Assembly: GCF_900083515.1 (NCBI RefSeq)
Contig: NZ_LT671858.1
Location: 720,001 to 752,000, forward strand
Direction of reading: 5' to 3'
Source of the DNA: Cuniculiplasma divulgatum
Lineage (GTDB): Archaea > Thermoplasmatota > Thermoplasmata > Thermoplasmatales > Thermoplasmataceae
Length of the DNA stretch: 32,000 nt
A program made the translations under genes and the position numbers. The notes under the pieces are model-generated. The model had not been told where the DNA came from and searched no databases. It saw only the letters and a list, made by a program, of their open reading frames with translations. This document shows, piece after piece, positions 1-32,000 of this stretch. Each line of letters starts with the position of its first letter. Position 1 is the first letter of the stretch.

Positions 1-142
1 CTAACCCTTTTTTTTCCAGCCATGAAATGGCTCCCCTTATATTTTCATTTGATAGTTTATCTATTACAATATCCTTCTCATTTATCTCTTTAATATCTTT
101 TAGGTAAAGAAGAACAGCTGATTCCTGAGGACTGAGTTCCAC
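1..142 (-). CDS. Partial CDS (5' end only, continues past the window start); winged-helix-like N-terminus, possibly phenylalanine--tRNA ligase alpha subunit
   Basis: Not in the ORF track (47 codons). The reverse-strand frame opens after an in-frame TAA (164-166), has GTG at 140-142, and stays open to the window edge. Translation: MELSPQESAVLLYLKDIKEINEKDIVIDKLSNENIRGAISWLEKKGL. The M-E-L-S-x-Q-E ... W-L-x-x-K-G-L pattern resembles archaeal PheS alpha N-termini as I remember them. The fragment is too short to be sure. Confidence 0.3.
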   Translation of the reverse strand, partial: MELSPQESAVLLYLKDIKEINEKDIVIDKLSNENIRGAISWLEKKGL

Positions 143-249
143 AACCCAAAATGTAAATAAGCGTTAATAATTTTGCTACTATCATGAGATCCTTTACTAT
201 GAACAATTCATGGCAAAATTATGTAATCAAGGAATGCATTTAGTTAACA

Positions 250-996
250 TTGAAAGACCTGGAAATAAGGGAGAATGTTTATATCTCAGACCTTTTCTGC
301 ATTTATTTATCTGATATATCCGCCGCAGTTATATCGGATCTTCATCTCGGGTTTGAAGAAGAAATGAATCTCAATGGCCTGTTCCTCCCAAAATTACAGA
401 GAAATCATGTTGAGGACAAAGTCTCTCAGATAATTGAAAGATATAACCCTGAAAAGTTGATAATCAATGGGGATTTCAAACAGGAATTCAGGAGGAATCT
501 GCCACAGGAATGGGATGATGTCATTCACTTCATAGATCGTTTTACTGCAAAGACAGAGCTTATATTTGTCAGGGGAAATCATGATAACTATCTTCAATCT
601 ATTCTGAGTAAGAGGGGTATTCTGGAAGTAGATACATACGAGACGGAAAATTACTACATCTATCATGGTGATAAGGATCTATCCTATAGAAAATTCACCA
701 TACTGGGGCACGAACACCCATCAATAGTTTTAAGAGACAAAATAGGAGGTGTATATAAGATACCTGCCTTTGTGTACGATGATAAAAATCAGATAGCAAT
801 CACGCCAGCAATGAGTTTCTTTTCATCAGGAACTGATGTCACTCAATCACTCTTGAGTGACGAGCATTTCACTCCTGTTCTAAAGAATATAAAAGATAAA
901 AACTTCAGGGTTTTTGGTATAACTGATGATTTTGGACTTGTTGACTTTGGTTTTCTTTATGATCTTCAGACGAAGAATAGAGTTCCCTATCGGTAA
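250..996 (+). CDS. Calcineurin-like metallophosphoesterase (archaeal SbcD/Mre11-related ICC-type phosphoesterase)
   Basis: TTG start at 250. Ordered motifs SDLHLG, INGDF, VRGNHDN and LGHEHP match the metallophosphoesterase metal-site motifs. The 3' end overlaps hemA by 92 nt. Confidence 0.8.
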   Translation: MKDLEIRENVYISDLFCIYLSDISAAVISDLHLGFEEEMNLNGLFLPKLQRNHVEDKVSQIIERYNPEKLIINGDFKQEFRRNLPQEWDDVIHFIDRFTAKTELIFVRGNHDNYLQSILSKRGILEVDTYETENYYIYHGDKDLSYRKFTILGHEHPSIVLRDKIGGVYKIPAFVYDDKNQIAITPAMSFFSSGTDVTQSLLSDEHFTPVLKNIKDKNFRVFGITDDFGLVDFGFLYDLQTKNRVPYR

Positions 997-2179
997 ACTT
1001 CATGGCCGAATCCAGAAACTCCCTTACGCTTTCAGTTTTTCCTTCTCTAACCATCTTTTTGAGGGTGAGTGTTTCAGGAGCAAGAACCTTATTCACTATG
1101 GAATTTCCCAGTAGTTCAAGTGCCTCTCTTTCTTCTGTGCCGTTTTCGATAGCCCTGCTGAATTTTTCAATTTCATCACTCAGTATATCCTTCGATCTAC
1201 TGTAAATGCTGGCAATATAGCCTTCAATTTCACCTTCTGCAAGCTTAGAGTAGATCTTTCTCAGTTCCCTATCAATAATGGTCTCGGCAACCTCTATATC
1301 CTTTTCTTTTCTTTTTCTGTTCTCCTGAAGAATCTGATTTGCCATCTCTAAATTGATCAGTTCAACATTTGGATTACTGTAACTTTCCTCAATATTTTTT
1401 GGGTTTGAAATATCTATAAACAGTAATTTTCTTGGAATTTTTTCAATGAGTTCCCTCGTGATCAATGGGGTCTTGGAGCTTGTGGCTGTCACAATTACGT
1501 GACACTCTTCAACTATATTTCCTATATCCAGAGTTTTCTTGAAATTTACCTTGAAAAGATGTGATAGCTCCGAACCTGCTTCCTCATTCCTTCCATATAT
1601 TGTGATCTTGACTGAAGGTTTCTTCTTTAAATATTTTACAACTGTGGCAGCCATTTTTCCAGTCCCAATTACACCGATAGTGCTACTATTCAGAAGACCT
1701 TTCTTTTCGATTTGCTCTATCATGATCGAAGGAATCGATACTTTTCCATGTGATATTTCTGTAGTCTCCCTTACTTCCTTACCTACCTTCAACGCTTTTT
1801 GAAAAATCATGGAAAGGAATTTATCGGTTCTACCCTGTTTGTGGGCCAGGTCAAATGCCTCCTTTATTTGTCTTAATATTTCCTGCTCTCCTATGGACAT
1901 GGACTCCAGTCCAGAAGAAACCCGCAGAAGATGTCTTATTGCATGTTCATCTTTCAATAATTCTGCATTTTCCAATTCATTCTCTGAAAATTTTGCATCA
2001 TCATGAAAATAGATTTCCAGCCTATTACAGGTCCTGAGAATCACTCTCTTCTCAATGCCCTTAGAAGACAGCATTTTCTGAAGTTTGTCATCGTCTTCCT
2101 GTAACTTTATTTCTAATATATTATCTGCCATTCTGTAGTCCCATCTTATAACTTTGAGTTCAGAATTCAAAAGCATCAC
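905..2179 (-). CDS. hemA: Glutamyl-tRNA reductase
   Basis: Active-site loop LRTCNRLEIYF near the N-terminus. Rossmann motif IGVIGTGKMA mid-protein. About 420 aa with a C-terminal helical dimerisation-like tail. Confidence 0.9.
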   Translation of the reverse strand: MMLLNSELKVIRWDYRMADNILEIKLQEDDDKLQKMLSSKGIEKRVILRTCNRLEIYFHDDAKFSENELENAELLKDEHAIRHLLRVSSGLESMSIGEQEILRQIKEAFDLAHKQGRTDKFLSMIFQKALKVGKEVRETTEISHGKVSIPSIMIEQIEKKGLLNSSTIGVIGTGKMAATVVKYLKKKPSVKITIYGRNEEAGSELSHLFKVNFKKTLDIGNIVEECHVIVTATSSKTPLITRELIEKIPRKLLFIDISNPKNIEESYSNPNVELINLEMANQILQENRKRKEKDIEVAETIIDRELRKIYSKLAEGEIEGYIASIYSRSKDILSDEIEKFSRAIENGTEEREALELLGNSIVNKVLAPETLTLKKMVREGKTESVREFLDSAMKFTDRELYSSSEDHKENQSQQVQNHQLYQKP

Positions 2180-2408
2180 TCCCGGAGTTATTCATCGATA
2201 TCCGTAAGTGATTTCTAACACGCAATTAAGTTTTATTTTATAATGGAACTACCATATTATATATACGGTCTCCGCTTATCAAAAAAAGTATGTTGTCATT
2301 AAATGAATGAAATATATTCATCAATTAGAATCTCAATAGCTTAAAAAAAGTGGAACATCATGAATTTGGATAAATCATGGTTTATCTATAAGAGTTCAAT
2401 TAGAGTGA

Positions 2409-3608
2409 ATGAGTGATAAAGGACCTTCCTTTAGAACATTTACCAATCGCAGGGAACTACTGGAGAATATCCTGAAGGATGATGAGATGGAAAAGGTAAT
2501 TAATAAGAAAATTAATGATATCTCCAGCCTCCTGGCGCGTGGTTATCAGCTAAGAACAATATCTAAGAAACTGGGATTGGGGAAGAATGAACTGGGCATT
2601 CTTTATGACTTTGCAAAGACAAGGAATAGCATAAGGCATAAGTATTCAAAATATGACCAGGTATATATGGATACATATTCAGCTTCCTATTCTACACCAG
2701 AGAATGTTGCAATGTACAGGGCTGAGAGATTGAAAGATAAAAGCATACTGGATATTGGTTGCGGTGCCGGTATGGCTTCAATTTTTTTATCAATGTATTC
2801 TACAGTTAAGGGATTTGATACGAATGAAGAAAGGGTTCTAATGGCAAGGATAAACAACAAAAAATATGCTGGCAGGGCAATTTTTGAGAATGGTGATGGA
2901 ACAAAACTGCAGCTAATGGAAAAAGAGTATGATACAATCTACTCAGACCCACTGAGGTCATCCAGTTCCAGGGAAAGGTCTTTGGAGGAATTGCAGCCAA
3001 ATCCTGATCATATCATGGATATTTACAGGGAAAAGGTGAGAGAATTTGTATTCGATCTACCCCCTTTTCTTCATCCAGAAAGGATTAAAAATATTCCTGG
3101 TACACTGGAGTACCTATCTGTGGATGGAGATATATCAAGGTTAACTCTTTACAGTAATAATGATAATAGAAGAATTTTTCAAGCCACTAGTCTGACACGT
3201 AACTTTTCATACATGTCCGACCAGAGGATGAAACCACAACTTGGAGACAGAGTAATGAACTATCTTTTTGTCCCAGACGCTTCACTTTTTTACTCAGGAC
3301 TCCATGGAAACTACTGCAATGAGCTAGATCTTAAAATCATAAGTGAAGAGAAGAGAAAGGCATTATACACTGGAGATGAGTTAATCCAAAATTTTACCGG
3401 TGATATATATGAGGTGATTTCTGTCGTAGATCCAGATACGCTGGTAGAAACGCTGAAAACAAAGAATATTGGAAGGGTAATTCTCCGTTATGACTCACCA
3501 GATTATTATGAGGAGCAGAGTAAAATACAGAGTAACTTAAATGGTGATGATATATCATATATCTTCTCATTTAAGGAAAGAAGAATAGTATGCAGAAAAA
3601 TCAATTGA
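2409..3608 (+). CDS. Class I SAM-dependent methyltransferase, substrate unknown
   Basis: SAM-binding motif I ILDIGCGAGMAS, acidic post-beta2 residue (KGFDTNEE) and a motif-IV-like IYSDP. The N-terminal ~100 aa (HTH-like ISKKLGLGKNELGILYDF) and the C-terminal ~180 aa are unassigned. Confidence 0.6.
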   Translation: MSDKGPSFRTFTNRRELLENILKDDEMEKVINKKINDISSLLARGYQLRTISKKLGLGKNELGILYDFAKTRNSIRHKYSKYDQVYMDTYSASYSTPENVAMYRAERLKDKSILDIGCGAGMASIFLSMYSTVKGFDTNEERVLMARINNKKYAGRAIFENGDGTKLQLMEKEYDTIYSDPLRSSSSRERSLEELQPNPDHIMDIYREKVREFVFDLPPFLHPERIKNIPGTLEYLSVDGDISRLTLYSNNDNRRIFQATSLTRNFSYMSDQRMKPQLGDRVMNYLFVPDASLFYSGLHGNYCNELDLKIISEEKRKALYTGDELIQNFTGDIYEVISVVDPDTLVETLKTKNIGRVILRYDSPDYYEEQSKIQSNLNGDDISYIFSFKERRIVCRKIN

Positions 3609-3655
3609 ATAGCTAGATAATAATTCTTAATAAGAGTGGAATTAATCTGGAACAA

Positions 3656-4105
3656 ATGAATGGAAAGCGCTTGATCTCATCTCTTATCCTCATATTGCTC
3701 ATATCATCTCTATCTATGGTAGGTGCTTCCGAGGAGCATAATGTAACTGCAACAGACAGACCCACGACAGCAATACACAATTATGTTGTTTTTCAATCTT
3801 GCTGTCTTCCTTCGAACATTAATTTTACTGTTCAGATCAATAATAAATCCTATGAGTCATCAAATTATTACCTGAATATATCATTACCCGATGGAACTTA
3901 TCATTATACCATATCTCTTCCCTATGACTACACTTCAAATATCACCACAGGTAATATAATTCTAAAGCAATCAAATGTATATGTTCATTTCAAGGTCAGT
4001 TACAGATCCTACGATCTCGGCGAGATTGTATTAGTGAGTATTGTACTTAGCCTTGTTTCAATTCTGGTTTTCATAGTTTATTACATAAGGGTAACAAGGA
4101 AGTGA
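3656..4105 (+). CDS. Small secreted, membrane-anchored glycoprotein candidate (hypothetical)
   Basis: Signal-peptide-like N-terminus MNGKRLISSLILILLISSLSMVGASEE. C-terminal TM IVLVSIVLSLVSILVFIVYYI followed by a basic tail. Several N-x-S/T sequons (NVT, NFT, NKS, NIS, NIT). Confidence 0.55.
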   Translation: MNGKRLISSLILILLISSLSMVGASEEHNVTATDRPTTAIHNYVVFQSCCLPSNINFTVQINNKSYESSNYYLNISLPDGTYHYTISLPYDYTSNITTGNIILKQSNVYVHFKVSYRSYDLGEIVLVSIVLSLVSILVFIVYYIRVTRK

Positions 4106-4162
4106 TAAAGCTAGATATTGCCAAAAAATAAATAGAGTTTAGAGATTACCATCAAGATTGGG

Positions 4163-4390
4163 ATGAAAACATATTTAAACGTAACATTTTCCAGCGAAGG
4201 AGCGAAACCATCTGAGATAATAAACAGACTGAGATCGCTGGGATTTAAACCGGTAATGGGGGACCATGATATGGTCTATGAATGGGCAAACAGTGCAACA
4301 GAAGAAGATTCTCTATGGTTCGCTGATAAAATACAGGCAACTCTGGAAGGATTTAAGGTACTGTTCCATATTGAAACACTCAGTGACTGA
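4163..4390 (+). CDS. Hypothetical small protein (75 aa)
   Basis: The ORF has balanced, protein-like composition (MKTYLNVTFSSEGAKPSEIINRLRSLGFKP...) and fills an otherwise empty gap. I recognise no family. Confidence 0.4.
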   Translation: MKTYLNVTFSSEGAKPSEIINRLRSLGFKPVMGDHDMVYEWANSATEEDSLWFADKIQATLEGFKVLFHIETLSD

Positions 4391-4667
4391 TGTCAAATCT
4401 CCTAATATTGTTGCAATTCAAACAGGTTACGAGAACCTTACCTTTCTTTATTCTTAGCCTATAGTTGTGCTCATAAGGATATTTACAGTTTTTGCAATAG
4501 CTTCTTTTAATATTCTTTGATAATGTTATATCAAATCTGACCGAAAGTTTCTCTATCTGTTTCACTATTTCTGATTTAGGAACAACTGATTCACTATTCA
4601 TCAGGTTATACAGGTAATCTATTCTTTTCAGGGCAACATTTCTAGTCTCATTTTTATTGGGTTTCAA
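4380..4667 (-). CDS. rnp4: Ribonuclease P protein component 4 (Rpp21/Rpr2 family)
   Basis: N-terminal helical ALKRIDYLYNLM segment, then KRSYCKNCKYPY ... VTCLNCNNIRRF, a four-Cys zinc ribbon with the RLRIKKG arm between the Cys pairs. The 95-aa size is typical of archaeal RNP4. Confidence 0.75.
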   Translation of the reverse strand: MKPNKNETRNVALKRIDYLYNLMNSESVVPKSEIVKQIEKLSVRFDITLSKNIKRSYCKNCKYPYEHNYRLRIKKGKVLVTCLNCNNIRRFDISH

Positions 4668-4700
4668 TAAATACGTATAAATTGTAAGTTTATATTATTA

Positions 4701-5384
4701 ATGCAAATGATCAAACTTTTGATTCTTGACATCGATGGAACCATTACACAGAAGGATCAGAGCATATTACCGGAAACTCTAGTTGCACTCAGGAAGGTTG
4801 TTTTCTCAAATCCAGAAATGCACATATGTCTTGCAAGTGGAAACGTGCTTCCAGTAATGTTCGGAGTTAGAACTATTCTTGGGGTAGGGGAATCACTGGC
4901 AGGAGAAAATGGAGGGATTTTACTTTATAAACAGAGGATAACCTCATACTTTCAAAAGCAAAAAACAGTAGATGCTTATAAAGAAATTGAGAAAGACTTG
5001 GGTGCAGTTGAATTCATCACCAATCGATGGAGAGAGACTTCCATAAGTTTCATACTCGATGGGAGTTATGATTTTACAAAATATGAGAAGAAATATGATG
5101 TTGTGATTCAGGACAGTGGATTTGCAAAGCATATTCTGAACAAAGGTCAAAATAAGGGATTTATAGCAAGGGAGTTAATGAAGATTTACGCTGTTTCAAA
5201 AGATGAAACACTTGCCTGTGGTGATGGTGATAACGATGCCGATCTATTCGAAGTTGTCGGAATGAGCGGAACAATATCAAACGGAAGTAGGTCTGTTAAG
5301 GAAAGGGCTGAATACGTTTCAGAAAAAGCCTATGGAGACGGATTGATAGACATAATGAAACACTTCAGGCTACTTGAGGAGTGA
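4701..5384 (+). CDS. HAD-IIB (Cof-type) phosphatase, phosphoglycolate-phosphatase-like
   Basis: HAD motif I LILDIDGTIT, motif II SGN, motif III NKG and motif IV GDGDNDADLF. Size and cap resemble archaeal phosphoglycolate phosphatases; the substrate is inference. Confidence 0.85.
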   Translation: MQMIKLLILDIDGTITQKDQSILPETLVALRKVVFSNPEMHICLASGNVLPVMFGVRTILGVGESLAGENGGILLYKQRITSYFQKQKTVDAYKEIEKDLGAVEFITNRWRETSISFILDGSYDFTKYEKKYDVVIQDSGFAKHILNKGQNKGFIARELMKIYAVSKDETLACGDGDNDADLFEVVGMSGTISNGSRSVKERAEYVSEKAYGDGLIDIMKHFRLLEE

Positions 5385-6618
5385 TCATATTGCCAAGACA
5401 ATCCTCAATTATTTCCCTGTTTGATATGACTTTTTCTCCTCTAACGAAAACATTTCTTGGAAATACAACATCAAACCCATTAAACGGTGAGATTGTCAGT
5501 TTAGAATGAAGCCTATTCTCATTCAATTTCTCCATATCTGAAAAGTTAACGGACACAAAATCAGCTGAATACCCTTTCTCTATTTTCCCTTTTTTTATAC
5601 CAAATAATTCTGCAGGCCTAGATGCACCTGTTTTTAAAAGAGTATCTAAAGATAGAATTTTCTTATGAACAAGGGCGAGCATGAGAGGTACCCTCGTCTC
5701 AACCCCTATGATCCCTGATTTTCCAAATTGTATACTTTCTTTATCCTTCTCAAGGTGGGGTGCATGATCAGATGATAGCAAATCAAATTTACCATCAAGA
5801 TACGCCTCTCTAGTTTTTTCCATTACAGCCTTTTCTCTTAAAGGTGGATTTACCTTCCCGTAGGCTCCAAGCTGCATTTCCTCATTAAGAAGAATATGGT
5901 GTGGTGTAACCTCCATGAAAAACTTTTCTGGAAAACTTTGGGCATTCCCATAATCACTTATATGGGCTGCAATTTTGACACTGGTTTTTAGTTTTGATAT
6001 GGTTCTAAGTGCCTCCATTTCGCATGAACTTGGCCTTGATAAATCGTGATCTATGAGAGTTTTAACCTCCCTTGCACTATTCTTTCTCAGGCATTCAGCG
6101 GATTCTCCATGGAAAACAACTGGTCTGCTATATTTTTCTAAAAATTGATCATGTTCATAATCTCCAGTGAATGCGGTACTGTTTGTGCTTTCACCCATAA
6201 AAATTTTTAAACCAATGCTCTCCTTTGAAATCACGTCTCCATTGGTTCCATCATACAGTGAAAACAATCCATAGTCGGTGAAGGATCTGCCCTTCACAAC
6301 AGCTTTCTTTCTGTCGAATTGATTGTAATCTCTTATGGGTATTATGTTATTTGGCATATCCAGTACGGTCGTTGTACCTCCAAAAACGGAGGACATACTA
6401 CCGGTATAAAAGTCCTCTTTATCAGTTTCCCCTGGATCCCTGAAGTGTACGTGGGCATCAAAGAAACCTGGAAGAATTGCTCCTTCAATTCTTTCAGTTT
6501 TTACAGATTTCTCAAATTTCCTCACATCTGTAATTACTCCGTTCTTAACATATACAAAAAGGTCCTGGAAAGTTCCGAAATAATAAAATTTTCCACTAAA
6601 AATCTTATCCTCCATCAT
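5365..6618 (-). CDS. pyrC: Dihydroorotase
   Basis: Amidohydrolase metal motifs FDAHVHFRDPG and LSSDHAPH. 417 aa. Its ATG overlaps the queE stop (ATGA at 6615-6618). Confidence 0.9.
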   Translation of the reverse strand: MMEDKIFSGKFYYFGTFQDLFVYVKNGVITDVRKFEKSVKTERIEGAILPGFFDAHVHFRDPGETDKEDFYTGSMSSVFGGTTTVLDMPNNIIPIRDYNQFDRKKAVVKGRSFTDYGLFSLYDGTNGDVISKESIGLKIFMGESTNSTAFTGDYEHDQFLEKYSRPVVFHGESAECLRKNSAREVKTLIDHDLSRPSSCEMEALRTISKLKTSVKIAAHISDYGNAQSFPEKFFMEVTPHHILLNEEMQLGAYGKVNPPLREKAVMEKTREAYLDGKFDLLSSDHAPHLEKDKESIQFGKSGIIGVETRVPLMLALVHKKILSLDTLLKTGASRPAELFGIKKGKIEKGYSADFVSVNFSDMEKLNENRLHSKLTISPFNGFDVVFPRNVFVRGEKVISNREIIEDCLGNMITPQVA

Positions 6619-7244
6619 ACACCTCTTTTTTCACCATATATTATTTTATGCATCTGAAGCATAACTCTCACGTTTAACCTATTCTCTATGACTCTGTTAA
6701 CAAGCCAGTCTGGTGGAGTTCCCCATGCAGGTTGAAGAATAACTTCACATTTCACAAGGTTGTTTTTTAGAAATTCCAGAGCAAATGAAAAATCAATTTC
6801 ATTCTGTATTACCATTTTTATATAATCAAATTCCCTCAGCTTTTCAAGGTTTTCCTTTTTAAGGCTCCTTTCCTCACCAGATGAAGGTGTCTTCACATCC
6901 ATATCAATTACAGTGCCATCATACTTGGTGAAAGGCTCAATATCTAGCGATCCACCAGTTTCAATGAGTATCTTCTTTCCCATTCCTGTAAGAGAAGAAA
7001 CAAATTCTTTCGCATCTCTTTGAAGCAGTGGTTCTCCGCCAGTAAGGCATATCCAGTCTTCCCATACTTTGGAACATTCCTCAATAAGTGATCTAACTGG
7101 TTCTTCAGTCCCACCAGTAAAAGAATAAGTTGTGTCACACCATTTACACCTTAGATTACAAAGATTTGTCCTTACGAAATACATTGGCACTCCCGTTAGG
7201 GTCCCTTCTCCCTGAATACTGTGAAATTTCTCTGTGATTAACAT
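6615..7244 (-). CDS. queE: 7-carboxy-7-deazaguanine synthase (radical SAM)
   Basis: N-terminus FHSIQGEGTLTGVPMYFVRTNLCNLRCKWCDT (QueE-type SIQGEG box plus Cys cluster), LTGGEPLL, IETGG, and C-terminal LQMHKIIYG. Confidence 0.88.
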   Translation of the reverse strand: MLITEKFHSIQGEGTLTGVPMYFVRTNLCNLRCKWCDTTYSFTGGTEEPVRSLIEECSKVWEDWICLTGGEPLLQRDAKEFVSSLTGMGKKILIETGGSLDIEPFTKYDGTVIDMDVKTPSSGEERSLKKENLEKLREFDYIKMVIQNEIDFSFALEFLKNNLVKCEVILQPAWGTPPDWLVNRVIENRLNVRVMLQMHKIIYGEKRGV

Positions 7245-7251
7245 TTTTTCC

Positions 7252-7998
7252 TCAAATTTTTACTCTCTTCCCAGATGAAAGCAATCTGGTTGTCCCAAAC
7301 TCAGTCATACCATTCAATTGCTTCATATTAAAAACAGGACCATCCACACAAACCTGAAAACCATCTACTGAGCAGGAGTCACATAATCCAATTCCACATT
7401 TCATACTTCTTTCCATTGAGAATTCTGCGTTGACATTCAATTTTTTAATTTTATCATATACTGCCTTCAGCATTTTTTCAGGTCCACACACATAGATCAT
7501 GGAAAAATCTTCTGGATTCACGACTTCAATTCCATCAGTGACTATTCCTTTTATTCCCTTTTTTCCATCCTCTGTTACTTCAATCCTGTGATCCTCATCA
7601 AATTCATCAGAAAACAGAAGTTCATCGAATGTTCTAGAGGCAATGATTCCAGTTGCATTTCTATCGATAAGTGGTTTTAGCGAGGCCATACCTGAACCTC
7701 CTCCGATCAGCAACTTGTTTCCAGATGTACTGGAGAATGGTTTTCCGTAGGGTCCACGGAGAAATACCCACTCTCCTGCTTCAGTTTCTATTAATTTCTT
7801 GGTGCTATCCCCATATGCTTTTACCGTTATACATTTCTCATCTTCAGTTTGGGACAAGGACATAGGCACTTCTCCATAACCCGGAACCCAGACCATAACA
7901 AACTGACCGGGAAGAACCTTGACATTCCACTTAAAGTAAAGTGAAACGACTGTTGGTGTATTTTTCACCCTTTTTGTTATACGAATATGTTCCATCAT
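7252..7998 (-). CDS. pyrK: Dihydroorotate dehydrogenase (class 1B) electron-transfer subunit
   Basis: Ferredoxin-reductase-like fold (GGGSGMASL nucleotide motif). C-terminal 2Fe-2S motif MKCGIGLCDSCSVDGFQVC. Its ATG overlaps the pyrD stop (7995-7998). Confidence 0.88.
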   Translation of the reverse strand: MMEHIRITKRVKNTPTVVSLYFKWNVKVLPGQFVMVWVPGYGEVPMSLSQTEDEKCITVKAYGDSTKKLIETEAGEWVFLRGPYGKPFSSTSGNKLLIGGGSGMASLKPLIDRNATGIIASRTFDELLFSDEFDEDHRIEVTEDGKKGIKGIVTDGIEVVNPEDFSMIYVCGPEKMLKAVYDKIKKLNVNAEFSMERSMKCGIGLCDSCSVDGFQVCVDGPVFNMKQLNGMTEFGTTRLLSSGKRVKI

Positions 7999-8897
7999 CT
8001 CACAGCCACCCCAACAAGCTCCTCCAGGTTATTAATTCCATTGGATATCATATATTTCTCCAGATCCCCCGTAATTCTCATGAATATACTTCTACCGTAC
8101 TTCATAAGAGCAGTTCCTATCTGGAACACAGATGCCCCGGCCATTATGTATTCAAGTGCATCAATGTAACTGGATATCCCACCAACGCCTATTATGTCAA
8201 TCTCTGTTTCTTTCCTTACTTCGTAAACACATCTTAGTCCTACAGGTTTAATTGCTGTGCCGGACATTCCCCCATAACTGTTTGTGAGAACAGGTCTTCT
8301 TGCTTCAATATCAATGGCCATAGCCCTGACTGTATTAATCAAGACAAGGGCATCCGAGTCAGAAGCGGCTCTTGAAATCTCTGATATGGAGGTAACATTT
8401 GGACTGAGTTTGCTCCAGACCGGTATTTTAATGGTACCCTTCAGGGTTTTTACAATTTCCTTGACCAGAACCGGATCACTTCCAACTTCAGATCCGAACC
8501 CCTGAACGTGCGGGCAGGAAAGATTAAGTTCTACAGCACTAACTCCAAAGTCCTGCATTTTTAGGGCCAATTTAAGGAAATCATCTGTATTTGAAGCAAA
8601 AATACTACCGATCACAGGTTTTTTTGCCGTAAGGGCAATCTTAATCTCCTCCTCAAACGAATCAATTCCTGGGTTAGGGAGACCCATTGCATTAATCAGA
8701 TAGGTATCTTCAGGAACCACTACTGGTGAAAAATAGCCGTTTCTTTCTTCAGTACCTATGGATTTGGTAACTACTGCCCCGGCTCCATCCTCCAGAACTC
8801 TTTTCATTGTATATCCATTCTCATCAAGAATTCCAGATGCAAGTATGGCAGGTGATTCAAAACTAACTCCTCCTGTTTTAACGGCTAAGGAAACCAT
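7995..8897 (-). CDS. pyrD: Dihydroorotate dehydrogenase catalytic subunit (class 1B)
   Basis: Motifs AILASG, NLSCPH (active-site Cys loop), GGMSG, IIGVGGISS and GASVFQIGTAL. 300 aa. Confidence 0.92.
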   Translation of the reverse strand: MVSLAVKTGGVSFESPAILASGILDENGYTMKRVLEDGAGAVVTKSIGTEERNGYFSPVVVPEDTYLINAMGLPNPGIDSFEEEIKIALTAKKPVIGSIFASNTDDFLKLALKMQDFGVSAVELNLSCPHVQGFGSEVGSDPVLVKEIVKTLKGTIKIPVWSKLSPNVTSISEISRAASDSDALVLINTVRAMAIDIEARRPVLTNSYGGMSGTAIKPVGLRCVYEVRKETEIDIIGVGGISSYIDALEYIMAGASVFQIGTALMKYGRSIFMRITGDLEKYMISNGINNLEELVGVAVR

Positions 8898-9038
8898 CTA
8901 TCTCAGGACTTCATCATATTAGATTATTTTATTGTTTCATAAATTCTACGGAAAATATGTGTCATCACCTTATTTCAACGCTTAACCGAGAACTCTCGTT
9001 TTCTAAGAATAAATATTGAGTAATCTACCCGCGATTTT

Positions 9039-9575
9039 TCAGCAGTCTATTCTTAATTCTTCTGGAAAATTTTCAAGGGGAATAATATTTGGTCCCCTAT
9101 TGAGAAATGGGCCATAATAGAAAAAGACTCCTGGAACATTGAATATTTTACATGATAGATACATATTTCCAGTCAGGCTATGAAACATGTGAGCCTTTTC
9201 ACTATCTGAACATCGCATTACAAGTTCGTCTGTAACATCAAGGAATTTTTTTATAGTGTCTATTTCCAGAGTATCGTTTATAACCACTCTCGACGCGCCT
9301 GACACTATTATATCCATTAAATCATTTTCTTTATACGGATATGCCATCAAAGTAAATTCAATATATTTGGAAAGTTCATTATACATTTTGAAGTTAAAAC
9401 GGTAATGTGTTATTGCATCAAGATCAACAACAAAAGCTTCGTCGTAAGGGACCTTTGCCAGTTCTTCCATGTCTTCCATGCCTTCGATTTTACCTCTGTT
9501 TATGATCAAACAATGCATGTTAAGTGTAATTTTCTCCATAAGAAAATGTTTTCTATAAATTTTGAATGCCATCAT
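9039..9575 (-). CDS. Hypothetical protein, possibly HisA/HisF-related barrel protein (COG1411-like)
   Basis: FVVDLDAITHYRFNFKMYNELS and IIVSGASRVVINDTLE resemble the LDaI and Ga..vviGTE segments of the uncharacterised archaeal HisA-related family. The resemblance is weak and by eye only. The true start may be an internal Met. Confidence 0.45.
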   Translation of the reverse strand: MMAFKIYRKHFLMEKITLNMHCLIINRGKIEGMEDMEELAKVPYDEAFVVDLDAITHYRFNFKMYNELSKYIEFTLMAYPYKENDLMDIIVSGASRVVINDTLEIDTIKKFLDVTDELVMRCSDSEKAHMFHSLTGNMYLSCKIFNVPGVFFYYGPFLNRGPNIIPLENFPEELRIDC

Positions 9576-9919
9576 CTCAGGAAACAGTTGTATTCACTTT
9601 TAAAGTGTGGAGATATTCCTGTCAAAGGAGATGATCTCTCAACCCTTACTTTACTCATACTCCTGTCAGTAAAGATGGCTGAAAGTTAAAATAATATGCA
9701 TAATCTTTTCTAACAATAATGCTTCACATTTTTATTTTTTCCAAAACAATTGTAAAAATAGTAGTACTGTTATCACTTATCATGATACTGTTTAACAGTA
9801 ATAAATCTAAAATTTTTTCTGCCATATCCTTTATTCATCGTTTTAATTCAGATATTATAAATATTTCCTATTTAAATACAAAACAAAACTATTTATTATG
9901 CTAATGTAATACATTATCA

Positions 9920-10729
9920 ATGATGGATTTAGTTTCCTCCTATTATGCAAAGGCTGATAGAATTCTTGTGCCAATGGCAAAAGGGGAAAGTTCTAGAAGA
10001 GCTTTTGAGTTTGCCAGCGACTTTGCAAAGGTCTTTGGTTCAGAAATAACAGCACTTACAATAAAGGACGAATCCAAGGAAGTTACATGGAGTGACAAGG
10101 TTGCTGTAGTTATGCAGGCATACAAGGAATCAAGTCAAAAAGGACTAAAGGTTATTCCAAAGATCCAGAGCGCAAGAAATGTTAGGGAAGGTATAATTAG
10201 AGAAGCAAATTCGAAGAATTATGATCTTGTTCTGTTCAGTTCCAGATCAAGATCGGGGGTCTCAACTTCTCTATTTGGAGGTATAGGAGATTATCTAATC
10301 AAGCATTCAAAGAACACAACAGCATCTCTTTCTATTAAAAGGAGTACATATCCATACAGGAAAATTCTGGTACCAATGAGCGAGAGACTCAATACACGTA
10401 AATCAGTATACCTTGCTGCTATCATGGCAAAGGTTCTAAACGCTAAATTTTACCTCTGTGATATGAGATCGTTCGATAAAAAGAAAATTCATGGTTTTAA
10501 AACGCTGATGAACGCGGAGGTATGGAAGGAGCTTAAACTTGATTACGAAATTTCTGACATATACGGAAGCGATCTGAGAGATTCAGTTCTTCAAAGGATT
10601 TACTCCACATCTTCAGATTTTGTGGTACTTGGCGTAAGACCTGATAGTTATTCAAATGTAAGAATAAATTCAGATATTAAAAAAATAATAAAGGATGCAC
10701 CAATAGATTCAGTTTTAATTAAGAGATGA
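9920..10729 (+). CDS. Universal stress protein, tandem UspA domains
   Basis: Two ~130-aa repeats, each opening with ILVPM (RILVPMAKGESS..., KILVPMSERLN...). The first ends with a G-rich nucleotide-loop-like segment (SRSRSGVSTSLFGGIGDYLIKHS). Convergent with kdpC, overlapping it by 15 nt. Confidence 0.8.
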   Translation: MMDLVSSYYAKADRILVPMAKGESSRRAFEFASDFAKVFGSEITALTIKDESKEVTWSDKVAVVMQAYKESSQKGLKVIPKIQSARNVREGIIREANSKNYDLVLFSSRSRSGVSTSLFGGIGDYLIKHSKNTTASLSIKRSTYPYRKILVPMSERLNTRKSVYLAAIMAKVLNAKFYLCDMRSFDKKKIHGFKTLMNAEVWKELKLDYEISDIYGSDLRDSVLQRIYSTSSDFVVLGVRPDSYSNVRINSDIKKIIKDAPIDSVLIKR

Positions 10730-11371
10730 GCTTTGTAAGACATTATTATTCATAAGGAATATTATGATCTGTACATCAATGTACATTATGTTAACATAAT
10801 ATGAACCAAATATTGGGAAATTCTGCCTTTCAGTTGAATTGATTGTGTTGTTTAAGAAACTGCTCACGGGTTTTAATTTCAGGGTTACATTTACTGAACT
10901 TGCAAACGATACAATTGAATTTGCAACCCTCGGCTCTTCCAGTAATGCAGCTGATAGTGGGATATTAGGATCTAACCCAGAATCAGAATCCATTATTACT
11001 TCTCCTGGGATTTTAGAAACTGAAACGTTCTTGTTCATCTGCTCAAATTCCTGTAAATTTTTCTCCAACTGCAGTAGAGATGCATTTGTATTTGGTGAGC
11101 AGCAGAGAGCACCTGAGGATGATTGGTTAAAGTCTATGGCAGAAGGCCTGGGCTGGAAAAAGTATGATCTGTTAAAAGCCTGAGCAAGATAATAACTGCC
11201 GAAAACCTTTCCATTAATCTTTATTTGATTACCATTCCCGGTTCCTGGATCAACCTTTTCAGTTATTAGTGCAGTGGCTGTTGGGATCACCAGTCCGAGA
11301 AGTACAAATATGATCACTGCAATTACAAGAGACCCTCTAAATATCCTCAATATTTCTTTCCAGTTTACCAT
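10715..11371 (-). CDS. kdpC: Potassium-transporting ATPase subunit C
   Basis: N-terminal TM anchor, FFQPRPSA, and SGLDPNIPLSAALLEEPRVA (KdpC SGLDPxIS...RVA motif). Overlaps the kdpB 3' end by 7 nt. Confidence 0.85.
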   Translation of the reverse strand: MVNWKEILRIFRGSLVIAVIIFVLLGLVIPTATALITEKVDPGTGNGNQIKINGKVFGSYYLAQAFNRSYFFQPRPSAIDFNQSSSGALCCSPNTNASLLQLEKNLQEFEQMNKNVSVSKIPGEVIMDSDSGLDPNIPLSAALLEEPRVANSIVSFASSVNVTLKLKPVSSFLNNTINSTERQNFPIFGSYYVNIMYIDVQIIIFLMNNNVLQSSSLN

Positions 11372-13356
11372 AAAATACCCACCCCCAGAAGCAAATGATA
11401 GATCAGGCCGATGGCTATAAACGGCAGGACAACTCCCCCGAAACCGTAAATTGTGATATTTCTTTTTAAAAGCTCATCTACAGTTGAGGGCTTAAATCTT
11501 ACCCCTCTTATGGCCAGTGGAATTAAAAGTGGAATTATTATTGTATTGAAAATTAAAGCAGAGGTTATGGCAAGCAGAGGATCAGTAAATCCAAGTATGT
11601 TTATGAATGAAAGTACCGGAAAAGCATAAAAAATTGCTGGTATTATTACAAAATATTTTGATATATCATTTGCAATACTAAATGTTGTTAGTGAACCTCT
11701 CGTTATGAGAATCTGCTTTCCTAAGAATATTACATCCATCAATTTCGTTGGATCATTATCAAGATCTATCATGTTTGCAGCGTCCTTTGCGGCCTGTGTT
11801 CCATTATTCATAGCAAGTCCCACATCTGCCAGAGCAAGTGCCGGAGCATCATTTGTGCCATCTCCAACCATGGCCACCATTCTCTGCTGATTTTTTTCCG
11901 CTTCAACCTTCATGTATTTATCCTGAGGCTTACTATTTGCAACAAATTCATCGAGTCCCGCCTCTCTTGATATGTACTCTGCAGTAAGTTCGTTATCCCC
12001 AGTACACATAACGGTTTTGATATTCATCGTTTTCATGGTTTTAATTCTCTCATTTATCCATGGCTTTATGATATCATTGAATTCTATTGCTCCAATTACC
12101 TGGCTGTCCAGTACAAGTACCATTGCTGTCCCCCCTCTACTTGAAATTTCGGCACATATGGCATCTATGAAATTGTCCTTTTGTCCCAGTATATCCCATA
12201 TAGCATGGGGCGAACCTTTGTACAGCTTATGTCCCTCATAACTTATTCCACTGAACTTCGTTTCTGATGAGAAGGGAACGAATTCAGCATTATTTATCCT
12301 GTACTTTTCAAGTTCTCCATAACGTTCTGACACATATTTTACAAGGGAAATTCCCTCTCTCGTTTCATCTAAATATGAGCTCTGATAGCAGATCTTTGCC
12401 ATTTCTTCTTCTGATATTCCTTTATTCGGATATATCTTGGAGGCGTCACGTTCGCCCATTGTAATAGTACCGGTTTTATCGAGAATTATTGTATCAATAT
12501 CACCAGCATTTTCTACTGCTCTTCCACTTTTGGCTATGATATTGAACTGAGAGACCTTATTAATGGCTGCCACACCCAAAGCAGGGAGTAGTGCACCAAT
12601 AGTTGTTGGAATCAGTGTGATCAGAAGTACTACGAGAATGATCAGATTTACATGATCTGATAGAAAATCCCCAAGGGGAAATATTGATGATGTAACAACG
12701 ATGAATACCAGGGTTAGTCCAGCCAGTAATATTGAAAGTGCTATTTCGTTTGGAGTCTTCTTTCTAACAGATCCTTCGACCATTTCAATCATCTTGTCCA
12801 GAAATGTTTCTCCCGGGTCTGCCGTAATTCTTATCTTAATACTGTCATCAAGAAAGGTTGTTGAACCGGTTACACTGTCGCCATTTACCTTGAATACGGC
12901 CTTCGATTCACCTGTAATTGCGGATTCATTGAAATATCCTCTGCCTTCGGCTATCTCACCATCAGTTGGTACCATTTCATTCTTCCTGACCTCTACAATC
13001 ATGCCTTTCCTCAGTTCAGAAGAATCCACAATTTTCTCCGTTGTGCCATCTATTATTCTTCCGGTGGTTTCTTTCTTCATTTTTTTAAGTGTTGCCGTTA
13101 TATTTCTGCTCTTTCCCTCTGCAAGTGCTTCCCCAAGAGTTGAAAAGAATATGGTAAGAAATAAGAGTACAACGACTGAAATATAGAAAGGTACATACAG
13201 CCCACTCATCTCGAGGTGATATGCCTGATGGAAGACAATGAGATATAATGAAAAAAGGAGGGCTATTTCTGTTATGAACATCACAGGATTCTTATATAGC
13301 TTCCGGGGATCAAATTCCTTAAGAGCATTTATAACTGCTTCAGCGTAACTGTTCAT
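11365..13356 (-). CDS. kdpB: Potassium-transporting P-type ATPase subunit B
   Basis: N-terminal KNPVMFITE, phosphorylation site ILDKTGTIT, TGES-type actuator loop (ITGESKAV), MCTGDN and MVGDGTNDAPALA. Confidence 0.95.
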   Translation of the reverse strand: MNSYAEAVINALKEFDPRKLYKNPVMFITEIALLFSLYLIVFHQAYHLEMSGLYVPFYISVVVLLFLTIFFSTLGEALAEGKSRNITATLKKMKKETTGRIIDGTTEKIVDSSELRKGMIVEVRKNEMVPTDGEIAEGRGYFNESAITGESKAVFKVNGDSVTGSTTFLDDSIKIRITADPGETFLDKMIEMVEGSVRKKTPNEIALSILLAGLTLVFIVVTSSIFPLGDFLSDHVNLIILVVLLITLIPTTIGALLPALGVAAINKVSQFNIIAKSGRAVENAGDIDTIILDKTGTITMGERDASKIYPNKGISEEEMAKICYQSSYLDETREGISLVKYVSERYGELEKYRINNAEFVPFSSETKFSGISYEGHKLYKGSPHAIWDILGQKDNFIDAICAEISSRGGTAMVLVLDSQVIGAIEFNDIIKPWINERIKTMKTMNIKTVMCTGDNELTAEYISREAGLDEFVANSKPQDKYMKVEAEKNQQRMVAMVGDGTNDAPALALADVGLAMNNGTQAAKDAANMIDLDNDPTKLMDVIFLGKQILITRGSLTTFSIANDISKYFVIIPAIFYAFPVLSFINILGFTDPLLAITSALIFNTIIIPLLIPLAIRGVRFKPSTVDELLKRNITIYGFGGVVLPFIAIGLIYHLLLGVGILW

Positions 13357-15122
13357 AAAACACCTCTAATAATAAGGGAAAACGTTCTTCCCCAGCTCAA
13401 TAGTGGTCCAACTGCAAGAATTGGGAAGAAAGAAAGTAATCCTAAAAGCAACATGGTGAAAAACAGCATCATACCAAACCAGAATGACCCAATATCAAAC
13501 GTCCTCCCATACAGCACTTTCGGTTTTTTAGATGCAAAGGATTGAGCTATTACAAGCTGAAAAGCCATAATTGGGAATCTCCCCATCAGCATAATTATAC
13601 CATCTATTATGTTAAAAAATGCAGTATTGGTAGCAAATCCACCTACCTCGGATCCATTATTTGAAGCAGCTGAGGCAAATTCATAAAGAAGCTGCGTTAT
13701 TTGATCCGGTCTTGTGTTTACAAAGGAACTCATCAATATGGGTGACAAAAGCAGTACTATCCCCAATGGTACAATAATAATTAATGGATGGGTGATAAGA
13801 CTGTAAGTTGAATACTTCATTTCCTTCGCACTAACTTTGAGACTCATAATTTCTGGAAGTTTTCCTACCATTAGGGAAACTATGAACACTGTAAAAATAA
13901 CGTACGAAAAAATATTCAAGATGCCCGTCCCAACTCCTCCAAGGGGATCGTTGAGGAGAAGAGGAAACAATATACCCAGAATACCAGCAGGTGTATAATC
14001 AATAAGAGCAGAATTAGCAGCACCCGTAGATGTAAGCGTAGCTCCTGTCGAAAATATGGAACTCTGGGAAATTCCAATGGCAGTTTCCTTTCCTATGAAG
14101 TTGCCTCCATAGTTAAATCCGAGATTGGCCATTGCTGGAATTCCTGATATTTCTCCAAAGAAAGTCAGTAAGGCACTGAATATGAACAATGCAACTATAA
14201 CTCCATATATTACTCTTCCAAATTTTCTATTATTAAGTGCCTGACCCAGAGCAAATATTGAGCCAATTGGGATGATCGTAAATGAGACAACTTCAATTAG
14301 GTTGGAGATCCAATCTGGATTTTCAAATGGATACCCTGCATTGGCCCCGTAAAAACCTCCTCCGTTTGTTCCAATGTTTTTAACACCTTCTAAAGAGGCT
14401 ACAGGTCCAATCGGTATATTCACCGTCATCTTTCCGAAAAATGGGTGGATTATGATGCTTGAATAGGTGGTGTCTGGAACTCCAACTATTATTAGTAATA
14501 CGGTGGCAAGGAGTGAGAGTGGTAGGATTAAATCAAATATGGCGACTAAAAAGTCATGAAAGAAATTTCCAAGTTTTTTATCGTCATTCATGATTCCCCT
14601 AACGAAGGCCATTGAAGCTGCAAATCCTGTACCTGCAGAAAGAAACATCAGGCCAATTATAACCACAGTTAAATCCAAATATGTGAGTGTGGTTGGTGAT
14701 GAGTAATGCTGCAGATTTGTATTCGTAAGAAAGCTTATAATCGTATTAAAGGTAAGACTTGGGGACATGACATCCTGACCAGGGGCTTTAAAAAAGTACC
14801 CCTGAAAAATTAAAAAAAGAAATGAAATAGTTCCTGCAACAAAATTAAAAATTATAAGTGATATAAAGTAACCCTTAAAGGAATATGTCTTGTTTCTATC
14901 TACACCTGCTACCTTTTCAATGAAACCTATAATCGGATCAGTATACTTCCGCAGTTTTGTATTTTCTCCTGTATAGAGTTTCTTGATATATGGTGCAATC
15001 ATATAACCAAAGAAGCTTATGATTATGAGGTAGAGGGCAATAATTATAACACCCGAAACTATTCTATTATTAACAAAAAATGCCGACCAGAAATTTCCAG
15101 TCGCTGTAATGCCAGTACTCAT
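13353..15122 (-). CDS. kdpA: Potassium-transporting ATPase subunit A (channel-like)
   Basis: 589-aa polytopic protein with repeated selectivity-filter-like TNGGGF and NNGSEVGG segments. ATGA overlaps with kdpB (13353-13356) and with kdpF. Confidence 0.93.
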   Translation of the reverse strand: MSTGITATGNFWSAFFVNNRIVSGVIIIALYLIIISFFGYMIAPYIKKLYTGENTKLRKYTDPIIGFIEKVAGVDRNKTYSFKGYFISLIIFNFVAGTISFLFLIFQGYFFKAPGQDVMSPSLTFNTIISFLTNTNLQHYSSPTTLTYLDLTVVIIGLMFLSAGTGFAASMAFVRGIMNDDKKLGNFFHDFLVAIFDLILPLSLLATVLLIIVGVPDTTYSSIIIHPFFGKMTVNIPIGPVASLEGVKNIGTNGGGFYGANAGYPFENPDWISNLIEVVSFTIIPIGSIFALGQALNNRKFGRVIYGVIVALFIFSALLTFFGEISGIPAMANLGFNYGGNFIGKETAIGISQSSIFSTGATLTSTGAANSALIDYTPAGILGILFPLLLNDPLGGVGTGILNIFSYVIFTVFIVSLMVGKLPEIMSLKVSAKEMKYSTYSLITHPLIIIVPLGIVLLLSPILMSSFVNTRPDQITQLLYEFASAASNNGSEVGGFATNTAFFNIIDGIIMLMGRFPIMAFQLVIAQSFASKKPKVLYGRTFDIGSFWFGMMLFFTMLLLGLLSFFPILAVGPLLSWGRTFSLIIRGVL

Positions 15123-15217
15123 ATTTTCTCAGCTCGAATTATACTATAGAGCAAATATGCACAGCTAATCGCAACGACCAAAATAGGCACAATCAACCAC
15201 TCTGTCTCTATGTACAT
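15119..15217 (-). CDS. kdpF: Potassium-transporting ATPase subunit F (32-aa single-TM peptide)
   Basis: Absent from the ORF track (under 60 aa). ATG at 15215-15217 and TGA at 15119-15121 overlapping the kdpA ATG (ATGA). Hand translation: MYIETEWLIVPILVVAISCAYLLYSIIRAEKI. It has one TM helix, and the tail LLYSIIRAEKI parallels the E. coli KdpF tail ..LVYALINAEAF as I recall it. Confidence 0.6.
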   Translation of the reverse strand: MYIETEWLIVPILVVAISCAYLLYSIIRAEKI

Positions 15218-15237
15218 TTCTATCTTCAATTAACGGG

Positions 15238-15266
15238 CTTATAATAAGTTTTTCAGAAAAACTTAT
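15238..15266 (-). promoter_or_regulatory. Predicted kdpFABC promoter: TATA-like box overlapped by nested perfect palindromes (candidate operator)
   Basis: The minus strand reads ATAAGTTTTTC-T-GAAAAACTTAT-T-ATAAG followed by 21 nt and the kdpF ATG. TTATTATAA lies at about -30..-22. There is a perfect 11-1-11 palindrome at 15244-15266 and a 5-1-5 palindrome CTTATAATAAG at 15238-15248. Confidence 0.35.
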
Positions 15267-15692
15267 GTAGTTAAATTGTAAAAACTGCAACTTAAAATTT
15301 GGGAATATTAACTATGGGCTTCAATATATATTATAAAGGTTTTACATTTTATAATCAACATTGTTTATTGTTGAGATAAAAATCAAAACCATCTTTTAAA
15401 CCCCTGTTTAGGTCAAATCAAATCGTTGGTGCATATGGAAAAAGGAAAAATGTTCAATGGTAATATTTTAAAAATAAGGAATAGGGCCTTCAAGGATTCA
15501 CTTTATAAACTGACCTCTAACCTACCTATTACAGAAAAAGAAAATACAATAATGGTTGACAAAAATTCTAAAAGTCATAGCTTCAGTTAAGGAAGTTACT
15601 CCTTTAGAGCAAATCTAAATTATCCCAGGACTCTACACCAAACAGTTTTTTAAATTCAAATATTTTAATTGCATCTTTAAATTTTAATTTGT

Positions 15693-17240
15693 TCAGGCTA
15701 TCTTTTTTCCCATATAATAGGAATCTCTTTCATAACCAAGTTTCCTGAAGTATTCTCTTACACCAACTCCACTTATGACAAGAATCTTTGATTCATTAAA
15801 CTCTTCCCTTGTTATTCTTTCGGCTTCCTGAACCAGAGACTTCCCTAAACCTTTGTGCTGATAGTTGGAATTCTCGTGAGTGCCAATGGGAACAATGTTT
15901 CCCACTACCCTAAGTTCACGTATCATACCTGTATTTTTGGTCTCATCAAGAAATGAGTCGTCCTTAATATGTCTCAGTCTGAGATACCCTGCAATGTCTT
16001 GCTTGCTATCCTCAATAGAAAGGAATATTTCTTTGGAATTACCGGCATCGTAATCTACCCTTTTCATTGAAAGTTCAAGACCTTTTTCAGAAATGAATCC
16101 CACTTCTCTGCCCCTAATCTCCATGCTTTTTACATTATTCTCTTTCAACTTCCTATCTACTATATTTCTCAGGTCGCTCCTCATAACTCCTGCATCAATG
16201 AATTTTACCGGTATATCTCTTTGCATTCTTTGAACTCTTATCCATGGTGGCATTTCCTTCATAAAATTAAAAATGAGTTCTGCAGCCTCTTCTGTTTCCA
16301 TTGGTTTATATTCTCCATTTTTCCACATGTTGTAAAGTTTTGTTCCCTTAACAACCAGCGTTGGATATATTTTGAACATATCTGGTTTGAAATCACCTTC
16401 ACCAATTATCTTTCTGAAGCTATTCAAATCATCTTCATAACTTGAACCATACATGCCAGGCATAAGATGATATACTATCTTTAGGCCAGCATCCCGTGAG
16501 AGTTTTGTTGATTGAATTATCTCACTGACTCCGTGTCCTCTATGATTAACCTTCAGCACTTCCTCATTTATTATCTGGACACCCAATTCTACCTTTGTTG
16601 TCCCATATGAAAGGGCCAATCTTATATCCTTTTCAAGAAACCAATCTGGTTTAGTCTCCACAGTTAAACCAATGCATCTCCTTTTGGCTTTTTCATTGAA
16701 TTTAATACTTTCTTCAAGGGTTTGTGACTGGAATCCGTTCATTCCATCAAAGCATCCCTTTACGAAATACTCCTGGTATTCCTTTGATCTTGCTGTGAAA
16801 GTTCCACCCATTACAATAAGATCAACCTTGCTGGTATCATGCCCTATGGTTTCAAGTTGCTTCAATCTGCCAAACGTGATGCTGAAAGGATCATAATTGT
16901 TCATTCTGCCTCTTAGTGCCGATGGTTCATAACCTGTATACGCCTGTGGAGAATTATTTTCCATTCCACCCGGGCAGAAGATGCATCTTCCATGAGGGCA
17001 GATCTCTGGAGAAGTCATTGCTGCTACAACTGCCACCCCTGAAATGGTTCTGGTTGGTTTCAGTCGCAAGAGATTTAAGTAATCTCCTTTCGCATAGCCT
17101 GAATTTAGAATTTCTGAATTAGATGGAACATGGTCTAGACCATATTTTTTAGAAAGCTTAACCTTCTGGTGTTGCAGGTCATCTCTGGTTTTTATTTCAC
17201 CACTATCTATCTTCCCCAGAATGTCTTCGTAAATATTCAT
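15693..17240 (-). CDS. elp3: Elp3-type radical SAM/GNAT tRNA uridine(34) modification enzyme
   Basis: Radical-SAM cluster site EICPHGRCIFCPGG, long central radical-SAM region, C-terminal GNAT motif YQHKGLGKSLVQEAE. 515 aa. Confidence 0.92.
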   Translation of the reverse strand: MNIYEDILGKIDSGEIKTRDDLQHQKVKLSKKYGLDHVPSNSEILNSGYAKGDYLNLLRLKPTRTISGVAVVAAMTSPEICPHGRCIFCPGGMENNSPQAYTGYEPSALRGRMNNYDPFSITFGRLKQLETIGHDTSKVDLIVMGGTFTARSKEYQEYFVKGCFDGMNGFQSQTLEESIKFNEKAKRRCIGLTVETKPDWFLEKDIRLALSYGTTKVELGVQIINEEVLKVNHRGHGVSEIIQSTKLSRDAGLKIVYHLMPGMYGSSYEDDLNSFRKIIGEGDFKPDMFKIYPTLVVKGTKLYNMWKNGEYKPMETEEAAELIFNFMKEMPPWIRVQRMQRDIPVKFIDAGVMRSDLRNIVDRKLKENNVKSMEIRGREVGFISEKGLELSMKRVDYDAGNSKEIFLSIEDSKQDIAGYLRLRHIKDDSFLDETKNTGMIRELRVVGNIVPIGTHENSNYQHKGLGKSLVQEAERITREEFNESKILVISGVGVREYFRKLGYERDSYYMGKKIA

Positions 17241-17310
17241 GTCTTAAAGAGATATAACAGAAAGGGATTTAAATTATTTTTTTTAAAAATTGACTAAAAT
17301 GATTCTATTT

Positions 17311-18114
17311 TTAATCCCTTATCTCCTTCTCAGCAAGATAGGCTGTTAGAAGCAATAGTCCAAGTGCAAGAATCGCCAGAGCACCAAGCCACTGTCCAAC
17401 CTGTATCCACTGGGACCCTGTTAAATTACCATTTATAATAACCATTCTCATCGCCTCGGCAGACCATGAGACAGGGTTATAAGCAGCTACGCTTGAGAGC
17501 CATGAAGCCATCATCGATGAAGAGAACATTGCATAGCTAACGAACAGAAGTGGTAAGTTTACAAGATTTACTATTCCAAATATTGAATTCATGTTGGTCA
17601 TTCTGATAGCAATAACACTGAATATGGATGAGAAGATGAATGATACAAGGATTATGGCTGCAATAATAACGAGGGCGTCGAGAACTGTGAATCCATGCAC
17701 AAATTTCAAGCCATTTGGTATTACGAGAGCTGCTAAAATTAAGATCAGTGCCTGAGGCATTACCCTTATTGTCGATGACAGAATCTTAGAGAAAACGATG
17801 GAACTTCTTCTTATTGGTGAAGAGAGAAATCTGCCCATCGGTCCTAATCTTCGGTCAAATATGATATTTGTTCCTGCGAACATAGCGGTAAAAAGTGAAG
17901 AAATTGTCAGTACACCTCCAACTATATATGTGATATAATTTGGGGCCCCATCAAGAATAAGTTCGCTTGCACCCGGGAAGAATTTAGTTATATCAAACGC
18001 ACTGCCGAAAAGTGCAATCCAGAAGAATGGCTGTAATAGACCTGTAATAAAGAAGACTGGATTTCTGTACCACTTCTTCAATTCCCTAACTGTTAATGGT
18101 CCAAGCCCACTCAT
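17311..18114 (-). CDS. ABC-2 type transporter permease
   Basis: About six hydrophobic helices. Its ATG overlaps the stop of the upstream ABC ATPase (18111-18114). Typical DrrB/ABC-2 partner size (267 aa). Confidence 0.8.
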   Translation of the reverse strand: MSGLGPLTVRELKKWYRNPVFFITGLLQPFFWIALFGSAFDITKFFPGASELILDGAPNYITYIVGGVLTISSLFTAMFAGTNIIFDRRLGPMGRFLSSPIRRSSIVFSKILSSTIRVMPQALILILAALVIPNGLKFVHGFTVLDALVIIAAIILVSFIFSSIFSVIAIRMTNMNSIFGIVNLVNLPLLFVSYAMFSSSMMASWLSSVAAYNPVSWSAEAMRMVIINGNLTGSQWIQVGQWLGALAILALGLLLLTAYLAEKEIRD

Positions 18115-19103
18115 CTTCTCAGCCTCCTCATATTCATCATCATCTTTCGTGCATCTTCAGGATCTTCCTTTCTTATGTCTTTTCCGGTATATTCCAGGAA
18201 AACCTCATCAAGCGTCGGCTTTTGAACCGTTAGTTTCATTGTAGACAACTTGTTGGAAGATATGAAATTTATTATATCTGGAAGTGAATCATCTGAATTT
18301 GCTACTTTAATTCTTACCGTATTTATCCCAGAATCTGATGTATCAATAACACCGGGTATTGTTTTCATCTTCTCAGCCTCTTCTTTTTCCTTGAAAGTTA
18401 TAGTTACAATATCTCCATTGAGCGAAGACTTGAGTTCTGCTGGAGATCCCGTGACGAGAACCTTACCGTGATCGATTATAGAAACTCTGTCAGCAAGAGC
18501 ATCAATTTCCTCCAGATAGTGAGATGTAAGAATTATGGTTACGTCCATTTCTTTCTGAATTTGCCTTACATAATCCCACATCTGTGTCCTTGTCTGGATA
18601 TCAAGACCCAGTGTTGGTTCGTCGAGAAACAGTATCTTTGGGTTATGAACAAGCCCTACTATGAGTTCCAGCCTCTTCCTCATTCCTCCGGAGTAGGTTC
18701 TAACATACCTATTTGCGGCTTCTGTCATATCAACAAGTTCAAGTAGTTTTGGAATTCGTTCTTCATATTCTTCTTTGGGTACATCATAAAACTGAGAAAC
18801 CATCACTAAATTTTCTCTTCCTGTTAGGTCTTCATCTGCAGTAAGGTCCTGTGGAACGACACCAATAGTCTTTCTTACCATAAGGGAGTCTTTCCTTATA
18901 TTATACCCTGCCACTATGGCAGTTCCTTTTGTGCAGGAAATCCTCGTTGTAAGCATATTGATTGTCGTTGTTTTTCCTGCTCCATTTGGTCCTAGAAGAC
19001 CATATATTTCCCCATCTCCAATCTCAATGTTCAAGTCATCAACAGCCTTGATTTTCCCATTATATATCTTGCTCAGGTTATGAGTTTCAATTATGGATTT
19101 CAT
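18111..19103 (-). CDS. ABC transporter ATP-binding protein (DrrA/ABC-2 exporter type)
   Basis: Walker A GPNGAGKTT, Q-loop VPQD, signature YSGGMRKRLE, Walker B ILFLDEPTLGLD, H-loop TSHYLEE. Confidence 0.93.
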   Translation of the reverse strand: MKSIIETHNLSKIYNGKIKAVDDLNIEIGDGEIYGLLGPNGAGKTTTINMLTTRISCTKGTAIVAGYNIRKDSLMVRKTIGVVPQDLTADEDLTGRENLVMVSQFYDVPKEEYEERIPKLLELVDMTEAANRYVRTYSGGMRKRLELIVGLVHNPKILFLDEPTLGLDIQTRTQMWDYVRQIQKEMDVTIILTSHYLEEIDALADRVSIIDHGKVLVTGSPAELKSSLNGDIVTITFKEKEEAEKMKTIPGVIDTSDSGINTVRIKVANSDDSLPDIINFISSNKLSTMKLTVQKPTLDEVFLEYTGKDIRKEDPEDARKMMMNMRRLRR

Positions 19104-19517
19104 TCATTTTTCACTCTCCTTTATTTTTTCAAGAACAGCCATTAACTTAGTTTTCATATCATTAATTTTTGAAGGATCAAAATGGGAATAATCAAAAGTT
19201 TCAATAATATATGTTAAGTTTGCAGTTGTCTCTTCCAGAATATCATTTACATTTTCTGTGCCTATGAGATTTTTTACCATGTCATCGTACTTCTTCATCT
19301 CATTCCTTCCTTCTTCGGTAATGCTGTATCTTCCATCATTGTCCCTTTTCACGAAGCCTTTTTCTTCCATATGTGATAGGGCGGGATATACGCTACCAGG
19401 ACTTGGTCGCCATCTTCCATTTGATTTTCTGGACATTTCTTTAATAATATCAGCACCCTTCAAAGGGCCCTCCGAAATATTCCTCATTATCCAGTAATTT
19501 AACATTCCACCTTTCAT
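19104..19517 (-). CDS. PadR family transcriptional regulator
   Basis: Winged-HTH with PadR hallmarks: LKGADIIKEMS...WRPSPGSVYPALSHMEEKGFVKR. It abuts the ABC ATPase with no gap (19103/19104). Confidence 0.85.
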   Translation of the reverse strand: MKGGMLNYWIMRNISEGPLKGADIIKEMSRKSNGRWRPSPGSVYPALSHMEEKGFVKRDNDGRYSITEEGRNEMKKYDDMVKNLIGTENVNDILEETTANLTYIIETFDYSHFDPSKINDMKTKLMAVLEKIKESEK

Positions 19518-19528
19518 GTCTTTATCAG

Positions 19529-19550
19529 TATCGATTTACGATATATAAAA
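19529..19550 (-). promoter_or_regulatory. Predicted padR-ABC operon promoter: TATA box plus inverted repeat (candidate PadR operator)
   Basis: The minus strand reads TTTTATATAT-CGTAAATCGATACTGATAAAGAC-ATG. TATA lies at about -33..-24 (19541-19550). The inverted repeat TATCG-N5-CGATA (19529-19543) overlaps the TATA 3' end and extends toward the start, consistent with a leaderless transcript. Confidence 0.35.
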
Positions 19551-19771
19551 CATTTTGAAAGTTTTAAGCTTATTATAATATTTAAAAAATAAATTGAAAA
19601 AACCTTCCACACTATTAGAATTTCTATGCATAAACATTCTTTTAGAGAAATTTCCCTATAGGAGTTACTTTTTAGTATGAGTCAGATTCACCTTTTAAGT
19701 AGGTTTACATTTCGTGGAAGAGTAAAAACAATAAGATTTATCTAGTTACAATCATATTACCAACCAAATAA

Positions 19772-20467
19772 ATGAAACTAACTAAGCTGATATTCATCGC
19801 TGCCTTTTCGATCATATGTGTTTTTCTTATTGTTTCAGCGTCTAGCATATATGTATCTGCTGAAAATGATTTGAAAGACATAGAACTTTCATTTGTCAAA
19901 CTTGAGATGACAAACGGAAAATTGACAGCAAGCATGGACGTTTCAGCCAGGAACACAAATGCTCTTCCCTCAACAGTTTCAATATTCAACAACAATCTCA
20001 CAATAAACCCCTATAGCAGTTCAAATTCATTTTTCAACGTTCCCATAAACATTACCTCCCTTACCGCTAAAGGATGGCCAACAGATTCTATTATCTATTA
20101 TGCCAACGCAGTTATATCAGAGTTTCTAAATGGCGTAGGAGTTGCAACCCTTTCCAGGAATATCAGCACTCAGTTACCGTTCCTTTTCACAAACGTTTCC
20201 CTCGTTAAGAGTTCAAATAATAACACCTATACTTTATTCATCAACGATATGATTCCAATTGGGTTATCAGTTATCAAAGTAGGAATGTATATGGGAGAAA
20301 ATTTTCTCGGCAATCTTTCCTTCGCCAATCAATCAGGCAACGTAAGTGGCAATCTTTCTCTTTCAGGGGTTCTAGATAACTCAAACTTACTGGGAAATCT
20401 AAGTTCTGTATTCTTTGATTTTCTTGGTGTAAAATTAAATTTAGCGCAATTCATGGGTAAAAATTGA
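19772..20467 (+). CDS. Secreted or membrane-anchored, sequon-rich protein (hypothetical)
   Basis: N-terminal signal/anchor MKLTKLIFIAAFSIICVFLIVSASS. At least 10 N-x-S/T sequons. C-terminal reiterated GNLS/GNVS motif (LGNLSFANQSGNVSGNLSLSGVLDNSNLLGNLSS). Confidence 0.55.
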   Translation: MKLTKLIFIAAFSIICVFLIVSASSIYVSAENDLKDIELSFVKLEMTNGKLTASMDVSARNTNALPSTVSIFNNNLTINPYSSSNSFFNVPINITSLTAKGWPTDSIIYYANAVISEFLNGVGVATLSRNISTQLPFLFTNVSLVKSSNNNTYTLFINDMIPIGLSVIKVGMYMGENFLGNLSFANQSGNVSGNLSLSGVLDNSNLLGNLSSVFFDFLGVKLNLAQFMGKN

Positions 20468-20470
20468 ACA

Positions 20471-21187
20471 TCAGAATATCTGCCTGCCAAGAAATTTAGT
20501 ATCATTCAATTTATCAAAGATTAACTCTGAGCAAACTCTGCATTCTTTCACTTTGTTTACCTTTATTTTTTGCAATTCCATCAGTGTGGCAGAATAGAAA
20601 TAGAAGTTTTCATCCTTAATACGATCCTGAAAATATCGTAACAGTAAAGAGGTTCCCATAACTGATACTGTACTTGGAACTGGAGGAGAAATCTGGTCCG
20701 CATGGCAGTTTAGAGGAATCATTCTCTTTCCACCTGTAAGGCAATTAAGGCAGGCAGTCTCATCCGGCACAATGAGCATGAATTCGCCAAAATATCCATA
20801 ACTATTGGTCATTATCCATGGAATTTTCTTCATCACGGCATATTCATTTATCAATTCTCTGGTCAGAAATGAGTCGGTAGCTTCAAAGATCAGGTCACTA
20901 TTTCCAAGTATGGCATTAATATTTGATGAATCTACATATTCTCTAACAAAGCTTAACTTCTTATTGATTGAACGATTTTTGATTTTATTGTATACGGTTT
21001 CTGCTTTATTCATACCTAAATCATCCTCATCAAAGAGGGGCTGTCGTTGCAGGTTTGATTGTTCAACAGTGTCACCATCAATCAGTCTTATCTGTGCACC
21101 TAAAGATGATAACAGCGTAGATGCAAGCTGTCCATTACCCCCAAGCCCTATTATAGAAATATTGACACCATTTAAGATTTCTTTCAC
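20471..21187 (-). CDS. ThiF/MoeB/UbaA-type E1-like adenylyltransferase
   Basis: ISIIGLGGNGQ nucleotide loop, LIDGDTVEQSNLQRQPLF, ATDSFLTRELIN, and two CxxC pairs (CLNC, CRVC) for structural Zn. No rhodanese domain (238 aa). Confidence 0.85.
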   Translation of the reverse strand: MKEILNGVNISIIGLGGNGQLASTLLSSLGAQIRLIDGDTVEQSNLQRQPLFDEDDLGMNKAETVYNKIKNRSINKKLSFVREYVDSSNINAILGNSDLIFEATDSFLTRELINEYAVMKKIPWIMTNSYGYFGEFMLIVPDETACLNCLTGGKRMIPLNCHADQISPPVPSTVSVMGTSLLLRYFQDRIKDENFYFYSATLMELQKIKVNKVKECRVCSELIFDKLNDTKFLGRQIF

Positions 21188-21235
21188 TTAAAGAACATAG
21201 AAAAGTAATAAATATAGATTATTTCTAATGCAACA

Positions 21236-22249
21236 ATGAAAGTAGCAGTAGTCAATAAGGTAGGCCAAAATTTGGATATCGAGGAAAGGGGTACGCCAGA
21301 GCCTGGTGCAAATGAAGTAGTTCTGAGACAGGATCTGACTGGTATTTGCTACAGGGATATTCTAACCCGGGATGGGTTCTTTCCCAGGCTTCACACTCCT
21401 ATAGTTCCAGGTCATGAAGTTTCAGGAATAATCGAGAAAGTTGGTTCAGGTGTGGAATATTTTCAGGTTGGTGACAGGGTCACAAGTCTGATTTATGTTC
21501 CCTGTGGTCACTGTTATAACTGTGTTTCTGGAAACGAGAATCTGTGCACAAATAAGAAGACACTTGGAGAGAACATAGATGGTGCATACTCAAAATATGT
21601 TAGGTTAAATCAGAGAAGTCTAGTAAAGGTTCCCAAAGAGGTAACTTCAGAACTGGCAGCAATTTCAGCTTGCGTAACAGGAATGCTTGTAAATGCCCTG
21701 AAGAGGGTTGGTGGAATAACAGAAGGGAGCAGAGTCGTAATAACTGGAGCAGGAGGTGGAGTGGGGACACACGCCATCCAGATAGCAAAGGCATTTGGAG
21801 CAGAAGTTACTGCGGTTACAAGTTCGCAATGGAAAGTTGACTCTCTTTACAAGCTAGGTGCAGATCACGTCATATCTTCAGAGGGGGAGTTCAATAAGAA
21901 AGTAAAGGAAATATGGGCCGATGGGGCCAATATATCCCTGGAGAACACTGGAGATGCAACATTCAACGAAGCATTCAGATCACTTGGATTTGGAGGTAAA
22001 ATGGTCGTTGTCGGCAATCTGAAACCATCCTCACCACCGCTACAGCTTGGAGTGCTTATACTGAAAGGAAACACAATTTCCGGTAATATATCGTCAACAA
22101 GAAAGGATATAATGGATGCACTTGAAATGTCGGCTAAGAAAAAGATCAAAGCTGTGGTTTCAGAAGAGATTTCAATAGACCAGATCAATGAAGCATATGA
22201 AAGGATAAAAGAGAAGAAAAATGTTGGCAGGGTATTTATAAAGTTCTAA
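21236..22249 (+). CDS. Zinc-dependent alcohol dehydrogenase (MDR superfamily)
   Basis: Catalytic-Zn region GICYRD...GHEVSGIIEKVG, structural-Zn loop CGHCYNCVSGNENLC, Rossmann motif ITGAGGGVG. Confidence 0.9.
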   Translation: MKVAVVNKVGQNLDIEERGTPEPGANEVVLRQDLTGICYRDILTRDGFFPRLHTPIVPGHEVSGIIEKVGSGVEYFQVGDRVTSLIYVPCGHCYNCVSGNENLCTNKKTLGENIDGAYSKYVRLNQRSLVKVPKEVTSELAAISACVTGMLVNALKRVGGITEGSRVVITGAGGGVGTHAIQIAKAFGAEVTAVTSSQWKVDSLYKLGADHVISSEGEFNKKVKEIWADGANISLENTGDATFNEAFRSLGFGGKMVVVGNLKPSSPPLQLGVLILKGNTISGNISSTRKDIMDALEMSAKKKIKAVVSEEISIDQINEAYERIKEKKNVGRVFIKF

Positions 22250-22299
22250 ATCAGTCAAAAATTAAGGGGAAACTATCAGGCAGGTGAGTTTATTTATAC

Positions 22300-24996
22300 T
22301 CAACTGTTTTCCATTTCCATCTTTAGCATCTTCTGAAATTCAATGAAAACATTAGATTCGGTGTTCCTTACACTAAGGATGTCTCGAATCATTGAATCGA
22401 CCGACAATTTATAATTAACAAATTTTTCAACGGTCTTCTTTACATCTTCTAATGCTCTCATCTCAATGGTTGGATCGATTCTATCCCATCTTTTTTCTAT
22501 CCTGTTTATATTCACCTTGGTATCTCTCAGACTCAAATATGCAATTTCTGACTCTATCTGTTCCATATCTATTTTATTTTCAAGAGAAAATAGCTTTGCG
22601 TAAAGTGATAGCTGGTTCACATAGTCCCTGTTAACTTTTTTGGAAGTTTTAAAGTCCACAATAACTGTTTTCTCTGTATTTCCTTCAATGTACTTATACA
22701 ATCCATCGATCCTGCCCTCAACAGTAATATTTGTCATAATATCCGGGAAAACGTTACTAACCTTTTGCTTGAATTTCATTTCAGATCCTAACCATTTACC
22801 CTTCTGTATTTCCCTTACGTATTTATCATAGGAAATGAAATTGCTCCACGTTCTGGTAAGCTTTTCGTCATTCATAATTGGTGGTGTCTCATGACTTTTT
22901 ATATAATTTTCTATGTAGCTGTGAATATCACTTCCAAAGGTTAAGGCTGAAGATTTAGTCTGTATTCCTAGCACATATGACTCAACAAATTTATCCAGTT
23001 CCTTGACCCTCTCGAGCATGGTAAAACTCAGGTTATTCAATTTTTCCATTTTCTTTTTCAAATAATCCCTTATCCATGGTTTGAAATTAAGCTTCAATTT
23101 TTCTCTATCGGAAATATCCTTCATACTTACAAATTCATTATTTACTATCTTAGTTGTAAAGTCAATTTTTTTGCATGGTTCTAAATCATATCTCGTTGAA
23201 GATTTTTTCTCAGTTATAATATCAAGAGAATTCTTTGTTCTAGTAAGTGCAACAAAATCTATCCTGTTTTCCTCCTTTATTCTTTCATCCCTACTGTAAC
23301 TCAGATTATTGCTTTTCAGTATGGAATCTACGATAAGATCAATGGCACTTGTATTCTTCTTCTCTGTGTATTTTGGAATGTATATAACGTGATCAAATTC
23401 AAGCCCCTTTGCCTTATGTACGGTAATTATACAGACCTTCTCTGAGATCTCATCAACACTATCCCTTGAATTCTCCTGAAGTATATACTTCTGGAGACTG
23501 GCGAGGGAGTATTCTTCTCCTGTTCCGAATCTATCAAGGAACATGGGAAGAGAGTCAAATACATCCTTGGCAGCCTCAAAGGCTGATTCGCCCAGAGCAA
23601 TAGAATTTGGAATTATATAATCATTGAATAGCTGAAGAAGTTGATTCTTATGATTTCCATATTTTTCCCTTATATCTATCAACTCTCTGGGAAGAACCTT
23701 CTTCAGATCGTTTTCAAATCTCATTCTCTCTGCTATCTGAATACCATCGTATAATGGTATCCTGGAGTAAATTGAATAGATCATTCCAATTATGCTGTCA
23801 GAGGTTCCGTAAATCCCACCGATGAATTTTGAAATTTCCTCTCTCCACAGCTTCTCACCTTTCGTACCAGAAATCTTTTGATGTGAAATATTCTTTAATG
23901 TGAGAGAATCTGAAAGATCATTTGCCTGTTCATTAGTTCTAACAATAATACCTACGGATTCATCATTATTCTGCTTATTCAGAATTTCTGTTACTGCATC
24001 TATCAATTCACCCTTATCTTTCAGCCTGATAAGTGTAACCACCCCATCCTTTTCATTCATGCTCCTGAAATGGTCCAGCTCAGGTGACAGTTCTTCTGGT
24101 TCGTGAGTTCTGTAGAAGTTAATGCAATATTCAACAACATTTTTTGGCAATCTTCTGGTTCCATCTATGACCCTTTTTTCAAAATCTTTCCCGGACATCA
24201 TATCTCTTAAAGCACGAATGTTACCACCCTGGAAACCGAAAATTGCCTGTTTCATGTCTCCAACAGCATACACATTCTCCCCAACCTGCTTTACCAGTTC
24301 ATATTCTATTTCACTCATATCCTGAACTTCGTCAACAAAAACATACTGATATTTATTGAAGTGGGCCTTGGAATAATTTACAGCTCTTAAGAGAATATCG
24401 TTATAATCCATCTGAGATAAATTCTTTGAAGATTCGTAGTCACGGAATATATCTAGAAATCCCTCACATAAGATTTCCATTTCTTCCAGAGTGTAACCAT
24501 TCACTCCATTACCATTGTTATACTCCATCCTTACATTTTTCTTAAGTTCCTCTATATGGACTTTATCTGGTAAAATAGCAAAACTTTTGAGGAACTTTAT
24601 CGCATTCACAATTTGACCTACGTTTACTATTGCCGGATAATCTTTCGATAAAACTTCTCCATCATAATTCATTATCTGTCTTGTTTCAAGAGATTTTAAT
24701 ATCTGATATCTGAGGAATCTTTCAGGTATCAAGTCCCCACCTTCCATTCTATGATTTATTATACTTTGAGATAGGCTATGGAATGTATGAATGTCCGGCA
24801 CCTTATACTTTGTATCCTTCATCTTAAGTATAATCCTTCTTTCCATCTCATCTCTTGCCTTATTTGTGAACGTGAGGCATAAAATATTATCTGAATCTAC
24901 TCCTTCTTGAAGAAGTTTTGAAACCTGATTTGAAAGGTCTTCAGTCTTACCAGACCCAGGATTTGCAGAAACAAGTATCCGTGATTTGCTCATCAT
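22300..24996 (-). CDS. UvrD/PcrA-family SF1 helicase fused to a C-terminal RecB-type PD-(D/E)XK nuclease
   Basis: - Helicase motif I ANPGSGKT (nt 24943-24966, checked by hand).
- Motif Ia LTFTNKARDEM.
- Motif II FVDEVQDMS (DEVQD at nt 24319-24333, checked).
- Motif III VGDMKQAIFGFQGG.
- Motif IV RRLPKN.
- Motifs V/VI ITVHKAKGLEFDHV and FVALTRTKNSL.
- Nuclease (residues ~655-870, nt ~22387-23034): GSDIHSYIE, EGRIDGLY, IVDFKTSK (DFK at nt 22648-22656, checked) and QLSLY (QxxxY).
- No Cas4-like Cys cluster. Confidence 0.9.
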   Translation of the reverse strand: MMSKSRILVSANPGSGKTEDLSNQVSKLLQEGVDSDNILCLTFTNKARDEMERRIILKMKDTKYKVPDIHTFHSLSQSIINHRMEGGDLIPERFLRYQILKSLETRQIMNYDGEVLSKDYPAIVNVGQIVNAIKFLKSFAILPDKVHIEELKKNVRMEYNNGNGVNGYTLEEMEILCEGFLDIFRDYESSKNLSQMDYNDILLRAVNYSKAHFNKYQYVFVDEVQDMSEIEYELVKQVGENVYAVGDMKQAIFGFQGGNIRALRDMMSGKDFEKRVIDGTRRLPKNVVEYCINFYRTHEPEELSPELDHFRSMNEKDGVVTLIRLKDKGELIDAVTEILNKQNNDESVGIIVRTNEQANDLSDSLTLKNISHQKISGTKGEKLWREEISKFIGGIYGTSDSIIGMIYSIYSRIPLYDGIQIAERMRFENDLKKVLPRELIDIREKYGNHKNQLLQLFNDYIIPNSIALGESAFEAAKDVFDSLPMFLDRFGTGEEYSLASLQKYILQENSRDSVDEISEKVCIITVHKAKGLEFDHVIYIPKYTEKKNTSAIDLIVDSILKSNNLSYSRDERIKEENRIDFVALTRTKNSLDIITEKKSSTRYDLEPCKKIDFTTKIVNNEFVSMKDISDREKLKLNFKPWIRDYLKKKMEKLNNLSFTMLERVKELDKFVESYVLGIQTKSSALTFGSDIHSYIENYIKSHETPPIMNDEKLTRTWSNFISYDKYVREIQKGKWLGSEMKFKQKVSNVFPDIMTNITVEGRIDGLYKYIEGNTEKTVIVDFKTSKKVNRDYVNQLSLYAKLFSLENKIDMEQIESEIAYLSLRDTKVNINRIEKRWDRIDPTIEMRALEDVKKTVEKFVNYKLSVDSMIRDILSVRNTESNVFIEFQKMLKMEMENS

Positions 24997-25383
24997 ATTT
25001 CATGATAGTAAGAATAACATTAAGGTTTTTGCCTGTAATATCCCTTCATTATCCACTATAATTTCTGATTTAGAAACAAGTACAGAGCTTAATTAATCAG
25101 ATACTTTAACACGTTCAATTACGCATCATGAGTTGATTCAAAAGTTATAAATTAAACCTTTTATGATATTCATTTTCGCATTTTACATCTAATTCGTTGT
25201 AAAGATTAATTAAGATCGAGAATATAAGAATTTAATGAAGTTAGAATTCTCTAAATTTTTGAGTGGAAAAAATAAGGAGAAATTAGTCAAAAGGCCATAT
25301 TCGATCTGTATGTTTTACCAAACAAATCATTCGGTTAACCAGAGATTTTCCAGTAATAGTTTTATCTATTAATTGGTGGAACA

Positions 25384-26769
25384 ATGGTCGAATCGAGGAA
25401 AGGAATTAGAGAAAGGATTCACAACATAAGGATCAAGAAATATGAATCCTATGAACCATCAATAGAAATTCGTGAAGTGGAATATAACAAGGATGACGGT
25501 ACCCTTAATGTCTTTGTAACTCCGAAGCATAGAAAATATATTAAGAGCATGGAGGTCACAATAAGGGATTATAAACTTCGGGATAGAGTAGTAAAACTCA
25601 AAAAAATTAGAGACGAATTCAGATTATCATACAGACTGGACAATGAGAAAAAGTATAGTTTCTCCTTTTATTCGATTGCCAAAGATGGTAAATTCACTCG
25701 AATGGACATTGATATGGAAAAACTAAAAGAAAATATGAGAATAATAGGTATAGAAGAAAGTCATGCTCCTGAAGAAAATCAATCCATAAATAATGTAGTT
25801 AAGGAAAAGACCCTATCGTCTATGTCTACGGGATCTATATTCACACCTGTGAAAAGATCCTGGCCAACCTCATCACAGTATGCTCAGTCTTTGCAGAACC
25901 CAAACTTTTCTTTATCTAAAAATTATGATGAACTTAAAGGAATAACATTTGAGAAAAACCAGAATGTGAAGTATTCAAGTATTATTCAGGGAGCAGGTAA
26001 TTTTGGTGTGGTCTTCAAATACAGGAGTAATGCTGGAGACTTTGCACTGAAATGCTTCACAAGAGGAAGTCCAAATATTCAACTCAGATATTATGAAGTT
26101 TCCAAAAAAATAAATGATTCACAAATTTCATTCCTTCTTGATTTTAAGTTCTACCAGGATGCATTAAGGGTGACACAACGACCGAAGGAGTATTTTCCAG
26201 CGGTGACTATGAAGTGGATCGAAGGAAAAACTCTTCATACTTTTATAAAAGAGAATTTAGCGAACCATGAAACATTTAAGGCAATCGGAAACAATCTCGT
26301 AAACTGTATCACGGAAATGCAGAACAATTTCATAGCACACGGTGACCTCTCGTGTGATAATATATTGATAGATACAGGTAATAATGTAAAACTTATTGAC
26401 TATGACGGAATGTTTGTTCCAGCCCTTAAAAAACTTGGTTCAGAAGAGCTTGGACATGAATCATTCCAGCATCCAAGGAGGGGCAAATACTACGGAGAAA
26501 GACTTGATAATTTCTCTATACTCATAATATATACCTCATTGATCGCACTTTCAAAAAATCCGAAGTTATGGAAATATAATGGGGACGACCCCGATAAGCT
26601 TCTTTTTGATATTACTGATTTCGAATCTCCAGATCGCTCAAAAGCGTTAAGGGACGTTCAATCTGAAAGTCCAAAATTAAAGAAGCTGGTAAAACTAATA
26701 AATGAATACCTGGGGCAGCCTCCAGACTGGTCAGGTTTTGATCCTTCAACTCTTCTCAGAATGAGATAA
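25384..26769 (+). CDS. Hanks-type Ser/Thr protein kinase with an uncharacterised ~190-aa N-terminal region
   Basis: G-loop QGAGNFGVV (nt 25987-26013), VAIK-type Lys in FALKCF (K at 26050-26052), catalytic loop HGDLSCDN (26338-26361) and DFG-equivalent IDYDG (26398-26409). All were checked against the DNA. I recognise nothing in residues 1-190. Confidence 0.85.
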   Translation: MVESRKGIRERIHNIRIKKYESYEPSIEIREVEYNKDDGTLNVFVTPKHRKYIKSMEVTIRDYKLRDRVVKLKKIRDEFRLSYRLDNEKKYSFSFYSIAKDGKFTRMDIDMEKLKENMRIIGIEESHAPEENQSINNVVKEKTLSSMSTGSIFTPVKRSWPTSSQYAQSLQNPNFSLSKNYDELKGITFEKNQNVKYSSIIQGAGNFGVVFKYRSNAGDFALKCFTRGSPNIQLRYYEVSKKINDSQISFLLDFKFYQDALRVTQRPKEYFPAVTMKWIEGKTLHTFIKENLANHETFKAIGNNLVNCITEMQNNFIAHGDLSCDNILIDTGNNVKLIDYDGMFVPALKKLGSEELGHESFQHPRRGKYYGERLDNFSILIIYTSLIALSKNPKLWKYNGDDPDKLLFDITDFESPDRSKALRDVQSESPKLKKLVKLINEYLGQPPDWSGFDPSTLLRMR

Positions 26770-27472
26770 GTATGGCTGAAAGGTCATCATTTTTTATGGT
26801 ATTTTCGTTTCTCATATCATCAAAAAAAGTTCTGTCATTATAATGATCCCATAATAGTCCGAAACTATCTTCGCCTGCCTCCATTATAAATTTTGACATG
26901 GCATCAGTCGCGAGTATTATCTCATTGCCTTTAACAATCTTAAATTTCTCCTGCTTAATATTTAATTTCTGTTCAAAGGGTTTATTGTTTAGGGGGAAAC
27001 CATATCCAGACCAGACGAGACTTGGATGAATACCAAATTGATCTGGGGAATTAAGTGGAAAACTTTTCATCTTGCCCTCGTCAAAGATGAAAATACATGA
27101 ATCTCCTATAGCATGAACAATTAAGCTTTCCATAGAACCAAATTCTGTACTAATACCCAAAAAAGTTGAATAGGCTCCTCGAACAGCCTTGTTTTTAACA
27201 TTCCATTTGAGTCCTTTCCAGTTTATGCTCTCATACCACATCTTTCTGGAATCTCGAATAAATTGCCTTATATCGTTTTTTATTTTCTCATCCCCATTGT
27301 TATTAACGAACTCGTTTGTCAGGGCAAAAGCCCACTGTCCTGAAAATATAGAATCACTTGCACCATCAGCTATGGCGAACTTTAGTTTTTCAAGATTTAT
27401 ACTCAGGGAATCCTCTGTCTCCTCAGGATTGTTTCCAGATTTAGAAAAATTAAAGGAGTGAACCTCCATCAT
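26756..27472 (-). CDS. PP2C-family (PP2C_2-like) protein phosphatase
   Basis: Metal-binding motifs in PP2C order: EETEDS, FAIADGASDS, HAIGDSCIFIF, ILATDAMSKF, and C-terminal NDDLSAILISF. Its ATG overlaps the vWA stop (ATGA at 27469-27472). Confidence 0.8.
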   Translation of the reverse strand: MMEVHSFNFSKSGNNPEETEDSLSINLEKLKFAIADGASDSIFSGQWAFALTNEFVNNNGDEKIKNDIRQFIRDSRKMWYESINWKGLKWNVKNKAVRGAYSTFLGISTEFGSMESLIVHAIGDSCIFIFDEGKMKSFPLNSPDQFGIHPSLVWSGYGFPLNNKPFEQKLNIKQEKFKIVKGNEIILATDAMSKFIMEAGEDSFGLLWDHYNDRTFFDDMRNENTIKNDDLSAILISF

Positions 27473-28290
27473 TCTACCTTGTTATATACCACTCTTGTTC
27501 CAATGTCCAGAAGCTTTATCAATTCTTCAAGATTTGCGTTAAAAACATATGCTTTGGAACCACTTTCAACGTTTGAGAATTCCTCCCTTGCTATAGCAAC
27601 CATTGGCTCTGGAACAACGCTTGTCATTGAAAACATTGTTCTTGCGTTCTTATCCTCAGGTATTTCTGTTTCATCCTTTGGAAAACTTATTGGTTTTTCA
27701 TCCTTTTCGGAGAGATGGCAGTTCCACAATAGAACCTTCCCATCAGAAGTTTCCATGTTCATTATCTCTTCAGCAATGTCAGATGGATTCCCATCCGTTG
27801 CCCCACCATCACTAATATTTATGATAACCGGGGGAAAAGAATTCCCATGCTCTCCAATCCACTTCTCTGTCCATTCCTTAGCAATCGTTAGAGCTTTTAC
27901 CATGGGAGTATCGTATGATGCGACAGGTTCAAACCAAACTGGAAACTCCGTTTCAATTGTTTCACCATCTATTTCCTCAGAATGTTTCTCCATTTTCAAA
28001 ATATGACTCTCAAGTTCTGAAATTGATACAGGACTATCTCCAATCAAGCCCCGTGCATCTCCACTCTTGAATCCGTAACCAATTACTCCAACATCAAAAT
28101 AAGGTCTTATTCCATCTGACTTTGTACATCTACTTATAACCTCATTCAACTGCCTGTTAATTGCATCTGAGGCCTCTTGGGCTTTTGATCTCTGTCCTCC
28201 TGCAATCTTTCTACTCATAGATCTTGACTGATCTAGGAGAAAAATGAAGAGCCCAGGATTTCTTCTGCTTATTTCTGCGTCATATGCCAT
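27469..28290 (-). CDS. von Willebrand factor A (vWA) domain protein with intact MIDAS, TerY-like
   Basis: MIDAS DxSxS in FIFLLDQSRSMS (DQSRS at nt 28219-28233, checked), later Thr (SYDTPM) and Asp (INISDGGATDG). About 270 aa, with no TM or signal peptide. Confidence 0.85.
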   Translation of the reverse strand: MAYDAEISRRNPGLFIFLLDQSRSMSRKIAGGQRSKAQEASDAINRQLNEVISRCTKSDGIRPYFDVGVIGYGFKSGDARGLIGDSPVSISELESHILKMEKHSEEIDGETIETEFPVWFEPVASYDTPMVKALTIAKEWTEKWIGEHGNSFPPVIINISDGGATDGNPSDIAEEIMNMETSDGKVLLWNCHLSEKDEKPISFPKDETEIPEDKNARTMFSMTSVVPEPMVAIAREEFSNVESGSKAYVFNANLEELIKLLDIGTRVVYNKVE

Positions 28291-28323
28291 TTACATTCAT
28301 CCCTTCATTAAATATAAAATTTA

Positions 28324-28656
28324 TCAATGCTTCTTTTCAAATAATCCAAGAAACACTGCTACTAGAATTACTATATAACCTATAATGAAAATTCCGGGAT
28401 ATGCTATTATTCCTGCAACGGAAATTACAGCCATAGTTGTTAGACCAATTTCTTTCTTTCTTCTGCTAAGTTCGACGCCTATTATTCCAATAACACTGAA
28501 GAGTAAGTTATCAACTACAGCAGCCCCTGCACTCACCTTTCCAAAGAATGAAATATAGCTTGTAATGTCATGCAGCACAAACAGAATCAATGCTAGAACT
28601 ATGTTTATGAGAGCTCCTATTATCCCTATTTTATAATAAAGCTTAAATGATGCCAT
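28324..28656 (-). CDS. Small polytopic membrane protein (hypothetical, 110 aa)
   Basis: Three to four hydrophobic helices (IGIIGALINIVLALILFVL, LLFSVIGIIGV, AVISVAGIIAYPGIFIIGYIVILVAVFLGL). 33-nt gaps to both neighbours on the same strand. Confidence 0.6.
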   Translation of the reverse strand: MASFKLYYKIGIIGALINIVLALILFVLHDITSYISFFGKVSAGAAVVDNLLFSVIGIIGVELSRRKKEIGLTTMAVISVAGIIAYPGIFIIGYIVILVAVFLGLFEKKH

Positions 28657-28689
28657 GGTAGATTGATAATTTTAAGCTATTAAAATATA

Positions 28690-29781
28690 TCATTTTTTTA
28701 ATTCATACTTCTTTCCTCTCCATTCAATATGGGTTGATCTAACTCCAGTAATCATATTGATGAAATAGATAAATGGTAACACTATTGACGCTATTGTAAC
28801 CATCATTATGTTCTGCTTCTCTCTAGAAACGTTAATGGCAATTGCCATTCCCCATGGAATGTATCCGAGAAGGAATAAGTTCCAGACAAAAATGGATAGT
28901 GGGATTAAGGCAATTACATATAATATTACTATACCATAAATCCCAATTCCTGCATAGAATGCGTTCTTACTGTGAGATATGCTTATGGCAATTTGCCTAT
29001 TGGACCATTCCATGAAGGTTTTTCTATCCTCTCTAGTGTATACAACTGGTCTAGTATTATGAGCATAAGCAATCTTGAGATTTCTTTCCTTGCAAATGGA
29101 TGTAATTGTGGAATCATCTGAAATGGAATTAGCAAACTTTTCAAAATTATCTGGAAAAATTAAATCATTCCTGAAGGCGACCGATCCTCCCCAAACAAAT
29201 CTTGTCAATCTGAACTCCATCATGTTTATTCCAAGGTATCCCCATGTTTTTTTAATATAGTCCCATATATTTCCTCTGTCAGCAGGATCATAATAGGGAT
29301 AAGTTGTGCTTGCACCTATATTTTTGTCCGCAAGAGGACCTAAAAGACTTTGCAGCCAGTTGGGTTTAACAAGTGTATCTGAATCCAAAATAGCAAAGTA
29401 ATCACTTTCCTGATATTTTTTGAGTGCAGTTGCTATAGCACCAACTTTTCCACTCCCGCTGTGACCGCCATCTGAAACTAGAATTTCCATGTTATGTTTT
29501 TTCAGTATCTGAACCGCAGGATCATCTAAATGATCAACAACAGCAACAATATTATACTGTTCGACTGTTTGATGTTTTATTGCATCTAAATTTTTTTCAA
29601 AATTAAGATCGACGCCCTTGCACGGAAATATAACGGTAACCTTTTTTAAAGCTATATTCTTCTGACTGGAACTTTGTCTTTTCCACCACACAACAAGATA
29701 TATCCTTAGGGATAGAAATACTATAAGTACCAATATGATGAATGCCCAGAGTATTTTTATAATTTCAATGTCTTGAATCAT
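28690..29781 (-). CDS. Membrane-bound family 2 glycosyltransferase, GT21-like (ceramide-glucosyltransferase/HpnI-like), probable lipid glycosyltransferase
   Basis: N-terminal TM helix, then a GT-A core: VTVIFPCKG, GKVGAI, DxD in FAILDSDTLV, WGGSVAFR, SDDSTIT. C-terminal TM helices and a terminal IEWRGKKYEL, as in the GT21 subgroup by my recollection. Confidence 0.85.
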   Translation of the reverse strand: MIQDIEIIKILWAFIILVLIVFLSLRIYLVVWWKRQSSSQKNIALKKVTVIFPCKGVDLNFEKNLDAIKHQTVEQYNIVAVVDHLDDPAVQILKKHNMEILVSDGGHSGSGKVGAIATALKKYQESDYFAILDSDTLVKPNWLQSLLGPLADKNIGASTTYPYYDPADRGNIWDYIKKTWGYLGINMMEFRLTRFVWGGSVAFRNDLIFPDNFEKFANSISDDSTITSICKERNLKIAYAHNTRPVVYTREDRKTFMEWSNRQIAISISHSKNAFYAGIGIYGIVILYVIALIPLSIFVWNLFLLGYIPWGMAIAINVSREKQNIMMVTIASIVLPFIYFINMITGVRSTHIEWRGKKYELKK

Positions 29782-30331
29782 CTATCTCACTAATGGGAAC
29801 AGTTCTGCTTCCTCTAGTCCCTCTCATAGGTTCAGATTCCTTCCCGATCCTTTTTCCCCTCAATATATTAAATATATCAGAAAGAGAGAGAACAGAAAAG
29901 ATTATTCCCGTGATCAGGGAAATGAAAAGAAAAATCTCTAGGAATATAATATAATAAGAGGTATGATAGACAACAACTGAGCTGGCAAAATTCATCAACA
30001 TCGAGATAAGACCTATCATTATGGTAAAAACAAATAATCTGTTGATCTGACCAAATATTGGTTGCTTAAGGCTTTCTGGATGAAAGATCGGGATCATTGA
30101 GATCATCACAGTGTAAGCAGCCATCATAAGACCCATAATTGTCCCATAAAAAGTTAGGATCGACGAACTGGAATAGAAAGAAGCAATCTTCGAGGTTAAA
30201 AGAGTATCTGTTGGAATATATATCTTTCCTATATTGGTTGTCAGAAAAAAAGTAATAATAAATGACAGAATCACTACATTTCTCAACTTATAAAAGGAAT
30301 CCAATCTACCCTTAAGCCTGACCTGAGCCAT
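29765..30331 (-). CDS. Polytopic membrane protein (hypothetical, 188 aa)
   Basis: Four to five hydrophobic helices and a charged C-terminal tail (RGKRIGKESEPMRGTRGSR). Its 3' end overlaps the glycosyltransferase start by 17 nt. Confidence 0.6.
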   Translation of the reverse strand: MAQVRLKGRLDSFYKLRNVVILSFIITFFLTTNIGKIYIPTDTLLTSKIASFYSSSSILTFYGTIMGLMMAAYTVMISMIPIFHPESLKQPIFGQINRLFVFTIMIGLISMLMNFASSVVVYHTSYYIIFLEIFLFISLITGIIFSVLSLSDIFNILRGKRIGKESEPMRGTRGSRTVPISEIDDSRH

Positions 30332-30394
30332 GGAATATTATAGTTATCCGGTATAAAATTTTTTATTAGAATATGGCTAAAAATTATGAAATTT

Positions 30395-30748
30395 TCAGAA
30401 AAATCTGAAAGTTGATTGATCTATAAGCTCTGTAAAACTTTCTAAATCTATCTCCCCATCTTTAAAATTTGCAACTAGTTCTGTCCATCTCACTTCAAAA
30501 TCAAACGAAAGTTTCTCGCCTTTTACCGTAAAGAGTAAACGGGTAACTCGGTCTACATTCTCCTTGTCAGGGAAATCAACACTTTCGATCTCTTCGTTAT
30601 TATCCGCATTTTTAACATATGTGTGGGAAATGTATTCAAAGGAAAAGTTATGAAGGGGAAAATTTCTTCGTTTCTGTATTGCAAGCATCCTCACAAAATA
30701 TTCAATGATATTTCCAAAATCACCTTCTATCTTAGTCGGCTCTTGCAT
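30395..30748 (-). CDS. Hypothetical soluble protein (117 aa)
   Basis: Clean ORF with acidic, protein-like composition. Same strand as the downstream membrane/GT genes, 63-nt gap. I recognise no family. Confidence 0.5.
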   Translation of the reverse strand: MQEPTKIEGDFGNIIEYFVRMLAIQKRRNFPLHNFSFEYISHTYVKNADNNEEIESVDFPDKENVDRVTRLLFTVKGEKLSFDFEVRWTELVANFKDGEIDLESFTELIDQSTFRFF

Positions 30749-30862
30749 ATATTTAAATCCCTATATGGTTTTTAAATTTTTTTAATTTTTCATATTAGAT
30801 ATACATTTCTTAAGAAAGAGCAATGCGTAAAAACTTTTTTTCCAAAATTTATTATGTTGTGA

Positions 30863-31906
30863 TTGAATAAAAGAAATATGACGGATGATATTCCAGAGGT
30901 TAGAACAAAGCACCCTTACTTAATGTATGAAATGCTCAAGGAGACTCCAAAAGCTCTAAAAACTACTATAAAAAATGTGATTGATGAAGAAATTGATTTC
31001 AGACGCGGTTCTGTAACTGTAACAGGAAACGGAACATCATATCATGCAGGAGTTCTTGGGTTTCAGTCTATTTCTGATGAAAATAAACCATGGAATCATA
31101 TACAGTCATATGAACTTGAAAATTACAAAACGCCTGGAAATAATATTGTTGCATTCTCACATACCGGTAAAACGTATTCAACTGTCCAGTCAATAAGAAA
31201 ATATCCAGAAAAATTCAGTGTTGGTGTGACTCATGATCAAAATTCTTCACTGGCGCAAATATCCAGCAAGAGTATAGTTATTCAGGAAAAGGATAAATCT
31301 CTATGTAACACAAAGGCATTTTTTGATAACTCTTTAGCGTCTCTTATAATCGCCAATAAGTATGAAAAATCAAAGTATGACTATGAAGGGTTTATTTCCA
31401 TGATAGATAAGAATCTTATGAGGGCAGATATTGAGATGAACTCGATTGTTAAGGAAATCGGAAAGGTCAAAAATATTTTTGTGCTAGGGGCGGGGAACAA
31501 TTTTATAGCCGCACGGGAAACTGCTCAAAAACTAAAGGAGGCAACACACATACATAGTGAAGGCATAGAACTGGAAGAATATAACCACGGTTGCACATCT
31601 GTTACAAATAAAGATACTCTGCTTATTAACATATGCAACCGCGAAGATACATCAAGGGTAGAACAAATAAACAGAGGAATAAAATATGTTGGAGCGAAAT
31701 CTATAGGCATTGGTGGCCCAGGAGACTTTGAAATAGAACTTGATGTCAGAAATAGCTTTGAATTACCTATACAGGCAATAACTTATACCTATTTCCTTGC
31801 CTACCATCTTGCAGTTAAACTTGGAATCAATCCAGATATACTTAGATTCGACGAAAAAGACTATTATGATTTTGATATGGAAATATTTCCAGCCGGCCAG
31901 CACTAA
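30863..31906 (+). CDS. SIS-domain sugar-phosphate isomerase/deaminase (GlmS isomerase-half / AgaS / GlmD-like)
   Basis: Two SIS repeats: VTGNGTSYHAG...AFSHTGKT and VLGAGNNFIAARETAQKLKEATHIHSEG. No N-terminal glutaminase (Cys1) domain. The start is either TTG 30863 or ATG 30878. Confidence 0.85.
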   Translation: MNKRNMTDDIPEVRTKHPYLMYEMLKETPKALKTTIKNVIDEEIDFRRGSVTVTGNGTSYHAGVLGFQSISDENKPWNHIQSYELENYKTPGNNIVAFSHTGKTYSTVQSIRKYPEKFSVGVTHDQNSSLAQISSKSIVIQEKDKSLCNTKAFFDNSLASLIIANKYEKSKYDYEGFISMIDKNLMRADIEMNSIVKEIGKVKNIFVLGAGNNFIAARETAQKLKEATHIHSEGIELEEYNHGCTSVTNKDTLLINICNREDTSRVEQINRGIKYVGAKSIGIGGPGDFEIELDVRNSFELPIQAITYTYFLAYHLAVKLGINPDILRFDEKDYYDFDMEIFPAGQH

Positions 31907-32000
31907 GAGATTTTCTTATTGGCCTTTTCTATCTTATTCTCAATTTTCTTAAGTTGGAATGGGTCAGTAGGTTGCTTACTCTTAAGCATTTTATTTCTCA

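What the first reader, a model, noticed from the sequence alone, without database searches (positions are those of the whole stretch)
25384..28290. vWA + PP2C phosphatase + Ser/Thr kinase triad (TerY-P-like) in an archaeal genome, with the kinase inverted and no other ter genes
**Seen in the sequence**
- Three adjacent genes carry exactly the three domains of the TerY-P triad: a vWA protein with a complete MIDAS (DQSRS...T...SDGGATDG), a PP2C-type phosphatase, and a Hanks-type kinase.
- The kinase has all catalytic residues (G-loop, Lys, HGD..N, DYDG), so it is probably active and non-RD.
- vWA and PP2C are translationally coupled (ATGA at 27469-27472).
- The kinase lies on the opposite strand, and its 3' end overlaps the PP2C 3' end by 14 nt (26756-26769).

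**Established knowledge, from memory**
- The vWA(TerY)-PP2C-kinase triad was defined by comparative genomics of tellurite-resistance/Ter loci (Anantharaman, Iyer and Aravind, 2012).
- A bacterial TerY-P triad was reported to give phage protection in the 2020 Gao et al. defence-system screen.
- In those cases the three genes are, as far as I recall, co-directional and bacterial.

**What is unusual here**
- The host context is archaeal (rnp4, elp3 and others).
- The kinase orientation is convergent.
- There are no TerD/TerZ/TerB-type neighbours in the 32 kb.
- The kinase has a large unassigned N-terminal region.
- A helicase-nuclease and a membrane glycosyltransferase cluster are immediate neighbours.
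Basis: partly seen in the sequence, partly recalled or inferred. Interest (0 to 1): 0.72.

Follow-up and report, generated by a model that had tools for sequence, protein, structure and literature searches.

The report
Archaeal TerY-P kinase-phosphatase-vWA triad variant
Three adjacent genes in the acid-loving archaeon Cuniculiplasma divulgatum are a real, apparently active copy of the bacterial "TerY-P" kinase/phosphatase/metal-binding-protein module, in a rearranged form shared by a whole archaeal lineage, which makes it a modest new variant rather than a new kind of system.

Summary
The window (Cuniculiplasma divulgatum) carries vWA/TerY (27469-28290, -), PP2C (26756-27472, -) and a Hanks-type kinase (25384-26769, +). 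It has the ATGA stop/start overlap and the 14-nt convergent 3' overlap. All three proteins match the three consecutive PADLOC models named TerY, PP2C and STK_OB (E = 6e-76, 2e-25, 2e-61). MIDAS, PP2C and kinase catalytic residues are conserved.

The "inverted kinase" is not a local oddity. In all 22 loci of a monophyletic Thermoplasmata (+1 Bathyarchaeia) clade that hold a kinase, it is convergent. It usually overlaps PP2C by 8-17 nt. In that clade the kinase domain sits at the C-terminus behind a variable N-terminal module. In 48 of 49 bacterial loci the genes are co-directional, with the kinase domain N-terminal.

The window's N-terminal module is a lineage-specific Ig/FN3-like beta-sandwich, not an OB fold. 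The helicase-nuclease and glycosyltransferase neighbours are linked only within Cuniculiplasmataceae. Lack of ter genes is normal for stand-alone TerY-P.

TerY is the most conserved gene locally and is abundant in a published proteome.

Verdict: a new variant of a known kind. Whether it acts in antiviral defence or in general signalling is unresolved.

The parts
27469..28290 (-). TerY-type vWA protein (273 aa) with a complete MIDAS: D20-Q-S22-R-S24, T128, D161-G162. No hydrophobic 19-aa segment and no signal peptide seen, so presumably cytosolic. Identical to UniProt A0A1N5U2D6 / CSP5_0782.
   Evidence: - PADLOC TerY PDLC02224, E = 6.2e-76, residues 1-267 on profile 1-273/277.
- MIDAS invariant.
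- 44-45% identical to bacterial TerY and 47-76% within the archaeal clade, always the best-conserved gene of the locus.
- Exact accession match.
- Detected with 31 peptides, 0.372 fmol% (PMC7285479 supplement).
26756..27472 (-). PP2C/PPM-family Ser/Thr phosphatase (238 aa). Translationally coupled to TerY.
   Evidence: - PADLOC PP2C PDLC02222, E = 2.3e-25, full length.
- Pfam PP2C_2 1.3e-3, below the gathering score.
- Metal-binding motifs ED(20-21), DG(36-37), GD(123-124), TD(189-190) and NDD(228-230) are at least 85% conserved in 81 sequences.
25384..26769 (+). Hanks-type, non-RD (HGD) Ser/Thr kinase (461 aa), convergent to the TerY-PP2C pair.
   Evidence: - PADLOC STK_OB PDLC02223, E = 1.8e-61, residues 159-437 on profile 2-274/562.
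- Pfam Pkinase 3e-11.
- AF2 mean pLDDT 91.6.
- Foldseek finds eukaryote-like kinases (PKC-beta, PAK1, PknB) at E about 1e-9 to 1e-11.
- Invariant G205, H319, D321, N326, D339, D341, R366, D375.
25384..25746 (+). Kinase N-terminal module (residues 1-121): a basic helix (about 2-19) followed by an eight-strand Ig/FN3-like beta-sandwich (about 27-121). It is lineage-specific.
   Evidence: - AF2 pLDDT 94-97 across the domain.
- Foldseek against PDB gives only generic beta-sandwich hits: SgrA 5fce at E = 3e-4, FN3 domains, CBM31/CBM56. There is no OB-fold match.
- phmmer against 1.84 billion representatives finds 4 hits: two same-lineage homologues, one weak 120-aa match of unplaced origin, and one repeat protein that looks spurious.
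- The domain is conserved in about 22 close kinase homologues.
25747..25857 (+). Disordered Ser/Thr-rich linker (residues about 122-158) between the beta-sandwich and the kinase core.
   Evidence: pLDDT is below 50 for residues 126-148. Its length and sequence vary among homologues.
25858..26769 (+). Kinase catalytic core (residues 159-461). It starts with the family-wide WPxSSxYAQxLQN lead-in and ends at the stop codon, with no C-terminal OB-fold or zinc-ribbon extension.
   Evidence: phmmer and PADLOC alignments to all relatives start at about residue 150-160. In this clade only 0-16 residues follow the aligned kinase region, against 120-1700 in bacteria.
27469..27472 (-). ATGA stop/start overlap coupling TerY and PP2C.
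   Evidence: Read in the sequence. TerY-PP2C spacing is -4 to +16 nt in most archaeal loci.
26756..26769 (.). 14-nt overlap of the convergent 3' ends of PP2C and the kinase.
   Evidence: Read in the sequence. An 8-17 nt overlap is found in 19 of 22 loci of the clade.
28310..28319 (-). TATA-like box (TTTTATATTT) 20-29 nt upstream of the TerY ATG. This suggests the TerY-PP2C pair has its own promoter and a leaderless mRNA. Inference only.
   Evidence: Sequence read. No experimental TSS data were available.

Best explanation
**What it is.** The three genes are the Thermoplasmata-lineage version of the TerY-P phosphorylation triad. This is a self-contained module of a MIDAS-bearing vWA protein (TerY), a PP2C phosphatase and a non-RD Hanks-type kinase.

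**Shown here.**
- All three are orthologous to the bacterial TerY-P components.
- All keep their catalytic or metal-binding residues.
- They are inherited as one unit.
- In this archaeal clade the unit is re-wired. TerY-PP2C form a translationally coupled pair. The kinase is transcribed convergently, with overlapping 3' ends.
- The clade's kinase has its catalytic domain at the C-terminus, behind a lineage-variable N-terminal module. In Cuniculiplasma that module is a soluble Ig-like beta-sandwich. Elsewhere it is a transmembrane anchor or a probable PH/GRAM-like domain.

**Inferred mechanism.**
- The variable N-terminal module positions or activates the kinase in response to a signal.
- The kinase phosphorylates the abundant TerY protein (and possibly other targets), and PP2C resets it.
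- Phosphorylation toggles MIDAS-dependent binding of TerY to a ligand or partner.

**Likely role.** Homologous stand-alone bacterial triads protect against T7-like phages, so the most likely role is an antiviral or stress-triggered switch. No effector domain is evident. A domesticated general signalling role is nearly as likely.
For: **Homology**
- PADLOC TerY, PP2C and STK_OB hits at 6e-76, 2e-25 and 2e-61.

**Active sites**
- Conserved in all three proteins.

**Linkage and architecture**
- 22/22 loci of the archaeal clade that hold a kinase are TerY> PP2C> <STK.
- 48/49 bacterial loci with a kinase are co-directional.

**Domain order**
- In the archaeal clade the kinase domain is C-terminal, with 90-551 aa N-terminal extensions.
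- In bacteria and Hadarchaeum it is N-terminal, with 120-1700 aa C-terminal extensions.

**N-terminal modules in the clade**
- Beta-sandwich.
- 2-5 hydrophobic segments in Thermoplasma, L017-L023 and L024.
- Weak PH/GRAM-like hints in L011-L016.

**Co-evolution**
- The clade is monophyletic in NJ trees of all three proteins.
- Only the triad is conserved across 23 archaeal loci; the flanks differ.

**Expression**
- TerY (CSP5_0782 = A0A1N5U2D6, exact match) is at 0.372 fmol% with 31 peptides.
- The neighbouring helicase-nuclease is at 0.028% (PMC7285479 supplement). An abundant TerY fits a stoichiometric substrate or scaffold served by catalytic enzymes.

**Defence precedent**
- TerY-P protects against T7-like phages (Gao et al. 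2020, as summarised in PMC7699616, and PMC11090510).
Against: - No substrate, phosphosite or interaction was tested. TerY as the kinase substrate is inference.
- No effector domain is present, so how a switch would stop a virus is unknown, even for the bacterial systems.

Features that are atypical for defence genes:
- The neighbourhood is housekeeping (Kdp, Elp3, ABC transporter, ThiF, ADH, pyrD, hemA). There are no integrases, transposases or other defence models.
- The chromosomal position is stable across Cuniculiplasmataceae.
- TerY is under stronger purifying selection than its neighbours: 76% identity against about 50%.
- TerY is highly and constitutively abundant.
- There are no relatives in IMG/VR viral contigs or phage genomes, and only 2 in 72,556 plasmids.

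Other limits:
- The kinase lacks the OB-fold half of the PADLOC STK_OB profile.
- The kinase and PP2C were not found in the held, truncated proteome tables.
Confidence: 0.6

Rival explanations
1. The triad is a domesticated housekeeping signalling module, not immunity. In Thermoplasmata, which lack two-component systems, it would be a constitutive Hanks-kinase/PP2C pathway. It would sense membrane or cytosolic cues, such as metal or envelope stress in acid mine drainage, and regulate physiology through the abundant MIDAS protein TerY.
For: - Housekeeping neighbourhoods in several sub-clades.
- Stable position and vertical-looking divergence within Cuniculiplasmataceae.
- TerY is the most conserved local gene.
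- TerY is at 0.372 fmol%, with a modest cold-shock increase (FC 1.22, q = 0.0137) in uninfected culture.
- Many clade members have membrane-anchored kinases, like receptor kinases.
- No two-component systems were identified in the Thermoplasmatales genomes available to the review (PMC5007285).
- The Sulfolobus ArnB (vWA)/ArnC-D kinase/PP2A network is an archaeal precedent for a vWA protein as a phospho-regulated regulator.
Against: - The closest characterised relatives are anti-phage systems.
- Flanks differ between sub-clades, so the module moves or is rearranged as a unit.
- No named Picrophilus, Ferroplasma, Acidiplasma or T. volcanium homologue appeared in either protein search. This hints at a patchy distribution, though the evidence is weak.
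- A variable sensor module on a constant core is also typical of immune sensors.
Confidence: 0.33
2. The triad is the regulatory arm of a larger DNA-processing or restriction-like system with the adjacent UvrD-family helicase fused to a PD-(D/E)XK (Cas4/RecB-like) nuclease (22300-24996). This would be analogous to TerY-P embedded in CoCoNuT/McrBC-type or other DNA-processing clusters.
For: - The helicase-nuclease lies 387 bp from the kinase, divergently oriented.
- The adjacency is kept in L003-L006 and L008.
- TerY-P is reported to associate with helicases and nucleases (Anantharaman 2012 as cited in PMC4978471) and with CoCoNuT types II and III-A (PMC11090510).
- Both proteins are expressed.
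Against: - The helicase-nuclease is absent next to the triad in the other 18 archaeal loci, including T. acidophilum and Thermogymnomonas.
- No other helicase or nuclease replaces it there. The neighbours are peptidases, PCNA, MsrA, Nre and MoCF genes.
- The adjacency has the same phylogenetic depth as the unrelated ADH, SIS and GT21 synteny.
Confidence: 0.05
3. The arrangement is a chance adjacency, or the proteins are decayed pseudo-enzymes with no joint function.
For: Pfam alone gives only weak or no hits for PP2C and vWA. NCBIfam has nothing above its cut-offs.
Against: - The linkage is conserved in about 80 species-level genomes across two domains.
- Catalytic residues are invariant.
- The reading frames are intact.
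- TerY protein is detected.
Confidence: 0.02

Closest known systems
Stand-alone TerY-P anti-phage system (Gao et al. 2020; PADLOC models TerY/PP2C/STK_OB; DefenseFinder 'Gao_TerY')
   Same: - The same three orthologous proteins.
- TerY then PP2C in the same order and tightly coupled.
- A non-RD HGD...N...DYDG kinase core.
- No ter genes required and no recognisable effector.
   Different: - The kinase gene is convergent with an overlapping 3' end.
- The kinase domain is C-terminal, not N-terminal.
- There is no OB-fold; an N-terminal Ig-like beta-sandwich takes the place of the accessory module.
- The host is archaeal.
- Anti-viral activity is untested.
TerY-P triads embedded in Type II/III-A CoCoNuT (McrBC-related) systems (PMC11090510)
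   Same: A vWA + PP2C + STK triad acting as an accessory phospho-switch. The module attached to the kinase is variable.
   Different: - There the kinase carries a C-terminal zinc ribbon.
- There the triad sits inside cnuB/C/H/E operons.
- No McrB/McrC, HEPN or coiled-coil partners were seen among the window ORFs scanned.
Ter (tellurite-resistance) clusters with TerY (Anantharaman, Iyer & Aravind 2012; from memory and as cited in PMC4978471 and PMC11090510)
   Same: A TerY-type vWA protein. The proposed role is a metal-sensing, phosphorylation-dependent switch.
   Different: No TerD/TerZ/TerB/TerC/TerA domain was found in any ORF of at least 110 aa in the 32 kb window.
Sulfolobus acidocaldarius archaellum regulatory network: ArnA (FHA), ArnB (vWA), ArnC/ArnD kinases, PP2A (PMC5007285)
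   Same: An archaeal system in which a vWA protein is phosphorylated by Hanks-type kinases and reset by a Ser/Thr phosphatase.
   Different: - There is no FHA partner here.
- The phosphatase is PPM/PP2C, not PPP.
- The genes form one compact module.
- Sequence relatedness of TerY to ArnB was not tested. The TerY profile finds no PDB chain at E <= 0.1.
Pseudomonas aeruginosa T6SS threonine-phosphorylation pathway: PpkA (kinase-vWA fusion), PppA (PP2C), Fha1 (PMC1262709 for the PpkA architecture; the rest from memory)
   Same: A functional trio of a Hanks kinase, a PP2C and a vWA domain used as a post-translational on/off switch.
   Different: - In PpkA the vWA domain is fused to the kinase and is periplasmic.
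- That pathway needs an FHA protein and T6SS genes. None are here.

Membership tests
TerY-P triad (Anantharaman 2012 / Gao 2020 / PADLOC TerY-P) | TerY-type vWA protein with an intact MIDAS | tested here: met
   PDLC02224 E = 6.2e-76, full length. DxSxS, T and DG are invariant.
TerY-P triad (Anantharaman 2012 / Gao 2020 / PADLOC TerY-P) | Adjacent PP2C-family phosphatase of the TerY-P clade | tested here: met
   PDLC02222 E = 2.3e-25, full length. The acidic metal-binding motifs are conserved. An ATGA overlap couples it to TerY.
TerY-P triad (Anantharaman 2012 / Gao 2020 / PADLOC TerY-P) | Adjacent Hanks-type Ser/Thr kinase of the TerY-P clade | tested here: met
   PDLC02223 E = 1.8e-61 over the kinase half. 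The catalytic residues are invariant. It co-evolves with TerY and PP2C.
TerY-P triad (Anantharaman 2012 / Gao 2020 / PADLOC TerY-P) | Kinase fused at its C-terminus to an OB-fold (Gao type) or a zinc ribbon (CoCoNuT type) | tested here: not met
   The protein ends with the kinase core, and only profile positions 2-274/562 match. The extra domain is an N-terminal Ig-like beta-sandwich. Most bacterial relatives sampled also match only about positions 1-300 of that profile, so this feature is not universal in the family.
TerY-P triad (Anantharaman 2012 / Gao 2020 / PADLOC TerY-P) | Co-directional three-gene operon | tested here: not met
   The kinase is convergent, here and in 22/22 loci of the clade. 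48/49 bacterial loci are co-directional. I could not check whether the PADLOC or DefenseFinder rules require the same strand.
TerY-P triad (Anantharaman 2012 / Gao 2020 / PADLOC TerY-P) | Confers protection against viruses | not testable with these tools
   This needs genetics and infection assays in a Thermoplasmatales host or a heterologous host.
Ter tellurite-resistance cluster | Presence of TerD/TerZ/TerE, TerB, TerC or TerA genes near TerY | tested here: not met
   Pfam scans of the ORFs of at least 110 aa in the window (overlapping shadow ORFs left out) found no Ter-family domain.
CoCoNuT type II / III-A | McrB-like GTPase, McrC, and a CnuH helicase / CnuE HEPN protein next to TerY-P | tested here: not met
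   The neighbours are a UvrD-PD-(D/E)XK helicase-nuclease, a GT2/GT21 glycosyltransferase, ADH, ThiF and SIS. No McrBC or HEPN hits were found.
Arn-type archaeal vWA/FHA phospho-network | FHA-domain partner (ArnA) encoded with the vWA protein | tested here: not met
   No FHA hit in the Pfam scans of the flanking ORFs. The rest of the genome was not searched.

The most novel reading that the evidence does not exclude
In Thermoplasmata the TerY-P triad may no longer be (only) an immune system. It may have been re-wired into the main receptor-type Hanks-kinase signalling pathway of organisms that lack two-component systems.
- The kinase would be a sensor with interchangeable N-terminal modules: membrane-spanning, PH-like or Ig-like.
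- It would be expressed from its own convergent, 3'-overlapping transcription unit.
- It would control a very abundant, strongly conserved MIDAS protein (TerY, about 0.37 mol% of the proteome) that acts as a phospho-regulated scaffold or metal-dependent binder.
Probability: 0.3. Interest if true: 0.65.

Novelty: new variant of a known kind. Interest (0 to 1): 0.45.

Why it matters
- TerY-P is a validated but mechanistically unexplained defence module. It has no obvious effector, and nobody knows what the vWA protein binds or what the kinase senses.
- The archaeal clade shows which parts are constant: the TerY-PP2C coupling, the kinase core and the MIDAS site.
- It also shows which parts are free to vary: the sensor module, its side of the kinase, and gene orientation.
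- It supplies a minimal kinase without an OB fold or zinc ribbon, from cultivable thermo- or acid-tolerant hosts (C. divulgatum, T. acidophilum). These suit biochemistry and structural work.
- The proteome data add an unexpected quantitative fact. TerY is about as abundant as ribosomal proteins, which points to TerY as a stoichiometric substrate or scaffold.
- The locus also adds a candidate to the sparse list of non-CRISPR, non-RM defence or signalling modules in Thermoplasmatota.

Tried and rejected
**Searches that found nothing useful**
- NCBIfam: nothing above cut-off for any of the three proteins.
- PDB sequence search with the TerY profile: 0 hits at E <= 0.1.
- PDB sequence search with the PH-like N-terminal profile: 0 hits at E <= 10.
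- TerY relatives in IMG/VR viral contigs: none.
- TerY relatives in phage genomes: none.
- TerY relatives on plasmids: 2 cyanobacterial megaplasmids only.
- Rfam on the whole window: no match.
- Repeats around the locus: only short chance-level matches.

**Ideas tested and rejected**
- OB-fold hypothesis for the kinase N-terminus (a permuted STK_OB). Foldseek finds only Ig/FN3/CBM-like sandwiches.
- A link to the biochemically characterised T. volcanium PPM phosphatase (Dahche 2009, cited in PMC5007285). A search with the T. acidophilum triad PP2C returned only 'Thermoplasma sp.' relatives and no T. volcanium protein. The link is unsupported, and presence of the triad in T. volcanium is unresolved.
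- Helicase-nuclease or GT21 cluster as system components. Rejected on synteny depth.
- ChlD/Mg-chelatase annotation of CSP5_0782 (COG1240 in the proteome table). This is a generic vWA label and no AAA+ partner is adjacent.

**Literature limits**
- The primary papers (Anantharaman 2012, PMC4104200; Gao 2020, PMC7985843) are not held. Their content is cited second-hand or from memory.
- The 2026 archaeal immunity survey (PMC12988326) does not mention TerY in its text or held supplements.
- The kinase and PP2C (presumed CSP5_0780 and CSP5_0781) were not found in the truncated proteome tables.

Full report
**1. What is in the sequence**

The ORF list confirms three genes:
- a 461-aa ORF at 25384-26769 (+)
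- a 238-aa ORF at 26756-27472 (-)
- a 273-aa ORF at 27469-28290 (-)

On the minus strand the vWA stop and the PP2C start share ATGA at 27469-27472. The kinase stop (TAA, 26767-26769) and the PP2C stop (26756-26758) give a 14-nt convergent overlap.

The kinase is 100% identical to a Cuniculiplasma divulgatum protein. The vWA protein is exactly UniProt A0A1N5U2D6 / SIM54914.1 of C. divulgatum. A near-identical locus lies on a 1.93-Mb Thermoplasmatales chromosome, CP133596.

**2. Domain identity**

| Protein | PADLOC model and E-value | Pfam |
|---|---|---|
| vWA | TerY PDLC02224, 6.2e-76, full length | no VWA hit |
| PP2C | PP2C PDLC02222, 2.3e-25, full length | PP2C_2 1.3e-3, below gathering score |
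| kinase | STK_OB PDLC02223, 1.8e-61, profile 2-274 of 562 only | Pkinase 3e-11, above gathering score |

- The three PADLOC models have consecutive accessions.
- Many homologues of the vWA protein carry PF00092/PF13519.
- NCBIfam gives nothing above its cut-offs.

Active sites are intact and conserved:
- MIDAS D20-x-S22-x-S24, T128 and D161-G162.
- PP2C ED 20-21, DG 36-37, GD 123-124, TD 189-190 and NDD 228-230.
- Kinase G205, K223 (K or R), H319-G320-D321, N326, D339-Y-D341-G, E355, R366 and D375.

The kinase is a non-RD (HGD) eukaryote-like kinase. Its AF2 model is confident (pLDDT 91.6) and matches PKC, PAK1, PknB and similar kinases in Foldseek.

**3. The triad elsewhere**

A scan of one genome per GTDB species returned 80 loci. 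I located the three genes in each with phmmer.

The convergent clade holds 23 non-redundant loci:
- 21 are labelled Thermoplasmata or Thermoplasmatota. They include T. acidophilum, a Thermoplasma sp., Thermogymnomonas, Cuniculiplasma and Sysuiplasmataceae.
- One is labelled Bathyarchaeia.
- One short contig is labelled only 'bacterium'.
- All 22 that contain a kinase have TerY> PP2C> <kinase.
- 19 of those 22 have an 8-17 nt 3' overlap.

The 57 bacterial loci break down as follows:
- 45 are TerY>PP2C>kinase.
- 3 are kinase>TerY>PP2C.
- 1 is divergent.
- 8 have no kinase in the sequence held.

The single Hadarchaeum locus is of the bacterial type.

NJ trees of each of the three proteins recover the convergent group as one clade. 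Hadarchaeum is nested among bacteria. These trees have no bootstrap support, and the stem branches are short (0.018-0.036).

The inverted kinase is therefore a fixed feature of an archaeal lineage. The three genes have evolved together.

**4. A second, linked difference: domain order**

- In bacteria and Hadarchaeum the kinase core starts at residue about 2. It is followed by a C-terminal extension of 120-1700 aa.
- In the archaeal clade the core is at the extreme C-terminus, with 0-16 residues after it. It is preceded by an N-terminal extension of 90-551 aa.

The N-terminal extensions are not homologous between sub-clades:
- Thermoplasma has two hydrophobic segments.
- L017-L023 have four or five hydrophobic segments followed by a Pro-rich linker.
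- L024 (Bathyarchaeia) has a large N-terminal region with several hydrophobic segments.
- L011-L016 have a soluble domain with weak, sub-threshold PH/GRAM-like Pfam hints.
- Cuniculiplasma, Thermogymnomonas and relatives have a soluble beta-rich domain.

For the window protein:
- AF2 predicts a basic helix plus an eight-strand beta-sandwich (residues about 20-121, pLDDT 94-97).
- A disordered Ser/Thr-rich linker follows (126-148), then the kinase.
- Foldseek gives only generic Ig/FN3/CBM-like matches (best E = 3e-4). There is no OB fold.
- phmmer against 1.84 billion representative proteins finds the domain essentially only in this lineage.

Most bacterial relatives also match only the kinase half of the STK_OB profile. 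The general rule for the family is a constant kinase core plus a variable accessory module. The archaeal clade has moved that module to the other end of the protein.

**5. Context**

- Only the triad itself is conserved across the 23 archaeal loci.
- The UvrD-type helicase fused to a PD-(D/E)XK nuclease (22300-24996) accompanies the triad only in L003-L006 and L008, that is, in Cuniculiplasmataceae.
- The TM188-GT2/GT21-TM110 cluster (28324-30331) has the same restricted distribution.
- Elsewhere the neighbours are MoCF biosynthesis genes, radical-SAM enzymes, Nre, peptidases, PCNA, MsrA and formamidase.
- The rest of the window is housekeeping: hemA, pyrD, KdpABC, Usp, Elp3, an ABC transporter, PadR, ThiF, ADH and SIS.
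- The window has no Ter-family domains, integrases or other convincing defence models.
- TerY relatives are absent from IMG/VR and phage genomes and nearly absent from plasmids.

**6. Selection and expression**

Identity of window proteins to their orthologues:

| Comparison | TerY | PP2C | Kinase | Helicase-nuclease | GT21 | ADH |
|---|---|---|---|---|---|---|
| Another Cuniculiplasmataceae genome (L005) | 76% | 48% | 49% | 49% | 50% | 67% |
| Bacteria (L033, L040) | 44-45% | 27-28% | 33-34% | - | - | - |

TerY is thus the most conserved gene of the locus.

In the published cold-shock proteome of C. divulgatum S5 (PMC7285479 supplements):
- CSP5_0782 (A0A1N5U2D6) was identified with 31 peptides, 20 of them unique.
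- It makes up 0.372 fmol% of the cold-shock sample. It is listed next to HSP20 (0.370) and ribosomal protein L6 (0.364).
- It rose slightly on cold shock (FC 1.22, q = 0.0137).
- The helicase-nuclease CSP5_0779 is at 0.028%.
- The presumed kinase and PP2C tags, CSP5_0780 and CSP5_0781, do not occur in the held tables. Those tables are truncated, so this absence is weak evidence.

**7. Interpretation**

- Membership of the TerY-P family is well supported at the level of the three orthologous proteins and their linkage.
- Two features fail. The OB-fold or zinc-ribbon fusion is absent, though it is not universal even in bacteria. The co-directional operon is replaced by a convergent layout.
- I therefore call this a new variant of a known kind.

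The most likely working model:
- The N-terminal module localises or gates a constitutively competent non-RD kinase.
- The kinase phosphorylates the abundant TerY, and PP2C (co-translated with TerY) resets it.
- Phosphorylation changes MIDAS-dependent binding.
- The steps from 'kinase phosphorylates TerY' onward are inference.

On biological role:
- Bacterial stand-alone triads protect against T7-like phages (PMC7699616; PMC11090510). That argues for defence.
- The housekeeping context, strong purifying selection on TerY, its constitutive abundance and the receptor-like kinases argue for a domesticated signalling role.
- No two-component systems were identified in the Thermoplasmatales genomes available to the review in PMC5007285. 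That also favours signalling.
- I put defence or stress switch slightly ahead of pure housekeeping signalling.
- Coupling to the neighbouring helicase-nuclease is unlikely.

**8. Limits**

- No T. volcanium, Picrophilus, Ferroplasma or Acidiplasma homologue appeared by name in two protein searches. Only about a quarter of proteins carry names.
- The two primary TerY-P papers were not available.
- No complex prediction, promoter mapping or experiment was possible.

Noticed in passing
window 22300-24996 (-): An 898-aa SF1 UvrD-type helicase fused to a C-terminal PD-(D/E)XK (Cas4/RecB-like) nuclease, divergent from the kinase across a 387-bp AT-rich spacer. It is annotated CSP5_0779 'UvrD helicase/Cas4 nuclease' and detected at 0.028 fmol% in the proteome. 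It is syntenic with the triad only in Cuniculiplasmataceae. Its PADLOC hits (GajB, RTasHel) look like generic UvrD matches.
   Followed up: partly
window 28324-30331 (-): A tight three-gene membrane cluster: a 188-aa multi-TM protein, a 363-aa GT2/GT21 (ceramide-glucosyltransferase-like) glycosyltransferase whose start overlaps it by 17 nt, and a 110-aa TM protein. It is conserved as a block in L003-L006 and L008, in an organism without a cell wall. The function was not examined.
   Followed up: partly
window 9920-15122: A KdpABC potassium-transporting ATPase operon (kdpA 13353-15122, kdpB 11365-13356, kdpC 10715-11371) next to a double-Usp-type protein (9920-10729). No KdpD/E sensor is visible among the ORFs scanned.
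   Followed up: no
L007 11555-12628 (Thermogymnomonas acidicola JCM 13583): The triad kinase is split into two ORFs (82 and 252 aa) in this draft assembly. An intact 424-aa T. acidicola kinase (P0141) exists in another assembly. This is a frameshift or an assembly error.
   Followed up: no
L043 7236-13730 (Bacillota MAG): Two complete TerY-PP2C-kinase triads in tandem on the same strand, a duplicated system.
   Followed up: no
L066 9998-16982 (Gemmatales); L044 994-6089; L064 1968-5444: Unusual bacterial architectures. In L066, TerY is followed directly by a 1999-aa kinase ORF with no separate PP2C detected. In L044 the TerY ORF is 721 aa. In L064 the kinase is 1158 aa. ORF starts were taken mechanically, so the lengths may be overestimates.
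   Followed up: no
L079, L058, L059, L072, L073, L082 (Obscuribacterales / Cyanobacteria-related MAGs): In L079 the kinase is upstream and divergent (<STK TerY> PP2C>). It matches the STK_OB profile in two stretches (E = 8e-118). The sister loci show no kinase downstream of PP2C, which suggests a second, independent re-orientation of the kinase in this bacterial group.
   Followed up: partly
L012 106-2198; also L015, L016, L017, L018, L021, L025: An archaeal Nre (Nre_N + Nre_C) gene plus a radical-SAM gene recur within a few genes of the triad in 7 Thermoplasmata loci, at varying positions and orientations. This is probably lineage synteny rather than a functional link.
   Followed up: partly
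L010 (contig DAICSO010000076.1, labelled 'bacterium isolate clean2775'): This 3.9-kb contig carries a typical Thermoplasmata-type convergent triad (57% TerY identity). The contig is probably mis-binned or the bin mislabelled.
   Followed up: no
window kinase residues 232-246 (nt about 26077-26121): In the predicted alpha-C helix there is no family-conserved glutamate. Position 238 is E here but A, K or R in most relatives. R235-Y236 are conserved instead (88% and 82%). The usual Lys-Glu salt bridge may be replaced in this kinase family. This was not examined structurally.
   Followed up: no
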